Source: a virus
Strand: one strand, 5' to 3'
IMG/VR virus record: IMGVR_UViG_3300024051_000003
Span: 13,120-77,119 of that record
Length of the DNA: 64,000 bases
Position numbers and translations under genes: made by a program. Shown here piece by piece: positions 1 to 64,000 of this stretch. The notes under the pieces were generated by a model that saw only the letters and a program-made list of their open reading frames with translations, made no database searches and was not told the DNA's origin. The first letter of the stretch is position 1, and each line of letters begins with the position of its first letter.

Positions 1-145
1 TACCGATGAAGTCTTTTGGCATGCCTTGGCTTGGGTGTGCGTAGGATCCGTAGATGATCTCATCCTTCGCGTAGATAACCATGCCTCTGGGGGCTTTACC
101 GCGTCGGGTTGGGCGTCCGTTTACGGTGCGGGGGATCTGCTTCAT
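1..145 (-). CDS. partial hypothetical protein (runs off the window start)
   Basis: ATG at 145 (minus strand) reads MKQIPRTVNGRPTRRGKAPRGMVIYAKDEIIYGSY... with no stop before position 1. Confidence 0.4.
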   Translation of the reverse strand, partial: MKQIPRTVNGRPTRRGKAPRGMVIYAKDEIIYGSYAHPSQGMPKDFIG

Positions 146-191
146 GCCTTTAGTTTCCGCAGAAAACCGGGTGTGGTCTTGTTTTGATTCA

Positions 192-207
192 TTGGATGAC
201 CGTTTGA
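192..207. promoter_or_regulatory. copy of the recurrent quasi-palindromic motif TCAAAYGRYCRTTTGA, overlapping a possible -35 (ATGACC 196-201, N17, TACCAT 219-224)
   Basis: ttggatgaccgtttga; the right half GRYCRTTTGA recurs at six other intergenic sites. Confidence 0.5.
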
Positions 208-284
208 TAATGCTGGTATACCATGTCGATGAATTGGGTGATTAACCCGCGCCCCTTCATGGGGCTTCCTGAAAGGAGCGCCAC

Positions 285-1766
285 ATGGCTCTCAAGGGTG
301 GCAGTATGATCTTCACGGGGCGCAACGTGCTCATGGAGCGTCTCGCATCCGCTGGTCCAGGTACGATTAACATCCCCAGCGAGAAGATCTACGAAGTTGG
401 TAACTATGAGTCGTTGGCTACCATTTTCGATAAGCCTGAGATTACTTTTACGGCTGAGTCCATTGACTGCACGACCTCTATGGAGGCCATGCTTCTGGAC
501 GTTCCTCCTTCAACTCTGACCGCTTTGGACCTTGCGCGGTCTCGTCCGATTAATGTGAACACTGAGATTAAGCCGGGTAAGAAGGCTGCTGATCCGTTCA
601 AGGTGATGCGTTCGGTGTCCATTCCTTACTTAACTGTTGAGTCGGTGTCGTACCGTTTTGGTCTGCGTGATAACGCGACTCAAACGTTCACGCTCCGTGG
701 TGACAGCATCTACTACAACCAGGGTGCTGCTGTTGAGGAGATCTTCACTGGTTCCGGTGTTGCAGGCCAGAAGGTCACGACCACTCGCCCTAGCCTTCCT
801 TTCGAGGATGGTAATGGTAAGCGTTACGTTCTGGCCGTGACTGCTGGAACGCTGCTTCTGAGCCCTGGTGCTGACTACACGATGGTGAATGGCACTGTCA
901 CGGGTGATGTTGCGGCGTCTGTTGAGATCACTCTCACTAACCCTGTGGCTACCACGGACAAGATTTCGGTCGTGTACGCAACGTCTAATGTGATTGAGTA
1001 TCCTCAGTCCATCCACACTCCAGCGACTTTGAAGCCTGCTGCTGTGCGCGGTAAGGACATTGACGTGTACGTGTCGGGATACAACCCTGCCGACCCGTCA
1101 GAGACTGCTGCGAACAAGTGGACTGGCGTTCAGGCGGTCACCGTGGACTGGCGCGTGACTCTGGAAGAGGAAGAGGAGTTCGGTAACTACAACGCCGTTT
1201 CTCGTGACTTTGACGTTCCTGAGGTGTCGGGAACTATTGACATTCTCCCTCGTGACCCTGATGACTTGATCCGTAAGATCAAGCAGACGTCGGGCGTGAA
1301 CTCCACTGCTGCTTCTATTGGCCCAGCAACTGCCGTTCCTTTGGATCTGGACATCATCATCAAGGATGGCCAGAACGGTGGTGTCACCATGAAGCGCCTG
1401 CACGTGGGTGACGCGAAGTTCAAACTTCCGGGCTACCAGCCTCGCCCAAACACGAACACCACGATGACCATTGAGTGGGAGTCGGATACTGGTGTTCTGG
1501 AGATCTACCGTGACCTTACTGCGCCTCGCCTTGTGAGCATTGAGCCTGCTACGGGTGAAGCTGATGATGAGGTTAAGATCTACGGCGTCAACTTTGTTGG
1601 CGTGTCGTCTGTGAAGTTCGGTAGCGTTGAGGCTACGTTTGTTGTCGAGTCTGACCGCGAGTTGACGGTGACTGTTCCAGCCGGTACTGACACTGTTGAT
1701 GTGACGATCACGAACTCGGAAGGCACTTCGGAAGTTGTTGCTGGCGGGTCGTTCGTTTACGCGTAA
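285..1766 (+). CDS. major tail (tube) protein with C-terminal IPT/TIG Ig-like domain
   Basis: RBS aaaggag; lies upstream of the chaperone and tape measure genes; C-terminal 'PRLVSIEPATG...VKIYGVNF.GVSSVKFG...SDRELTVTVP' is an IPT/TIG pattern. Confidence 0.8.
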   Translation: MALKGGSMIFTGRNVLMERLASAGPGTINIPSEKIYEVGNYESLATIFDKPEITFTAESIDCTTSMEAMLLDVPPSTLTALDLARSRPINVNTEIKPGKKAADPFKVMRSVSIPYLTVESVSYRFGLRDNATQTFTLRGDSIYYNQGAAVEEIFTGSGVAGQKVTTTRPSLPFEDGNGKRYVLAVTAGTLLLSPGADYTMVNGTVTGDVAASVEITLTNPVATTDKISVVYATSNVIEYPQSIHTPATLKPAAVRGKDIDVYVSGYNPADPSETAANKWTGVQAVTVDWRVTLEEEEEFGNYNAVSRDFDVPEVSGTIDILPRDPDDLIRKIKQTSGVNSTAASIGPATAVPLDLDIIIKDGQNGGVTMKRLHVGDAKFKLPGYQPRPNTNTTMTIEWESDTGVLEIYRDLTAPRLVSIEPATGEADDEVKIYGVNFVGVSSVKFGSVEATFVVESDRELTVTVPAGTDTVDVTITNSEGTSEVVAGGSFVYA

Positions 1767-1780
1767 CGTCGATTCATGGT

Positions 1781-1814
1781 GGGGTCGGAGGTGTTTCCTC
1801 CGGCCCCATTTTTT
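1781..1814 (+). terminator. rho-independent terminator
   Basis: ggggtcggagg/cctccggcccc stem followed by a T-tract. Confidence 0.8.
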
Positions 1815-1844
1815 GTGGGTGGAATTGGATTGAGGAGTTCTCTG

Positions 1845-2612
1845 ATGGGCAAGCTTTCTAAGCTGAAGAAGGTCCAGGATTTGTTTGTTACGGGGGTCGA
1901 ACTTGAGGTTCCCGAGGCTGGTTTGACGTTCTGGGTGCAGGCTTTGTCTTCATTTGAGCGTCAGCAGACGCACGAGGATGCTCGTGTTGCAATGCTGCTT
2001 GCGATGTCTCGCTGGGATTCATCTGAAGAGGAGCAGCAGCATTTGGAGTTGTTCTTGAAGAACACTGGAAATGCTGGTGTTGCTCGGACGATTGCGCTTG
2101 CTGAGCGAGATGAGATTCAGAACAAGGTTGTGAATGACCTTCTGTCTGAGGAGAAACTCCAGGATAAGGCTGAGTTGTGGACGAACTTCCGCGAGGAAGA
2201 CGCTACCGCTGAGGAGCGCGAGCAGTATAACGAGCTTGATGCTTGGTTTAAGGCTGAGCGGGATTTGCGCACGAACGCTTTGATTCACGAGCGTGAGGCC
2301 GAGGTTGCTGGGTGGACTCGCGGGGAGTTGGAGTCTGAGATTCGCTCGAAGTTGCGTAACGCTCGTGGTGAGGAGGCGTATGCTGTGCGGCGCCTTGAGG
2401 CTGAGATTTTGTATTCGTTGCGTAACTGTGACGCCGTGGTGTCGGTGGTTGATGAGGAGCGGACGTTTGATCATTCTCAGTGTGATCACACGGAGTTGTT
2501 TTTGGCTGAGGGCGGCATGCAGGCTGTTCGCGATCTCCCTGATGCGATGAAGGCTCTTGTGGTTGACGCTATCGCTTCTTTGAAGGTCTCTGAGGCGCAG
2601 GCGGGAAAATAG
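1845..2612 (+). CDS. tail assembly chaperone (gpG-like)
   Basis: RBS gaggag before ATG 1845; lies between the major tail and tape measure genes; ends in the slippery heptamer. Confidence 0.8.
   Translation: MGKLSKLKKVQDLFVTGVELEVPEAGLTFWVQALSSFERQQTHEDARVAMLLAMSRWDSSEEEQQHLELFLKNTGNAGVARTIALAERDEIQNKVVNDLLSEEKLQDKAELWTNFREEDATAEEREQYNELDAWFKAERDLRTNALIHEREAEVAGWTRGELESEIRSKLRNARGEEAYAVRRLEAEILYSLRNCDAVVSVVDEERTFDHSQCDHTELFLAEGGMQAVRDLPDAMKALVVDAIASLKVSEAQAGK
2603..2609 (+). other. programmed -1 ribosomal frameshift site G GGA AAA
   Basis: X XXY YYZ heptamer immediately before TAG; the -1 frame is open and continuous with ORF 2630-2941. Confidence 0.85.
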
Positions 2613-2941
2613 GTCGGTCCCACGGCTTTTTGGCAGCCGTAGGGGCCGCTAAGCAGGCTGGTGGCGTGGATAGTCTCTACCCGGGTGGTAGTGCTGTGAC
2701 GGCGCCGTATGCCCTTGTGGTGGCTGTGAATGAGGCGTTGAGGGTTCTTGGGTATTTCGAGATGCCTTTGGATGATCAGCCACCTCGCCATATTTGGGGT
2801 AACCCGGATCGTCTTGATGAGTGGTTTAAGGCGGTTAAGCAGCGCAGGTTGAATCCGGTTAAGTCTCAGTCGATGGAAGCAATTGAGGATGCTGAAGATG
2901 ACTATCTTGACTCGGATGTTAGTGATTTGCGGAAGGTTTAG
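2609..2941 (+). CDS. tail assembly chaperone frameshift extension (gpGT-like C-terminal part)
   Basis: -1 frame from 2609 (ata ggt cgg...) is open to TAG at 2941. Confidence 0.8.
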   Translation: MGRSHGFLAAVGAAKQAGGVDSLYPGGSAVTAPYALVVAVNEALRVLGYFEMPLDDQPPRHIWGNPDRLDEWFKAVKQRRLNPVKSQSMEAIEDAEDDYLDSDVSDLRKV

Positions 2942-2961
2942 AAGATAGGAGCGTCCCCATC

Positions 2962-5900
2962 ATGGCGGATGAGTCAGAGTCCCTTGTTCTTGGTGTTGAG
3001 TATGACGGCGAGAGCGGTATTCAGCAGTTTGTTAATGCTTTGGCTCCTTTGCCTGAGCAGGTTGGCAAGGTTATGGACATCCTTGCTCGTGAGGCTACCG
3101 CTAATGGTGGTCAGATTGGTACTGAGCAGGGTAAGGCTATTGCCTCTGCGATGATTCGCGCTTTGCAGGGTGAACTGGCCGGATTGAGTCTATTTACTGG
3201 TACGGGTGGTACTGGGACTGCTCTGGATATGATGGGGATCTCTGAGGAATCCCTGAGTAATACGAAGCTTGGGCTTAAGGATATTCGGCGGATGCTGGAT
3301 GACTTTAAGCGTACTGGTATTGACGGCAAGGGGCCGGAGCAGGCGTCTTTCTCTAAGGCGAACATTCTTGGTCTACGTGACGTCCAATTGTCTGCGAATG
3401 ATGCCACCCAGGCAGAGCAGGAACTGCAGGGGGCGCTGGATCAGACCATTGCCAAATTGAGGCTTATGCGTACTGCGTATGATGCGATCCCTATCACTCG
3501 TAGTGGCAAGTTTGTTTTCTCTACTGGCGACCCTTTGGATTATCAGTTCAATGGTGCGACGATTGGTCTTTCTGATGCTGCGGGCTGGAATCTGAAGCCT
3601 GGCGATCTGATTCGCAATTCTGATGGCCTTGTTGATGTTAAGGCTACCGAGAATAAGATTTTGGATTTGATCGGGAAGAGTTTTGGTCAGATTCAGACGC
3701 AGGAAACGTATCTTCGTGAGCTTTTGGATGCGTTCCGCAAGGCCCCTATACTGTCCCATGATGCCGAGAAGGCTCAGAAGGTTCTGGCTCCACCTCCAGA
3801 AGCAATTCGTAAGGAGGCGGATGCGAAGGTTCGGGCTGAGAATACAGCGTCTCAGGATGTTGCTTCTTTGAAAAAACTGGCGCGTGCTGATGCCGCGAGC
3901 CGCTACAGGGTCGCAGAGTTGACTGCAGGCGACTGGTTCCCGGATATTCAGGCTCGCGCCACTGAATTGAATAATCTGCGGCGCGAGAGGTTGGCACGCC
4001 AGATTGAGGAGGAGAGGGTCAGTCTTAGTCCTCGGATGAGTGACGTTGAGGTTGAGCAGGAGGCTAAGCGGCGTCGCCATGCTGAAGTTGATGCTTCTCG
4101 CAGGGTTGAGGCGTATCAATCTGCCTATGACCTTCGTTCTGGTGTTGTCGAGACGGAGAGGGATAAGTTCGGGAGGACTCTTGCTGAACAGATGCTCGCG
4201 CGCGCTAAAGACGGGTTCATTCCATTCTCCCCTGAGTTTGTTCGACCTCCGACGTTCCGTGAGTCGTTCATGCAGGGTTTTGGCGGGCCACAGGATGCTC
4301 CGTTTGGCCAGATGGTTGGCCAGACCGCTCGCATCTCATTGTTCTATGGTGCCGCGTATCGCGGTTTGGCTTTGGTGCAGGATGCGATGCGTCAGGTCAC
4401 TCAGGAGTCTTTGGACTATCAGGGTGCTTTGACTGACATTTCTGTTGCCACGAACCGCTCTCGTGGTGAGATTACCGGGCTGGCTGAGGGGCTTGGGTCT
4501 ATTGCTGCGTCTGCTGGTTTTTCTGCAGTGCAGGGCGCTCAGGTTGGTGCTCGTAGCGTTGGTTTGTGGGGTTTGGCTGATGCGTCGTTGGCGGATCAGA
4601 CGAATGCTGCTGATATTACGGCTCGCGTTGCTACGCAGGTTGCTCGTGTAACGCCGGGTTCTGATTTGAATGCTGTGGCGACGCAGTTGGTTGGTACTGC
4701 TCGTGCGTTCAACTTGGGTGTTGATCAGTTGACTCGCATTCAGGATTCGTCTATTTTCATTGCCCGTCAGACGGGTCAGGATGCGCAGCCTTTGTTGGGC
4801 GCGACGGCGAATGTTGCGACGCTGGGTACGGCTGCCGGGTTCTCTCTTGAGCAACTGATGGCAATTATTGCTCAGGTTGGTACGACGACCGGGCAGAACC
4901 CTGAGGGTACCGCCGGTCAGTTCCGTCAGGTGCTGTCTCGCGAGTTCACTCCTGTTGCTCGTCGTGCTGAGGATGTTTTTGGCATTGATACGAGTGATCT
5001 TTCGACGGTTGCTCAGGTGTTGGAGCGGGTTGCTTCTGGTCCAATGTCTACGGAGCAGTTGAATCGGTTCTCTACCATTTTTGGTAAGGGTGGTTCGCAG
5101 CAGGTTGCTTTGGTGGCGTTGCAGAACTGGGATCGTATTCAGGGTTTGTCTTCTGGTGCGTCTAACGCTCAGGGCGCTGGCGAGCAGGCCTATAAGGCTG
5201 CGATGAAGGATATTGGACAGCAGTTGAGGGTGATGGGCGCCGAGTGGATGGAACTCGGTTTGATGCTCACTCAGTCTGGGGTATTGGACTGGATTGCGTT
5301 GGCGATTAAGGGTGCTACGTCGGTTGCTGAGGCGTTGCAGCTTGTTGTTGGTGCGTTTAATGAGATCCCTCGCCCTATTCGTTCTGTGGCTGCTGCAGTG
5401 GCTGAGTTTATGCTTGTGTCGCGGTTCTTGCGTTCTGGTATGGGCGCGGGGATGATTGCTTCGCTTGGTGGTGGTGCCGCGCGGACTAATGCCGCTATTC
5501 AGGCTGCTCCGGGTTTTGTTGCTAGGGCTTTTCCGACGTTTGCTGGGGTTGCTGCGCAGGCTCGTGGTGGTTTGAATACTGCGTTTGCGACGGGTGCGTA
5601 TCGCGGTATTAATGCTGTGGTTCCTGCGACTGGCCGGGCGTTTGCTGCGGTGCAGCCAGGGTTGCGTGCTGTTGGTGGCGGCAGTGCGGCAGTTGGCGCT
5701 CTGGGAATTGCTTCTGCAGCGTATATTGTTGGGGATCAACTGGTTAAGTCGTTTGAGCATGCGTCTGCTGGTGCTGATGCGTTTGGTGATGCTGCTCATT
5801 TGGCTGCTGTTGCGGTCAGCCCTGATGACTATCTGGGTGCTGCTCGTGCGGCTCGCATGGGGGCGCAGGAGGCTCGGGATTCTACGCTTTACGGCTTGAA

Positions 5901-8238
5901 GCCGGGTGATGTTGCGAATCTGATCCCTTCTATTGTCGGGTCTTTGTCCGGCGGTAATGCTCGTTCTCGTGAGTTGACTGATTTGGCCAATGAGTATGAG
6001 GCGAAGGCCGCTGAGGTTGAGGCTCGCCAGCGGCGCGTTCTGGATACTGATCCGGCTGAGGTTTTCAGTGATTTCTCGGTTGATGGTTTGGCTGAGTCTA
6101 TGAAGACTTTGGAAGACGATGGGTATTCGGCTGCTCAGCGCGTGCTGTTATTGAGTGATGCGATGTCCCGTTTGGCTGGTACTGCTGATGCTGGGAAGGT
6201 GTTTGGTTTCCGGGCTAATCAGATTGATGATGTTGCTGGTGGTATTGCTGGTGGTGTTGTTGATTCGATTGGGCGTGAGCAGGAGCGCGTTCGCTTGGTA
6301 GGGGCGGCTGCGCATGTGAATGTCTTGCGTGGCGGCAATTTATTCCAGAACGCTTTGGGTGATATTGATACTGATGCTGTTCGTGGCACCATTCAGGATC
6401 TTCTTATTAAACGTTTGTCTGCGATGGGTGATCAGATTGCCTTGAGCGATAGCGACATCAATGACATGGTTAACCTTGCTATTGGTGGCCTTGAGCATGC
6501 TGGCGGCGATGAGTATCTGAAGTTGCCGGAAGAGTCGAAGAAGGCTATTCAGAATAGCCTTTCGGGTCAGATTCGTAGGGCGTTGCAGCCGTATAGTGTT
6601 GAGTCTGTCTCTAAGGATGTTTCTGGTTTCCTTAATGAGATGATGGGCGGGGCCCAGATCTTGCGCGATGAGGCTTTGATGCGCGGGGATTCTGATGTGA
6701 GTGCTGCGCGCACTGAGATAAGCCGCCTAGATTCTGATGCTGCTTCGCTGCAGTCTCTTCAGGGCCAGGGTGTGATGACTGAGGAGGATTCGCGGCGCTT
6801 CGAGTACATTAAGCTGTTGATTCTTCAAAAGAAGCGTGAACTGGTTGGGTTGCGCCTGGCTGAGATCGACCGCCTCACTGAGTCTGCTGTTGGCGGCGTG
6901 GCTGAGGATAATGTGACTGAGCAGTTGCGGATCCGTGCTAATGGTGCCGATTCGAAGTTTAGGATTGCTGCTCGTGCGTATGGCGACTCTGTGCGGATCA
7001 ATGAGCACGGTGTTCCTGTGTTTGATGCTGAGGCCGGTCAGCAACTGTCTGCGGCGTCTAACGAGAAGTTCCAGATCGCTCAGGGGCAGGCTAAGAATGA
7101 CCTGGCTATCTTGCAGGCTCAGATGTCTAACGTTTCTCCCGGTAACGGTTTGGGTGAGGCGATGGCGAGTTACAACAGCGTCCTGGCTGCCATTAATTCG
7201 GGTATTTACACGCCCGGCGAGGCTCAAATGCTGCAGTTGCAGGCGCAGGCTACGCAGGCGGCGTTTAACGTGCGCTCTGTGCAGGTTCAGGGTGCTAACG
7301 CTAACGCTTTGGCGAACATTGACCCTCGGGCTAACTTGCAGCGGATTCAGCAGCAGGTTGCCAATGCTCGTCGCGAGATGGGTCTGTATGCCCGTTCGGA
7401 TCCTCGGTATGGGCAGTTGCGTGATCAGATCGCTCAGTTGCAGGTGCAGTATTTGGAGGGTGTTGCGAGCGAAGCTAATGCGATGGCTTCTGCGAATATT
7501 GCTGGGCACACGTCGAGTCTTGAGCAAGCTCAGGTTCAGGTGCAGAATGCGCAGCGTACTCTGAGCACCCAGTTAAGGGGCACTGAGGGCTATTACAGCG
7601 CCCTGGCGGCATTAAGGCAGGCTAAGGTTCAGTTGGCCGCTGAGGAGCGCTCACAGGCCGATAGGCAGCGTCGCCTGGGGTCGGATTTGACTGACCCTGT
7701 GGCGCAGGCTCGCCTTGATGTGCAGAAGGCTCGTGATGAGCTTCGCGCTGCCACTCGTCGCGGAGATGGGCCGGATGTGAGGAATCAGGCTGAGCTTGAT
7801 TTGCGGAACGCTCAGAACGCCGAGGAGGAGGCTGCGTTTAATCAGCGTTTGTCGGATATTCAGACGGCGAATGATCTGGGTCGTATCACTCACACGGCGT
7901 ACATGGGCTACCTGCAGTCTGAACATGACCGTTTGCAGGCTATTGGTAACCGTACTCGTCAGCAGCAGGAGCAGTTGGATCAGATTGACAAGCTGATGAA
8001 GTCTGCGGCTGAGGAGATGAATGGTCAGTTCAATATTGGTGACATTGATTTGCCGACTGTGTATGACGTGCGTCGTGCGATTGGTGCTGGCATTGGTGGT
8101 GGCGTGAATGACTATTCGAACTCGAACAATAACCTGACGATCAACGGCGCGGATTTTGCGCAGGTTGTTGAGTATATTCAGCAGTTGTTTGGTGGGGCTT
8201 CGTTCTCTACGACCACCATTAGCGGAAGGAAGGCATGA
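2962..8238 (+). CDS. tape measure protein
   Basis: 1758 aa, Ala/Gly/Gln-rich and helical, hydrophobic central segment, follows the chaperone. Confidence 0.9.
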   Translation: MADESESLVLGVEYDGESGIQQFVNALAPLPEQVGKVMDILAREATANGGQIGTEQGKAIASAMIRALQGELAGLSLFTGTGGTGTALDMMGISEESLSNTKLGLKDIRRMLDDFKRTGIDGKGPEQASFSKANILGLRDVQLSANDATQAEQELQGALDQTIAKLRLMRTAYDAIPITRSGKFVFSTGDPLDYQFNGATIGLSDAAGWNLKPGDLIRNSDGLVDVKATENKILDLIGKSFGQIQTQETYLRELLDAFRKAPILSHDAEKAQKVLAPPPEAIRKEADAKVRAENTASQDVASLKKLARADAASRYRVAELTAGDWFPDIQARATELNNLRRERLARQIEEERVSLSPRMSDVEVEQEAKRRRHAEVDASRRVEAYQSAYDLRSGVVETERDKFGRTLAEQMLARAKDGFIPFSPEFVRPPTFRESFMQGFGGPQDAPFGQMVGQTARISLFYGAAYRGLALVQDAMRQVTQESLDYQGALTDISVATNRSRGEITGLAEGLGSIAASAGFSAVQGAQVGARSVGLWGLADASLADQTNAADITARVATQVARVTPGSDLNAVATQLVGTARAFNLGVDQLTRIQDSSIFIARQTGQDAQPLLGATANVATLGTAAGFSLEQLMAIIAQVGTTTGQNPEGTAGQFRQVLSREFTPVARRAEDVFGIDTSDLSTVAQVLERVASGPMSTEQLNRFSTIFGKGGSQQVALVALQNWDRIQGLSSGASNAQGAGEQAYKAAMKDIGQQLRVMGAEWMELGLMLTQSGVLDWIALAIKGATSVAEALQLVVGAFNEIPRPIRSVAAAVAEFMLVSRFLRSGMGAGMIASLGGGAARTNAAIQAAPGFVARAFPTFAGVAAQARGGLNTAFATGAYRGINAVVPATGRAFAAVQPGLRAVGGGSAAVGALGIASAAYIVGDQLVKSFEHASAGADAFGDAAHLAAVAVSPDDYLGAARAARMGAQEARDSTLYGLKPGDVANLIPSIVGSLSGGNARSRELTDLANEYEAKAAEVEARQRRVLDTDPAEVFSDFSVDGLAESMKTLEDDGYSAAQRVLLLSDAMSRLAGTADAGKVFGFRANQIDDVAGGIAGGVVDSIGREQERVRLVGAAAHVNVLRGGNLFQNALGDIDTDAVRGTIQDLLIKRLSAMGDQIALSDSDINDMVNLAIGGLEHAGGDEYLKLPEESKKAIQNSLSGQIRRALQPYSVESVSKDVSGFLNEMMGGAQILRDEALMRGDSDVSAARTEISRLDSDAASLQSLQGQGVMTEEDSRRFEYIKLLILQKKRELVGLRLAEIDRLTESAVGGVAEDNVTEQLRIRANGADSKFRIAARAYGDSVRINEHGVPVFDAEAGQQLSAASNEKFQIAQGQAKNDLAILQAQMSNVSPGNGLGEAMASYNSVLAAINSGIYTPGEAQMLQLQAQATQAAFNVRSVQVQGANANALANIDPRANLQRIQQQVANARREMGLYARSDPRYGQLRDQIAQLQVQYLEGVASEANAMASANIAGHTSSLEQAQVQVQNAQRTLSTQLRGTEGYYSALAALRQAKVQLAAEERSQADRQRRLGSDLTDPVAQARLDVQKARDELRAATRRGDGPDVRNQAELDLRNAQNAEEEAAFNQRLSDIQTANDLGRITHTAYMGYLQSEHDRLQAIGNRTRQQQEQLDQIDKLMKSAAEEMNGQFNIGDIDLPTVYDVRRAIGAGIGGGVNDYSNSNNNLTINGADFAQVVEYIQQLFGGASFSTTTISGRKA

Positions 8239-8654
8239 TGGCGGTTCAGAGGTGGAAGTTCGTTGATTTGAGCGGGCAGATGGAGGATTACACGTTTCGT
8301 CGCAACCCGAATGCGATGACGTCACCTAATCCGTCTCGCCAGTTCACTGCTGAGCATACGTCTTCTGGTTTGGAGGGGCGTCCTCTTGTGTGGGAGGGCG
8401 CCCGCCAGTTGGCGTCATGGTCGTTCTCTGGGGTGGCGTGGACGCAGGAGGATTGGCAGGATCTGGAGAAGTGGGTGTATCGGTCGTCTTCTCGCGTTCG
8501 GGTTGAGGATCATTTGGGCCGGAAGATTGTTTCTGTGTTCACGAATGTGGAGGCCGACCTGCAGCCGGGCGTGAAGAGTGTGAATGGTATTTTGCGCCCG
8601 TATTACGGCAAGTACACGGTGTCTGCTTTGGCTTTGGAAGTGGAGGGGTTTTAG
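8235..8654 (+). CDS. minor tail protein (distal-tail-like)
   Basis: directly after the tape measure gene, ATGA overlap, 139 aa. Confidence 0.6.
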   Translation: MMAVQRWKFVDLSGQMEDYTFRRNPNAMTSPNPSRQFTAEHTSSGLEGRPLVWEGARQLASWSFSGVAWTQEDWQDLEKWVYRSSSRVRVEDHLGRKIVSVFTNVEADLQPGVKSVNGILRPYYGKYTVSALALEVEGF

Positions 8655-10963
8655 TGCGTGACGATATGCCTGTCGGCTTTGATGAGGTGTGGCGTTCTGG
8701 CGTGTTTGTTGGGGATACGCGTCCGGTTGTGCGGGTGACTATTCAGAAGCCTCAGATGCGGTTGTGGAACTTTTTGATGAAGTCTACGTTCCGGCGTGTG
8801 CCTCAGTACTTGTTTGATACGAGTGCGTTTAATCCGTATCCGTCTGGTATTGATCCGACGAAGGGTGAGCCGGTGACGCAGACGTATGCTGATTATTTGT
8901 TTTCGGCCCCGTCTGCTCCTGTGGAGTTCCCGAATGTTCGGTCGGTGTCGTTTTCTCGTTCGACGGATGTGGATGCTGGGCAGGCGACGATCACGTTTTG
9001 GAATACAAGGCCGCTGCCTGTTGGTCAGGTTCCTGAGCGGGGTGATTTTGATCAGCCTGGGTTTTATTCTCCGGGGCGTGGTCGTGGACGCTTTTCTGGG
9101 CGTTGGGGCCATCAGTCGAACGTGTGGTCTGCGTTGATGCAGCCGGATAATATCGTTCGGGTTTATCAGGGGTACGGGTCTGATGTGCTGGGCTCTTCGT
9201 TGGATTCTCCTGATTTGATTCCTCCTGAGCGTGATTCGAAGTTGGTGTTGACGGGCACGTGGCATATTGATGATGTTGATTTGAGCTCTGATGGCACGAT
9301 TACTGTGACTGCTCGTGATATGGGTCGCCTGCTGTTGGATCAGATGGCTTTTCTTCCTGTGGTTCCTAAGGATTTTTATCCGCTGGAGTTTGAGCAGTGG
9401 GGGGATGTGACTGTCCAGTCGCAGTACACGAAGGTTACTGATACTCGTAAGACTGGTTTCCTGCCGTTTAAGCTTGTTGGTACGGGTAATGATAAGTGGC
9501 CTGAGTCTGCGTATCTTGGAGCTGACCGTCACGGGCATAAGTTGGCTCATGCTGCGGATGGGAAACTGGATACGTACTGGTTGTCTGTTGGTAACGGCAA
9601 TCCGACGTGGCGCTCTTCGTATGAGTACATTGATATTCAGGTGGGCGGTTACACGGTTCAGGAGATCCGTTTACGGACGGTGAAGTCGAACCATATTGCG
9701 TGGATCTCTGTGAAGCAGAAGGGGTCGAATGCGTGGGTTGCTGGCAAGACGATGCCGTATCACCAGGATGGTCGTGGCCGGTATGAGGAGGGTGTTCCTT
9801 ATATTCGGAAGAAGGCGTTGGGGGACGCGAAGGATGAGCAGGTCATTCCGGTTGGGGTGAAGAATGTTTCGTTGATTCGCTTGTGGTTGAATGCTACGGC
9901 TGCGTTTAATTTTCCGGGCGCGAGGTATCGTGCTGCGATCCGTGAGATCCAATTGTGGGGTGAGAGTGGTTCTTTGACGAAGGAACAGAAGGTTCGTTCG
10001 CAGAGTACGGCTTTGACGAAGGGCCCGGCTGGTTCTAATCCAGGCAGGATCCAAGACTTTACGGATATTGTGAAGCTCGCATGCGCTTGGTCCGGGCTGT
10101 ATTGGCCGTCTACTGGGTATGTGTACCATTCGGATGGTTCTAAGGTCTCTGTGAGGCCGTCGCAGTCTGATTCGAAGGTGTTGGGCGGTAAGGTGACGGG
10201 CCGTGTGTGGGGGGATTTCGAGCAGACGGGGACGGTCCCTCTGGCACTGTTGTCGGCAAGTAATTTTGATAAGCGTTCCATGCGGGACGTTATCAACTAT
10301 GTGGCTGACATGATTGGGTTCTTGTTCTTTGTGGATGAGACGGGCGGTGCCGTGTGGCGTATGGCGAACGTGTGGGAGAAGGGGTCGTGGGTTTCTGGAT
10401 TGTCGTCCAATCCGCGTCGCGTGACGTCCCCTATGATTTTGGATGAGAATGTCACAATCATGGATTTGCGGGCGAATTTGACGTCTCGCAATGTTCGTGA
10501 GGGTGTGTTTGTCGCGAATGCTATTGGCGGCTATGCGGAGATGGTTGCCGGTTATAATCCGAACGATACGGGCTTGCGGCGCGTTGCCGGTTATACGGAT
10601 AGCAACTTTCAGGATGCTGAAGAGGCGCGCGTGATGGCTGATCTGATCACAGTGCGCCAGCTCTTTAAGTACCGCACGGACACGATCATGATCACCGCTA
10701 ATCCAGCCATTCAGATTGACGATCAGGTGCAACCGTTTGAGCGGGTCACGTCTGAGGGGTTTGTGCATTACGTGAAGGGCATCCAGTCGGATATGGACGT
10801 AAGGTCGGGCAAGTGGACGATGCAGTTGCAGACTCACTGGTTGGGTGATGATCCTGAGGGCAAGTGGGCTGTGCGGCGCAATACGTTGAATGATTCGACG
10901 GTGAGTTTTGTGGATGCGAATATTGGCAAGGTTGAGTCTCCTCGCAGGGGGGTGTCGTTGTGA
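8654..10963 (+). CDS. minor tail / baseplate hub-like protein
   Basis: 769 aa; hub-like segments (SVSFSRS..., IDDVDL...ITVTARDMGRLL, ITANPAIQIDDQV); synteny. Confidence 0.65.
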   Translation: MRDDMPVGFDEVWRSGVFVGDTRPVVRVTIQKPQMRLWNFLMKSTFRRVPQYLFDTSAFNPYPSGIDPTKGEPVTQTYADYLFSAPSAPVEFPNVRSVSFSRSTDVDAGQATITFWNTRPLPVGQVPERGDFDQPGFYSPGRGRGRFSGRWGHQSNVWSALMQPDNIVRVYQGYGSDVLGSSLDSPDLIPPERDSKLVLTGTWHIDDVDLSSDGTITVTARDMGRLLLDQMAFLPVVPKDFYPLEFEQWGDVTVQSQYTKVTDTRKTGFLPFKLVGTGNDKWPESAYLGADRHGHKLAHAADGKLDTYWLSVGNGNPTWRSSYEYIDIQVGGYTVQEIRLRTVKSNHIAWISVKQKGSNAWVAGKTMPYHQDGRGRYEEGVPYIRKKALGDAKDEQVIPVGVKNVSLIRLWLNATAAFNFPGARYRAAIREIQLWGESGSLTKEQKVRSQSTALTKGPAGSNPGRIQDFTDIVKLACAWSGLYWPSTGYVYHSDGSKVSVRPSQSDSKVLGGKVTGRVWGDFEQTGTVPLALLSASNFDKRSMRDVINYVADMIGFLFFVDETGGAVWRMANVWEKGSWVSGLSSNPRRVTSPMILDENVTIMDLRANLTSRNVREGVFVANAIGGYAEMVAGYNPNDTGLRRVAGYTDSNFQDAEEARVMADLITVRQLFKYRTDTIMITANPAIQIDDQVQPFERVTSEGFVHYVKGIQSDMDVRSGKWTMQLQTHWLGDDPEGKWAVRRNTLNDSTVSFVDANIGKVESPRRGVSL

Positions 10964-11442
10964 GTATTGCGTTTGGTAATTTTTTTGATCCTCGGGTTGC
11001 TGCGCGTGAGAACAGTGCGCAGGTGGAGGCGCAGCGGGAGAATAGGTCTCGTACAGCGTTTTCTACGCATTCGTTTCAGGTTTCTGGTGTGGGGACGGTG
11101 CTGTTGGGGACGGTTGATTTTGATTTCGTGTTTTTGGATCGCCCTCGGGTGATGATGGGGGCGTCTATTTTGCAGACACCCCCTTTGGGGACGTGGGGTT
11201 TGCCTGATGTGAATGGTCTCGTCACGAAGTGGGTTGTGGACCGCAAGAAGCATTACACGGGCGCTCAGGTTTATGCGGTGACGGATATTCGCAGGGTGGA
11301 TGGTGAGGCTCCTGAGGCGTACCCGGAGTTCTCTGCTGTCCTCGATGTTGTGTTTGTTGGTGTTGCGTATAAGGATCTGGGCACGTCGGTGACGGTTGCG
11401 TCTGAGATGTTGTCCCCACGACCTACTGGTTTGGGAGGGTAA
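10960..11442 (+). CDS. minor tail protein
   Basis: GTGA overlap within the tail operon. Confidence 0.55.
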   Translation: MSIAFGNFFDPRVAARENSAQVEAQRENRSRTAFSTHSFQVSGVGTVLLGTVDFDFVFLDRPRVMMGASILQTPPLGTWGLPDVNGLVTKWVVDRKKHYTGAQVYAVTDIRRVDGEAPEAYPEFSAVLDVVFVGVAYKDLGTSVTVASEMLSPRPTGLGG

Positions 11443-11444
11443 TT

Positions 11445-12617
11445 GTGGCTGGCAGGACTGAGCGTTTTGGTTTTAATACGTTTGGTGGGGGTGAGGGCGG
11501 TTCTATTTCTGATGATGGGTTTAAGTTCTCGTCGGATGATCGTAGGGCCCTGGATGCCATTTTGGCGGCTATTGAGCGGCATAACCACCATTTAGTGGCT
11601 CATGGGTCTAGCGAGGCTCCTGGGGCGCCTTCTGTGACTGTGGGGGCGGATGGGTACCTTGAGGGCGGGTTTGAGTATTTCTATCGTGTTGCTTTACTGA
11701 ACGAGGATGGTTCAGTTGGCGAGGCGGGCGACGAGGCTTCTATCACTTTGCCTGCCGTGCTGCAGTCTCCTGACATTCCTGCGGTTGCGAACATTGAGGG
11801 CTCTATGCCTGTCGGCTCGTTGCTTCCGGGTGTGTATTACTATGGCCTGACGGCTCATGTTGGCATCCAAGAATCTCCGCTGTCGGCGACCGTCCCCGCT
11901 CAAGTTATTGCTACTGGCTCGGTGCGGCTGGAACTTCCTGAGTTCGAGGATCCAGCAGATTCGTACACGGTGTGGCGCATGGGGCCCGGGGAGCCCGGGT
12001 TTACGCGCATTGGTATTACTGATCTCCTAGAGTTCATTGATGATGGCTCGGTTCCAGCGGATCCTTGTGCGGGTTCCCCTGGTCACACGCCTCCTGATTT
12101 CAATACTGGTGCTGCTGTTTATTCGGTGGTTGTTTCGCTACCTGCGGGGCTTGAGGCTCCGTTTGGGTGGGTTATTTACCGGACGGACACGTCTGGCTTG
12201 TATGACGGTCAGTGTGTTGTTGAGCGTGTGACGGCGTTTGTTGATGAGGATGATCCTGAGTCGGGTGTGGTGACTTCTTGGTCTGATGTTGGCGATCCGC
12301 TTCAGGGCGGTACTCCTCGCACGGTTGAGGATATTCGGTTTGTTCCGTTTACGTTTGATGCTCGTGACGAGCTTCCAGATCCTGCCGGTTTCCCCGATTG
12401 GTATCCGATTGTGCATAGTGGGAAACTTCTTGTTCGTTCAGGGTTGGAGTGGATTCCTTTGGGCGGGGGGTCCGGCTCTGTATCGTTGCCTATTTTTACG
12501 AGCCCTAACGGATCGCGTTTTATTCAGTCGGTGTCGGATGATGGAGAGTTCGTTCTGACTCCTACTGAACTGCCCGGTCCGCCCGCTCCTGTTGTTGTTT
12601 CGGTTATTGGAGGCTGA
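11445..12617 (+). CDS. minor tail protein with beta-sandwich (FN3-like) repeats
   Basis: 'YFYRVALL', 'YYYGLTA', 'YTVWR', 'VIYRT' strand patterns; tail operon position. Confidence 0.55.
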   Translation: MAGRTERFGFNTFGGGEGGSISDDGFKFSSDDRRALDAILAAIERHNHHLVAHGSSEAPGAPSVTVGADGYLEGGFEYFYRVALLNEDGSVGEAGDEASITLPAVLQSPDIPAVANIEGSMPVGSLLPGVYYYGLTAHVGIQESPLSATVPAQVIATGSVRLELPEFEDPADSYTVWRMGPGEPGFTRIGITDLLEFIDDGSVPADPCAGSPGHTPPDFNTGAAVYSVVVSLPAGLEAPFGWVIYRTDTSGLYDGQCVVERVTAFVDEDDPESGVVTSWSDVGDPLQGGTPRTVEDIRFVPFTFDARDELPDPAGFPDWYPIVHSGKLLVRSGLEWIPLGGGSGSVSLPIFTSPNGSRFIQSVSDDGEFVLTPTELPGPPAPVVVSVIGG

Positions 12618-12618
12618 G

Positions 12619-14226
12619 ATGTCTGTTTTTGATGATGCGATCTTGGACATTAACCCTGCCGTTGAGGGTGGGTGTGTTGTTGATCCTGTGACTCGTGACG
12701 TGTCTGGGACTGTCGGACAGATGGTTTCTGATGACTCCACTTTGCCTGTCGGCAAGGTTCTTGATATTGATGATGCAGTGTCAGTTGTTTCTGGTATTGG
12801 AATTGATTTTGCTGCGGCTGACATTTCTGTTGGTGATGGATCGTATTCCATATCTGATGATGGCTTGATTTGGGTTCGTGACGGTGATGATGATGTGCTC
12901 ACTGTGTCGGCTACCGTGGACTCTTCAGATCCTGATCTGACATATTTTTCAATGTGGATAGATTGCTTGGATGGCGGATCTTATAGCGTTGACGTTTCAT
13001 GTTTTGATGATTCTGACTCTTTGATTAAGTCATTCTCTGGACTTTGCGGCGGCAACCCCGAAGGTTGGTGGGTTGTTGTTGCTCCACTGTCCGGTTCTGG
13101 AGTTGTTGATCATGTTGAGGTTTCTGTGTCTCGCGGAAACTCCTCAACGGTTTTTGCCGGAAGTGAAGTTCGCGTCAGAATGATGGGCTTTGGTGACCTT
13201 TCGGCTGGAGATTGGCATCCTGCCTTTTCAGGGAGGGACGATTTGATTGTCCCGACTGCTGTTAGTGATTTTGGGCCTGGGCTTCGGTTTGATGGTGGAG
13301 AGACTGGCGGATGGGGGTTGGTTGATACCACCGGATTCACGGATCAGAGTTGCTTTTATGCAAGGTGCTCCAATGGCGCAGTGTCTTCCGGGTATAGGGA
13401 GTATGACAGGTCTGATGCTGGTGATTTTATTGACCCTCCAAACTTCACTGGTACGGGTGAGTTCACTGTTGCTCCGGGTAGCGTTTATTCGCGTTCATTT
13501 GTTGTGGTTCATTGCGAGCCTGGCGGGTTTGTTGAGTTGTTCCATACTCGGACTGATGGGGCTCTTGGGGTTGAGTGGTCTGGGGCTGAGGGGAGTTCTT
13601 CCCTGGTTCCTAATGTTGTTGATGGTGATTTTCTTTACACTGGGGCATCTCTGACCTTCAGTCGGGGCGGCGCCGCACCGGGAACGTATGTTGCTCTGGT
13701 TGAAGATTGCGGTATTAGTTCTTGGCCGTTCCTAGGGTACTCTTGGGTGGCGTCTGAGTCCCTTGGGAACGCTTTTGCCCGGTGGGTTTCTGGATGGTCT
13801 CTTGGTGGCGACGTTGAGGCTTGGGATTTTTTCCCTGGATCGGTTGCGGCGAGATATTCGTCCGGCAGTCAGGCTCAGGTGGACGTACTCCCTGCCGGTT
13901 CTTTTGTTTCCAACTTCGGACCTCCAGATTTAACCATCTCTTCCGGTCTTAAGGTGTCTCGCATTTTGGCTTGGGACAGGGTTTTGTCTGACGAGGAACT
14001 TTCTCAGGTTCTGGTCAGGGCCACCCGGGAGATTTCTTGGGATGTCCCATTGGATGGCGGTTCGCCTATTACTGGATTTAGGGTGTTTACTGTCCGTGGC
14101 GGTGAGGTTTCTGTCGAGAATCTCCCCGCTGACGCGACTTCGTATTCAACTGGATCTTATGGTGGTCCTGTGTGGGTTTCTGCTGTTAATGCTGTTGGTG
14201 TTGGAACTCCTGGGGGTGCGGCATGA
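12619..14226 (+). CDS. putative tail fibre / receptor-binding protein (LamG-like part plus C-terminal FN3)
   Basis: 'ILAWDRVLSDEEL' LamG-like end; C-terminal 'ISWDVPLDGGSPITGFRV...VSAVNAVGVG' FN3 motif. Confidence 0.55.
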   Translation: MSVFDDAILDINPAVEGGCVVDPVTRDVSGTVGQMVSDDSTLPVGKVLDIDDAVSVVSGIGIDFAAADISVGDGSYSISDDGLIWVRDGDDDVLTVSATVDSSDPDLTYFSMWIDCLDGGSYSVDVSCFDDSDSLIKSFSGLCGGNPEGWWVVVAPLSGSGVVDHVEVSVSRGNSSTVFAGSEVRVRMMGFGDLSAGDWHPAFSGRDDLIVPTAVSDFGPGLRFDGGETGGWGLVDTTGFTDQSCFYARCSNGAVSSGYREYDRSDAGDFIDPPNFTGTGEFTVAPGSVYSRSFVVVHCEPGGFVELFHTRTDGALGVEWSGAEGSSSLVPNVVDGDFLYTGASLTFSRGGAAPGTYVALVEDCGISSWPFLGYSWVASESLGNAFARWVSGWSLGGDVEAWDFFPGSVAARYSSGSQAQVDVLPAGSFVSNFGPPDLTISSGLKVSRILAWDRVLSDEELSQVLVRATREISWDVPLDGGSPITGFRVFTVRGGEVSVENLPADATSYSTGSYGGPVWVSAVNAVGVGTPGGAA

Positions 14227-15476
14227 GTCGTGATCGTGCGTTCTTCTTCATGAACACGATGGCTAATATCAGTTCTTCTAATTGGGATATGACTTTTTTT
14301 GAGTATCCTTCGGGGAAGTCGTTTACGGTGCCGAATGTTGGTGATGCGTATCAGTCAGCAATAACTTCTGCGGTTCAAGGTTCTGGTGGTGTTGTTTTTT
14401 GGGACAATCTGAGACGCGCAGATTACCCGGCTGTATTGAGTGGGAAGTTTGAGTTTCAGGGGTTTTTGGACTATTTGGACTTTAATTCCTATGACGTGCA
14501 GTCTGTCGGCAAGCCTGTCTTTGATGATGATGGCGGTATCGTTCAGGCTGGGATGGAGGATGGAAGTCTTGTGGTGAGGCGGTGGGATTCTGTCACCCTT
14601 GATGCCGTGACTAAATCATTTAATGTTGATACTGGTGATATTTACTCTCCATCTGTTGATGGGGTGCATCACTTCGGTGGTGGAGTGTTTGTCGCACTGG
14701 TATCGGGGCATGGCTATTTGGACCCAAGCAGTACATATGCTGTAGCTTTTAGGGCCACTTCCGATGTCATAGAGGTGACTGACCAGATTCATGTGCATCC
14801 GGGTGGTGAGTGGCTTGGCACATCTCCTTCGGCGCCAATTGTTCCGGTTGATGGTAGGACGTTTTATTTTTATGGCACTTACGGTGAACCGGGGCCGATT
14901 TGGGGGCCGTATGGCATCGAGGTTTCTTGTTCTGTTTCTGCTACTGGGATGCTTTCGTTGGGGGACGTGAAGGATCGTGGGTATGATTTTTTTACTAATT
15001 CAGTTTTCTTTTCTGGTGATGGTTCAGGTGGGCTAGATAGCAATGGGTTCTTGAACTGTTGTTTTGATGGCGACTTTCTATATGTTGCGAGCCATTTGGA
15101 TCGTGGTATATATCGGATCAATTGGAGGACTGGTGAGCACCTCAGGCTGGCCGATCTAGTTAGCCCCGAGGGATCTGTGGGTGAGGTGTCATTTTTTCAA
15201 CTCTTAGATGGAGAGATTGTTTACGCCGTAGGGGTGTCCTCGTTTGGTTCACTGCCTCAGGCTCTTTATGTATATTCGGTTCCCAAGTCTGGCGGAGGTC
15301 CGGTCGAGGTGGCCGCGTATGGCGAGGGGGACTTTTACAATTATCAGTTCCCGGATGCGTTTGGTTGGTATGGTCTTGCTTTTGGCGAGGAGTCTTCACT
15401 TTCTCCTAAGTCATTTCCGCTCCCTCCTCAGACGGCTCGTGCTGGCTGGAAAGTGAAGCAGGGTTTCTTCTCTTAG
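14223..15476 (+). CDS. putative receptor-binding / beta-propeller tail protein
   Basis: ATGA overlap; aromatic- and Gly-rich repeats (DGDFLYVAS, DGEIVYAV); last gene before the terminator. Confidence 0.45.
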   Translation: MSRDRAFFFMNTMANISSSNWDMTFFEYPSGKSFTVPNVGDAYQSAITSAVQGSGGVVFWDNLRRADYPAVLSGKFEFQGFLDYLDFNSYDVQSVGKPVFDDDGGIVQAGMEDGSLVVRRWDSVTLDAVTKSFNVDTGDIYSPSVDGVHHFGGGVFVALVSGHGYLDPSSTYAVAFRATSDVIEVTDQIHVHPGGEWLGTSPSAPIVPVDGRTFYFYGTYGEPGPIWGPYGIEVSCSVSATGMLSLGDVKDRGYDFFTNSVFFSGDGSGGLDSNGFLNCCFDGDFLYVASHLDRGIYRINWRTGEHLRLADLVSPEGSVGEVSFFQLLDGEIVYAVGVSSFGSLPQALYVYSVPKSGGGPVEVAAYGEGDFYNYQFPDAFGWYGLAFGEESSLSPKSFPLPPQTARAGWKVKQGFFS

Positions 15477-15485
15477 GGCGGCATC

Positions 15486-15520
15486 AAAGCCCCTCCCTTT
15501 GGCCAGGGAGGGGCTTTTGT
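15486..15520 (+). terminator. rho-independent terminator ending the tail operon
   Basis: aaagcccctccct/agggaggggcttt. Confidence 0.85.
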
Positions 15521-15623
15521 GTTTCCGATGACCATTTGATGTGTCGCATCAGCTTGCCTGTCGGTGGGTCGCCGTAATGTTTCTGATGTTCGAAAGTTTC
15601 CTTGCTGAGGGTTGGTGTTTGGT

Positions 15624-16022
15624 ATGTCAGAAAGGCCCGAGTGGGCTCGCCCGGGAACGTCTGTCGAGGTCACTTTGCATGACGGGAATCGCGTTAAGGG
15701 CGAGGTGTTTTTCAGTGATGGCCTCCCTCCTTTTCGTGTCGGTGTTGGGTCTGTTGTTTTCTGCTGGGATGATGTGAAGTCTGCGCGGGTGACTGGATCT
15801 AGTGTTTTGGCCGGGTTTGAGTCGGGAGATTTCGTCCTGGGTGCAACCCGTCAGGGTGCCCAGTTCGTCGGCGTTGTTTACGTGGGTTACCCATACGGCC
15901 AGCCGCTTGTTGTTCGCGCTCGCCATCACAATGGTGAGGCATGTGTCATTAAGGGTGCGGAGATCGACTGGATTGATCTTATTGAGTGGCCGGAGGTTGG
16001 CTCAGATGACTCTTCTGTTTAA
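15624..16022 (+). CDS. hypothetical protein
   Basis: ORF MSERPEWARPG..., in-operon orientation. Confidence 0.55.
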   Translation: MSERPEWARPGTSVEVTLHDGNRVKGEVFFSDGLPPFRVGVGSVVFCWDDVKSARVTGSSVLAGFESGDFVLGATRQGAQFVGVVYVGYPYGQPLVVRARHHNGEACVIKGAEIDWIDLIEWPEVGSDDSSV

Positions 16023-16152
16023 CTTCCGCATGGACCGTATTGCGCGCAGGGTGCGTCGTATGCGCCGCGACGGGTTTGATGATGAGGCTATTGAGGCGTT
16101 TGTGTCTCAGGCTTTGGGTGTTCCAGTCGAAGAGAGGAGGATTTTGGTGTGA
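16006..16152 (+). CDS. small hypothetical protein
   Basis: RBS ggagg; MTLLFNFRMDRIARR...; overlaps the next gene by GTGA. Confidence 0.5.
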   Translation: MTLLFNFRMDRIARRVRRMRRDGFDDEAIEAFVSQALGVPVEERRILV

Positions 16153-17150
16153 TTGCTCCGATGGTGATTCGCCAGTCTGACTTGTCGTCGTTTTCGTATT
16201 GTGCGATGCGGCAGCGGTACGACCATGGCATGATTGCTAATAACTTGTCGCACAAGCTCCCACGCTTGTCTGCGACGATTTACGGCACGGTGTTGCATGC
16301 GTGTTTGGAGTTCATGCAGCGTGGCGTGAATGAGGGTAAGCCTGACATGTATGAGCAGGCTTTGGCGAAGTTCCAGCATTTATGGCATCCCGAGAGGATT
16401 CATGAACTTCCGGGTGTTCCGGGGTGGCCTAATGTGTGGGTGAAGAAGACTAATTCTGGCATGTATTCGTCGTTTGCTGCGCAGACTCTTGCGGCAGCGC
16501 ATGGCTGGATGGAGGGTCGGATTGAGTCTGGTGAAGTGCTTCTTGGCACCGAACTCCAGTTTGATCTTCCGTATGAGGTTGATGGTGTGACGCATACTTT
16601 GCACGGCACTATTGACCGCCTGTCGTTGGTGTTTGGTTCGGGTAAGACAAAGCCTCCTATGTTGATTGTGGGGGACTGGAAGACGGGTAAGAAGCCGACG
16701 TATCTGCAGTATGCGATGCAGTGGACGATCTATTCGTGGGCTTCTACTCAGCCAGCGTTTTGGGAGAACTTCAGGGGCATTCCGGCGTTTAATGACGTTC
16801 TTGCGGCTTTGTATGCGCGTGGTTTCTCTTTGTTTGGGGAGTCGGAGCATCCTCTTGTGCCGCGTCGCGGCTTGTGGTTAAGCGCGCAGGATGGCGGGTT
16901 CTCTGAGAGTGATTGTGGGTTCCGTGGGGATCAGCATTTCGCTCGGATGAGGTTGGCTATCAAGAATTACGTTGAGGCTCGTGTGGGCGGTTTTGCGCCG
17001 CTGACTATGGATAACGAGAAGTGCAATTTTTGTGTGTACAACGGGCAGGATCCGCTTGTTGCTGAGGACCCTGATGTTCCTGTGTGCGGGGATGCTCCGT
17101 TGCCGGTTTTTCAGGAAGGAGTTGAGCCGTGGGAGCAGTGGGTGAAGTGA
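16149..17150 (+). CDS. PD-(D/E)XK exonuclease (RecB/Cas4-like)
   Basis: 'GTVLH', 'ELQF', 'GTIDRL', 'GDWKTG', Q-motif 'MQWTIY', C-terminal CxxC. Confidence 0.85.
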   Translation: MIAPMVIRQSDLSSFSYCAMRQRYDHGMIANNLSHKLPRLSATIYGTVLHACLEFMQRGVNEGKPDMYEQALAKFQHLWHPERIHELPGVPGWPNVWVKKTNSGMYSSFAAQTLAAAHGWMEGRIESGEVLLGTELQFDLPYEVDGVTHTLHGTIDRLSLVFGSGKTKPPMLIVGDWKTGKKPTYLQYAMQWTIYSWASTQPAFWENFRGIPAFNDVLAALYARGFSLFGESEHPLVPRRGLWLSAQDGGFSESDCGFRGDQHFARMRLAIKNYVEARVGGFAPLTMDNEKCNFCVYNGQDPLVAEDPDVPVCGDAPLPVFQEGVEPWEQWVK

Positions 17151-17617
17151 CTGATAGGGTGTTTTGGGTTGATGGCAGGGCCTATAGGACTTTCCCGAGG
17201 TCTCATTGCAGCAATGGGCACGAGTTTACTGAGGAGAACACTCGGTTTTCTTACCGTCAGGATGGGAGTGTTCGATGCAGGATTTGCAGGACGTGTCAGC
17301 GTGAGTGGGCCGCCAGGAAGCGAGCTCGTGTTCGTGTAGCCCAGGTCAATGAGGCTGCTCCCGTTGAGGCGTCGAAGGTTTTTGCCCGCGTGGTGACTTC
17401 GCATGTGTTTGCTTCTCGTGAGGCTTACAATGCGTGGGCTCGGTCTATGCAGCCCCTCCTTGGCGGGGATTGGCTGCTGAGCCCGGATAGCAGCGTCACA
17501 TCTGTGATGCTGGATGAAGTGAAAGAGGTTGATACTGTCCCCGGTGTTGGGGATGGTGTCCGTGAGTTCTGGAACAGGATTGGAGTTGGTTATGCCGGTT
17601 ACCCTGAAGTCTCCTAG
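17147..17617 (+). CDS. hypothetical protein with the zinc-binding segment typical of actinophage HNH-associated domains
   Basis: 'HCSNGHEFTEENT...RCRICRTC'; no HNH catalytic motif seen. Confidence 0.5.
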   Translation: MTDRVFWVDGRAYRTFPRSHCSNGHEFTEENTRFSYRQDGSVRCRICRTCQREWAARKRARVRVAQVNEAAPVEASKVFARVVTSHVFASREAYNAWARSMQPLLGGDWLLSPDSSVTSVMLDEVKEVDTVPGVGDGVREFWNRIGVGYAGYPEVS

Positions 17618-18776
17618 GTTGGGGGCCATTGGTGAGGGTGGTGACATTGCGACGCGGAATTACATTCATGCGGTGGTGTTTGGTCCTTCTGGTATGGGTA
17701 AGACGCCGTATGCGGCGCAGTTCCCGAAGCCTGTCTTTTTGATGGCTGACCGCAATGGTGAGCAGTCTCTGGTGATGACGAATACTCCGTATATGGAGGT
17801 TCGTTCGGTGGAGGATTTCGATGAGGCTATCGAGATGCTGGAGGCTGACCAGTTCAACCCTGACCGCCGTTTTGAGACGGTTGTGTTGGATACAGTGTCT
17901 GTGTTCCAGGATCATGTGGCGATGAATCTTGTGCGCCGCTTGAATCTGAAGAACATGGATGGTTTCAAGAACTGGGGCGAGCTGGAGACTGAGGTGAAGT
18001 CTCGTTTGGCTCGGCTGCAGAACATGAAGTACAACATTGTGGTGTTGTGTCATGTGCAGGATGTGTTTGGTGCTGAGGATCGTGAGTTGGAGCCGCTGTT
18101 GAAGGGTTCCGTGCGCCAGTCGTTGACTCGTGAGTTCCCGTTTGTCATTGGTTTGTGGCGTAAGCGTGAGATGGTGGGTGAGGGTGAGGATGCTACTCCT
18201 ACTGATGTTCTGCGCGCATATTTCCAGCCGACTGCGCTGTATCCGATGGCTCGCACACCGTCCCGTTCACTGCCCGAGTCTCTGCCGGTGACGTTTTCGC
18301 CGGATGATTTTGATCAGATTCGTAAGTATTTGGATGCGCGTGCTGCGGAGTTGAATCAGGTCGCTCAGATCGCCCCTATGAAGCCCGTTCGGAAGCCTGA
18401 GGCGCCGAAGCCCGCTGGGACTGCCGGGGAGGCTCCCGTGGCTGCTCCTGCGCTTTCTAGCACGCCTGCGTCGGACGAGTCTGGCCCTGTTCCTTTGAAT
18501 CTTCCTGCGAGCGCCGAGCGTCTCGCTAAGAAGGGTAAGAAGGAGAAGGAGGCTGTTGAGGTCGCTGAGGCTGAGCCGACGCTTGAGGAGGCGGTTGCTG
18601 CCGTCAAGGAGGTGCTTGGCGGCGAGGAGATCTCTTTGTTTGACCGGGTGAAGGCTACGAAGTCTCGCTCGGAAGCTCTGGCTTTGTACGCAGAGAACAC
18701 TGATGCGTTCACTGATGAGATGAATGCGTACATTCGTGACCGCATCAAGAATGACCCTGAGTTCGCTAATTCCTGA
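17592..18776 (+). CDS. AAA ATPase (AAA_24/Sak4-like recombination protein)
   Basis: Walker A GPSGMGKT, Walker B VVLDTVS; sits between the exonuclease and SSB genes. Confidence 0.75.
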   Translation: MPVTLKSPRLGAIGEGGDIATRNYIHAVVFGPSGMGKTPYAAQFPKPVFLMADRNGEQSLVMTNTPYMEVRSVEDFDEAIEMLEADQFNPDRRFETVVLDTVSVFQDHVAMNLVRRLNLKNMDGFKNWGELETEVKSRLARLQNMKYNIVVLCHVQDVFGAEDRELEPLLKGSVRQSLTREFPFVIGLWRKREMVGEGEDATPTDVLRAYFQPTALYPMARTPSRSLPESLPVTFSPDDFDQIRKYLDARAAELNQVAQIAPMKPVRKPEAPKPAGTAGEAPVAAPALSSTPASDESGPVPLNLPASAERLAKKGKKEKEAVEVAEAEPTLEEAVAAVKEVLGGEEISLFDRVKATKSRSEALALYAENTDAFTDEMNAYIRDRIKNDPEFANS

Positions 18777-18793
18777 TTGGAGAGGATGTTTCA

Positions 18794-19375
18794 ATGCCTA
18801 GTGCAACCTACACGGAGGAGTCTCCGTTTTACTGGCCTGAGGGCTGGATTCGTGCCCGTATCGCTTCGTGCGAGGAGAAGGAGATCCCTTTCACGTTGAA
18901 GGAGACTCATCCTCTTGTGAAGGACGGTAAGGCGAAGGTTGGTGACCGTTCGTCGTTTGTTCGGTGGGAGTGGAAGTTCGTTGCTTTGAATGGCTTGCGT
19001 TCGGGTGAGGAGATTTCTGTTCTGACGGATCCGAGTGTTACATGGAACTCGGAGGGGCAGAACAACACTGCGTCGCTGATGATTGCGGCTCGTGGTGGCA
19101 ACGGTCTGCCGAAGGGTCAGGTTGTGTCCACTGATTCGGTGATTGGTCTTGAACTGGACATCAAGATTGAGAATGGCAACATTACGCCGAAGCGGGACAA
19201 CCCTGGCGAGTTTTGGTACAACTCGAAGGTCACCGACTGGGCTGTGGCTAATTCGTATTCGGGTGGGCAGCCTGCCGATCCGTGGGCGAACGAGAGTTCC
19301 GGTCCTGCTGCTCAGTCCGCTAACCCGTGGGGCGCCGCAGCTCCTGCAGGGTTCACGGATGAGCCCCCGTTTTAA
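18794..19375 (+). CDS. ssb: single-stranded DNA-binding protein
   Basis: low-complexity tail 'ADPWA..ANPWG..GFTDEPPF'; position in the recombination module. Confidence 0.7.
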   Translation: MPSATYTEESPFYWPEGWIRARIASCEEKEIPFTLKETHPLVKDGKAKVGDRSSFVRWEWKFVALNGLRSGEEISVLTDPSVTWNSEGQNNTASLMIAARGGNGLPKGQVVSTDSVIGLELDIKIENGNITPKRDNPGEFWYNSKVTDWAVANSYSGGQPADPWANESSGPAAQSANPWGAAAPAGFTDEPPF

Positions 19376-19399
19376 CACTTTGTAGTGTTGAGCGTGTTG

Positions 19400-19425
19400 C
19401 GCCCCCACAACAGTGGGGGCGTTTC
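19400..19425 (+). terminator. putative terminator
   Basis: cgcccccac/gtgggggcg plus tttc. Confidence 0.5.
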
Positions 19426-19920
19426 ATGTCCACCACTGTTGAGAGGATTTCCATGAGGGTTTTCGTGTCGAGCAATTCTGCTCTGTTTGATGCTTACTGT
19501 GAGGGTGAGGAGGTTTACAAGGAGTGGCATACGCGCTTGCAGGGCCGCTTGAGTGCTCTTGGGTTTGCTGCTGGGGAAGTTGTCCCTGTGTTTGCTCGTC
19601 GTGGCGTAGAGCGGGTTCTGCTGGGTTTTTCGGCTACGTTCACGGATTTGACGCAGCACGGTTTTCAGCCGGTGCCGGATTGGAATGATGTGCATACTCC
19701 TGTGCCGCATTCTTTAGCTGATGGGCTACTGGGTAGCTTAGGCCCGATCCCCGAGGATTCTTTGGTGTTGGTCGAGCGTTTTGGGATGCCTGCATCCGCG
19801 AAGATCGGGCCTCGTCGCATGACTTCTCCAGAGGTTTCCGTTGAGGGCGACAGGGTTGTCGTCTGCTGGCATCATGATGTGGAGATTTCCTTCGATGAAG
19901 CCGTGTGGTCTGAGCGATGA
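19426..19920 (+). CDS. hypothetical protein
   Basis: 164-aa ORF with ATGA overlap into the primase gene. Confidence 0.55.
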   Translation: MSTTVERISMRVFVSSNSALFDAYCEGEEVYKEWHTRLQGRLSALGFAAGEVVPVFARRGVERVLLGFSATFTDLTQHGFQPVPDWNDVHTPVPHSLADGLLGSLGPIPEDSLVLVERFGMPASAKIGPRRMTSPEVSVEGDRVVVCWHHDVEISFDEAVWSER

Positions 19921-22286
19921 ACTTAAGCGTTGAGGAGTATCTGGTCTCTAAGGGGTTGCGCCCTGTCCGCGCTGGTAACAATCAGCTCCTTGTGCATTGC
20001 ATGTTCCACGATGATTCGAAGCATTCTCGCGGGAAGATGTACATTAATGCCGAGCATGGCGCCTACCAGTGCAAGGTGTGCCTGTCTGAGGGCGGCTTCT
20101 ATTCCCTGATGAAGCATTACGGGGATGAGAAGGAGCAGCGGGTTAACGCTGACGTTATTGAGCGTTCCATGCGCGCCGAGATTCTTACTGACTACGTGAA
20201 TCATTGCCATGATGTTCTTGTCTCTGGTGAGAATCAGTCCATCCTTGATTATCTGATTGATCGTGGCATTAGCCTTGATTTGGTGGAGCGTTACAAGATC
20301 GGCTTCCATGCTTCTGGCGACAATGTTGAGGCGTTACACAAGTATGGCCGGGAGAAGGTGGAAGCCACTGGCCTGCTGTATAGCGGCGGCAGGTGGGCGC
20401 TCGCGGGGCAGATTACCATCCCGTACATATCTAATGGTCGGGTTTTGATGGTGCGCGGCAAGGATATTGCTGGTAAGTACAAGACTCTCATGGGCGATCA
20501 GCCTCGGCTTTTTAATGGTGATGGCCTGAAGGAAGCGGATATGGCCCTGATTTGCGAGGGGGAGTTTGACACTCTCGTGTTGCAGGAACTGTTGAAGACG
20601 AGCCCGGACGCGAGCCTGCGCAATATTGCCGTGGTGGGCGTTGCGGGGACTGGAGCACTGCCTGAGGGTAAGGACTTTCCGAAGTATTTTGAGGGGTTCC
20701 GTCGCGTCTATCTGGGGTTTGATGCAGATAATGCGGGTCGGAAGGGCGCGGCTGCGTTGCATGAATTGATGCCAGCGCAGTCGAAGACGCTGGAGATCCC
20801 CGAGCAGGGTGCTGACTGGACTGACTGGTTGATTGCGCGCAGCACGAACGGTGAATACGGGAAGACCTGGAAGGACGTTCAGGCTCTCATCCAGGAGGCT
20901 GAGGATCGTGATAAGCGTGTATTCTCGGTGTCTGATGCGGTGCGGGCGTATGAGGAGGAAGAGGCGACGGGTGTTGGCTTGCGTCTTGGCTTCCCGTCGT
21001 TGGATGGGTATTTTCCGAAGGGTTTTCGTCGCGGTAATTTGATTGTTCCGCTGGCTGGAACAGGTGTCGGTAAGGCTTTGGCTGCTGATACTCCTATTCT
21101 TACTCCTGCAGGGTGGACGACTCAGGGCAGATTGAGGCCGTGGGATTACGTGTTTGGCCCGGATGGTAAGCCTGTGAAGGTTATCGGCGTGACTCCTCTG
21201 CAGCATGGTCGCCCTTGCTATAGGGTTACTTTTGGCGGTCAGTCAGTTGTTGCTGATGAACTTCACGAGTGGACTGTGGAGGACTTCCAGGGTGGCACTG
21301 CAACTGTTGAGACTCGTGACCTTGTGAATATGGTTGGCAAGGTTTTCATACCGGGAAAGTATGACTCTCAGCTTTTGCGGAAGGGCGCCCGGTATAAGAG
21401 TGGTGGTAGTCGCATTCTCCATAGAGTGGAGCAGGTGGAGAGTGTTCCGGTTCTTTGCATCCAGGTTGACCGCGAGGATGGGCTGTATCTTGCAGGCAAG
21501 GGCCTCCTGCAGACGCACAATTCGCTTTTCGTCCAGAACATCATGTGGAACACGCGCGGCGTGCGTACTTTGGCCATCACCCCAGAGCTTACTCGTGCAG
21601 AGGTATGGGGGCGCCTGCGTAAGATCGGTCGTTTCCACATGCCATGGGTAGAGTCCGATCAAGAGTTGGCCAATGAACTCCCGAACCTATCCATCGTGGA
21701 GGAGAATAAGGTTCGCCCTCAGGATGTTCGGATGTTCATTGAGGAGTATGCGGAGCGGCATGGTGGTACCCCTGATGTCATCCATTTGGACTATCTGGGG
21801 TATATGGCCCGTCACGCTCAGGGGCAATCTGAGTATGACAGGATCACGAACGCCACAATGGACCTTAAGGCGCTCGCAAAGGAGTATGAGGCTGTTATAT
21901 TCGCCCCGCACCAAGTGAACCGTTCTGGTGGCGTTGGGGAGGCCCCTGAGGCCGATAAGGGCCGTGGCGCTGGAACCGTGGAAGAGACGGCTGATGTTCT
22001 GCTCGGTTTGTGGACTCCGTGGCAGAAGGAGTCTGGTGGCCGCGTCGGGGACGAGTTCATGGTTCGCATCTTGAAGTCTCGTCAGGGTAACCGTGGCCGC
22101 GAGGCCCAACTTTTGATTTCCGCTATGAGCCTTGTCGTGTCAGATCCGGTGATTCCGGGTCATAAGGTCAAGGTGAATAGTGAGAATGAGCAGTGGAATA
22201 TGGGTCGTCCATATGATTCATATTGGGACACTGTTCATCGGACGGCGATTGCCGCCCGGTCGGTTCAGGGTGAGATGCCCTTCTAG
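19917..22286 (+). CDS. DNA primase-helicase (CHC2 zinc finger, TOPRIM, DnaB-like SF4 helicase), intein-containing
   Basis: 'HCMFHDD...CKVC'; TOPRIM 'ICEGEFD','GFDADNAG'; Walker A GTGVGK|S split by the intein; 'HLDYL', 'PHQVNR', 'EETAD', 'LKSRQG'. Confidence 0.9.
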   Translation: MNLSVEEYLVSKGLRPVRAGNNQLLVHCMFHDDSKHSRGKMYINAEHGAYQCKVCLSEGGFYSLMKHYGDEKEQRVNADVIERSMRAEILTDYVNHCHDVLVSGENQSILDYLIDRGISLDLVERYKIGFHASGDNVEALHKYGREKVEATGLLYSGGRWALAGQITIPYISNGRVLMVRGKDIAGKYKTLMGDQPRLFNGDGLKEADMALICEGEFDTLVLQELLKTSPDASLRNIAVVGVAGTGALPEGKDFPKYFEGFRRVYLGFDADNAGRKGAAALHELMPAQSKTLEIPEQGADWTDWLIARSTNGEYGKTWKDVQALIQEAEDRDKRVFSVSDAVRAYEEEEATGVGLRLGFPSLDGYFPKGFRRGNLIVPLAGTGVGKALAADTPILTPAGWTTQGRLRPWDYVFGPDGKPVKVIGVTPLQHGRPCYRVTFGGQSVVADELHEWTVEDFQGGTATVETRDLVNMVGKVFIPGKYDSQLLRKGARYKSGGSRILHRVEQVESVPVLCIQVDREDGLYLAGKGLLQTHNSLFVQNIMWNTRGVRTLAITPELTRAEVWGRLRKIGRFHMPWVESDQELANELPNLSIVEENKVRPQDVRMFIEEYAERHGGTPDVIHLDYLGYMARHAQGQSEYDRITNATMDLKALAKEYEAVIFAPHQVNRSGGVGEAPEADKGRGAGTVEETADVLLGLWTPWQKESGGRVGDEFMVRILKSRQGNRGREAQLLISAMSLVVSDPVIPGHKVKVNSENEQWNMGRPYDSYWDTVHRTAIAARSVQGEMPF
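21075..21521 (+). mobile_element. class-3 mini-intein (149 aa) in the helicase P-loop
   Basis: starts at Ala (ALAADTPILT), block B 'ADELHEW', block F 'VLCIQVD', ends THN before Ser+1; no endonuclease domain. Confidence 0.92.
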
Positions 22287-22303
22287 TGTGGAATGAGGAT
22301 CTA

Positions 22304-22954
22304 ATGTCCAAGATTGACAAGCCGCTGCCCTCTCCCGAAGTTCTTATGGAGAGTAGCGCACAACTGGTTCAGTACATTGCGCTGGGTGAACTGGTTGAGA
22401 AGGAAGTTAAGGAAGCTCGTGCGCGGCACACGGAGATGTTGAAGCGTGTGCATGATGCAACTGGTTCCAAGTCGTGGGAGGCTCGCTATAAGGGCGAGCG
22501 CCTCGCCAACCTGACCCTCGCGTTTAACGCTGAGTCTTTCTCTGTGGAGAAGCCTGCTGAGGTCATTGAGTGGTTGAAGGAGAACGGTCTGGAGAAGTAC
22601 CTTCACGTTGAGTTTCATGAGCGTGTGGTCATTGAGGAGCACACTACTGAGACGGTTGCTGAAGCATTCACAAAGGGTCTATCCCACAAGGATGGTGTGA
22701 CTTACATTGATGGAACGCCCGTTCCTGAGGGTTTTGTGAAGCACGTTCCGGGCGGCACGAGAGTTTCTCGTCTCTCGGTGACTAAGAAGGACATTAAGGC
22801 TATCCAGAGGGCCCTGAGTGACCCTGAGAACCCTGCTTTGCAGCGCGCTGCTGGCTTTGAGGTTCCTCAGATTGAGGGTTCTGATGAGGCGCCGGTGGAA
22901 GGTGAGGTTGTTGACGAACCGAAGTCCAAGATTGACAAGTTCCCCTGGGAGTAG
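22304..22954 (+). CDS. hypothetical protein
   Basis: RBS gagga; coiled-coil N-terminus; SKIDK motif at both ends. Confidence 0.65.
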   Translation: MSKIDKPLPSPEVLMESSAQLVQYIALGELVEKEVKEARARHTEMLKRVHDATGSKSWEARYKGERLANLTLAFNAESFSVEKPAEVIEWLKENGLEKYLHVEFHERVVIEEHTTETVAEAFTKGLSHKDGVTYIDGTPVPEGFVKHVPGGTRVSRLSVTKKDIKAIQRALSDPENPALQRAAGFEVPQIEGSDEAPVEGEVVDEPKSKIDKFPWE

Positions 22955-22956
22955 TC

Positions 22957-23403
22957 GTGTGGTTTGATGATCTGACGACCATCAAATACTCTCACGTACT
23001 GTCGTACATCGAGAGGCGGTTTGGTGCGTCTCGATGGGACGGCAAGGTCACGTATCAGGATTTCTTTAAACGCGAGTGCATTTCCGTGCAGGCGTGGGCG
23101 AAGAAGAGGAAGTTGGATGCGTGGAAACTTATGGCTGCGGCGAGGTATTGCGCGGAACATGACCTTCCGGTGCTGGCTTTTTGGGACTTGGAGAAGTTTG
23201 TTCCGGCTGCTGTTCCGTGGATGCAGGCGCGTCGCGAACTGCATGATTCAAAGTCATTTGATCAACAGTATACGACCGCTATCGCTGAGGCTTACGAGTC
23301 CGATCCTGAGTGGCATGTTCGTTTAGTTGCGTGCGTGCCAGAGTTCCGCGAGGAGACGTATAAGGAATGGCTGCAGTCAAGAGGTCTTCCCCAGCAAAAG
23401 TGA
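22957..23403 (+). CDS. hypothetical protein
   Basis: 148-aa ORF, tightly packed. Confidence 0.6.
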   Translation: MWFDDLTTIKYSHVLSYIERRFGASRWDGKVTYQDFFKRECISVQAWAKKRKLDAWKLMAAARYCAEHDLPVLAFWDLEKFVPAAVPWMQARRELHDSKSFDQQYTTAIAEAYESDPEWHVRLVACVPEFREETYKEWLQSRGLPQQK

Positions 23404-23702
23404 AGCTGGAGAGCCTTGCCGGGGTATCTCATGGGCATTTATGCTCGCAGTGCGTCAGGAGGTACGATGACCGTTGTGAGGATCCCGGCGTTGATCGGGT
23501 GTGTCCGATCTGTCGCAATGGAACGACCCGCCCAATCTGGTGGGTTACTCCGCAGGCTTGTTGCACGAAGGGTGTTGTTCGCTTGAGTCAGCAGGATGCT
23601 TGGCGGGCTCATTTGGGTGGCAAGTCTGTGTGGTGGGAATGTACGGTATGCAAACGGAAGCATCCGTTTGATCCAAGAGGAATGGAGTTGAGTAATGCCT
23701 AG
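23367..23702 (+). CDS. Cys-rich putative zinc-binding protein
   Basis: three CxxC pairs plus CC. Confidence 0.5.
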   Translation: MAAVKRSSPAKVKLESLAGVSHGHLCSQCVRRYDDRCEDPGVDRVCPICRNGTTRPIWWVTPQACCTKGVVRLSQQDAWRAHLGGKSVWWECTVCKRKHPFDPRGMELSNA

Positions 23703-24090
23703 TCCGTTTACGCTTCACACGAGTGATGACGTGTATGACGAGATTGATGTGGACTCGGAGTATGAGCCTGACGTGTCTGTGGAGTCTGGGTTTGATGATG
23801 GCCCGGAGATTCTGCAGGGTGTGTCTGTTTCTGAGGTGGAATCGAATGGCACGTTCGAGGGTCGCGCCATTGATGGTGGGACTCTGTTGAATGTGGCGTT
23901 GAAGTTGGATCACTTCCCCACGATGACAATTGATGACCGTGTGAAGGTCGTTGGCGAACTGATTGTTGTGGATGTTTCTCACCGTGTAAACAAGGATGGG
24001 AAGCTCACTCGCATCGTGAAGGCTCGCCAGCAGGATGCTTACGTTGAGCCGTTCGAGGATGGCAAAGATGATGGGGTTATTCGCTCTTGA
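23695..24090 (+). CDS. hypothetical protein
   Basis: acidic N-terminus, RBS ggag. Confidence 0.6.
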   Translation: MPSPFTLHTSDDVYDEIDVDSEYEPDVSVESGFDDGPEILQGVSVSEVESNGTFEGRAIDGGTLLNVALKLDHFPTMTIDDRVKVVGELIVVDVSHRVNKDGKLTRIVKARQQDAYVEPFEDGKDDGVIRS

Positions 24091-24587
24091 TCATCCTCGG
24101 GATTGATTTGTCGTCGTCCTCCACTGGTCTTGCGCTGGTGGGGGACGACGACTCTTTGCGCACTGTTGCGGTCAGGCCGAAGGGTAAGCGCGGCAGGGAT
24201 CGCTTCAGGGCTATCATGTCTGCTATTGAGGAGACCATCCAGTATGAGGGGGTGGATGTGGTGGGCATCGAGAACCCTGCGCATAACGCATCATCTGGCG
24301 CCAAGGATGTCGTGTATGGCTTCTGGTGGTATGCGACGCAGATTATTCATGAGTCTGGGGTTCCGTGGTATCGGGTGATGCCGTCGTCTCGGGCTAAGTA
24401 TTTGACGGGCAGCGGTCGGGCGAGTAAGGCCGAAGCCTTGAGGGCTGCTTCTGAGCGTGCTGGGCGCCTCCTGGGGACCGATGATGAGGCTGATGCTGCT
24501 GCTATTGCCTGGATGGGCTTGGAGGCCCTGAGCGGGGCTTCTGTGAGTGGTGTGAAGTGGGAGGTGAAGTATGAACACGTTGGATGA
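24087..24587 (+). CDS. ruvC: RuvC-like Holliday junction resolvase
   Basis: 'ILGIDLS..STGLA', 'VGIE', 'GSGRASK', 'DDEADA'. Confidence 0.85.
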   Translation: MIILGIDLSSSSTGLALVGDDDSLRTVAVRPKGKRGRDRFRAIMSAIEETIQYEGVDVVGIENPAHNASSGAKDVVYGFWWYATQIIHESGVPWYRVMPSSRAKYLTGSGRASKAEALRAASERAGRLLGTDDEADAAAIAWMGLEALSGASVSGVKWEVKYEHVG

Positions 24588-24813
24588 CATTGTGGAGCAG
24601 AACGGCGGAGCTGTTGTGACATCTATTGCGTTCCCTGAGGAGGGTGCGGTGCTCACTGTGGAGTTTCCGTCCGGCCAGGATGGGGTGCGCGTGGTGAAGC
24701 AGATTGGCGTCGAGTATGACGGTAAGCGGTTCGGTGATCAGGCGTTCGAACTATTCCAGTTGGCTACAGAATTGGCTTTCGAGGTGAATGGAACTTTGAA
24801 GGCTAGTCATTAA
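24571..24813 (+). CDS. hypothetical protein
   Basis: 80-aa ORF with RBS gaggtg. Confidence 0.55.
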   Translation: MNTLDDIVEQNGGAVVTSIAFPEEGAVLTVEFPSGQDGVRVVKQIGVEYDGKRFGDQAFELFQLATELAFEVNGTLKASH

Positions 24814-24825
24814 ATGGTCGTTTGA
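24810..24825. promoter_or_regulatory. recurrent operator-like motif copy
   Basis: ttaaatggtcgtttga. Confidence 0.5.
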
Positions 24826-24866
24826 TAGGACTGTTTGGGTGGTGCCGGGTTGGTGGCGCTTACTGT

Positions 24867-24900
24867 TGGGGAGTGACCTTCGGGTCGCTCCCCATTTTCT
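24867..24900 (+). terminator. terminator with UUCG tetraloop
   Basis: tggggagtgacc-ttcg-ggtcgctcccca-tttt. Confidence 0.8.
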
Positions 24901-24918
24901 TTTCCTTTGGAGGTTTTC

Positions 24919-25356
24919 ATGAATCCTACTGTTGTTTTTGCTCGCACATTCGACCACGATTACCCGATGCCCAGTCGTGCGCATCTAGGTGATGCCGGGT
25001 TTGATTTGATGGCCGTTGAGAATGGGGTTCTTGATCCGGGCGAGACGCGGCTGTTCGATACGGGATGGTCTATGCAGATGCCGGAATACATGGTTGGGTT
25101 CGTATGTTCCCGCTCCGGTCTCGCGGCGAAGAAGGGAGTGCACGTCCTAAACTCTCCGGGGATCATTGATTCTGGGTATCGTGGCTCGATGGGTGTCACT
25201 TTGCATAACGCGTCGCAGCAGCCTGTGGTGATTACCAAGGGTGACCGGATGGCACAGTTGTTGTTTTTGACGTTCCAGTCACCACACCTTGAAGAGGTCG
25301 CTGAACTTGATGAGCATGAGCGCGGTCAGGGCGGCTTTGGATCGACGGGCTCCTGA
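24919..25356 (+). CDS. dut: trimeric dUTPase
   Basis: motifs AGFDL, RSGLA, GIIDSGYRG, GDRMAQL, RGQGGFGSTG. Confidence 0.95.
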   Translation: MNPTVVFARTFDHDYPMPSRAHLGDAGFDLMAVENGVLDPGETRLFDTGWSMQMPEYMVGFVCSRSGLAAKKGVHVLNSPGIIDSGYRGSMGVTLHNASQQPVVITKGDRMAQLLFLTFQSPHLEEVAELDEHERGQGGFGSTGS

Positions 25357-25447
25357 CGGCAGTGCCCGCCCGGACAAGTTTTCCAGCCCCTGCGCTTGAA
25401 GTGTTGAGCAGGGGAGAATTTCTTAACCGTTATAGGAAGGATTTGCT

Positions 25448-25681
25448 ATGAGTGTGCGTCATTCTGATCTTGGCAGTGAGGTGCGTACTGTTGTTACGCA
25501 CCCGACTTATCAGGGTTCAACACCAATTTTTGATGAGCTTGTGCGTGAGCGCGAGGAGATGGCCCAACTTGCTGAGGCAGACGCCGAGGAGCAGGCTGGG
25601 GATGTGATCGTGGAGTTCTTGAAGAGGAACTCGCGGTGGGGTCGCCTGAAGGCTCGCGTGAAGGGATGGCTCGCGTGGTGA
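25448..25681 (+). CDS. hypothetical protein
   Basis: RBS aggaagg; 77 aa. Confidence 0.5.
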   Translation: MSVRHSDLGSEVRTVVTHPTYQGSTPIFDELVREREEMAQLAEADAEEQAGDVIVEFLKRNSRWGRLKARVKGWLAW

Positions 25682-26253
25682 CCGCCGTCATTGGCCTGCA
25701 CGGCGAGGCCGGGGTGGGTAAGGACTGGATCGCTGACCAACTTGTAGAGAAGCACGGTTTTGTGAAGTTGTCTTTCGCGGCGCCCTTGAAGGAGGCGGTG
25801 CGGGCGTTGAATCCTATCGTCAGTTATGGTGGGCGCGTTGTGCGTCTCGATGAAGCTCTTGCGGAGGGTGAGGCGCATGTGAAGGCTTACTATCCTGAGT
25901 ACCGTCGCCTCCTTGAAGTGTTTGGCACTGAGGTTGCACGAGACATGTTCGGCGAGGATGTTTGGGTCAAGCAGATGGAGGAAACTATCCGTAACATTTG
26001 GCTTGATCGTGATGCGAGGATTGTCATCTCAGATGTCCGGTTCCCTAACGAGGCTGAGTGGATTCGTCGCCATGTCGGCGGGAAGGTTGTTAGGGTTTCT
26101 GGGGTTTCTTCAGGATTGGATTCTGATGGTCATGCGTCACGCAAGAGCCTGGCGGATGATCTGGTTGATGCGGCCTTCGTTAATGACCGGGACGTAGATG
26201 GCTTCAGTGACTTCCTTGCGGTTTTGGAGTTGATTGGTGTTGATTATGCCTGA
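25666..26253 (+). CDS. deoxynucleoside monophosphate kinase
   Basis: 'IGLHGEAGVGKD', 'SFAAPLK', 'RRLLEVFGTE..R', 'VISDVRFPNE'. Confidence 0.9.
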   Translation: MARVVTAVIGLHGEAGVGKDWIADQLVEKHGFVKLSFAAPLKEAVRALNPIVSYGGRVVRLDEALAEGEAHVKAYYPEYRRLLEVFGTEVARDMFGEDVWVKQMEETIRNIWLDRDARIVISDVRFPNEAEWIRRHVGGKVVRVSGVSSGLDSDGHASRKSLADDLVDAAFVNDRDVDGFSDFLAVLELIGVDYA

Positions 26254-26301
26254 CGTCCGTTTCCAAAGTTTAGGAAACTGTATGCGAAAGAGGTGCTATC
26301 A

Positions 26302-27459
26302 ATGGGGGTAATCAAGGCATTAGACCTGTTTGCTGGGCCTGGCGGTTGGGATGAGGGTATCAAGCATCTCGGCTTTGACGTCCTCGGTATCGAATGGGAC
26401 AAGAGTGCTGCGGAGACGGCGATGAAGGCCGGTCATGCTCGCATGGTGGCTGACGTTGCAGAGTTGGAGCCAGCAGATTTTGGGCCAGTCTCGCTGCTGA
26501 TAGCAAGTCCGCCTTGCCAGAGCTATTCCCCTGCGGGTAAGCAAACGGGACGAATCCATGACGTAAATCCGCTCTTGGAGCAGGTTCGTAGTATTAGAAC
26601 CTATTCGGATGTGGTTGCAGTGATCGCGGACCAGAAGGGGAAGTTGAAGGACCCACGCTCCGTGCTCGTTTTGGAGCCTCTACGGTACGCTTTGCGCCTC
26701 ACGCCGTCCTTCATTGCTTTAGAGCAGGTTCCTACCGTCTTGCCCATTTGGGAGGCTGTAGCGGACGTTCTGAGGGCTGTGGGGTACAGCGTGGATGTCG
26801 GGTACGTGCATTCGGAGCAGTTCGGTGTCCCGCAGACCCGTAAGCGAGCCTATCTGGTTGCTGCGGCACCGTGGACTGGGCGTCTTGCGGTTTTGCCTGA
26901 GCCTACTCATTCGCGTTACCACTCTCGCAAGCCTTCCCGACTTGATGAGGGTGTCCTGCCGTGGGTGTCCATGGCTGAAGCTCTCGCAGGGACGTTCCCT
27001 GAGCCCGGCGAAGACCATATGGAAGCGGGGGCTGTGCAGATGGTTGCAGGCAATCAGGCTCACGCGGCGCGCCGAGACTTCAACCATCCGGCGCCGACCG
27101 CAGCCTACGGGCATAACGTCACGAACCACAGGTTCGTCCCCATCATGGCAAACAGTGGGGATCCTGTGGAGAACGCTGATTGGGTGTACCGCCGCCCCGG
27201 AATGACCGTGGTGGGATCGTTCAGGCCAGATGTGCAGAACGGCCCGGGGTATCGCAAGGCCGGGGATGGGCCGCGCCAGAAGGCCCCCGGTAGTGTGCAG
27301 ATCACGAAGGAGCAGGGTTCCATCTTGCAGTCATTCCCCGCGGATTACCCGTGGCAGGGTAGTGAGTCGGCGAAGTGGCGTCAGATTGGTGACGCTGTTC
27401 CACCTCTGGTTGCTCGGGCTGTTATTGAGGGACTGCTGGGAAGGTGTGATGGTAAGTGA
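26302..27459 (+). CDS. DNA (cytosine-5) methyltransferase
   Basis: motif I DLFAGPGG, IV SPPCQ, VI LEQV (ENV variant), VIII QTRKR, X QIGDAVPP. Confidence 0.9.
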   Translation: MGVIKALDLFAGPGGWDEGIKHLGFDVLGIEWDKSAAETAMKAGHARMVADVAELEPADFGPVSLLIASPPCQSYSPAGKQTGRIHDVNPLLEQVRSIRTYSDVVAVIADQKGKLKDPRSVLVLEPLRYALRLTPSFIALEQVPTVLPIWEAVADVLRAVGYSVDVGYVHSEQFGVPQTRKRAYLVAAAPWTGRLAVLPEPTHSRYHSRKPSRLDEGVLPWVSMAEALAGTFPEPGEDHMEAGAVQMVAGNQAHAARRDFNHPAPTAAYGHNVTNHRFVPIMANSGDPVENADWVYRRPGMTVVGSFRPDVQNGPGYRKAGDGPRQKAPGSVQITKEQGSILQSFPADYPWQGSESAKWRQIGDAVPPLVARAVIEGLLGRCDGK

Positions 27460-27638
27460 TTAGGCATCATGTCTTTGAAGATCCCTTTGATGGCGGCTTT
27501 ACGATCCTTGATGTGGTTACGGGCAAGCATGTGGCAACACTGGACACAATGGATGAAGTTCGAGCCTGGATGGAAGGAGACAGGGATGAACCTGGAGGAG
27601 GAGATCCGCAGTCGCATAGCGAAGGATTTGGCGACTGA
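27456..27638 (+). CDS. small hypothetical protein
   Basis: GTGA overlap with the methyltransferase gene. Confidence 0.4.
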   Translation: MIRHHVFEDPFDGGFTILDVVTGKHVATLDTMDEVRAWMEGDRDEPGGGDPQSHSEGFGD

Positions 27639-27813
27639 AATAGAGTTCGTTCGCAACCTTGCGGCACGGGCGGAGGGGCTCCGCATGGCCCACCTGGGTA
27701 GTGTTCGGCAGGGCCTCTATCGGGCTCGCGACATTGTGTTACAGCAGGGCTTGCCTCCCGAAGCGTCTAGCGATGTTAGACGCAAAATGCTCAACGGGGA
27801 GCTTCGCTACTAA
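27586..27813 (+). CDS. small hypothetical protein
   Basis: RBS aaggag; MNLEEEIRSRIAKDL... Confidence 0.5.
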   Translation: MNLEEEIRSRIAKDLATEIEFVRNLAARAEGLRMAHLGSVRQGLYRARDIVLQQGLPPEASSDVRRKMLNGELRY

Positions 27814-27830
27814 CGAGGGGTGCGTGAATC

Positions 27831-28013
27831 ATGGACACGGTTAATGCTGAGGAGGCTATCCGAATTCGGATAGCCTTGGACTTGAGCGACAGGATCCAAG
27901 AGATGCTAGAGGGGCCAGCGCCTAACGACGATGATATGTTCCATTACTCCTCTGGTGTTGTTGAGGGGCTGCGGATGGCTTCTTCTATCGTGTTAGGGCG
28001 TGATTGGTTGTGA
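27831..28013 (+). CDS. small hypothetical protein
   Basis: RBS gagggg; similar in style to the preceding ORF (IRxxIAxDL). Confidence 0.5.
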   Translation: MDTVNAEEAIRIRIALDLSDRIQEMLEGPAPNDDDMFHYSSGVVEGLRMASSIVLGRDWL

Positions 28014-28357
28014 AGGCTACTGACATTCCCGAGTCTTCTCGCCGGGCTGTTGATGCCCGCGACCGGAGCACGTGTCGCGGGTGCGGGCAGGCTGGCCAGG
28101 GGAGGGAGAAGCATCATATTGTGTATCGCTCTCAGGAGCGGAATAACCATGATCCGAGTAACCTCGTGAGTTTGTGCTATCACTGTCATCGGATGGTTCA
28201 TTCTTACCCGGAGACGTGTAGGCCGCTGCTGCTGCGCGTGGTGGCTGGTCATGCGTTGACTGTCCTGGCTGCTTTGAGGCAGGATATGGCGCGGGCTGGG
28301 GCTTCTCGTGGGGAGATTGTTGAGAGGTTGCGGTCGTTGCGTCGTGGCACGTTGTAG
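28010..28357 (+). CDS. HNH endonuclease
   Basis: 'CRGCG..EKHHI...NLVSLCYHCHRMVH'. Confidence 0.85.
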   Translation: MKATDIPESSRRAVDARDRSTCRGCGQAGQGREKHHIVYRSQERNNHDPSNLVSLCYHCHRMVHSYPETCRPLLLRVVAGHALTVLAALRQDMARAGASRGEIVERLRSLRRGTL

Positions 28358-28360
28358 GGC

Positions 28361-28407
28361 ACAAAAAAAGGGCCCCCTCCACCATTTCTGGTGGAGGGGG
28401 CTTTGTG
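28361..28407. terminator. bidirectional terminator at the convergence of the two arms
   Basis: A-tract, gccccctccacca/tggtggagggggc, T-tract. Confidence 0.85.
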
Positions 28408-28417
28408 CCGTTTCGGG

Positions 28418-29104
28418 CTAATTTTCGATGTAATGGCCGCGTGCGTATGAGGTTGCCTGCTTGACGGCTTCGATTGCTGCTTCACGGGTTTCTTTGAGCT
28501 TGGCTTCGAACGTGGCCGTGTTGATCTTTTCGATCTCTCCGCGCAAGTCTTTGAGGAGTTCTTCCGCTGCGTCGTTGGCGTATGGTGCGAGGACTTTGTT
28601 GACCATGATTTCGAGGCGGGTGCGGCGCGGGTGCCCGCTGCCGTATCCGCCGTAGTTCCGTGGTGCTTCCTTGTCTTCTACGAACGTGTTGATCCACTTC
28701 TCTGCGAGGATTTCTACGGCCTTGCCTAGTGTTTCCACCTTTTCGGGTGCAGTCGCCGTCTCGTCGTAGCGGCTTTCGTTTCGGTAGTCCTTGTCTATAA
28801 GGTCTTGTGCTTTCTGGATGATTGCCGTGTTGACGTGCGTTTCGAGGAGTTTGTCCACTCGGGCCGTGACTGCTGCTTCTATGCGGTCATTTACGAGCTG
28901 GTCAAGGTTCACCCCGGAGTATGTTCCGAATCCCCCAAGTAGGGAGATCGTTCGGGTGACCCGTTCGGCGGTTTTTTCTGCGACGATGAGGCCGAGCGTT
29001 TTGGTTTCTTCGACTTCTGTCAGTTCTCCGTACTCGTTAGTGTCTGTCGTCCATGACTTGATGGGCATGTCGAGGGTGATTGGGAGTGAGAATTGGTCCG
29101 TCAT
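28418..29104 (-). CDS. hypothetical protein (helical)
   Basis: RBS aaagga before MTDQFSLP... Confidence 0.6.
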   Translation of the reverse strand: MTDQFSLPITLDMPIKSWTTDTNEYGELTEVEETKTLGLIVAEKTAERVTRTISLLGGFGTYSGVNLDQLVNDRIEAAVTARVDKLLETHVNTAIIQKAQDLIDKDYRNESRYDETATAPEKVETLGKAVEILAEKWINTFVEDKEAPRNYGGYGSGHPRRTRLEIMVNKVLAPYANDAAEELLKDLRGEIEKINTATFEAKLKETREAAIEAVKQATSYARGHYIEN

Positions 29105-29178
29105 TGGTTGATCCTTTTCTTGTGCGGGAGGTCCCGGCGCCTTGTGACGCCGGGACCCTGGGGTGTTAGGTCGTGCGG

Positions 29179-29364
29179 TTAACCTCGGATGAGGGCCACG
29201 TCTGTTGGGTTCAGTTTTTCCTTGATTGCTTTGACCGGTTGGGATGCGCAGTTGTGGCAGATGACGAAGCGTACGTTTTCCACGTTGAGCATCCGCCATT
29301 CGGCGTCTTCCGGTGAGCCTTGGTCGTGGCACACTTGGCAAGTGTAGATGAGGTTGGACGTCAC
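29179..29364 (-). CDS. small zinc-binding protein
   Basis: CQVC...CHNC; GTGA overlap. Confidence 0.5.
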   Translation of the reverse strand: MTSNLIYTCQVCHDQGSPEDAEWRMLNVENVRFVICHNCASQPVKAIKEKLNPTDVALIRG

Positions 29365-29846
29365 TGCTCGTCCCTCCAGGGTGCCATCCAGAACTTGAAT
29401 CCGTAGTCTCTCAGTGTCCATTCGGTGCCGCAGAGCGGGCATTGCCAGATGGTTCCCTCGTGATGTTCGTCCGGGTCTGGCCGGCAGTCTTTGCAGTCAG
29501 ACCGTCGGCACGCGTCTTCTGGGGGTGGTGGCGGTGCGCTGTAGATGATTCCGCCGGACGTGAAGACCTTCCCGCCTTCCTGGGTTTTCTTGTCTTTGTT
29601 TCCCTCGGGTTTGCTCTCTTCTGGCGGTGTGACCCCCAGTGCTTCCGCGATCTTGGGGTGCAGGTGTCCGTGCTCTCCGAATAGGGTTCTTGTGCCTTCT
29701 GAACTAAACTCTCCCCCCACTGTGGATCCTTGCCACAGCCTGATGAGGTTTGCTATGCGTTGCTGCTCAGCGAGTTCGAGGGTGGCGCATGCTTGAGTGA
29801 GCAGAGCACTTTCAATGTGCCTGAAGGTTTCTCGTTTGTTGTTCAT
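29361..29846 (-). CDS. hypothetical protein (ATLELAEQQRIAN motif plus Cys cluster)
   Basis: motif shared with 50417-50734. Confidence 0.55.
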   Translation of the reverse strand: MNNKRETFRHIESALLTQACATLELAEQQRIANLIRLWQGSTVGGEFSSEGTRTLFGEHGHLHPKIAEALGVTPPEESKPEGNKDKKTQEGGKVFTSGGIIYSAPPPPPEDACRRSDCKDCRPDPDEHHEGTIWQCPLCGTEWTLRDYGFKFWMAPWRDEQ

Positions 29847-29850
29847 GCTG

Positions 29851-30072
29851 TCACCGCCCTTCTAGGGCATCCATGAGGTTGACCCACTCTTCGTCGCTCA
29901 TGACGCGCCAACCAATGTTGTCAGATATGGCGGATGCGAATGCAATGAGGCGTTTTCCGCAGACGTCGCATTTCCAGACTGTCCCTCTGGGGACTTCGTT
30001 CCTGTCGGGCACGTCTTCGCACATGACTCCCGGCTGCGTACAGATTGGGAGGTGGATGATTTTTCCGGGCAT
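29851..30072 (-). CDS. small zinc-ribbon protein
   Basis: TAATG overlap; 'GTVWKCDVCG'. Confidence 0.5.
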   Translation of the reverse strand: MPGKIIHLPICTQPGVMCEDVPDRNEVPRGTVWKCDVCGKRLIAFASAISDNIGWRVMSDEEWVNLMDALEGR

Positions 30073-30323
30073 TAGTTGTCTCCTGGGTGGCCGAGCGCGG
30101 TGAGCGCCCGTGAGATGAGGATCCACATTCCGTCCTCGTGCACGTGGTCTACGAGGGCTTCTTGATGGGTTTCTGTGCCGTTCACGATTTCGGTGAGTCG
30201 AGCCCGGTACTTGTGGGAGTGCTCTTGGCCTTTGAGTGGTTCCAGGCGCCCTATGGTGAGCTCTCCGGTTCGCGCTAGGCCACCGCTGGTGGTTGTGATG
30301 TTCACCGAGATGACGAGCGCCAT
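30072..30323 (-). CDS. hypothetical protein
   Basis: TAATG-coupled ORF. Confidence 0.55.
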   Translation of the reverse strand: MALVISVNITTTSGGLARTGELTIGRLEPLKGQEHSHKYRARLTEIVNGTETHQEALVDHVHEDGMWILISRALTALGHPGDN

Positions 30324-30595
30324 TAGAACTCCTCTTGGAAGCGCTCGGCAGGCTTCCGTAGGTCGTCACTTTCGGGGAACATGACGTCCGTTGCGGGGGC
30401 GATGGTGAACTCTGATATGCCCCGGCCTGATTCGTGCGAGGAGCATGGGTTCAGGGAGACCTCTCCGTACTGGTGGGAGATTTGCCGCAGCTCCCCTTGG
30501 ATTCGCATGAGTACACCACTGCGGTCTTCGGTGGTGAACTCCACGAGGGCCCCGATGTGACCGTAGTTCAGTTGTGCTGCGTTGGTTTTGTTCAT
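30323..30595 (-). CDS. hypothetical protein
   Basis: ATGA-coupled ORF. Confidence 0.55.
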   Translation of the reverse strand: MNKTNAAQLNYGHIGALVEFTTEDRSGVLMRIQGELRQISHQYGEVSLNPCSSHESGRGISEFTIAPATDVMFPESDDLRKPAERFQEEF

Positions 30596-30750
30596 GATTC
30601 TTCCGCTTTCTTCTCGTGTTCGTATGCTGCCATTTCAGCGGATCCATCTTGGATTCTCCAGAAGTCCTCCCAACCGCAGGAGCATGTTGCGAGGGCGCCA
30701 AAGGCGTCTTCCATTTGCTCTGCTCGGGTGGTTGTTTTGTGTTCTTTCAT
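30592..30750 (-). CDS. small hypothetical protein
   Basis: RBS gaggag; MKEHKTTT...CSCGW. Confidence 0.5.
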   Translation of the reverse strand: MKEHKTTTRAEQMEDAFGALATCSCGWEDFWRIQDGSAEMAAYEHEKKAEES

Positions 30751-31139
30751 GACTCTCCTCGGCGGGCCCGTAGGGCCTGCAGGTGCTCTTGGAAGTTTGC
30801 TTCCAGCTCTTCCATGGTGCGCCGTTCCCTTACCATGTCCCAGTGGGTTTTGAGGTCGCGGAGTTTCTTGTCCTGCTCCGCCTCCACCGAGTCTTGCTCG
30901 AACTCTGGGTCGAGGGGTGATGAGGTGAAGCAGTTGGGGCATTCTGTTGTTTGTGGGATAGCGTGGGCTATCCATGCTTCTTCAGCGTATTCCGCGTAGA
31001 AGTCACCGTCATTTGGGCAGGTGTAGATTGCGATGCGCCGTTCAGCTGGTGTGGCAGAGTATTCTGTTTCGTCTGCGTTGGGGAGGAATCCGCCTCCGAG
31101 GTTGTAGCCGATGACTCTTGACGTGCGGTTGGTTGCCAT
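30747..31139 (-). CDS. rbpA: RNA polymerase-binding protein RbpA homolog
   Basis: C-terminal 'KTHWDMVRERRTMEELEANFQEHLQALRARR' matches the RbpA sigma-interaction domain (RTHWDMLLERRSIEELEELL.ERL..R.RR); core 'IYTCPN...F...IPQTTECPNC'; basic linker. Confidence 0.85.
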   Translation of the reverse strand: MATNRTSRVIGYNLGGGFLPNADETEYSATPAERRIAIYTCPNDGDFYAEYAEEAWIAHAIPQTTECPNCFTSSPLDPEFEQDSVEAEQDKKLRDLKTHWDMVRERRTMEELEANFQEHLQALRARRGES

Positions 31140-31278
31140 TTTTGGCCCTTCTTTAGTGTGATGTCCACGGGGTTTTTGATTGCTCGTGCTGGGATGATAA
31201 TGCGTGTCCCGAGGGGGATTTCTTTCATGGTGTCTACGGGGCGCCCGGGGATTGGTTTGCTGGCGCCGTATTTGTACC

Positions 31279-32313
31279 TCATACTGCCTCCGTGAGTGCT
31301 TCTACGCGCTCTTGCCCGGCGAGGGTGAGTGTGCGCCCTTGTGGGGTTAACGCGATGAATCCCTTGTTGAGGAGGAGCTTTTCTGTGTGGCGTGGAGTGG
31401 TGGTCTCTCCGAGCACTGCCGCGATGGCTTTTTCTCCGGCAGGTTTACCTTCGAATGAGGTTGCTAGTGACAGTAGGTAGCGTTTCGCGAGGTCATCGAG
31501 GCCGTCTGGGGTGAGGTCCATGAAGTCGCACACTTCATCGAGGTCGTAGTTCCCGTTTGGGTCGTGTGGGATGACCTGGGCGAGTAGGAGGTCTCGTAGG
31601 TTGCGTAGCACTTGCCCGATTGCTCGGGGGTTGCTGTTGGACATGACTGCGATGCGTTCGAGTGCAGCATCGGACGGGGTTGCGAGCTGGTGCTTCCCGA
31701 GGGTTCCTGCTGCGGTACGTCGTGCGATCTCCATGGCTTCAGTGTTGGAGTATTCGTCCATGGGTGGGCGTAGCGGGAAGCGTGATGTGATGGTCTCAGG
31801 GAGTTTCTGGACGTCTGTGGTGGCGCCGATGATGGTGACGTTGGGCAGGACGGTTGTTCCGGCTGCTCCGATGATCACGCCGTCTTGCAGGTAGGATAGG
31901 AGCCATTCTGCCTTGGTCTTGCCGCCAGAAATTGCCTGGTGGCATTCGTCCCAAAATAGGACGTCACCATCTTCCATGGTTTTGAGGATGCGGATCGCTT
32001 GTGCCTCGTCAATGGCACCTTGGACTTCTACCAGTCCGGCGTTCATTTCTTTCGCGATGAGGCGCACGATGGCTGTTTTGCCGATGCCGTGGCCTCCTGC
32101 TGCGATGAGCATGTGGTCGAGGCGTTCGTTGCGGGCTCGTGCGGATGCTGCTGCGATCTTGACGAGTCGGACGGCTTTGGTTTGGCCGACGTAGTTGTCC
32201 CATGTGCGTGGGTATGAGGTGCCTTCGAAGAGGGCGGGGCCGCGTAGGACGGTGGTTCCTGAGAGTCGTTGTGCGGCGCGGTAGATGAGTCGTTGTGTTT
32301 GTAGGCTTGTCAT
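31279..32313 (-). CDS. ruvB: RuvB-like Holliday junction branch-migration ATPase
   Basis: 'PRTWDNYVGQ', 'LDHMLI..G.GIGKT', 'GDVLFWDECH', 'IGATT', 'SRF', 'NPR', 'DGLD', 'TPQGRTLT', all collinear with RuvB. Confidence 0.88.
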   Translation of the reverse strand: MTSLQTQRLIYRAAQRLSGTTVLRGPALFEGTSYPRTWDNYVGQTKAVRLVKIAAASARARNERLDHMLIAAGGHGIGKTAIVRLIAKEMNAGLVEVQGAIDEAQAIRILKTMEDGDVLFWDECHQAISGGKTKAEWLLSYLQDGVIIGAAGTTVLPNVTIIGATTDVQKLPETITSRFPLRPPMDEYSNTEAMEIARRTAAGTLGKHQLATPSDAALERIAVMSNSNPRAIGQVLRNLRDLLLAQVIPHDPNGNYDLDEVCDFMDLTPDGLDDLAKRYLLSLATSFEGKPAGEKAIAAVLGETTTPRHTEKLLLNKGFIALTPQGRTLTLAGQERVEALTEAV

Positions 32314-33224
32314 TTGTTGTCCTTCAGTGCGGCTCGCACGGATGCTTCTGCGTGGTCGAGCCATGGTCGTGGGGTGGTCTTGTTGATTGCTTGGTCCAGC
32401 TCGTTGTGGATTGCGGTGAGCTTGAGCCATTGTTTGGCTACTGGCCTAGATGTTTTGCGTTCTGCTTCTTTTGCGAGTAGTCGTTCGGCGATGGTGAGCG
32501 GGCCGAGGATGGTTCGTTCTATGACTTCTGTAGCATTGTCGAGGTCGTAGAGGAACAGTTCCACCCCTCTCTCTTTTAAGGGCTCCACGGCGGCCTCTAG
32601 GGCCTTTTGTGAGGACAGCGGGGCTATGCGCGGCAGGGTAGCCGCAGCGGACGGTACGACACCCATCGTTGTCATGATCTTGGTCAGGTAGGCGCGGCGC
32701 TGCGTGTCACTAAGAACACCACTGCGGCTCTCTTCGTATCGTTCAGCGATCTCTGCAATGTAGTTGGATATGAGTTCCCATTCTTGGATGTGAATGTGCG
32801 GGAGTGTCTTGGGGTCTTGTACGAACGTTCGAATACGAGCGCTGTCTAGATCCTTGCGAATGACGTCGCCCTTCTGTTTGCGGATGGGCTTATGCAGGAC
32901 GACCTTGCCGACAACGTTGCTGGTTACTTTGTCTTCTCGTGAAGCCCGTGGTGTGGCTTCACGGATGATGGCGAACGTTACGGTGTGCTTTGCCGCCTGA
33001 TTGATGCGGCGCGCCTTGATTTCCACGTCGTGCGTGTCAGCGACCTGCCATTTAGAGTGGGCCTTCACCCGCTTAATGACGCCAGCAAACATGACCTCTA
33101 GGCTGATCTGCCGGGCCCGCAGGATGAGGAGCGGGTCAATATTGAGGTCTTCGACGATCTCTCGAATGTCATCTTCTGAGAGGTCTTGCGTGGGGTTGAT
33201 GTACACCCCGAGCGCTTGAGCCAT
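32310..33224 (-). CDS. hypothetical protein, third gene of the MoxR-vWA cluster
   Basis: 304 aa, RBS ggagg, coupled to ruvB by ATGA. Confidence 0.6.
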   Translation of the reverse strand: MAQALGVYINPTQDLSEDDIREIVEDLNIDPLLILRARQISLEVMFAGVIKRVKAHSKWQVADTHDVEIKARRINQAAKHTVTFAIIREATPRASREDKVTSNVVGKVVLHKPIRKQKGDVIRKDLDSARIRTFVQDPKTLPHIHIQEWELISNYIAEIAERYEESRSGVLSDTQRRAYLTKIMTTMGVVPSAAATLPRIAPLSSQKALEAAVEPLKERGVELFLYDLDNATEVIERTILGPLTIAERLLAKEAERKTSRPVAKQWLKLTAIHNELDQAINKTTPRPWLDHAEASVRAALKDNK

Positions 33225-33232
33225 GATGCCTC

Positions 33233-34336
33233 CTAGTAGTAGACGGTGGAGTCTGCGAGCTGGTTGATGTTGGTTGATGAGTGGGCCGACCGTTCAGGCA
33301 TGGCTGCTGTGACGGGGGTGTGTAGGCGCATCGCTGACCATGTGGCGTCGTTGTAGTCGTAGATGGTTTCATCTCCGAAGAGAACTACATGGTCTTTCTC
33401 GGTGGCGAGTGTTGCGGCGACGTCTAATGCTTTTTGGATTTCACTGGTTCCTCGGTGGCGTCGGGTTGTGAACTTGATGAGGTTCTCTGGGTGGCCAAGG
33501 TCGAATATTTCCGTGTGGTTCCCGGCGAACGTTATGACCCGGCAGGATTGTTTGCGCGCCTTGGCTACCTCGTTGAGCGCGAGGATGACCCCTTTGGCTT
33601 GAACGACTTTCTCGTCTGTCATGGATGATGATTCGTCAAGGATGACCATGAATCCACCCTGCTCGTCCATCTTCTTGCCGGTGGCCCGGTAGTTCTCGAT
33701 GCGGGATTCGCTGTATCGCTTCCAGAACGTTGGGTCAATGGCTGGTGAGGCCATTTTGATGAGTTCGCTTACTGGCATGTGGATGAGGTCGTTGCCTTCG
33801 GCCAGGTAGGTGCGCTCCTGCTTGTGTGCGACTTCGCGTGCCGCCTTGATTAACTGCGGAGCTTTCAAACTGTTTGCTAACTGGATGGCGCTCTTTGATG
33901 TAGAGATGCGCAGCATCAATTTCATGGATTCTTCGTCGTCAAGTTGGTCGAGCCACCATGACAGTCCCAGAGATGAGATGATCTTGGATGCTGTGACGAG
34001 TGTTGTGGCTGTCGCATGCAGTGCGTCCGAGGTGACTTTCTCATCTATTTGAAATGTGTTTGATTCGTTACCGAATCGCGCCATGAACACGTTTGTTGCG
34101 TGTAGTGAGTAGGGGCGGTGTAGTTCGGTGAGTTTCTTGATGAGCCCGAAATGTTCATGTTCCAACAGTCCGGCGATGATGTGCCGGTATTCGAGGGCTT
34201 CAGGGGTGACGACATCGGTGAACTCTGGGTTGATCGTGTAGAACACTGCGAACACGTCACGATGGAATGGCGTCCAGTTGTAACCCTCTGGGTCTGGGTT
34301 GAGGTGTTGGGTTTGTTTAATGTTGAAAGCGTCCAT
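33233..34336 (-). CDS. von Willebrand factor A (MIDAS) domain protein, ViaA-like
   Basis: 'MVILDESSSM' (DxSxS), 'RGTS', 'VLFGD'; adjacent to the MoxR ATPase. Confidence 0.8.
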   Translation of the reverse strand: MDAFNIKQTQHLNPDPEGYNWTPFHRDVFAVFYTINPEFTDVVTPEALEYRHIIAGLLEHEHFGLIKKLTELHRPYSLHATNVFMARFGNESNTFQIDEKVTSDALHATATTLVTASKIISSLGLSWWLDQLDDEESMKLMLRISTSKSAIQLANSLKAPQLIKAAREVAHKQERTYLAEGNDLIHMPVSELIKMASPAIDPTFWKRYSESRIENYRATGKKMDEQGGFMVILDESSSMTDEKVVQAKGVILALNEVAKARKQSCRVITFAGNHTEIFDLGHPENLIKFTTRRHRGTSEIQKALDVAATLATEKDHVVLFGDETIYDYNDATWSAMRLHTPVTAAMPERSAHSSTNINQLADSTVYY

Positions 34337-34344
34337 GATGCTCC

Positions 34345-35283
34345 TTAGAGAAGTGGGTGCCGAACAGGGTTCTCTATCTGGGAGATAGCCTGCTTGACTC
34401 GGTCCTGTATGGATCCGGTGAGCGGATTATGCTTTGGTGCATTAAGCGCCGCTTCCGCGATCACTCGTGCAACATCCTGTCCGTCACTTGCAGGCTCCCA
34501 CATGGTGTACATGAGTGCTGCAAGATGGTTGGCGGTGATCATTCGGTCTCCGTCGAGCCATGCTTTTGCTTGGAGTACGGGGATGGTGTGCATCCAGCGT
34601 CGGTCGCTACGCCCCGGGAGGTCTTTACGAAGCTCATCTAGTGTAATGAGCACAGCATCTGTGACAGTGACGGCAGAGGCCCCTTCTCGGGCCGCTATGA
34701 CGTCCTGGGGAGACACGGGGGCTACCGTGGTGTCATCGGCTTGCCAGATGGCTAGCAGGCTCTCTACGGGCTTTACGTGAACTCTGAGCAGGAGGCGATC
34801 CCATAGCGCTGCGGAGTCCTCTGACGCGAGCGGCTCATTTGATGTACACACTGCCATCTCCAACGGGATGGGATGCTCGCTGCGACCGTCATTTACCTCG
34901 ATCTTCAGTCGCTCATTCAGTGCGGCCAGCAGATCGTGGCCCACGGCAGGGTTGATCTTGCCAATCTCGTCCAGCATGACCCAGTTCGCTGTCGTGAGGT
35001 AGCCGTCATCCCTGCGTAGAAATTTGGACCGCTGGAGCTCCTCGATGTCATACGGGCCAAGGATGGCTTCTGGTGGGCGAGTGGTGGACAGTGCAGCCGT
35101 GAACGTTCGGCCCGGGAGGGCTTCCAGTGCTGTGCGTGCAAGACTGGATTTCGCCGTCCCGGGAACCCCGTGCAGGTAGACATGCTGGCGGGTGATGACG
35201 CCGAGAATGATTGCTTCGATGGCGTCGCGTCGTTGTGGATATTTTCGGTTGAGTTGATCTTGCAGTGTTCGTAGCGCATTCAC
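34345..35283 (-). CDS. MoxR-family AAA+ ATPase (RavA-like)
   Basis: 'LHGVPGTAKS', 'PPEAILGP', 'MLDEIGK...LLAALNER', 'TSNE', 'ALWDRLLLR'. Confidence 0.88.
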   Translation of the reverse strand: MNALRTLQDQLNRKYPQRRDAIEAIILGVITRQHVYLHGVPGTAKSSLARTALEALPGRTFTAALSTTRPPEAILGPYDIEELQRSKFLRRDDGYLTTANWVMLDEIGKINPAVGHDLLAALNERLKIEVNDGRSEHPIPLEMAVCTSNEPLASEDSAALWDRLLLRVHVKPVESLLAIWQADDTTVAPVSPQDVIAAREGASAVTVTDAVLITLDELRKDLPGRSDRRWMHTIPVLQAKAWLDGDRMITANHLAALMYTMWEPASDGQDVARVIAEAALNAPKHNPLTGSIQDRVKQAISQIENPVRHPLL

Positions 35284-35298
35284 GATTACCCCTAGGCC

Positions 35299-36162
35299 TT
35301 AGGTGTGGTTCCTTCTTCTGATCTGGCTTACGGTTGCTGCGGTGATGGGAATGTCATGACGAACACCCTTGTAGCCGCCGAACTCCATGCGTCCATCTGC
35401 GGAGGGGAAATGCTCCACTTCGACGATGACCACCCGAGTGGCTCGCAGATGCTCCACGAGCGCCCTGCCTTCAGCGACAGTCCATCCTGCCGCCAATTTC
35501 CCGATAGGCCGGATCTCGCTCTGGGAGAGCAGGCCGAGGGATAGGGTGCGTAGGTCCCCGTCCTTCTCGGTAAAGCCGGTGACGATGGCTGAGATTGTTT
35601 CCGTGAACTTGAACTTCAGCCAATACTTGGATCGCTGACCGAACTGGTAAGGCGATTGCAGATGCTTTACAACGATGCCCTCCATGCCCTTAGCGCGGGC
35701 GGCCTGCCGGGCTTTCTCCAGGTCTGAGTAGGAGTGCAAGGGGCGGATGTACGTGTCCCTCCCGAGCTTGCGTAGAGCCTGTAGGCGGATACCTAGCGCG
35801 TTGTTCATTGAGGGGATGTCGAACGGGTAGAACCGGACGACTCTCTGCGGAACTTCGCGGGACATGATGACTTGGGATACCGAGTCCGGGTTCATGTCGT
35901 CTGTCATGAGCTCGCCGTCGAGGATGATCTTCGTAGGAAGGCGCCTGCGGGCCTCTTCAACGATCTTTGGGACACGGCTGGTGATGTCTGTACCGTTGCG
36001 GCTGTACACGGCCACTTGGGCCCTGTTCTTGTGCAGCATGGCACGATGTCCATCCAACTTGAATTGGGCGATATAGGCGCCGCCATTTAGTTGAGCGAGG
36101 CTGTACTGAAATGTTCGCCCAGCGCCGGACGTTGCCGAAGCGAGCATGGGTAGATAGTTCAT
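35299..36162 (-). CDS. minimal ATP-dependent DNA ligase
   Basis: motif I KLDGHR, III LDGEL, IIIa FYPFDI, IV EGIVVK, V WLKFK, OB-fold C-terminus. Confidence 0.92.
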   Translation of the reverse strand: MNYLPMLASATSGAGRTFQYSLAQLNGGAYIAQFKLDGHRAMLHKNRAQVAVYSRNGTDITSRVPKIVEEARRRLPTKIILDGELMTDDMNPDSVSQVIMSREVPQRVVRFYPFDIPSMNNALGIRLQALRKLGRDTYIRPLHSYSDLEKARQAARAKGMEGIVVKHLQSPYQFGQRSKYWLKFKFTETISAIVTGFTEKDGDLRTLSLGLLSQSEIRPIGKLAAGWTVAEGRALVEHLRATRVVIVEVEHFPSADGRMEFGGYKGVRHDIPITAATVSQIRRRNHT

Positions 36163-36186
36163 GGTTTTTCCTTTACAGAGGACGAG

Positions 36187-36248
36187 TGGACACTCAAAGA
36201 ATTGAACTCTGACATCAGCGGGGCGGGGCTGACGCTACCAAGGTGCCC
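36187..36248 (-). ncRNA. tRNA-like element 1 (62 nt; no D-stem; G3:U70 and A73)
   Basis: GGGCACC-TTGGTAG-CGTCAGC[CCCGCCCC]GCTGATG-T-CAGAG[TTCAATT]CTTTG-AGTGTCC-A. Confidence 0.6.
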
Positions 36249-36251
36249 TAA

Positions 36252-36289
36252 CCGCTGTGGTAAGCGACAGCACTCGCCTACCACAGCGG
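36252..36289. other. long hairpin immediately 5' of tRNA-like element 1
   Basis: ccgctgtggtaagcga/tcgcctaccacagcgg. Confidence 0.6.
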
Positions 36290-36297
36290 GGTCTTAA

Positions 36298-37041
36298 TTA
36301 CTCAGCCTGACGCTTGCGTGAAGCGTAGAGCGCTACGGCGCCACCGCCGAACAGGAGTGCTGCGAAACCGCCAAGCGCAACATCCTTGAATCCGGTATCT
36401 GGAAGAGGCTCGTCGTCACACTTCTTGTGCGACTTCTTTGTCGTCTCCCATTCCTTGGTCACCTCGGTTGTGGAGGCGCCTTCGATCCATGTGTTCGTGG
36501 CTTCGTCATACTCGTGAGTGACTGTTGTGGTCTCTTCACGCCACTTTGTGACAGTCACTTCCTTGCCTTCCACGCACTGTGGAGGCTGAACCTCCTTGAC
36601 CTTCTTGACGGTCACAATGTCGGCTGGCTTCTCGGGTACTGGGGGCGCTTCTGGCTCCAACTTGCAGTGGAGGAACTCGTCCGGGTTGCGGTCCTTGTTG
36701 AAGTATTCTGAGTTGTATTGGACCCACTCCACAGTGAAGTCCTTGTCGCCCTTAAGGAGCTTGGCGTACTCGAAATTCAAGACCCCTGATTGAACCTCAT
36801 CCTTGCTGAGGGGGCGGGACGTTCCGTCCGAGAGGCGAACACCAAGGTTCTTCCATCCAGAGGGGACGTTCAAGTCAACGTAAGCGTTGACCTGGAACTT
36901 CTTCCCGTCCTGAACGATGTCCATGTTGATGTGGTCGCCGTTCTTTAGGTCGGCTGCGGTGTACACCTGTGTTGATTCGCAGGTGAGTTGGTGGTCAGGG
37001 CCGCCCATGAACAGGCCCGCTGCGAGTGCTAGTTCAAGCAT
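36298..37041 (-). CDS. LPXTG cell-wall-anchored surface protein
   Basis: C-terminal LPDTG, hydrophobic segment and RKR tail; short hydrophobic N-terminus; Thr/Glu/Lys/Pro-rich stalk. Confidence 0.75.
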   Translation of the reverse strand: MLELALAAGLFMGGPDHQLTCESTQVYTAADLKNGDHINMDIVQDGKKFQVNAYVDLNVPSGWKNLGVRLSDGTSRPLSKDEVQSGVLNFEYAKLLKGDKDFTVEWVQYNSEYFNKDRNPDEFLHCKLEPEAPPVPEKPADIVTVKKVKEVQPPQCVEGKEVTVTKWREETTTVTHEYDEATNTWIEGASTTEVTKEWETTKKSHKKCDDEPLPDTGFKDVALGGFAALLFGGGAVALYASRKRQAE

Positions 37042-37339
37042 TCTTTGCCCTCTCAATTTCTGTGTAGATGTTTGGTCGTGCAATGCCCGTGGCTTCGGCA
37101 AGTTTGATGGCGCTCGTGCCAGCCTCTGAGGCGGTGAGGATTAGTTGGCGCCGCTCCTTGGTGAGTTGCGCCGCCTTCTTCTTCTCGATGTCCAAGATCT
37201 TTTGCGCTGTGTCGCGTTGTACGCGAAGCGATGTGATCTTTTGCGCGAGGAGCTCTTCCTCACGCTTGAGGCGAGTGACGTTCCGTTTTGCGGTGTCTAT
37301 CTGCTCCCTCAAGTCCCTGAGTTCACTAAGGTGTCCCAT
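37034..37339 (-). CDS. coiled-coil plus helix-turn-helix protein
   Basis: 'TSAIKLAEATGIARPNIY'. Confidence 0.65.
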   Translation of the reverse strand: MGHLSELRDLREQIDTAKRNVTRLKREEELLAQKITSLRVQRDTAQKILDIEKKKAAQLTKERRQLILTASEAGTSAIKLAEATGIARPNIYTEIERAKNA

Positions 37340-38208
37340 TACGATGCAACTTTCAGTAGTCGTGGCTTACTGGTTGTTGTGGTCTTGTTCTTGGCTCGGG
37401 CGTCTGCTCGCTTTTGTGCTGCGAGTTGCTTCTTCACCTCAGCCTCAAGTGCGGCGCGCAAGTCGTTCTCCGTCTGCGTTCCAGAGTTGACGGTGGATTT
37501 GTCACCAACGATGGCGACGGGCTTCTTGTGTGCTGCGATCTTCGCGAGCGCTATCTCCTTCTCGTCGCGTAACACTTCAGGTTTGAAGTCGAGCACCTTC
37601 TGCGTGGAGAGGATGGTCTCCGCCATAGAGAGCATGTCGGCGTCCACGGTGAACGATAGATCTGGGGCTTGCACAGCCTCCATGGAGCGCGCTACACGCT
37701 CTTGGAGGACTATTACCCCATCGTCGGAAATTAGACGCCACACAGAGGCCTGTGTGCGTGGAGCGTACTTGGTGACAAACGCCAACTCGGGGTGGTTGGC
37801 TATCATTTCAGCCAGCACCGCATAGCCCGCCTCCGAGCCGGTGTTTGGCTCAATGAAGTATGCACGCTCGCCAGCGGTGGAATTGAGTTCCACATCCTTG
37901 GCGCGGTAGATCTCCGGTGAGATCTTCTTGAACGCTTCGACGCTACTTGCCTTCACCGAGTCAAGCTCGTCTGCTGTGAGGATGGCGTAGCCTCCTTCGG
38001 TGGCGTAGGCGCGGGTTGCGTGCATTGGGATGCCTCCGCAGCCGTCACAGACGATCTCTTGGCGAGTTTTGGTGGGGTCGTGCGTCTCGTGGTCACACAC
38101 GCCGATGGTGGATGATTCTTTGGACTTGCTCTGGGTTGCGCTGGTGACCTTAACGGAGCCTGTGATGAGGCTAAATCCAAAGGGCACAGCCTTGCTGATT
38201 GTTGCCAT
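37339..38208 (-). CDS. ku: Ku-like DNA end-binding protein
   Basis: 'VPFGFSLITGSVKVTSAT', 'IVCDGCG', 'GGYAILTADEL', 'AYFIEP..GSEAGYAVL', 'DMLSMAETI', 'FKPEVLRD', basic C-terminal tail. Confidence 0.8.
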   Translation of the reverse strand: MATISKAVPFGFSLITGSVKVTSATQSKSKESSTIGVCDHETHDPTKTRQEIVCDGCGGIPMHATRAYATEGGYAILTADELDSVKASSVEAFKKISPEIYRAKDVELNSTAGERAYFIEPNTGSEAGYAVLAEMIANHPELAFVTKYAPRTQASVWRLISDDGVIVLQERVARSMEAVQAPDLSFTVDADMLSMAETILSTQKVLDFKPEVLRDEKEIALAKIAAHKKPVAIVGDKSTVNSGTQTENDLRAALEAEVKKQLAAQKRADARAKNKTTTTSKPRLLKVAS

Positions 38209-38277
38209 TTTTGATCCTTCGTAGAAGTGAGGTGTTTTCGCAGATCAGGATACGAAAAAGCCAAAAAATCCGTATCT

Positions 38278-38293
38278 CTGAAAGGTCATTTGA
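38278..38293. promoter_or_regulatory. recurrent operator-like motif copy downstream of the Ku promoter
   Basis: ctgaaaggtcatttga. Confidence 0.5.
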
Positions 38294-38304
38294 TGAGTAG
38301 ATTT

Positions 38305-38335
38305 ACTATAAACACGTGAACCTACATACTGTCAA
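38305..38335 (-). promoter_or_regulatory. sigmaA-type promoter for the Ku operon (TTGACA-N19-TATAGT)
   Basis: consensus -35 and near-consensus -10 on the minus strand, long spacer. Confidence 0.6.
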
Positions 38336-38395
38336 CACGAACCAGAAAGGCCGTGTTCCTCGTCCCGGAATGTCCAATTTTTCTTGAACGAAAAG

Positions 38396-38442
38396 TTCCC
38401 CCGGCAGGGCTTGAACCTGCCTAGCGTCCTATGCGCGGGGGA
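38396..38442 (-). ncRNA. tRNA-like element 2 (47 nt; acceptor stem plus T-arm)
   Basis: TCCCCCG-CGCATAGGACGCTAG-GCAGG[TTCAAGC]CCTGC-CGGGGGA-A; perfect 7-bp and 5-bp stems. Confidence 0.7.
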
Positions 38443-38451
38443 TGTTGAAAC

Positions 38452-39096
38452 CTAGAGAAGGTCATCCGCCAGTTCTTCTTCGCTCACCTTTTCGAGCGTG
38501 AGAAAACGCACGATCATATCCTTCAATATCCCCGGCAGAACGGCCCACTGTGACCAGAAGCCCCTCCGACCATGCTCGGGCAGCGCGGCGAAGGCGAGGA
38601 CCTCTTGGAAAGCGTCGCGCTCAATGGTGAGCGGGTTCCATAGTCCTCCATGGATCCCGTCATGCCAGACCACGCGGATCTCGATGCGATCATCCTCATC
38701 CTCTCCCTCTCCTAGCCACACTCCGACCTCACCATTCTCGGCCAGATAGTTCCTCGTGGAGGCTTCTATCACCCTCATCCGCAGCGCCGTGGCGTCAATG
38801 CCCCGAGATCCATCTAGGCTTGAAGTTGCGCGACCTAGGATAGTGTGAACCTTTGCGATGACATCGTTCAGTTCCTCAATGACGCCATGCAGCTCCAAGG
38901 GGATTGCGCTGAGCCCGCCAGCAAACCCCTCAAGGGAATCCTTTGCCTGGCCGTCACCGTCGCCCCTGTAGACCTCGAAGTCTCCCAGCATGATCTTCAT
39001 GTCATCTAGGGTGCCTAGAGTGTCTACATGAACCGTTGGGATGCCGTCGTCGCCTTGAGTGGTGGTTGCCCGGATCTTGCTCACATAGTTGCTCAT
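38452..39096 (-). CDS. hypothetical protein
   Basis: 214 aa, RBS ggag, ATGA-coupled. Confidence 0.6.
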   Translation of the reverse strand: MSNYVSKIRATTTQGDDGIPTVHVDTLGTLDDMKIMLGDFEVYRGDGDGQAKDSLEGFAGGLSAIPLELHGVIEELNDVIAKVHTILGRATSSLDGSRGIDATALRMRVIEASTRNYLAENGEVGVWLGEGEDEDDRIEIRVVWHDGIHGGLWNPLTIERDAFQEVLAFAALPEHGRRGFWSQWAVLPGILKDMIVRFLTLEKVSEEELADDLL

Positions 39097-39395
39097 CGTT
39101 CGTTCTCCATTTCGTCGGCTTTGAAGCGCATCGCATCCAAGACTTCTTGGAGCGTTCCGCTTGCGCTCCAGTCCTCGTGAGAGAACTCAAGCGTTGCGGT
39201 GAAAGAGTTGTCTTCGCGCATCTCTAGGTAGAGATCCAAGCTCTCGTCCGTCAGCCCCTGTTGGCTGGCCAGGAATGCTTGGATGCGCGGCCACAATTCA
39301 GATTCATGGCCCGCTATGTCATCCAGATCAATGATGAATGGACGATCCAGTAGGCGGGGGTGTAGGTGAAACTTTGTTGATGGTGTGAGTGGCAC
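39093..39395 (-). CDS. hypothetical protein
   Basis: coupled ORF. Confidence 0.55.
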   Translation of the reverse strand: MPLTPSTKFHLHPRLLDRPFIIDLDDIAGHESELWPRIQAFLASQQGLTDESLDLYLEMREDNSFTATLEFSHEDWSASGTLQEVLDAMRFKADEMENER

Positions 39396-39691
39396 TAGAC
39401 CTTCTTTCTGGGTAGTTCTTCAAAGTCAAGCGGCGCTTGGCCTAGGTCAAAAAGAGCCCCTTCACTGTCCACTGGGGGCCATGTACTTACGCTCAACTCG
39501 CCGCCGTCATACAGGGCGAATATGAGGAGGTTTCCGTTTAGGAGAAAGCCCCGGAGGGTACCCTCTTCGGCAGGTTCGCTCTCCCAGTCCTTTGCGATAC
39601 AAATTGCGGTTACGCGGGACACGATGGGTAGCGTCTCATACACCCCCGTACTCTCTGGGTTCGCAGAGATGCACCGAAAACTAGATCTCAT
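39395..39691 (-). CDS. hypothetical protein
   Basis: RBS aaagga. Confidence 0.55.
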   Translation of the reverse strand: MRSSFRCISANPESTGVYETLPIVSRVTAICIAKDWESEPAEEGTLRGFLLNGNLLIFALYDGGELSVSTWPPVDSEGALFDLGQAPLDFEELPRKKV

Positions 39692-39720
39692 GGTTTTTTC
39701 CTTTTCTGGGCGGGCGTTCG

Positions 39721-40200
39721 TTACATGATCCCCTCATAGCGCCCAAGCACTTGGACTTGCCCATCACGGGCTGCCCATTCCGTGTTGCCCCCGGAGAAGT
39801 GGAAGATCACACGGTCACCGGAGCGCTCAATGGTCTTCACAAACCCGGACGGCAAGAGGTCACCCTCCTCCACGTCTTTAGCGCGTTTTATGACAGAATC
39901 CCTGTCGGTGATTAGCGGGGCTGGGTCCACCCTTTGCGCCTGGTACCGCCGTGCATGAAATTCAACCTGATCCCACTGCCCTTGAGTTACGGGCGGGATG
40001 AATGACTCCCACACTTCTTCAAGGAGCTCTTGAGTCGGGTTGGTGAGGAAGTCTCTGAAGTCATCTGGAGACCAGATAGTGGCTGGAACTTCCAGCCTAC
40101 GGCGCACGGTGTCCAGCAGTGCGGCGCGTTGCGCCGGGCTGAGTTCTCTCCCTTGAAGCAGGGTATCAATCTCGTTAACTAGGATTGCGTAGTCGTTCAC
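39721..40200 (-). CDS. hypothetical protein with a C-terminal small beta-barrel-like domain
   Basis: 'AKDVEEGDLLPSGFV...' is similar to 41292-41675. Confidence 0.55.
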   Translation of the reverse strand: MNDYAILVNEIDTLLQGRELSPAQRAALLDTVRRRLEVPATIWSPDDFRDFLTNPTQELLEEVWESFIPPVTQGQWDQVEFHARRYQAQRVDPAPLITDRDSVIKRAKDVEEGDLLPSGFVKTIERSGDRVIFHFSGGNTEWAARDGQVQVLGRYEGIM

Positions 40201-40317
40201 TGCCGTTCCCCTTTCGTTTGGTTGTGATCTGAAAGTGTGATGAAGTCACTGACGTCCCGGCTAGCCTTGCTCATTGAAGTTCTCCTCTTGGTCGCGACTC
40301 ACGCTTCTCAACCTCCC

Positions 40318-40863
40318 TCATGGCGCGGCGTTCCGCTGCCGTCCATCCCGCACGGGCGCGCCCCAGTCGATACGCAACTGCTCATCCTTGCGTAAGCGTT
40401 GGGTGAGCGCCAAGTCTTTCCATTGCGCCCCAGTGAGTGACCGTAGCAGTCTCACAGGGACGTCAGCGCCGCCTTCAACGGCGTCCTTGACGTAATTCCA
40501 CCATTCAGTCTCTGCGGTGAGCCCTGCTGCTTCTTTGCGAGCCTCGGGCAAGGTGAGCTCATACTGCTCTGCGATCTCACGGAACCTGCGATCGCGCCAC
40601 GATGGATATGTTTCCACGGTCACTTTAGTCTCCTTGGGGTCATTGAGGAATCCCGTGAAGAATCCCTCTAGGGCATCTATTGCCCGCTTGTCAAAGAATG
40701 CAATGCGCGCCTTCCCTTCACCCATGGTGTAGGCAGGGGACACTTTGCCGCGTGCAAGCCAGTTAGAAAGGGCGCTCCTTGAGATGTGCAGCCTCTCTGC
40801 CACTTCTCCAGCCCTGTAATAGTCGCGCTCTAGGACATCCAGAGCCTCCTGTATGGGGTCCAT
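40318..40863 (-). CDS. helix-turn-helix DNA-binding protein (excisionase/MerR-like N-terminus)
   Basis: 'YYRAGEVAERLHISRSALSNWLARG'. Confidence 0.75.
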   Translation of the reverse strand: MDPIQEALDVLERDYYRAGEVAERLHISRSALSNWLARGKVSPAYTMGEGKARIAFFDKRAIDALEGFFTGFLNDPKETKVTVETYPSWRDRRFREIAEQYELTLPEARKEAAGLTAETEWWNYVKDAVEGGADVPVRLLRSLTGAQWKDLALTQRLRKDEQLRIDWGAPVRDGRQRNAAP

Positions 40864-40897
40864 CGCTTCTCCCTGTTGGTTTGGTGTAGTTTTGGGC

Positions 40898-40930
40898 AAA
40901 CATAAAGCCAGCCCCCACATGGAGGCTGGC
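40898..40930 (-). terminator. terminator (minus strand)
   Basis: gccagcctcc/gggggctggc plus tttatgttt. Confidence 0.7.
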
Positions 40931-40972
40931 AACATGATCAACCAAAGAAGTGTCCCTGTACGAACGCGGCTC

Positions 40973-41302
40973 TCACTTATCGCGCGGCACAGTGTAAGGC
41001 GGCCTCCACACGGCCTCTCTCGCCTGAAGACGCGGAAGATCCGACTCTAGCCCCAGGTGCTTATCAATGATGAACTCGCCATCCCCATTCAGGAACCCGA
41101 TAAGCATCCGATCCAGTTGTGACTTGCTGTGTTGCGGATACCCTCCAGCAGGCCCGGCAAACGGCATCGCGGGAATAGTGGTGATGAGATCACCTTTCCC
41201 CGGATGCGAAAGATAGATGCCCACGACATCTTCACCGGCACGGTGTTCTGCGACGATCTGCGCGCCGCGCTGGATCATTCTGTGTGACCATTCAACGCTC
41301 AT
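40973..41302 (-). CDS. hypothetical protein
   Basis: 109-aa ORF in the leftward array. Confidence 0.5.
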   Translation of the reverse strand: MSVEWSHRMIQRGAQIVAEHRAGEDVVGIYLSHPGKGDLITTIPAMPFAGPAGGYPQHSKSQLDRMLIGFLNGDGEFIIDKHLGLESDLPRLQAREAVWRPPYTVPRDK

Positions 41303-41675
41303 TGTTCACCAGCCCTTCAAAGTGCCCGTACACGGACACGGTATTCATCGCTTGAATCCAGCGGTGCTGCCCATCGTGAATCTTGACAGTCACCCAAGAA
41401 TCAGAGGCCTGTTCCACCTGTTCGACAAACCCGCAAGTGAGGAGATCTCCCGGAAGAAGATCCTGCGCAAGCTTCTGAATGGCTGTCCCCTCAGTGATAG
41501 GAAGAGGCTGTGGTGCGCCCAACTTCCTACCCTCAATGCCTTCCTGCTGGGCCTCTAGGATCTCAGACCAGAACACCTGCTCTTGGCGTTCAAACTTAGC
41601 GGTCAACTCTTGGCACAGTGGGCCACCCTCGCCCGGGTCGTGCCACCCGATGCATACAGGGCACTCTTCTGGCAT
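41292..41675 (-). CDS. hypothetical protein (N-terminal Cys/His motif, C-terminal beta-barrel-like domain)
   Basis: RBS ggag; 'CPVCIGWH'; 'AQDLLPGDLLTCGFV'. Confidence 0.55.
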   Translation of the reverse strand: MPEECPVCIGWHDPGEGGPLCQELTAKFERQEQVFWSEILEAQQEGIEGRKLGAPQPLPITEGTAIQKLAQDLLPGDLLTCGFVEQVEQASDSWVTVKIHDGQHRWIQAMNTVSVYGHFEGLVNNER

Positions 41676-41677
41676 GA

Positions 41678-41917
41678 CTACTCCAATCCTTGCAATGTGT
41701 CGTCTGAAGATGTGAGGAAGTTGTTGACATCCTCGGGTGTAGTAAACCATTCCTCATCGAGGTTGGCCTGCCTAAGTTTCGGGGCGGCGTAGAGTCGGTA
41801 CCCTTCCGGCTCGCCGTTCACGTTCCTATATTCCATTGCCCGGCCAGCATACTTGCCGCCGATAGTGAGGTAGTAGCCTTCACCGAGAGCGCCTTCGCTC
41901 CAGCGAACGTCATTCAT
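41678..41917 (-). CDS. small hypothetical protein
   Basis: MNDVRWSEG... Confidence 0.5.
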   Translation of the reverse strand: MNDVRWSEGALGEGYYLTIGGKYAGRAMEYRNVNGEPEGYRLYAAPKLRQANLDEEWFTTPEDVNNFLTSSDDTLQGLE

Positions 41918-42140
41918 TGGTTTCTCTTTCCAGTCGGTTGTAGTCTTCCAGGGCGACCTCAAGGTCTTCCAAGAGGGCCATAAGGTCGGGATTAAACCCT
42001 TGAGGCAGGGCCGAAGCGATCTCTTGTACGCCGTCCACGCCCATCACGTATACAATTGACCAGACGGCATTTTCTGCAAGGATCCGCTTGAACCCTTGCT
42101 CTCGCCGCCTTATCTGTTGGTGGTCCGTGCTATCGGGCAT
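41910..42140 (-). CDS. small hypothetical protein
   Basis: RBS aaggggg; MPDSTDH... Confidence 0.5.
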   Translation of the reverse strand: MPDSTDHQQIRRREQGFKRILAENAVWSIVYVMGVDGVQEIASALPQGFNPDLMALLEDLEVALEDYNRLERETNE

Positions 42141-42179
42141 TGATAGCCCCCTTTCTCTCTGGCTGTGGCGCGGCTGCAA

Positions 42180-42494
42180 TCAGAAGTTTCCTTGCAGGCC
42201 TTCTTCGCTCCAGTCGTCACCACTCAGAAGTGCATCGTGGCCGCCCCCACCCAGATGGCCTTTCATGTGACCACCAAGGATACGGGCGGAGCGAGGCTTT
42301 TCGCCAACGCTGTACTTGTCATAGTAGCCATTACGGTTACGTTCACGAGCTTTCCTTTTGCCCTCTGGAGAGCGAACAGGCCACCGCGCTATGCGATGGC
42401 CTGTTTCAAGCTTATGTTTGATTGCGTGCTGTTCGCCGGGAAGTTTTGGGTTGCATCCGGTGATGCAACACCTCCAGCGGTCGGCGTTCTTCAC
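42180..42494 (-). CDS. basic protein with a C2H2-like motif
   Basis: 'CCITGC...HAIKHKLETGH'. Confidence 0.5.
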   Translation of the reverse strand: MKNADRWRCCITGCNPKLPGEQHAIKHKLETGHRIARWPVRSPEGKRKARERNRNGYYDKYSVGEKPRSARILGGHMKGHLGGGGHDALLSGDDWSEEGLQGNF

Positions 42495-42652
42495 GGTTTC
42501 ATCTCCATGTCAGATCCCCTTTTCAGTGTTCGTGCGGGTACTCGCGGAACTCACAGAACGCGCACGTTGGGTCAAACTCAAGCGGGCTGCCGTCGTAATC
42601 AACCGCATCAGCGTGAGTGTCTACTGTTAGCGCAAAATCACGCCACATGGAT

Positions 42653-43156
42653 TCACTGTGCGCCATAGTTATCCCATTCCTCAGCCGTCATAATGCCCTC
42701 GTCAAGGGCGTACTGTTTCGCGGCGGCTTCCATGTTTTCGGCGTAGATCCCACCCATGTACTCATCCGTTTCCAGATCGTGCACGGTGTACACGTCGCCA
42801 CGTAGCCACATTGCCAGCGGCTCAATGGGTTGATAGCCAAAGTAAGCGATCTCCCACCAGTCGCCCTGCGAATATCCACGCAGAGTGATGACCTTGACGT
42901 CAACGTTAAAGAACCGTTTAACAACCTTTTGCGCGAGCTCTATGTTGTGACGGTCAGCAAGTTCCACGAAGGCGCGCATAGCGTCGTGGTCAGAGTTGTA
43001 ATCCTCCAGTGTTGACGAATGTCCGGATCCCATGAGGTGAAACTCTCCATCCCACCCCCATTCGAGCGGGCACTCTGAAGTCTGGTCGTCCTTAACCTCA
43101 AAGCGATCATTGAAAGTGTCAGGGATGACATGAATCCCCTGGGGTGTGTGTTTCAT
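42653..43156 (-). CDS. hypothetical protein
   Basis: 167 aa, RBS ggag. Confidence 0.6.
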   Translation of the reverse strand: MKHTPQGIHVIPDTFNDRFEVKDDQTSECPLEWGWDGEFHLMGSGHSSTLEDYNSDHDAMRAFVELADRHNIELAQKVVKRFFNVDVKVITLRGYSQGDWWEIAYFGYQPIEPLAMWLRGDVYTVHDLETDEYMGGIYAENMEAAAKQYALDEGIMTAEEWDNYGAQ

Positions 43157-43180
43157 TTTCTTCTCCCGTAATCCTGTTTG

Positions 43181-43477
43181 CTATTCCCGAATCTTGCCTT
43201 CATGGGATGAGACCAAATTGCCCTCATTGGGAAGTTCCGAGATCCGCTGAAGTTCCGCATCCACTTGGGAAGACCTGAGCCACCCCTTAGTGTCCCCAAC
43301 AACCTCGCCATCAAAGATGGCCGCCACCTCCCACAGGCCACGCTCTCCCCCATAGGTGTACGGGCCCATAATGACGGAACCCTCCCAGCCGTTAGAGAAC
43401 GCGTACCGGTGCGAGATATTACCATCCCGGCTTGCTGTCGAACTGGATGGCGTGAACCGCGTATTAGGCCGCCTCAT
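43181..43477 (-). CDS. hypothetical protein
   Basis: 'YAFSNGWEGSVIMGPYTYGGERGLWEVA'; ATGA-coupled. Confidence 0.6.
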   Translation of the reverse strand: MRRPNTRFTPSSSTASRDGNISHRYAFSNGWEGSVIMGPYTYGGERGLWEVAAIFDGEVVGDTKGWLRSSQVDAELQRISELPNEGNLVSSHEGKIRE

Positions 43478-43641
43478 GACAAGCTCCAAGCCCCAACAAA
43501 GTGCCCGTTGAGGTCATACATAGAGCCACTCACCCGACCCTCTTCCAGCCGTTCGACAACATCCTGAAGAATCCGTGCAACCTCAGCGTTACCGTCATCA
43601 TCAAAAGCCGCGTTGACGGTCTTCATGGTTAAAACGAACAT
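43474..43641 (-). CDS. small hypothetical protein
   Basis: MFVLTMKTVNAAFDDDGNAEVARILQDVVERLEEG... (55 aa, below the ORF-track cut-off); RBS gagga. Confidence 0.55.
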   Translation of the reverse strand: MFVLTMKTVNAAFDDDGNAEVARILQDVVERLEEGRVSGSMYDLNGHFVGAWSLS

Positions 43642-43685
43642 GATCTTTCCTCACGTTGAAACAACACCCACCGAACAGTGAGTTA

Positions 43686-43733
43686 GCGCTGCGCCGGGAA
43701 TCGAACCCGGAACACCTCACCAGAGGCACAGCA
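43686..43733 (-). ncRNA. tRNA-like element 3 (48 nt; acceptor stem, mini D-hairpin and T-arm; no anticodon arm)
   Basis: TGCTGTG-CCTC[TGGT]GAGG-TGTT-CCGGG[TTCGATT]CCCGG-CGCAGCG-C. Confidence 0.7.
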
Positions 43734-43752
43734 ACCGCCCCTACGGGGACTT

Positions 43753-44634
43753 TCAGTAAGAGCTCGAATCGAAGTTAGGCTGGCTCACTTCCAGCGCGTC
43801 AGTGAGGCCACAGCGCGGGCACCAATCGAAGTGCTCAAAATATTCATCCCAACCGTCAGACCAGTCGTTAACCAAAAATTCCTGGCCCGTCTTGCTCACC
43901 AGAAGATCACAGCGCGTGCAATACACCTCAGCATTTTGCACATCCCACCAATACCCATCACGCCCCAACAGGGCGATAGGGGACGTGTAACCACCGCGAA
44001 CATCAGCGCCGCCGTGGTACTGGAGCAGAAAAAGATCCTCCCCATACTTACCAACACCCTCGATCGTGACCATCTGGAACGTTTCGTTAAACAACGTCTG
44101 ATCGTTGTACGTGTTCCAAGTTCGGCACCTTCTGCCCTCACTCTCCGCGAGTTCGGCGGCAAAACTGCGCATGTCCTCAAGGTGTGGCGTGCGAGAGTCA
44201 GAGTTCTCCTCCACCCACTTATCAAAGCGTTTCTGCCACTTCTTTGAGTATTCGAACCGCTCCACAAGATAGTGCCACCCGTCAATCCACAGGTAATCAA
44301 CCACTTCCGGGTGGATCAGTTCGCCATCCTCATCAGTAGCGCCCGTGCACCAGCACCTGAAACGGACACGGGACTCACAGCGCCCCGTCCCGACATGCTC
44401 GTGCCCGTCTCGTTCACACCGGCATTCGTCAGTGTCAGAGATTTCAGCACCAGCCTCAGGCCGCGCGGCAAACGCCTCCCAGTCCTTAAACCTCTGGTTC
44501 CGCTGCCACGCCCTGCCAAAATCCATTCCAGAGTCAAGGGGGTGAATCCCCGTGTTCTGTCGGAACAGTTCCGTGACCTTACGCGCCGTGCGCAACATGT
44601 CCGGGTTTGCTTTGATCTGCTCAATGCTAGGCAT
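43753..44634 (-). CDS. hypothetical protein with Cys/His clusters
   Basis: 293 aa, RBS gagga; CRC..H..C, CTRC, CPRC. Confidence 0.65.
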   Translation of the reverse strand: MPSIEQIKANPDMLRTARKVTELFRQNTGIHPLDSGMDFGRAWQRNQRFKDWEAFAARPEAGAEISDTDECRCERDGHEHVGTGRCESRVRFRCWCTGATDEDGELIHPEVVDYLWIDGWHYLVERFEYSKKWQKRFDKWVEENSDSRTPHLEDMRSFAAELAESEGRRCRTWNTYNDQTLFNETFQMVTIEGVGKYGEDLFLLQYHGGADVRGGYTSPIALLGRDGYWWDVQNAEVYCTRCDLLVSKTGQEFLVNDWSDGWDEYFEHFDWCPRCGLTDALEVSQPNFDSSSY

Positions 44635-44684
44635 GATGTCCTCACTTGTTTGAGTGTGTGTAAGCTGCTCTCACTAATAGCGCA

Positions 44685-44700
44685 TTTTCAGACCATTTGA
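44685..44700. promoter_or_regulatory. recurrent operator-like motif copy
   Basis: ttttcagaccatttga upstream of 43753-44634. Confidence 0.4.
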
Positions 44701-44750
44701 TCTCGCGCCGGAAAGACCTACCTGTGGCAGGTCAGGAAAAGAATTAGGGG

Positions 44751-44785
44751 AAACACAAAGCCTCACACCTAGCACGGTGTGAGGC
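44751..44785 (-). terminator. terminator (minus strand)
   Basis: gcctcacacc/ggtgtgaggc plus tttgtgttt. Confidence 0.75.
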
Positions 44786-44797
44786 AATGAGAGTTAC

Positions 44798-45118
44798 CTA
44801 GTCTAAAAGTTCCGGATCGTCCTCTACTTCATCCACCCAGAACACGCGGGGCCACCCGTTACCCTCTCGCAACGTGGCGTTACCTACGCCGGGAACACAA
44901 TCCTCAAGTTCTGAAAGAACCTGCTGATTGTGAGCGTCCGCTTCCTCAGCGGTCAGATCACCCAAAGCCGCATCACTCGCGAACTCCGCCACGTGATCAG
45001 TGAACTCTCGCACCAGATCCATGAAGTAATCCCACGCCTCATCTATAGCGCGGAAACAACCAATCTGCTCAGGATCCTCAGGAAGATAACCCGGCATATT
45101 TGAGCCAACGGTAAACAT
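44798..45118 (-). CDS. acidic hypothetical protein
   Basis: 'GSNMPGYLPE'; RBS gaggg. Confidence 0.6.
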   Translation of the reverse strand: MFTVGSNMPGYLPEDPEQIGCFRAIDEAWDYFMDLVREFTDHVAEFASDAALGDLTAEEADAHNQQVLSELEDCVPGVGNATLREGNGWPRVFWVDEVEDDPELLD

Positions 45119-45439
45119 TACTTACCCTCACATTCCATCCACGCATCACGCGGCATAGCAGGATCACACAATTTCAGGCCGCACCCTTTGAGGCCCACAG
45201 TTAGCGCGATAACGCCAACAACTAGCACGATAAGAGCCTTACGCCCTTCACTCATTCCAGACCCTTGTAAAAGCTAGTTCTGGCAGTAGCCATTTTGAAG
45301 TCTCTAGCCTTGCGCCGTTGTAACGTGCGCTCTTTATCCATAGCGCGGATAACGTGATGCATGATCTTCCCTTCCTGAAGTAACAGCCCTCACCCATAGC
45401 GCGGATGAGGGCTGTTTGAATATGTTGTTGTGTTGGCTA

Positions 45440-45835
45440 CTAGTTAGCCAGTTTCATGCGGACAATCTCACCGGCGCGCATCTGACAGACCACCCGGTCA
45501 CCCACATGGAAGTTAGTTACCGCGTAGCCCACTTGAGCATCAGCCACGGTGCTCACCCGCTTACCATCAATGAGAACCCACCACCTAGGGTTACCATAAG
45601 CGCTGTTACGGCGTCTCTCAGACTCTCCCGTGATAGTTCCCACCAGTTCCTTAATACGGCGCGGATTAGGCGCCTTAGGCTGTTTCACGCGCTCCACGCG
45701 CCCATCCGCGTAGTGAGTCTCATGGTAGATGTTGCCACCTACAAAATCAGCGTAAACGATCTTTTCATCGTCCACACCTACAACCCACACGCCATGCTTT
45801 TCAGCAAACCTAACCGCTTGCTCTTCCCTACTCAT
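45440..45835 (-). CDS. hypothetical protein
   Basis: RBS ggag; MSREEQAVRF... Confidence 0.55.
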   Translation of the reverse strand: MSREEQAVRFAEKHGVWVVGVDDEKIVYADFVGGNIYHETHYADGRVERVKQPKAPNPRRIKELVGTITGESERRRNSAYGNPRWWVLIDGKRVSTVADAQVGYAVTNFHVGDRVVCQMRAGEIVRMKLAN

Positions 45836-45869
45836 AGCCAACTCCCAGACTTGAAGAAACTCTCTACAG

Positions 45870-46376
45870 TTAGCGCACACCCGGCGCACTTGACACCCCG
45901 GGGATAACATCAGCACGCAACCATTCGCGCACCATAAGACTCACCGCGTGAGATTTGAAGAAAGACGGCTCACCACTAATCGGCTGCCTACGATCAACCT
46001 TAATCGTGGCAATCCACTGCCCACGCTCATTGCGCTGGAAAGACAAGATACCCACCTCGCCCCGGAAGTACCCCCGCACGGCCTCATCCCTGTGAGTTCG
46101 GTGCCAGTGGAATTGCGCACCATCCACCTCGCACCAGTACGCGTGAGCCTCCACATAGGGCATGTAGTGCAAGCCGGAAGACTCGCCTAACACCTCGTAC
46201 CCATAGAACTCCACGGGTACACCTAGTTGCCGTGATTTTTCGGCGCGCAACTCAATAATCTTGCGCCTAATGGTGGCCTGTGACCAGCGCCCGTCAATGC
46301 GGAACACCTCATCGAACCGCAATTCCTGATTCTTGAATACGCCATGCCTACCGCGTAGGATCCAAGTTTTTGCCAT
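45870..46376 (-). CDS. hypothetical protein
   Basis: MAKTWILRG... Confidence 0.55.
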   Translation of the reverse strand: MAKTWILRGRHGVFKNQELRFDEVFRIDGRWSQATIRRKIIELRAEKSRQLGVPVEFYGYEVLGESSGLHYMPYVEAHAYWCEVDGAQFHWHRTHRDEAVRGYFRGEVGILSFQRNERGQWIATIKVDRRQPISGEPSFFKSHAVSLMVREWLRADVIPGVSSAPGVR

Positions 46377-46542
46377 GTTTACCGTCACATCCCTTGTGTG
46401 TGTTTGTGCCTACACTCATAGCCGGAAAATTCACGGCTGGAGCACTGAAGAAAAAAGACCTACCTGTGGCAGGTCGAAAATTCACGGACTGGGCTCTGAA
46501 GATAGAGAGACCCGTGGCGGGGCGTCTGAAGAAAGCCGCGCC

Positions 46543-46719
46543 CTAGCGCTCATTCTCCCACTTGTAACCGCCATCACCCCATTGGAATCGGGCATACCCT
46601 TTGCCGGGTGCTGGTATGGGCGGAACTATATCCGCCCGTGGAAGTTCCATGGGCCGTGGCCGATAGTCTACCCGTACCTTGAGCGCGCGCTTGCGCGCCG
46701 TTTGGCCTAATGTGTCCAT
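46543..46719 (-). CDS. small hypothetical protein
   Basis: RBS gaggtg before MDTLGQTARKRALKV... Confidence 0.45.
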   Translation of the reverse strand: MDTLGQTARKRALKVRVDYRPRPMELPRADIVPPIPAPGKGYARFQWGDGGYKWENER

Positions 46720-46741
46720 AGCGTCACCTCGTAGCGTATCT

Positions 46742-47007
46742 TTGCGCCTATACCTATAGCCATGTTCCAAACATGGCGGCGCGGCTGAAAGTTGCCCACC
46801 TATGGCAGGCCACAATTTTTGCACCGCGTGATTTTTGGCGACATGATCGCCTATCACGTGATCGCCGCGTCACTTGAGCGCGCGGCGTTGCGCCTATACC
46901 TATAGCCATGTTCCAAACATGGCGGCGTATGCAGTAGGGCACAATAAGCGGGTGCAACCTAGCGCGCGGCGTTGCGCCTATACCTATAGCCATGTTCCAA
47001 ACATGGC
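46742..47007. repeat. three identical 36-bp direct repeats with an internal palindrome
   Basis: ttgcgcctatacctatagccatgttccaaacatggc at 46742-46777, 46888-46923 and 46972-47007. Confidence 0.95.
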
Positions 47008-47041
47008 CACATCACGTAATGGTAACGGAAAAAATTCTTAG

Positions 47042-47101
47042 TTGATACAATGGTTGGTACAAAAAAGCTTAGAATATGGGTTGGTACAAACCTTGGTACA
47101 A
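47042..47101. repeat. four TTG(G/A)TACAA 9-mers in an AT-rich tract
   Basis: 47042, 47054, 47081, 47093 (two doublets 12 bp apart, period 39 bp). Confidence 0.85.
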
Positions 47102-47116
47102 AGCTTTCACTTGGGC

Positions 47117-47156
47117 AAAAAAATATTCCCATAGGCTAATGGCCTATGGGAATATT
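47117..47156 (-). terminator. terminator / perfect inverted repeat
   Basis: aatattcccataggc/gcctatgggaatatt plus a T-tract on the minus strand. Confidence 0.75.
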
Positions 47157-47164
47157 GCTTGCCG

Positions 47165-48352
47165 TTAACCGCGTGCAAACAATCGCGCGCGGTTAGTTTT
47201 GATGCGCTTTGCCGCACCCTTTGAAGCGGCCAATGAGACACGGTTCAACTCCAGCGCGCGCCTATCGGCCTCAATCTTAGGCGCAAGACGCGCTAGGCGC
47301 TTTGCCGCGCGCCGCGCGCTATCATCGCGCGCGTCAATGGCAAGTAGCAAAGCGCGCGCGTCAATGTCGCCGCTTATCCCCATAGCGGCATTGATGGCGG
47401 CCGCTTCGCTTGGATACATGACCGTACTGTAATGGCGCGCGATCTGTGCAATGTCGCCTATCGTGATGGCGCGCGCCGCGTACATGGCGGACCAAGGTCT
47501 AACCGTGTAATGGTGATAATGTCTGCACTCATCAATGGTGTGCACATCAATGGGGAATTTCGCCGTAAAGGCTACTGATTTTTCCCCGTCAGTACTCCAT
47601 TCTTCCAGCACACTAGGCACGCGCTTTGCTACACGTACGCGCTTGGGCGCGTAGCCTATGCCGGTTGACATACCAGCACCGCCCATATCTGCCACGCGTA
47701 CGCCATCGGTGCATGTGCACGCGCGCCGATATAGGTGTGGTGTGGTGCAATCTGTGGTTGTAGCATCACGGTCACACCAATATTCGTGGGCTTCCAGCGC
47801 GGCAAAAAGTGAGTCTCCGATGGCGTCCACTTCGGCTTGAATATCCGCCACGCATGCGCTACACCCGCGCGCGCTCAAGGTATCGTGTACCGCGCAAGAC
47901 ACTTTGCCATCTACGGCCTGCCACACATCACTGCAAAGCGCGCGCGCGATATACACTGCGGAGATGCCGCCACGCGCGGTATCTCCGATACCGCGCATAA
48001 TTGCGGACAGGACCAAAGCGCGCGGCACACTTGCCACAGTGGCGCTTTCGACAGCGGATTGAATCACCCCGACGATTCCACGATCTGTGGAATCGTCTAC
48101 GCGCGCGCCGATCGCTTGCACGTCCAAGTAATCTAGCGATATCTCGCTATCGCGGCGCGCGCCATCACCCGCAATGAGTGAGTCACCGGCGTGAATGCCA
48201 GTGACAATGGCAGTAAGTGCGTTAAGTGTCTTGTTTGATGCGCTAGCAAGGTCCCATCTCTGTGCGATGAGATGCGTGGCCACGCTTACGCCATGCTCGG
48301 CAATGATCGCGTGGCACTGTGTGAGATCTTTCATGGTGAGTTTTGCGGTCAT
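47165..48352 (-). CDS. Ala/Arg-rich hypothetical protein with Cys/His motifs
   Basis: long open frame, RBS aaggag; 'CAVHD....GCSAC', 'CRRACTC', 'CRHYHHY'. Confidence 0.55.
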   Translation of the reverse strand: MTAKLTMKDLTQCHAIIAEHGVSVATHLIAQRWDLASASNKTLNALTAIVTGIHAGDSLIAGDGARRDSEISLDYLDVQAIGARVDDSTDRGIVGVIQSAVESATVASVPRALVLSAIMRGIGDTARGGISAVYIARALCSDVWQAVDGKVSCAVHDTLSARGCSACVADIQAEVDAIGDSLFAALEAHEYWCDRDATTTDCTTPHLYRRACTCTDGVRVADMGGAGMSTGIGYAPKRVRVAKRVPSVLEEWSTDGEKSVAFTAKFPIDVHTIDECRHYHHYTVRPWSAMYAARAITIGDIAQIARHYSTVMYPSEAAAINAAMGISGDIDARALLLAIDARDDSARRAAKRLARLAPKIEADRRALELNRVSLAASKGAAKRIKTNRARLFARG

Positions 48353-48412
48353 GGTGACCCACTCCTTTGATTGGGGCGCGCGGCTCATGCCGCGCGCCGG
48401 TGGTTGATATGA

Positions 48413-48652
48413 CTAGTCTTCTAGTCCTAGTGTTGTGGCTAGTTTTGCGGATAGCGCTTGCAAGTATTCAAGCCGAGTTCTCACCGACGGTGACAGCATG
48501 GCGCGCGGGCCAATGTCTTCGACGGTGTCAAGCGCGCCGGTGATCTGCCAGATTAGGCGATCTAGTTCGTTGCCGTAGGCGCGTAGTTCCTCGGATACGG
48601 CCATTACGCGCGCGCCGAAGCGCGGTATCTGAGTTTCGCTTGGTGTAGTCAT
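48413..48652 (-). CDS. small helical hypothetical protein
   Basis: RBS aagggg. Confidence 0.5.
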   Translation of the reverse strand: MTTPSETQIPRFGARVMAVSEELRAYGNELDRLIWQITGALDTVEDIGPRAMLSPSVRTRLEYLQALSAKLATTLGLED

Positions 48653-48664
48653 GCTTTACCCCTT

Positions 48665-48814
48665 TTAGTGTGCCGACTCTGACAGTACATAGGCGAGTAT
48701 TCCCATAGCGCTGATTAGCGCTATGGGTGCAAGCGCGAGCGTGCCTACTAGCACTATCAGCCAGTCAGGGAGACTAGCGATCTTCTTACGCGCGGTACCG
48801 TAAAAATTAATCAT
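48665..48814 (-). CDS. small membrane protein, possibly leaderless
   Basis: MINFYGTARKKIASLPDWLIVLVGTLALAPIALISAMGILAYVLSESAH; TGnTACCAT extended -10 lies 6 nt before the ATG. Confidence 0.45.
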   Translation of the reverse strand: MINFYGTARKKIASLPDWLIVLVGTLALAPIALISAMGILAYVLSESAH

Positions 48815-49181
48815 GTATACATGGTATCACATTAGCTAATCGTATACACGCGACTAGCACACAACCAAAAAAAACACAACCAAAATTCACCAAAATCACC
48901 CCCCACGATAACCGGCAGACCCGCCAACACCACCAGACCCCACGGCAGCTCCCCGCGCGCACTAGTTAACTTTTTGGGTTTCTAGAATGAAAATCTTGTG
49001 GCTGGGTGTTGGTGTCCTGGGTGTTTGTGGTCGTCGATGCTCTGCATCGCTCTAGGATGCACAGAATGGTGTCTGTGGGCTTCGTTGGGGGTTTCTGTGG
49101 GTGTTTCCCTATCTCTGATGGTTTGAGGTCGTTAGAGGGGCGTGTAGGGCTTGTATGTGTTTGCGCGAACCGGCACCTTTT

Positions 49182-49460
49182 TCATTGCCCTTCGTATTGC
49201 CAGAGGATGGCGTTGCAGGTTTCGTGGACTGCTCCGATGGTGAGCCCGGTTTTGTGGTTGTGGTGTAGGTGTACGGGGTAGTTGAAGAATCCTGTTGGGA
49301 AGAGCTTCCGGTTGATGGGGAGTGCTGCTAGGCGTGGCGGTAGGGGCGCGTCGAGGCGTTCTTTGCAGTACCAGCAGCGGCCTTTTTGTTCGCGGATGTA
49401 TTGTTCGCGGGTTTGGGGTCTTTGTTGTTGGGTGAGTTGCTTGTAGTTTTTGGGTTCCAT
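49182..49460 (-). CDS. endonuclease VII-like zinc protein
   Basis: 'QKGRCWYC', 'HLHHNHKTG..IGAVHETCN'. Confidence 0.7.
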   Translation of the reverse strand: MEPKNYKQLTQQQRPQTREQYIREQKGRCWYCKERLDAPLPPRLAALPINRKLFPTGFFNYPVHLHHNHKTGLTIGAVHETCNAILWQYEGQ

Positions 49461-49539
49461 GTGGGGCAGTGTATGTGGCTGCTTTTGGGGCGGCAATGTG
49501 TGGTTTTTGGGTTGCTGGTGTTTGCGCTGGTGGCGTGAC

Positions 49540-49734
49540 GTTTTCTTTGTGTGATCCGTATTTCTGAACGTGCGTTTGATGTTGCGGTTTCGTTGTTTTG
49601 GGTTGGCTGCACGGTGGTGTGTGCCTGCTTGGGGTTGGACGGCATGTGATACAGGTTTCGTGGGTTGTTCATTTCCGCTGGCGGGGACGTGTTTTCCTTG
49701 TGTAATCCGTATTTGCAAATGGTCGTTTGATGTT
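49540..49734. repeat. 44-bp imperfect direct repeat containing the extended recurrent motif
   Basis: 49540-49583 vs 49691-49734, 36/44 identical by manual alignment. Confidence 0.8.
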
Positions 49735-49863
49735 TAGTTTTTGCGCTTTTCTTGATTTTGGGGTGTGTACTGGTTGTGCAGCCCTCTTTAGGTGGGGGTT
49801 GCCGGTTATCCGGCCCGTGGGGGTTGGTGACTTTTCGCAGGTCAGAGCGTTGGAGGTTTTCTG

Positions 49864-50424
49864 ATGAGTCTTGTGCAGAGCACTTTCGTCAAACTCAGCA
49901 CGCCGAGTGGTGATTCGGTGTCTGTCAGTGTGGGCAGTGTGGTTGCTGTTCGTGAGTTGAGTTATGACAGCAGTAAGCATGGCCGGTCGTATGTTTATGC
50001 AGGTGGTGAGGGTTTCTTGGTGGTTGAGTCTGTCGCTGAGGTGTTTGACCTGATGCGCACTGCCGTCAGGGGGGTCTCTGAGGGCTCTGTGGAGGCTTCT
50101 TCGCGGGATGGCGGTGTGATTGCCCGTGAGGGTGCTACTGAGCCGTTCTATGGGGCTCCTGTGAGTGTTGATCCGATGGCTGTGGCGGAGGTGTTCCGTC
50201 CAGGGTCGGGTGATTGGGATTGGTCCCAGGAACTGGAGGATGTCAAGGGTTTGGGGAATGGCTTTGAGGAGCTCGTTGAGGATGTCCAACTCAATGGCGT
50301 GAAGGAGCCTGTGTTGTTGGGGGCGGATGGTCGCGTGTGGGATGGGCATCATCGCATTCTTGCGGCGATTGCGTGCGATTTGGAGACGATCCCTGTGGTG
50401 TTTAGTGGGGGCGGCAATGACTAG
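49864..50424 (+). CDS. ParB/Srx-like domain protein
   Basis: 'LVEDVQLNGVKEPVLL...VWDGHHRILAA'. Confidence 0.75.
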   Translation: MSLVQSTFVKLSTPSGDSVSVSVGSVVAVRELSYDSSKHGRSYVYAGGEGFLVVESVAEVFDLMRTAVRGVSEGSVEASSRDGGVIAREGATEPFYGAPVSVDPMAVAEVFRPGSGDWDWSQELEDVKGLGNGFEELVEDVQLNGVKEPVLLGADGRVWDGHHRILAAIACDLETIPVVFSGGGND

Positions 50425-50734
50425 AGCAGAGAGCGCCAAGATGGCTCATAGGGAAGAGGCCCTTGCTTGGCTGGAGCGCAGCTGGAACCGGAACCCTGAC
50501 GTTGATGCTAAGGAGATGCGCGCTGTTGCGCTCGCTCAAGTTCACGCCACTCTCGAACTTGCCGAGCAGCAGCGGATAGCGAACGTTATTGCTCTCGCGT
50601 CGGGGGCGCGAGTTGGGCAGGCGGGGTACGAGTATGGTGCGCGTGAGTATTTGATACGTCGCGACTCTAGGGGGTTGCCGGTCATTGTCCCGGAGGTTGC
50701 GGAGGCGCTTGGGATCGAGGTGGAGGATGACTGA
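50417..50734 (+). CDS. hypothetical protein (ATLELAEQQRIAN motif)
   Basis: motif shared with 29361-29846. Confidence 0.6.
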   Translation: MTRAESAKMAHREEALAWLERSWNRNPDVDAKEMRAVALAQVHATLELAEQQRIANVIALASGARVGQAGYEYGAREYLIRRDSRGLPVIVPEVAEALGIEVEDD

Positions 50735-51263
50735 TTTTGTTTTAGGGCAGCGTGTTCAGTTCACGGACGTGCTAACTCGCGCTGAGGTAACGGGCGGTGA
50801 GGCTACACCGTGGGCTGAGGGCGTTCTTGCCGCTCTTGACGTGAAACTATCAGCCCCTCATTACATTCATCACTCCCAGAAGTTCTGGCTCCCCGGCTCG
50901 GCATGCAGGGAGTGGCGTGCCTCTGGGGTGTGGGGCGAAAACTCTGTGTCAAAGAGGACCCCGGGCGTCATGTCTGGCGAGGGGGTTATTGTTCGTCGCG
51001 TGAAACTCAATTTGGGGTTCACGCTATTGCAGGGCCATGGCGAGCCTTCAGTGTGGATTAATCGTGGTTGTATGCCAGCATTTGAGGTGGCGTTTGATCT
51101 GAACCGTAAACCGGTTCTTGTACATTCGAGTATGTTGACTCCTTTGAAGCTCGTTGAGGAGCCTGACGATTGCCCGGCGTGCAGCCTCGAACGAATCCTG
51201 CATGACCGCCCGTACTGCTACCTGTGCGCTATCACACGCATCGAAGAATTGGAGAAGAAATGA
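50727..51263 (+). CDS. hypothetical protein
   Basis: RBS ggagg; C-terminal CxxC...CxxC. Confidence 0.55.
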   Translation: MTDFVLGQRVQFTDVLTRAEVTGGEATPWAEGVLAALDVKLSAPHYIHHSQKFWLPGSACREWRASGVWGENSVSKRTPGVMSGEGVIVRRVKLNLGFTLLQGHGEPSVWINRGCMPAFEVAFDLNRKPVLVHSSMLTPLKLVEEPDDCPACSLERILHDRPYCYLCAITRIEELEKK

Positions 51264-51532
51264 CGCCAACGACTGAGCATGTCCGAGCAGGGTATGTCCT
51301 CGGCGCAGTTGCCACTCTTGAAAAACTCGGGATCGAACCACCAGCGGGAACAGTGGACGGGCTGAAGGCCGAGTTCGACCGCTGGTATGCCGAGGAAATC
51401 CGTAAAGCCAAAGAGCAGGCATGGGATGAAGGTTTCACGAAGGGTTTCTACAGCGCGCAAGTGCTTCTACTAGATTCTGACGCATGTGAATCGCCAATAA
51501 ACAACCCCTACATGGGTGGCCTAGATGATTAG
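51260..51532 (+). CDS. hypothetical protein
   Basis: 'KEQAWDEGF...NPY' pattern seen in small actinophage proteins. Confidence 0.6.
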   Translation: MTPTTEHVRAGYVLGAVATLEKLGIEPPAGTVDGLKAEFDRWYAEEIRKAKEQAWDEGFTKGFYSAQVLLLDSDACESPINNPYMGGLDD

Positions 51533-51812
51533 GCAGCTCTTTGTGGCCCGTGCGCGACTTCGTATGCGGATTGAGCCTCTTCGCGTGGTAAGGAGGGCGC
51601 GGGAAGCTTAGGCGACCGTGCGGGCAGCTTCTATGGCGTTCTACGGCTTCCCACGCAGTGAAGATTTTGATGATCTGGATGATGCTGTGGCTCTCCTTCA
51701 GGAGTTGTGGGACATTCTTGATGATTGGCCGGGTGACGGCAATGTTCAACGATTTGAGAGGATGGTGAATCGTGGGCGTGATGGCTGTTCAGATTGTTTT
51801 GAATATCCTTAA
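51525..51812 (+). pseudogene. possible single gene interrupted by an in-frame TAG (51609-51611), or two small ORFs
   Basis: ATG 51525 and GTG 51618 are in the same frame, separated only by TAG. Confidence 0.3.
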
Positions 51813-51854
51813 GGAGGCCCTTGGCTGGCCACTTGCTGTCCTGGAGGAGGAATC

Positions 51855-52112
51855 ATGACCCAGAGGCGCATCACGGGATATAGTGAAGAATGCTGGACCC
51901 CAGTACTGTGCCCGGATCACGGTGAGTCAATGCTTCCGCGCGGGAGGGACTCGCCGTTCTGCAATTGTTGTGACAACTATCAAGAGCCGAGCATTAACCC
52001 CCGTCACCTATGTGACGAACATGACAGGGCTCGCCAGTACGTGGACAAAGACGGTTGGGATAAGCATTATGACGCTTGCCCGCGATGCAACCCAAAATTG
52101 GAGGAATTGTGA
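51855..52112 (+). CDS. Cys-rich small protein
   Basis: RBS ggaggagg; several Cys/His clusters. Confidence 0.6.
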   Translation: MTQRRITGYSEECWTPVLCPDHGESMLPRGRDSPFCNCCDNYQEPSINPRHLCDEHDRARQYVDKDGWDKHYDACPRCNPKLEEL

Positions 52113-52348
52113 GTTATCTTGTCTACCACACCGGCCCCGACGACCTCATCCCTTGCAAAACGTGGGAAGAGGCTGTCAATACGGCAAACGACATAAACAC
52201 TGAGTACGGGCAGTGGATTAATGCGCCGGAGCGGATATACCCCCTAGTTCCAGCGTGGGCCATCCCATATAGCCAGGAAACCTACGAAGCTCAGTGGAAC
52301 ACCACGCTGGAAGACGAGTTTTGGGAAGATCGGGTTGGATGTTCTTGA
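52109..52348 (+). CDS. hypothetical protein
   Basis: GTGA overlap, RBS ggagg. Confidence 0.55.
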   Translation: MSYLVYHTGPDDLIPCKTWEEAVNTANDINTEYGQWINAPERIYPLVPAWAIPYSQETYEAQWNTTLEDEFWEDRVGCS

Positions 52349-52392
52349 GCGGGTTTTCGGGAAGATTGAATTGAAAGGATGAGTGGCCCTCA

Positions 52393-52872
52393 ATGAACGA
52401 TGTATTCATTAAGAACCATCGCTTAACTTTGGAGTTTGTTGGCGATCGCCTCGTTCTCAACTTTTGGTGCGTTGGGCATCAAGAATGCTGGGCTCAGAGA
52501 TTATGGAACGAGAAGGGGTTTGATGCCCTGAAGGGGGAGGATGCTGTAATCTTCTCCGATCTGTTCGGTATTCATGAGAAGAACCTTGGGGTGGGCCTTC
52601 GCTTGGATCGCAAGGGCGCCGATTCGCATGTTCTTGCAGGCCACCTTAGCCGCAGGTTCGTTGGCCGTAAGGTCGTTGCGGATGGAAATGTTGGGGTGCT
52701 TGAGGGTGTATCGCATGATGGCGACGGTTCTATCTTGACTATCCGTGGAGAGGATGGCCAGGCCATGATGATCCCTTTATGGCTCGACTCTTTTGTGACT
52801 GTTGTTGGGGGGTCTTACTGGGATGTTCGATGTGGCGGCGATTGCGACCATGACGAAGGCGTCCAGATTTGA
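52393..52872 (+). CDS. hypothetical protein
   Basis: 159-aa ORF. Confidence 0.55.
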   Translation: MNDVFIKNHRLTLEFVGDRLVLNFWCVGHQECWAQRLWNEKGFDALKGEDAVIFSDLFGIHEKNLGVGLRLDRKGADSHVLAGHLSRRFVGRKVVADGNVGVLEGVSHDGDGSILTIRGEDGQAMMIPLWLDSFVTVVGGSYWDVRCGGDCDHDEGVQI

Positions 52873-52937
52873 CCCAAAGCAGAGCGCCAGGAACTTGAAA
52901 CCAGAACCCCAGGAGCCGGAAAGGAGTGGAACTGAAC

Positions 52938-53204
52938 ATGAATGCAAGGACGTACCGCAAGAAACCAGTCGAGATCGAGGCGATCGTTTTCGCGTCGCCG
53001 TGGAAGATCGTGCAGGAGTTTGCGCCTGAGATCCGACTCATTAAGCAATCGGGAGGGTGCGGGATCGCGTTCGGAATCATCCCTACGCCTGAAGGCGACA
53101 TTCGCGCTAACATCGGGGACATGCTCATTCGCGGCGTGGACGGCGTACTCTACCCATGCAATCCTGACGTGTTCGAGCAAATGTATGAGGAAGTAACCAA
53201 ATGA
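52938..53204 (+). CDS. conserved phage hypothetical protein (YRKKPVEIEA type)
   Basis: 'YRKKPVEIEA...TPEG...GDMLIRGVDG.LYPC.PDVFEQ.YE'. Confidence 0.75.
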   Translation: MNARTYRKKPVEIEAIVFASPWKIVQEFAPEIRLIKQSGGCGIAFGIIPTPEGDIRANIGDMLIRGVDGVLYPCNPDVFEQMYEEVTK

Positions 53205-53347
53205 CAGCCCGACCAGCCTACTGCTGCGGGCGGTGTCCAGAACTGTTGCGTGGGGGCCACGACTGCACATGCCTGTATAGCCCCAGGTGTCCAAAATATG
53301 TCCACAACCAAATCCTCCGGTTGTGGAGGAAGGTAACTGGAAGATGA
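53201..53347 (+). CDS. small Cys-rich protein
   Basis: MTARPAYCCGRCPELLRGGHDCTCLYSPRCP...; ATGA overlap. Confidence 0.45.
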   Translation: MTARPAYCCGRCPELLRGGHDCTCLYSPRCPKYVHNQILRLWRKVTGR

Positions 53348-53356
53348 GCATTCGCC

Positions 53357-53388
53357 AAGGCCCCCTGTTCTTGCAGGGGGCCTTTTTG
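53357..53388 (+). terminator. terminator
   Basis: aaggccccctg/cagggggcctt plus ttt. Confidence 0.8.
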
Positions 53389-53428
53389 GTCGATTTCCCG
53401 GGTAATTGTTCGTCTTTGGAGGTGTGTA

Positions 53429-53689
53429 GTGATTGCAGTTGCTTCGGGCGCCGTCGTCCAAGTTTCCGGGAGTGGTTCCACGCTGATTCGCAACGCTGGC
53501 CCGGGTGATGTGTTGCTGTCTTCTGGCCGGGTGATGGGGCAGGCCAACGGTGATGCAGGGTTCCTGCTGCAGGCCGGTTCGTCTGTTGTTGTGTCGGGTC
53601 GCATGTTTGCTAAGGGCGGCTCAGCGAGCTCTGATGTGTATGTCTTGCCGGGCGGGTCTGGGTATTCTGTAGGCTCCGGGGTCGATTGA
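53429..53689 (+). CDS. Gly/Ser/Val-rich small protein
   Basis: RBS ggaggtg. Confidence 0.45.
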   Translation: MIAVASGAVVQVSGSGSTLIRNAGPGDVLLSSGRVMGQANGDAGFLLQAGSSVVVSGRMFAKGGSASSDVYVLPGGSGYSVGSGVD

Positions 53690-53728
53690 GCGGGTAGGCG
53701 TTAATCGCCTTTGTTAGAGGAGGTAGTC

Positions 53729-53914
53729 ATGGCAGCTCCGACGCTTGTCAAGGGTGTAGACAATGAGCTCTACATCATCAAGGAAGATGGCGCTTGGGAA
53801 CGGTATTACGGCATTGATGCTTCGCAGGTCACTGATGTGGCTGTGGAGATTGGTGGCGAGTCTAAGACTGTTGCCGAGTGGCTTGAGGATTTGAATGATC
53901 GCATCGCTGATTAG
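53729..53914 (+). CDS. small acidic protein
   Basis: RBS gaggaggt. Confidence 0.55.
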   Translation: MAAPTLVKGVDNELYIIKEDGAWERYYGIDASQVTDVAVEIGGESKTVAEWLEDLNDRIAD

Positions 53915-53923
53915 CGTGCGTGC

Positions 53924-53960
53924 GAAAGGCCCCTCACCGTCATGGCGGGGGGCCTTTCTT
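53924..53960. terminator. bidirectional terminator
   Basis: gaaaggcccc...ggggcctttc between convergent genes. Confidence 0.8.
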
Positions 53961-53983
53961 GTCTGATGGGGTTAAGCATCAGT

Positions 53984-54274
53984 TCACACTGTAGCATCCA
54001 GGTGCTCTTGTTTGTGTGGTTGTCGTGTTGGCGGAGGAGCGTATGAGGGGTCCGCTATGACCATGAGCGTTAGGGATACCCCCATGACTTCGCTCCAGGC
54101 TGTTAGATCAGCATATGTGAGGTTTACGAGGCCTTGTTCTGCTTTTTCCCAGTGTCCGGCTTTTGAGCCGGTTCGTGCGTCGAGTGTTTCCAGGGTTATC
54201 CAGGATTTTTCTCGGACGTCACGCATGATTGCGTTGAAGTCTAGGAGGTTCCTGCGGGTTTCTTTACTTCCCAT
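53984..54274 (-). CDS. XRE-family HTH protein
   Basis: 'MRDVREKSWITLETLDARTG....HWEKAEQG...LT'. Confidence 0.7.
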   Translation of the reverse strand: MGSKETRRNLLDFNAIMRDVREKSWITLETLDARTGSKAGHWEKAEQGLVNLTYADLTAWSEVMGVSLTLMVIADPSYAPPPTRQPHKQEHLDATV

Positions 54275-54647
54275 TGTTGTCCTTGAATGGGTTTATCTTG
54301 CTGATTTCTTTACTGTAGAACTGGAGGCTCGCCCATAGCCTGATTCCTGCTAGGCTGGATACTGTTGCTATAACGCTCCCAAGTAGGGCGTTGTGTGCGA
54401 TGGCTGCCGCAAATGCCCCACAAATAATGGCGACGAGTGTTGCTGCTTCTGATGTGCGGACGCGTCGGGTTTCTTTGGCGAGGGAGTTTGCGTGCAGGAT
54501 GGCTTTCATTCCTGCGGCTTCTAGGCAGGCTCCGTGGCCTTGGTAGAGGATTACTCCGCTTTCGGTGAGTCCGCTGAGTTGTTGGATTTGGTAGTTCTCT
54601 AGTTGTTCTTTTGTCATGGGCTGTTGGCAGATGCTACAAAGGTTCAT
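54264..54647 (-). CDS. membrane protein with an N-terminal Cys motif
   Basis: CSIC..HGAC; two hydrophobic segments. Confidence 0.55.
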   Translation of the reverse strand: MNLCSICQQPMTKEQLENYQIQQLSGLTESGVILYQGHGACLEAAGMKAILHANSLAKETRRVRTSEAATLVAIICGAFAAAIAHNALLGSVIATVSSLAGIRLWASLQFYSKEISKINPFKDNNGK

Positions 54648-55567
54648 TGTGCGTCTTTCTTGGTTCGGAATGCTGGGTTGTTGTAGTCGGGCATGTCTCC
54701 TGTTGTTTCGAGGAGTACGCGTAGTGATTTCCAGCCGTTGTAGGCTCTGTGAATGCCTTGTGCGGCGATGCAGTAGTGTTCGAAGGGGCTTGGGTGTGGG
54801 GCTTCGAGGAGGCGCTGGTAGAGGTTTCCCGTTGATGGTCCTCGTTTGAGGTAGGACACTCGTGCAGCGGATGTGACGGATTCTTGTGGGTCGTCACTGT
54901 ATGGCGCGTGTGTTTGGCCCCATTGGAGCTCTTGTGGGGTGTTGTTTGCTAGGGCGAGTTCGATGCCGTGGGCGACGCTGGCGATGCCGTTTTGGGCGCC
55001 GTGGTTGAGGTTGGCTCGCTGTTGAATGAGGGATCCCCATTCGGTTGCTGTTGCGATGATGCGGGTGAGCATGAATGGTTCGAGGTAGCGGTTTGCTGTT
55101 TCTTTGGCGAATAGTTTGTCTAGGTCTTTGAGTTCTTCTAGTGCCGCTTGCCGTTCCTCGTCTGTCCCGAATACGATGTTGTACGCTCGTTCTTCAGCGC
55201 CGGATAGTGTGACGTTGTATGCGTTGAGGATTGTCTGTTGGATGGCGAGGTACAGGCTCAGGTTCATGACGATTTCTACGTTCCTGTCTGTGGATGGCAC
55301 GTAGTCCTCGGGGGCCATGCCTTTTCCGGCTCTGCCGACAATGCTGGGGATGTAGGGGTTTTCCGCGACTTGGCGGATGAGCTCGTGCGTGGGGATGGCT
55401 CGTGACGAGGCGCTGTTGCGTCGGATCATGGAGTGTGTGTTGAACTGGGCTACGAGCGTTTTGGGTAGTTCTAGTTCGAATGTTGTGATGCGGCTGCCGT
55501 CTGGGTTGATGCTGTCTTTGATGATGGTGACGGCGTTGACGAGTCGTTCGTCGTATTGTGCTTCCAT
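54644..55567 (-). CDS. thyX: flavin-dependent thymidylate synthase
   Basis: 'ITTFEL', 'FNTHSMIRRNSASSRAIP', 'NRYLEPF', 'AARVSY', 'HPSPFEH'. Confidence 0.85.
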   Translation of the reverse strand: MEAQYDERLVNAVTIIKDSINPDGSRITTFELELPKTLVAQFNTHSMIRRNSASSRAIPTHELIRQVAENPYIPSIVGRAGKGMAPEDYVPSTDRNVEIVMNLSLYLAIQQTILNAYNVTLSGAEERAYNIVFGTDEERQAALEELKDLDKLFAKETANRYLEPFMLTRIIATATEWGSLIQQRANLNHGAQNGIASVAHGIELALANNTPQELQWGQTHAPYSDDPQESVTSAARVSYLKRGPSTGNLYQRLLEAPHPSPFEHYCIAAQGIHRAYNGWKSLRVLLETTGDMPDYNNPAFRTKKDAQ

Positions 55568-55577
55568 TGGTTTCTCC

Positions 55578-55748
55578 TTATTTCTGGTTTGATAGGCGGT
55601 CTAGGGCGTGCCCGAGAAGGGGCATGGAGCGCCGCACAATGTCCTTTTGTGCTTCGTGGTATGCAGGAGCCCTGCCGGGTATGCTCCAGGCCGCTAGAAC
55701 GGCCTCTGCTGGGTCCAGATCATCGTATAGCCTTGGGCGGCTGCTCAC
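55578..55748 (-). CDS. small hypothetical protein
   Basis: 'AWSIPGRAPAYHEAQKDIVRRSMPLL'. Confidence 0.45.
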   Translation of the reverse strand: MSSRPRLYDDLDPAEAVLAAWSIPGRAPAYHEAQKDIVRRSMPLLGHALDRLSNQK

Positions 55749-56076
55749 TGGTTTGGTTCGCGGCTCCCGGTATCTTGATTTTGATGTCATGGATGTCGTT
55801 TTGTGTTCCGTCTTCTTTGACCATGGGTACATGGATTTCCCTCCCTGTGATGTGGTATTCGATTCCGGCGCGCGCGAGTGTTTTCACGGCCTGTGTGAAC
55901 AGTCTGTGATGCTCTGACAGCCATGACAGTTTGGACGCAGCGTTCGGGTGGTCAAACCAGATGACCGCTTCGCCGGGTAGCGTTTTTATCCTGTGGCCCG
56001 CCCTGAAAGCTTGCCCCAGGTGGTCGTATGCTGGCACCCCGGATAGGAGTAGGAGCATGGAGAATTTTACTGACAT
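55720..56076 (-). CDS. hypothetical protein
   Basis: 118-aa ORF. Confidence 0.45.
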   Translation of the reverse strand: MSVKFSMLLLLSGVPAYDHLGQAFRAGHRIKTLPGEAVIWFDHPNAASKLSWLSEHHRLFTQAVKTLARAGIEYHITGREIHVPMVKEDGTQNDIHDIKIKIPGAANQTSEQPPKAIR

Positions 56077-56123
56077 GGTTTCATGTGATCATGGCTGCCA
56101 TTCGATGGGTCTACTTCTCATCT

Positions 56124-56139
56124 TCAAATGACCGTTTGA
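56124..56139. promoter_or_regulatory. most symmetric copy of the recurrent motif, between divergent genes
   Basis: tcaaatgaccgtttga. Confidence 0.6.
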
Positions 56140-56175
56140 AACCGTTCCCGGGTTGGCGTGTGCTTGAATGTCTTC

Positions 56176-56556
56176 ATGACTGATTTTATGGAGCGGGCTC
56201 GTGAGGTTGCTGGGCTTGCAGAGTGCAAGAAACGCTCTGTTGGTGCCGTTGTTGTATGGCAGGGTGAGGAGATGGGGATTGGGTACAACGGGTATGAGGG
56301 AATCTCTTCTCCGGGGTGCCTTGAGGGCGGGTGTCTTCGCGGAGAAAATGGCGGCTCTAAAGAGTTCCCTTGCATCGCTTTGCACGCCGAGGAGCGGGCT
56401 GTCATCAAGTCTGGTTTGGCAGCCTGCTCTGGGGCGGACCTGTACGTCACTCACCGCCCTTGCGAGAACTGCCAGCGGTTCTGTTTTGCGGCGGGGATCT
56501 CTCAGATTTTCTGGTGTGACCTCGATGGACGTGTTAGAGTTATCTCGTCGTTGTAA
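56176..56556 (+). CDS. dCMP deaminase
   Basis: 'VGAVVV', 'GYNG', 'HAEERA', 'LYVTHRPCENC'. Confidence 0.9.
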   Translation: MTDFMERAREVAGLAECKKRSVGAVVVWQGEEMGIGYNGYEGISSPGCLEGGCLRGENGGSKEFPCIALHAEERAVIKSGLAACSGADLYVTHRPCENCQRFCFAAGISQIFWCDLDGRVRVISSL

Positions 56557-56663
56557 TGGGCACGGCTTGACAGGCTAAGCGCTTCTGATCTTTCGGCGTA
56601 AAGTGCTCCCACAATGGTGGCTTTTCCTTAGGTGCCGCCAGGAGTAACTGTCTGGTAGGCCAC

Positions 56664-56710
56664 GAAGACCCCCACCTCCTTGCGCGGATAGGTGGGGGTC
56701 TTCTTTTATT
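56664..56710. terminator. terminator between convergent genes
   Basis: gaagacccccacct/aggtgggggtcttc plus tttt. Confidence 0.75.
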
Positions 56711-57323
56711 TTGACCAGATGGTCGCTCGTGTTTTTTCACCTATGAGCCTGAGGTCATCAATACTCAGGTAGATGCTTTTGGTGGTGATTGCCAGCATGG
56801 GATACTCGGTGGTGGGGCATAGGATTGCTCCTGTCATGTCTCTAACATCTTCCGAAGTGATATAGAACTTGGATGTGCTGATCTTGACTCTTCCTGGTGT
56901 TACGCCACCCCGTTGAGCGACGAGCCGGGCCAGCAGGCCTGCCCGAACAAGTTGCGCCGGGGCGTACATCAAGTCGAGTTCGGATCGGTAGATCGTGAGT
57001 TTGAACGTTCCTTCCCGATCATGGTCCGGCCCTATGGAGATGGAGTCGTGTCCGATCCGCATTACGTGGCGCTGGTGCTTCTTATACACGCCGTGCAGTT
57101 CCTCGCTGATTCCCATGAACTGGTCTTCCAGTAGAGTCACTTCTGCGATGTCCCGGAACGGTACGAGCATGCTGCGCACGATAGGGAAGTCTCCTGCATA
57201 TATGTCGTGAACAATGTCGCCGCACACGACCGCAGGCAGCGTGATCACCCCTTCTCCAAACCTTGTTGGCCCAAGATTTCCGCGCTCTAAGACTTCTTCA
57301 ACTACTTCTTCAAATGTTGCCAT
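56706..57323 (-). CDS. degenerate thymidylate synthase (ThyA)-fold protein
   Basis: 'VVEEVLERG..GPTRFG', 'ELHGVY', 'LTIYRSELDLMYAPAQLVRAGLLARLVAQRGGVTPG' are collinear with ThyA, but the PCH and RSxD motifs are absent. Confidence 0.6.
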   Translation of the reverse strand: MATFEEVVEEVLERGNLGPTRFGEGVITLPAVVCGDIVHDIYAGDFPIVRSMLVPFRDIAEVTLLEDQFMGISEELHGVYKKHQRHVMRIGHDSISIGPDHDREGTFKLTIYRSELDLMYAPAQLVRAGLLARLVAQRGGVTPGRVKISTSKFYITSEDVRDMTGAILCPTTEYPMLAITTKSIYLSIDDLRLIGEKTRATIWSK

Positions 57324-57370
57324 TGCATGAGCGTCTCACTGCCTGCTTATATGGGTCCATGGCTGACGCT

Positions 57371-57386
57371 TTGAACGACCGTTTGA
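57371..57386. promoter_or_regulatory. recurrent motif copy between divergent genes (ThyA-like / sigma operon)
   Basis: ttgaacgaccgtttga. Confidence 0.55.
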
Positions 57387-57434
57387 TGTCACTTTTTCGA
57401 AGTGTTTTGCGGAGTGAGTGAGAGTGTGGGTGAC

Positions 57435-57611
57435 ATGAAGGAAGAGCCTAGGGTCATCTTTTCGGTGGGCCCGTTATATGCGGGGGTGGCGGTTGATGCG
57501 CGGCGTCTACGCCATGGCTTGGTTGAAGTGTCGCGGAAACTATATGTGGGTTGGGGGTTTCGGTTGTGGATTTTTCCTCTGAGGTTTCACCGTCGCGGGA
57601 TCGAGGCGTAA
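57435..57611 (+). CDS. small hypothetical protein
   Basis: TAATG-coupled to the sigma gene. Confidence 0.4.
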   Translation: MKEEPRVIFSVGPLYAGVAVDARRLRHGLVEVSRKLYVGWGFRLWIFPLRFHRRGIEA

Positions 57612-58357
57612 TGCTCTCGAAGGAGGAGCAGGCAGAGTTGTGGGGTCGGGTCGCGGATGGCGACCAGAGGGCCATTGTGGAGCTTGTGGAGGCATATCAG
57701 CCGTTGGCTCACGCTATCGCCCGTAAGCAGAACATTCCAGCTCATGTAGACCGTGAGGATTTAACGTCTAATGCGATGCTTGGATTGTTCCAGGCGGTCA
57801 CTCGCTTTGACCCTACGAAGTCTGACGGTAATTATGCGAGCCATTTTGCCAGCTTTGCCCGTCAGCGCATATCCGGTCAGGTCCTGGATTACATTAAGTC
57901 AAATGAGGTTACTTGGGCTCCTCGTGGCGCTTGGAAGGCAATGAAGGCCCGCCATGCTGCGGAGGAGGAGTTGGAGCAGTCGTTGGGGCATAAGCCTAAC
58001 GAGCACGAGATAGCAGCCCATATGGGTGTGAATGTTAAGGATCTCCCGCGCATTGCGATCCAGGTCCCTATGGCTCCGGCTATCTCGTCAGATGATGATG
58101 GAAAGAGCCTGGATACCTTCTCTGACTCGGAGCACGTCGGCAGCACGGTTGAGTTGGATTCGCTCGGAGATTCTCTTGCTCAGGCGATATGTAGGCTCCC
58201 TGTGGAGGATCAGGAACTCCTTTCTGTTTTCATTACTAGAAACGTCCCGGCTCTGCGTCGCCCTCCGCATGGCTACACGCAGGAGATGTTCGATGGCGCA
58301 CTGCTCTCTCTTATGCGTGAACTCAGGGTAGAGTCGATTTCGTCAGCAAGGAGGTGA
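57611..58357 (+). CDS. sigma70-family RNA polymerase sigma factor (FliA/WhiG-like), eroded region 4
   Basis: region 2 'DREDL...MLGLFQAVTRFDP...FASFARQRISGQVLDYIK', region 3 'LEQSLGHKPNEHEIAAHMGV', region 4 start 'LAQAICRLP' then no HTH. Confidence 0.85.
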   Translation: MLSKEEQAELWGRVADGDQRAIVELVEAYQPLAHAIARKQNIPAHVDREDLTSNAMLGLFQAVTRFDPTKSDGNYASHFASFARQRISGQVLDYIKSNEVTWAPRGAWKAMKARHAAEEELEQSLGHKPNEHEIAAHMGVNVKDLPRIAIQVPMAPAISSDDDGKSLDTFSDSEHVGSTVELDSLGDSLAQAICRLPVEDQELLSVFITRNVPALRRPPHGYTQEMFDGALLSLMRELRVESISSARR

Positions 58358-58362
58358 GACCT

Positions 58363-58551
58363 ATGGCACGTAAGCCACGCAAGGTGGAGACTGGAGTTCT
58401 GCATGTTTCGGACGAGGAGTTCGAGGAAAACATGGATGAACTTGAGCAGGCTGTCAAGGATGTTGGTCAGATTGAGGTGGCAGTGCGTCACGGAAACACA
58501 ATCAGGCTTGTGAAGAAATCACCGAAGGTTACCGTCGAGAAAGGTTCCTAG
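58363..58551 (+). CDS. small hypothetical protein
   Basis: RBS ggaggtg. Confidence 0.55.
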   Translation: MARKPRKVETGVLHVSDEEFEENMDELEQAVKDVGQIEVAVRHGNTIRLVKKSPKVTVEKGS

Positions 58552-58552
58552 T

Positions 58553-58753
58553 ATGGATTACGACTACATTTACGGCAAGAAGGCTGAAGCGAAGCGTCGC
58601 GATGAGATCGCGAAGGAGAGCGCCCGCGTAGAGGCCGAAGCCAAGAAGGTGGCGGAAGCAGAGGCCAAGGCTAAGGCTAAGGCAGAAGCGGAAGCGGAAG
58701 CAGAAGCCAAGAAGGCGACCGAAGCCTCTGGGGAAGTCAAGGTCAAAAAGTAG
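58553..58753 (+). CDS. Ala/Glu/Lys low-complexity small protein
   Basis: (AEAK)n-like helix. Confidence 0.55.
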   Translation: MDYDYIYGKKAEAKRRDEIAKESARVEAEAKKVAEAEAKAKAKAEAEAEAEAKKATEASGEVKVKK

Positions 58754-58773
58754 GCGGTGATCTTACATCTCAC

Positions 58774-58806
58774 AAAAACCCATCCCAGTTCGGGGTGGGT
58801 TTTTGT
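58774..58806 (+). terminator. terminator
   Basis: aaaaacccatccc/ggggtgggttttt. Confidence 0.8.
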
Positions 58807-58875
58807 GTGCCCTCGTCGATGTACGGGGTATTCAATAGGCGGGGCGCGGGAGGGTGTTGCAGCATGGAAGGGTTT

Positions 58876-59184
58876 ATGCCCAATGTTGCTGATGTGGGGG
58901 GCTGGGGCCTGTTCGTGGCCCTCGTTTTTGTCATCATTTTTGCTGTAATCAAGGGGGCACTGGTCCCCATCGCAACAGTTCGGCAGATGCAAGAAGTCTT
59001 CAATCAGGAAATAATGAGAGAGAAGGAGAGGGCTGATGGGTACCGGGAGTCCTCTGAGAACTACCGGGAGTTACTGCAGAAAGTAACTGAAGCTCAAGTT
59101 CTAGCCAGTGGTCAGCAAATCGAAACGAACACCCGAGTGCTAGAGGCCCTCCAGAAGGCAGGAGAGGACTCTGATCATGTTTAA
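58876..59184 (+). CDS. membrane protein (one TM segment plus coiled coil), lysis-cassette associated
   Basis: 'WGLFVALVFVIIFAVI' followed by a coiled coil. Confidence 0.6.
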   Translation: MPNVADVGGWGLFVALVFVIIFAVIKGALVPIATVRQMQEVFNQEIMREKERADGYRESSENYRELLQKVTEAQVLASGQQIETNTRVLEALQKAGEDSDHV

Positions 59185-59401
59185 GGCAAAGAGGAACATT
59201 CTTTCGGGGATTCGCTCGGGGCCGTCTGATGATGAGATGGTTCAAATGCGATCAATGCTGCAGGATTCTCGTGAGGCCATTGCGTCGTACGGTCCGGCGT
59301 TGAGTGCTGTGACACAGGCTTCGTTGCGTCAACGTGAGGTTGTGGAGAAGAATCATTTGGCTCCTAGTTTTGCTCGCGCTTTGGGGAGGTCCGTTCCGTG
59401 A
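59177..59401 (+). CDS. small hypothetical protein
   Basis: coupled ORF; pattern common upstream of actinophage lysins. Confidence 0.55.
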   Translation: MFKAKRNILSGIRSGPSDDEMVQMRSMLQDSREAIASYGPALSAVTQASLRQREVVEKNHLAPSFARALGRSVP

Positions 59402-59658
59402 GTTTCGGTTTCGGATGCTCGGCTACAGCGATTGTGGCGTGGACTGTTTTTCTGGTTGGATATTTTTATGCTTCTCGTGGCGCTTGGGCTTTGTCTGTGA
59501 CGGGTAATGCGATCATGTTCATGGCGTTGGCGCAGGTGATCACCTCGGCTGTCGTATTGACCGCTCCGCCTTCTATTTTGAGGACTTTTGCGGGGCTCGT
59601 GTCTCTCACTAGTGCCGTGATTTTCTTGTTGAGTTTACAGCGCAGCGAAGGCGAGTAG
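59398..59658 (+). CDS. small multi-pass membrane protein (holin-like)
   Basis: three hydrophobic segments. Confidence 0.55.
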   Translation: MSFGFGCSATAIVAWTVFLVGYFYASRGAWALSVTGNAIMFMALAQVITSAVVLTAPPSILRTFAGLVSLTSAVIFLLSLQRSEGE

Positions 59659-59716
59659 CGGGTTTTAGGTCGATCCCTCGGGGTGTTCATTCACTTCTAG
59701 GGATTGGCCTTTTCTT

Positions 59717-60682
59717 ATGACTGCAGCCATTTTGTCTCGCGCCTCGTGGGGCGCGAAGTATGGTGATGGTGACATCACCCTTAGCAACAAGGCGGATGAA
59801 CTGTTCATTCATCATGCTGCTGCTCACTTCGAGTCGCTGTCTGCGAATGAAGAGATTAAGTACATGCAGATGTTGGAGCGCACTGGGTATCAGCGTTTCG
59901 GTGTTGGCATTTCGTACAACGTGGTGGTGTTTCCTTCTGGTCGCGCTTATCGTGGCGTGTCATGGAACCGTCGTGGGACGCACACGGGTGGTCGTAATTC
60001 GACTGCTCGTTCTATTTGTTTTGCGGGGAATTTTGAGGAGCAGAAGCCTACTGAGGCTGCGCTTCGTACTGCTGGGCAGATCATTGCTGACATTTCTGGG
60101 TCGGCGTTGAAGTCTGGGTTTGCTCTTCGTAAACACCGTGATGTTAAGGCTACGGCGTGCCCCGGAAAGAATTTGGCGGCTCTTGTGCCGTCTCTTTTGA
60201 CGACGTATGCACCAGATGGCCACTCGGCCCATGTGAAGCCGTCTAAGCCTGCTTCTGCGCCTTCTGAGCCGGTGTCTAAGCCTCAGGTTGACCCTGCTAA
60301 GGCTTTGGATGTTGATGGGTCTCGTGGCCCAGCGACGATTAGTCGTTGGCAGTGGGTGATGGGTACGCCTGTTGATGGTGTGATTTCTCGCCCTCGTTCC
60401 ACTGTTATTGAGGCCGATCAGCATTTCTTGAACAAGAAGGTGTCGGCAGCGAAGATTCGCGAGTTGACGGGCAAGTCGCGCCTTGACGAGGATGCTATCG
60501 AGGGTCCAAAGACGATTCGGGTGCGCCAGTGGTACCTGTTCAACATGTATCCGCAGAGCTTTGAGAAGATCATTGGTCGCCCGCATACGACGAAGGATAT
60601 TGACGGTTCTGCGGGTCCGATCACTACGAGGATTCATCAGCATGCATTGAACGAGGCGAAGAAGGGGCAGGGTGGCTACTGA
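59717..60682 (+). CDS. endolysin: N-acetylmuramoyl-L-alanine amidase (PGRP/Amidase_2) plus C-terminal wall-binding repeats
   Basis: 'ILSRASWGA', 'LFIHH', 'ISYN', 'GTHTGG.N', 'HRDVKATACPG'; C-terminal 'LDVDG..GP.TI..WQ' repeats. Confidence 0.9.
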   Translation: MTAAILSRASWGAKYGDGDITLSNKADELFIHHAAAHFESLSANEEIKYMQMLERTGYQRFGVGISYNVVVFPSGRAYRGVSWNRRGTHTGGRNSTARSICFAGNFEEQKPTEAALRTAGQIIADISGSALKSGFALRKHRDVKATACPGKNLAALVPSLLTTYAPDGHSAHVKPSKPASAPSEPVSKPQVDPAKALDVDGSRGPATISRWQWVMGTPVDGVISRPRSTVIEADQHFLNKKVSAAKIRELTGKSRLDEDAIEGPKTIRVRQWYLFNMYPQSFEKIIGRPHTTKDIDGSAGPITTRIHQHALNEAKKGQGGY

Positions 60683-61077
60683 TGTTGGTCATGTTCACCA
60701 AGGAGGCGCTAATGCGCGCATTGTGGACGGCGCTGGCTGTGTTTTTGCCGTCCGTTTCGACTGTTGTTGCGGTTGGCGTTGCAGCGGATGTGGTGTTGCA
60801 GGTGTTGTCGGGTGTGGCACTGGCTTTTGTGTTTTCGCTATTGACGTCGCTTGCGGATCTTCCTGAGGTTTCGGGCAAAGAGTATGGGCGGTGGAAGGCT
60901 GTTGCGTTGCGTGTCCTTCGAACGTTCATTCAGTCGTTCTTGGCTTTGTGTGTTGCCGATCTTGCGTGGGGCAACTTCTCGTGGACGGTTATTGTGCAGG
61001 CCGTTGCAGCAACGTTGGTGACGTTGATTCGAACGTATCTTGCGACCCTCCCAGAGCAGGTTACGAAACCCCTCTAG
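60682..61077 (+). CDS. holin (duplicated r1t-like segments)
   Basis: 'RALWTALAVFL', 'RVLRTFIQSFLA'; four TM segments; follows the endolysin. Confidence 0.8.
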   Translation: MLVMFTKEALMRALWTALAVFLPSVSTVVAVGVAADVVLQVLSGVALAFVFSLLTSLADLPEVSGKEYGRWKAVALRVLRTFIQSFLALCVADLAWGNFSWTVIVQAVAATLVTLIRTYLATLPEQVTKPL

Positions 61078-61098
61078 GATGCACGCAAAGCCTCCTCT

Positions 61099-61132
61099 AA
61101 GGCCCTCTGCCGCATGGTAGGGGGCCTTATGT
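61099..61132 (+). terminator. terminator
   Basis: aaggccctctgcc/ggtagggggcctt. Confidence 0.65.
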
Positions 61133-61168
61133 GTGTTCGATGCTGTGCGGCGAGGAAAGGAGCCGCTA

Positions 61169-61588
61169 ATGGCTACGGTTACGTTAGGTCGAGGTGTTCT
61201 TCTTTCGGCCAACTTGAACATCACCCAGGGGCAGACGAACGGGTTTTCGTTGCGCTGGCTCCCGGAGGGCGAGGGTAGTGCTGGTCAGGATTTGACGGGG
61301 TGGCATGCTCGTTGTCAGGCGCGTCGTCGCCCGGGTGCTGCAGGCGAGGCGTGGTTCACGGTGACGGATGATCCTGACGGTGAGGATGGGTCTATTTTTT
61401 TGGGCTCGGACGGTGAGATTAACTTGACGTTAAAGCCTGAGGCGTCTTCTCGGTGGGGCACTGCGAACAAGGTTGGAACGTGGGATCTGGAACTCATTGA
61501 CCCTTCAGGGACTGTGATTACGTTCGCTCGTGGTGCGGTGACGGTTGATTTGGAGACGACCACGTTTGGGGATGATCTTGATGGCTGA
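61169..61588 (+). CDS. virion structural beta-sandwich protein (BppU-like)
   Basis: 'DLTGWHARCQAR', 'GEINLTL', 'GTWDLEL', 'ARGAVTV'. Confidence 0.6.
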   Translation: MATVTLGRGVLLSANLNITQGQTNGFSLRWLPEGEGSAGQDLTGWHARCQARRRPGAAGEAWFTVTDDPDGEDGSIFLGSDGEINLTLKPEASSRWGTANKVGTWDLELIDPSGTVITFARGAVTVDLETTTFGDDLDG

Positions 61589-62966
61589 TGCGGTTGTTGA
61601 GATTGACGGTCTGGATTACCCGACGGTTGTTGTCACCGTTGGGGCTGAGCCTGTTGTGCAAGAGGTTGCTACGGGGCCTCGCGGTGAGCGTGGCCCTCAG
61701 GGCCCCTCTCCTTACGAGCTGGCTGCACAGGGCGGCTTCGAGGGCTCTGAGGAGGAGTGGCTGGAGTCTCTTGTTGGCCCTCAGGGTGAGCAGGGTACCC
61801 AGGGCGTTCCGGGCCGTGATGGTGTTGACGGCATTGACGGGCAGGATGGCCAGAATGGCTTGTCTGCTTACGAGGTTGCCGTTGAGGCGGGCTTTGAGGG
61901 TTCTGAGGATGACTGGCTGGAGTCCTTGGTTGGTGAGCAGGGGGCTCAGGGCGAGCAGGGCCCGCGTGGCCTGCAGGGTGACCAGGGCGTCCCTGGCATT
62001 CCTGGAACTGATGGCAAGGATGGCGTGGATGGGCAGGATGGCGCCCCGGGCGCTAATGGCCTGTCTGCTTACGAGGTGGCTCTCTTAGAGGGTTTTGTTG
62101 GTGATGAGGCTGCTTGGCTGGCGTCGTTGAAGGGCGCGGACGGGGAGCCGGGACGCGATGGCGCAGACGGAGCGCCGGGGGCTGATGGGGCACCCGGTCA
62201 AGACGGCGCGGACGGCCTAGATGGTATTGGTGTCCCGGCTGGCGGAATGACAGGTCAAGTCCTCGCTAAAAACTCTGCTGCCGACTTCGACACGCACTGG
62301 ATCAACGCGGCAGGTGGTGGGGGAGCATCTGACGCGGATGTTGCCGGTTTCGTGTTGGATGAGGATTCTGATACGCGTGCAGCGTTAGATGGCTTGTATT
62401 CGGGTGGATCAGGCAATCTACCTGCGGTTACTGATGAGGGTGATGTCCTCACTGTTGTGGATGGTGAGTGGCGGGGTGCTCCTCCGCAGGGCGGTTCAGG
62501 TGGGGGAATGACAACTATCCAGTTGCGGGTTGACCCGGAAGATTTCACGGATGGTGTAGCAGTCATTGATGCTCCTGGTATCGGCTTATCATGTCAGGTC
62601 ACGCCTGCGTCGCTGGATGATGCTGCACGTTGGGCTGCTGCTGGCTGGTGGGTTACGTCTGACGGTGATTCGTTGACGATCACGGGTGATGCGCCTGATT
62701 TGCCGGTATTTGTTGACGTGAATTATTGGGCTGACCAGCCGTCGCAAACTGAGGTTGTGGTTGATTTGACGGCTTCTGTTGATGGTTTCGTGAGTGTCCC
62801 GGGAATGGGTGCACGGTCAACGATTGTTTCCCCGAAGTCTCTTGTTGATGCTGCTGTGTGGTCTGCTGCTGGAGCGTTTTTTACGTGGTATGGACCGGGT
62901 GTTTTGCGGGTGAACGGTAAGGTTTTCGCTTCGAGTGTTTTCACGGTGATTGTGAGTGTGTTCTGA
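61581..62966 (+). CDS. collagen-like tail fibre protein
   Basis: Gly-X-Y runs alternating with 'SAYE.A...GF.G.E..WL.SL.G' repeats. Confidence 0.8.
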   Translation: MADAVVEIDGLDYPTVVVTVGAEPVVQEVATGPRGERGPQGPSPYELAAQGGFEGSEEEWLESLVGPQGEQGTQGVPGRDGVDGIDGQDGQNGLSAYEVAVEAGFEGSEDDWLESLVGEQGAQGEQGPRGLQGDQGVPGIPGTDGKDGVDGQDGAPGANGLSAYEVALLEGFVGDEAAWLASLKGADGEPGRDGADGAPGADGAPGQDGADGLDGIGVPAGGMTGQVLAKNSAADFDTHWINAAGGGGASDADVAGFVLDEDSDTRAALDGLYSGGSGNLPAVTDEGDVLTVVDGEWRGAPPQGGSGGGMTTIQLRVDPEDFTDGVAVIDAPGIGLSCQVTPASLDDAARWAAAGWWVTSDGDSLTITGDAPDLPVFVDVNYWADQPSQTEVVVDLTASVDGFVSVPGMGARSTIVSPKSLVDAAVWSAAGAFFTWYGPGVLRVNGKVFASSVFTVIVSVF

Positions 62967-63607
62967 TGGCTGTTATTAATCCGGTTGTTACGGTTCCTGG
63001 GTCGTTGTTTACTTTTGGGTTTAATGATACTCAGGTGAGGACGACGACGGCTCGGTCGGGGTATCCTGTGTTGATTTTGCCGCAGGGTATTACTCAGGTT
63101 GCTGATTATGAGTTTTGCCCTTACTACAGCAGCTCCAATAGGTATGGGTTTTATCCGTATTGTCGTGGTGTGGTGATCCCTGATTCGGTAACGAGTATAG
63201 GCAACAACGCGTTTTATGGTTGGTCGTCTGCTACCTCGCTGGTGATCCCTGATTCGGTAACGAGTATAGGCAACTACGCGTTTTATGGTTGGTCGTCTGC
63301 TACCTCGCTGGTGATCCCTGATTCGGTAACGAGTATAGGCAACAACGCGTTTTATGGTTGGTCGTCTGCTACCTCGCTGGTGATCCCTGATTCGGTAACG
63401 AGTATAGGCAACTACGCGTTCCAGAACTGGTCGTCGTGCAATGACATTTACTCACACCGGACCACACCAGCAACTGCTGGCACAAGCGCATTCGCTGGCC
63501 TAAAAACAGGATGCAGAATCCACGTCCCAGCAGGATCAGCAGCCGCATACCGAGCCGCAACAAACTGGCCCAAAGAACCCGCAGTCACCTACATTGAGGA
63601 CCTCTAA
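62966..63607 (+). CDS. BspA/TpLRR-type leucine-rich-repeat protein
   Basis: 'VIPDSVTSIGNNAFYGWSSATSL' x3.6, then an 'IHVPAGSAAAYRAATNW' cap. Confidence 0.85.
   Translation: MAVINPVVTVPGSLFTFGFNDTQVRTTTARSGYPVLILPQGITQVADYEFCPYYSSSNRYGFYPYCRGVVIPDSVTSIGNNAFYGWSSATSLVIPDSVTSIGNYAFYGWSSATSLVIPDSVTSIGNNAFYGWSSATSLVIPDSVTSIGNYAFQNWSSCNDIYSHRTTPATAGTSAFAGLKTGCRIHVPAGSAAAYRAATNWPKEPAVTYIEDL
63173..63421 (+). repeat. near-perfect 69-bp tandem repeat (3.6 copies)
   Basis: gtgatccctgattcggtaacgagtataggcaac(a/t)acgcgttttatggttggtcgtctgctacctcgctg; copies alternate AAC/TAC. Confidence 0.95.
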
Positions 63608-63608
63608 A

Positions 63609-63929
63609 ATGTTGTTCGATGAAGCCCTACCACTCATCCGAGACGAAATAGGCGGCACACCAGATGACCAAACCCTCGAAGAACACTACGAGACTTTAGG
63701 TCACTGGATCCTCGTCAGCATCCGCGTCCTCAAACGCAGGTACGCTGACGCAGCCGGTGGCGGGCAAGAAACCACATCATTCAGCCTTGACGGTGTACTC
63801 TCCGTTGGCCTATCAAAAGCGAACCTAGACCAACTATCAAAACAGATAGACCGACTAGAACGCAGGTACCGCGCCGAAACTGCCGTGAACGGTTTCACGC
63901 AGTCTAGGATTATCCGGACTGACCGGTGA
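63609..63929 (+). CDS. putative head-tail connector-like protein
   Basis: 'LIRDEIG..PDD..L...', 'SFSLDGVLSV' resemble head-to-tail adaptors. Confidence 0.45.
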   Translation: MLFDEALPLIRDEIGGTPDDQTLEEHYETLGHWILVSIRVLKRRYADAAGGGQETTSFSLDGVLSVGLSKANLDQLSKQIDRLERRYRAETAVNGFTQSRIIRTDR

Positions 63930-64000
63930 CTTTACCAGATGAGGTGGAGGCACTCTCTACCGCGCTCACTAACGACTTGAAGAAAGTGTGGGAGGCCATC

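Follow-up and report, generated by a model that had tools for sequence, protein, structure and literature searches.

A virus record from IMG/VR carries a gene for a protein of the RbpA family, and this protein is altered at positions that are fixed in cells. An RbpA-family factor that resides in phages and is changed at such positions is new. In cells, RbpA is an essential protein that assists the housekeeping sigma factor, and it influences how drugs such as fidaxomicin and rifampicin affect RNA polymerase. We propose that the phage protein, like RbpA, probably docks on the sigmaA of the host and that phage transcription benefits from this.

The gene was found in a window of 64,000 nucleotides, which is the whole stretch of DNA that was analysed. 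The window corresponds to bases 13120-77119 of a 92,758-bp virus record, which CheckV rates as 100% complete. Its gene content includes a primase/helicase, a DNA methylase, collagen-like tail fibre genes, an amidase lysin and a sigma factor. The sole sequencing run found with the sequence is a DNA run labelled ant metagenome, which may be the source of the assembly.

Results

The phage gene encodes a member of the RbpA family

The gene and its ribosome-binding site are located as follows.

30747-31139, minus strand: rbpA-like gene for protein P0001, 130 aa plus TGA stop, ATG start (ORF list and translation)
31146-31151, minus strand: Shine-Dalgarno sequence GAAGGG, 6 nt 5' of the rbpA ATG (from the sequence)

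The original prediction had read this ORF as RbpA from an N-terminal tail, a Cys-containing core, the linker KKLRDLK and the segment that follows it. All these features are present in the translation, with Cys41, Cys67 and Cys70 in the core, the linker at residues 91-97 and THWDMVRERRTMEELE at residues 98-113. When P0001 was compared with Pfam, the RbpA profile PF13397 scored 65 bits (E 1.1e-17) against a gathering score of 25. The match spans residues 24-124 of P0001 and positions 14-105 of the 105 profile positions, and it was the single RbpA match when the whole record was searched with PF13397. PHROGs and NCBIfam gave no usable match for P0001. A phmmer search of all PDB chains returned RbpA chains exclusively, from M. 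tuberculosis, M. smegmatis and Streptomyces, with E values of 1e-9 to 2e-7. The best sequence match was M. tuberculosis 6bzo_J (E 1.3e-9), and others were 5tw1_J, 8hvr_G and 8dy7_G.

The structure of P0001 was modelled by AlphaFold2 with 54 homologues (mean pLDDT 80.8). The model consists of a disordered N-tail, a beta core, a basic linker and a two-helix sigma-interaction domain (SID). In a Foldseek search of the PDB, the top 21 matches to the model were all RbpA chains, and the core superimposed on the S. coelicolor core domain 2m6o with a TM score of 0.69 and an rmsd of 1.7 Å. Whole-chain TM scores were low because the domains are flexibly linked. The profile search, the PDB sequence matches and the fold matches agree with the predicted RbpA identity, and the family assignment is secure.

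Domains and residues of the phage protein

The domains of P0001 are encoded as listed below.

31050-31139, minus strand: N-terminal tail, residues 1-30, disordered in the model (pLDDT 51-57) and without secondary structure
30909-31049, minus strand: core domain, residues 31-77, with four beta strands (34-41, 45-52, 64-66 and 73-76), pLDDT >90
30870-30908, minus strand: extra acidic helix and linker, residues 78-90, with the helix at 78-87 in the model; mostly an insertion relative to cellular RbpA
30846-30869, minus strand: basic linker KKLRDLKT, residues 91-98, by phmmer alignment to 6bzo_J
30750-30845, minus strand: SID, residues 99-130, with helices 99-106 and 109-129 (pLDDT >90), H99-W-D-M and E105-R106-R107

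In alignments, the tail sequence R5-x-x-R8-V-I-G11-x-x-L14-G15 resembles the cellular motif R-x-L-R-G-x-R-L-G with two small insertions. The equivalent stretch in the RbpA of a sister phage, known from a metagenomic contig (L006), is VRVTGQGLGG.

The three core cysteines are of the zinc-ribbon type and stand in conserved columns, and the usual His is replaced by Gly45. A four-residue insertion, W56-I-A-H59 (residues 56-59), is common to P0001 and the L006 protein. The zinc-binding cysteines are essential in S. coelicolor RbpA, and His-to-Ala mutants still complement (PMC3675491). A C(H/C)CC zinc ribbon is found in all actinobacteria except the Corynebacterium-Mycobacterium-Nocardia group (PMC3675491). 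Since P0001 keeps the three zinc-ribbon cysteines, it is by sequence an RbpA of the zinc type, with a putative zinc site. This hints weakly at an origin, and perhaps a host, outside the mycolic-acid group. The emphasis on mycobacteria in the original prediction is not supported: P0001 has these cysteines, which the Corynebacterium-Mycobacterium-Nocardia group lacks (PMC3675491).

S. coelicolor RbpA (SCO1421; 2m6o, 8hvr_G), which contains zinc, has the same four-part layout as the phage protein. Its Cys35, Cys56 and Cys59 match C41, C67 and C70, and the ERR motif and the HWDM helix are the same. However, its ligand His38 corresponds to Gly45, and Streptomyces RbpA chains are only 32-33% identical to the phage protein. 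The latter also has the additional four-residue core insertion, the acidic helix before the linker and the tail insertions, and it is encoded by a phage and not by a chromosome. The RbpA of M. tuberculosis and M. smegmatis (Rv2050; 6bzo_J, 5tw1_J, 4x8k_B) is the best sequence match among solved structures. In contrast to the phage protein, which has all three cysteines, mycobacterial RbpA is zinc-free and lacks two of the three. M. tuberculosis K76, R79 and W54 are R, K and T in the phage protein.

Residues 78-90 lie between the core and the basic linker. Alignment columns 77-82 are gapped in 95-100% of 80 cellular RbpAs and occupied in the L006 protein. The basic linker was modelled with lower confidence than the core or the SID. 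M. tuberculosis K73, K74, K76 and R79 correspond to phage K91, K92, R94 and K97, so a positive charge is present at all four positions. RbpA K74, K76 and R79 contact promoter DNA, and K76 and R79 were termed "absolutely conserved" (PMC5302886). The R79A mutant loses activation and can repress (PMC5302886); changes at these positions therefore matter. A fragment of the basic linker and SID (BL-SID) activates by itself in vitro (PMC5302886).

The ERR motif of the SID is intact. R106 and R107 are the only invariant columns across the 54 homologues, and the ERR arginines of S. coelicolor (R89/R90) are required for sigma binding and activity (PMC3675491).

The SID is conserved and the rest of the protein is diverged

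We compared the identity of each phage domain to 80 cellular orthologues with the cell-cell identity in the same columns.

N-terminal tail: phage vs cells 24%, cells vs cells 59%
Core: phage vs cells 31%, cells vs cells 51%
Pre-linker: phage vs cells 5%, cells vs cells 40%
Basic linker: phage vs cells 31%, cells vs cells 71%
SID: phage vs cells 55%, cells vs cells 67%

The claim that the tail and core are highly diverged and that the SID is kept was thus confirmed (24% and 31% against 55%). Positions that are invariant in the 80 cellular proteins were also altered in the phage. In M. tuberculosis numbering, K76 is R94, R79 is K97, L85 is V103 and W54 is T65, and an invariant Gly is F71.

A phmmer search of 1.84 billion representative proteins gave 76 matches at E <=1e-3, of which the best other than P0001 itself had an E value of 1.7e-8 and 39% identity. 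A word-indexed search of 5.8 billion proteins returned P0001 itself alone. When 185,579 species genomes were scanned, at least 446 RbpA genes were found. The best 80 of these come from records labelled Actinomycetota or from MAGs, and their identity to the phage protein is 46% or less. In a maximum-likelihood tree, cellular RbpAs track taxonomy on short branches (median 0.12). The phage RbpA stands on a branch of 1.33, is placed without support and is nested in no host family.

The modelled SID is compatible with the known sigmaA interface

Cellular RbpA uses domain 2 of sigma factors as its binding site, in group 1 and in part of group 2, and it stimulates open-complex formation by the sigmaA holoenzyme. 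A complex was modelled from P0001 residues 86-130 and a stretch of a Mycobacterium sigmaA that reaches from region 1.2 to 2.4 (residues 168-326). The binding to sigma region 2 that had been predicted was supported in silico with this mycobacterial sigma: the complex scored an ipSAE of 0.80, compared with 0.01 for the best control (partner pLDDT 85). In the calibration of the method, 51 of the 78 solved complexes reached this mark, as did 2 of the 108 mismatched pairs. At least 97% of the contacts were the same in the three runs. Because RbpA-sigmaA complexes have already been solved, the pass may partly be model memory of these structures.

The predicted contacts on sigmaA are at residues 203-214 (end of region 1.2 and start of the NCR), 232-244 (NCR) and 281-288 (region 2.3). 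These correspond to the three parts of sigma to which the RbpA SID is reported to bind (PMC7403470), and docking on them is predicted as in the solved mycobacterial complexes (PMC7403470). The model shows that the phage SID would be compatible with the known sigmaA interface.

The phage also encodes a sigma factor of its own.

57551-58357, plus strand: phage sigma factor, 268 aa, TTG start, group-3-like; Pfam Sigma70_r2 and r3 only, PHROG 351

This is the only sigma in the genome, and Pfam finds no region 4 in it. It aligns to sigmaA from region 2.2 onward only, with 26% identity, and has no alignable counterpart of the region 1.2 and NCR patches, two of the three contact patches. In two-hybrid tests, RbpA binds no group 3 or group 4 sigmas (PMC3675491, PMC7403470). 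Taken together, the lack of these patches and the failure of RbpA to bind such sigmas favour the host principal sigma as the target.

rbpA lies in a predicted leftward transcription unit

Signals and small ORFs around rbpA are as follows.

38305-38335, minus strand: candidate sigmaA-type promoter TTGACA-N19-TATAGT, a consensus match, heading the leftward unit that contains rbpA
30968-31282, minus strand: upstream small ORF of 104 codons, whose start overlaps the RuvB stop and which runs 172 nt into rbpA in another frame
30592-30750, minus strand: downstream 52-aa ORF without Pfam match, whose ATG overlaps the rbpA TGA (ATGA, 30747-30750)
28372-28401, minus strand: strong intrinsic-terminator-like hairpin (13 bp, 10 of them GC, with a T-run), closing the leftward unit (terminator scan)

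In the promoter candidate, TTGACA is perfect and TATAGT is near-consensus. A 19-nt spacer is unusually long for a sigma-70-type promoter. In the co-oriented leftward run, rbpA follows a ligase, MoxR, vWA, a 304-aa protein without family match, a RuvB-like ATPase and the small ORF. The module of MoxR AAA+ ATPase, vWA, ~300-aa protein and RuvB-like protein (31279-35283, minus strand) lies directly upstream of rbpA and is kept in L006 (212-4289, plus strand).

The ATGA overlap of rbpA with the 52-aa ORF suggests translational coupling. The upstream small ORF is 40% identical over 57 aa to its counterpart in L006 by tblastn, and its conservation is restricted to the first ~57 residues. The L006 small ORF (4348-4605, plus strand) has the same arrangement, with a 76-nt overlap with rbpA. 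The upstream small ORF could be an overlapping gene in its own right, or it could serve to couple translation. The codons of its conserved "KKGxKW" lie over the rbpA ribosome-binding site and start codon.

On the 3' side of rbpA, five small ORFs (29361-30750, minus strand) have no Pfam match and no counterpart in L006. Two of them (29361-29846 and 29851-30069, minus strand) encode paired CxxC motifs of the zinc-ribbon type.

How the phage protein might act

We assume that the phage relies on host RNA polymerase. A search of the phage for a T7-type RNA polymerase gave no match, but the search controls gave none either. The leftward operon with rbpA is probably read by the host sigmaA holoenzyme. 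As modelled, the C-terminal two-helix SID would dock on domain 2 of the host principal sigma (region 1.2, NCR and region 2.3), and the phage protein would either replace host RbpA at its site or add to it. Its altered tail and core and its extra acidic helix may change the behaviour of the holoenzyme in favour of phage promoters. We infer activation rather than inhibition, and likewise any promoter preference. That the host already makes its own RbpA counts against the need for a phage copy.

The protein has features of both kinds. The tail motif, the structural cysteines and every linker charge are retained, which points to an active factor. Substitutions at cell-invariant positions, an acidic helix adjoining the basic linker and fast divergence point to an altered or antagonistic one. 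Since the core and the tail are far diverged, the activity could be altered or reversed.

One specific form of this proposal is possible, and we put it forward tentatively. The phage protein may be a specificity-switching cofactor that out-competes host RbpA. By means of its remodelled tail, core and acidic helix, it might redirect the holoenzyme to phage promoters of unusual geometry, such as the 19-nt-spaced candidate at the head of the rbpA operon, or it might disable sigmaA for the benefit of the RbpA-independent phage sigma. If true, no earlier member of the RbpA class of general transcription factors would have been encoded by a virus, and the phage may be among several phage lineages that took up this factor and remodelled it.

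It is unlikely, but worth weighing, that the protein is instead a decoy or competitive inhibitor. Here the conserved SID would bind host sigmaA and displace host RbpA, and the altered parts would fail in open-complex formation. Host sigmaA transcription would be damped and core RNA polymerase would be freed for the RbpA-independent sigma of the phage. The pattern of divergence suits this, as the SID is conserved and the NTT, core and linker are far more diverged than among cells. The substituted cell-invariant positions include R79 and K76, and RbpA with the R79A change no longer activates and, with CarD, acts as a repressor (PMC5302886). A single group-3-like phage sigma should not need RbpA. 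Phage factors that displace SigA/RbpA also exist, for example D29 gp53 (bioRxiv 10.64898/2026.10.05.756390). However, R79K and K76R keep the positive charge, so contacts to the DNA backbone may persist. The tail motif and the three cysteines are kept, which would be superfluous for a pure SID decoy, and BL-SID alone activates in vitro (PMC5302886). The rbpA operon itself also appears to depend on a sigmaA-type promoter candidate.

D29 gp53 (bioRxiv 10.64898/2026.10.05.756390) and phiEco32 gp79 (PMC12276001) are examples of small phage proteins that act on initiation by host RNA polymerase during takeover, and the phage RbpA resembles them in this. They are phage inventions or sigma mimics that displace host sigma. 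In contrast, the phage RbpA is a homologue of a general initiation cofactor of the host and is predicted to bind sigma rather than replace it. Homology of the phage RbpA to gp53 or gp79 is not expected.

A dedicated partnership with the phage's own sigma, which the original prediction had also offered, is very improbable. The phage RbpA would bind region 2 of that sigma and supply upstream DNA contacts, and so make up at phage late promoters for a region 4 that is weak or absent. Both genes are in one genome, Pfam finds regions 2 and 3 and no region 4 in the phage sigma, and RbpA helps most at promoters without a -35 element (PMC5302886). However, the group-3-like sigma appears from alignment to be without the region 1.2/NCR patches that carry most of the predicted SID contacts, and RbpA fails to bind group 3/4 sigmas in two-hybrid tests (PMC3675491, PMC7403470). 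In the genome, 26 kb separate the two genes, which are on opposite strands.

RbpA-like docking on host sigmaA, with benefit to phage transcription, is the reading that we prefer. The phage copy is a natural RbpA variant in which the sigma-binding helices are constant and cell-invariant residues are changed. It could reveal the parts of RbpA that determine promoter choice, and it could be a tool to probe or perturb sigmaA-RbpA function. To our knowledge, little has been learned about transcription takeover by actinobacterial phages, and the phage RbpA could show how such phages use the host holoenzyme. Resistance-gene pipelines list RbpA as a rifamycin-resistance determinant (PMC9846536, PMC12403132). 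Because of this listing, phage rbpA genes will be marked, without evidence, as resistance genes carried by phages.

rbpA is a long-maintained phage gene

The G+C content of rbpA is that of its flanks, 0.56-0.57. The closest relative of P0001 found, P0002, is encoded on L006, a 12.9-kb metagenomic phage contig on which the order MoxR, vWA, 301-aa protein, RuvB, small ORF and RbpA is as in the window. The RuvB of the window is 62% identical to that of L006, and the corresponding values are 56% for MoxR, 65% for the methylase, 63% for the primase but only 36% for RbpA. Two diverged phages with an intact rbpA in the same place indicate long maintenance, which argues against contamination or recent capture. 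rbpA is a genuine phage-borne and long-maintained gene.

That rbpA is a passenger with no part in infection, whether a host gene captured recently or bacterial DNA joined on by an assembly error, would agree with RbpA being otherwise a cellular gene and with the only other phage-database match sitting on cellular-looking DNA, but this idea is hardly credible and already largely refuted by the G+C match to the flanks (0.56-0.57), the overlap of its stop and start codons with those of phage neighbours, the intact gene in the same place in a related phage at just 36% identity, the nearest of 1.84 billion representative proteins at 39% identity, and the tree, where the gene nests within no host family.

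Other phage-like RbpA copies

RbpA has been described as exclusive to Actinobacteria (PMC5121209). The phage RbpA on the virus record is an exception to this Actinobacteria-restricted cellular distribution, which is a distribution trait and leaves family membership unaffected. We found no account of a phage-encoded homologue in full-text literature on RbpA with phage, actinobacteriophage or prophage. Its mentions there are of two kinds: surveys of phages or viromes label it a resistance gene, or it is the host factor that D29 gp53 displaces.

Pattern scans of the IMG/VR records other than that of the window, made with the single protein, with alignment A1 and with alignment A2 (canonical RbpA first), returned no RbpA. 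A tblastn search of INPHARED found no real phage RbpA; its single match was MT835496. We rejected MT835496.1 as a phage RbpA, since it is a canonical RbpA in a very G+C-rich locus with glycosyltransferase- and phosphodiesterase-like genes, in an UNVERIFIED record. The record is a 159-kb "UNVERIFIED Bacteriophage sp." from human faeces, in which the cellular-type RbpA lies among housekeeping-like genes, with a glycerophosphodiester phosphodiesterase-like and a glycosyltransferase-like ORF. The region concerned (64589-76861) is probably bacterial DNA.

Diverged Pfam-RbpA proteins were found on phage-like metagenomic contigs: P0003 (L003, L004), P0007 (L005), P0020 (L092, L093) and P0055 (L095, L096). 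These contigs have dense, co-oriented and mostly unannotated genes with a helicase, primase or methylase of phage type, and the gene context suggests that they are viral. An N6/N4 methylase, YdjM and an actin-like PilM/FtsA-type protein are also among their gene content. P0002, P0003, P0007, P0020 and P0055 are 31-38% identical to P0001. Like P0001, several of the phage-like copies have R79K and a tail without the Arg of "LRG".

The tree did not support a single clade of phage-borne RbpAs. Of the six, four group loosely on long branches together with cellular sequences, P0057 (next to secG-opcA) and P0075 (next to a response regulator). This mixture makes long-branch attraction likely. Carriage of RbpA by phages is probably recurrent but rare.

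Hints of the host

We found no tRNAs in the phage genome, no close relative of the phage lysin in named genomes, and no close relatives of the phage RuvB, primase or sigma among cultured phages. The maximum-likelihood tree of RbpA gave no supported host clade. The phage showed no match to a cutinase/LysB-type gene, and no WhiB or CarD was found in it. The zinc-type RbpA and the absence of cutinase/LysB, WhiB and CarD matches are weak hints of the host.

An insertion in the primase/helicase

The primase/helicase gene (19917-22286, plus strand) has an inserted segment of ~100 residues at about residues 360-490. The insert matches PHROG "terminase large subunit" families and more than 150 mycobacteriophage records annotated as terminase, exonuclease or HNH. 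Judged by these matches, it looks like an intein or a homing-endonuclease module common to actinobacteriophages.
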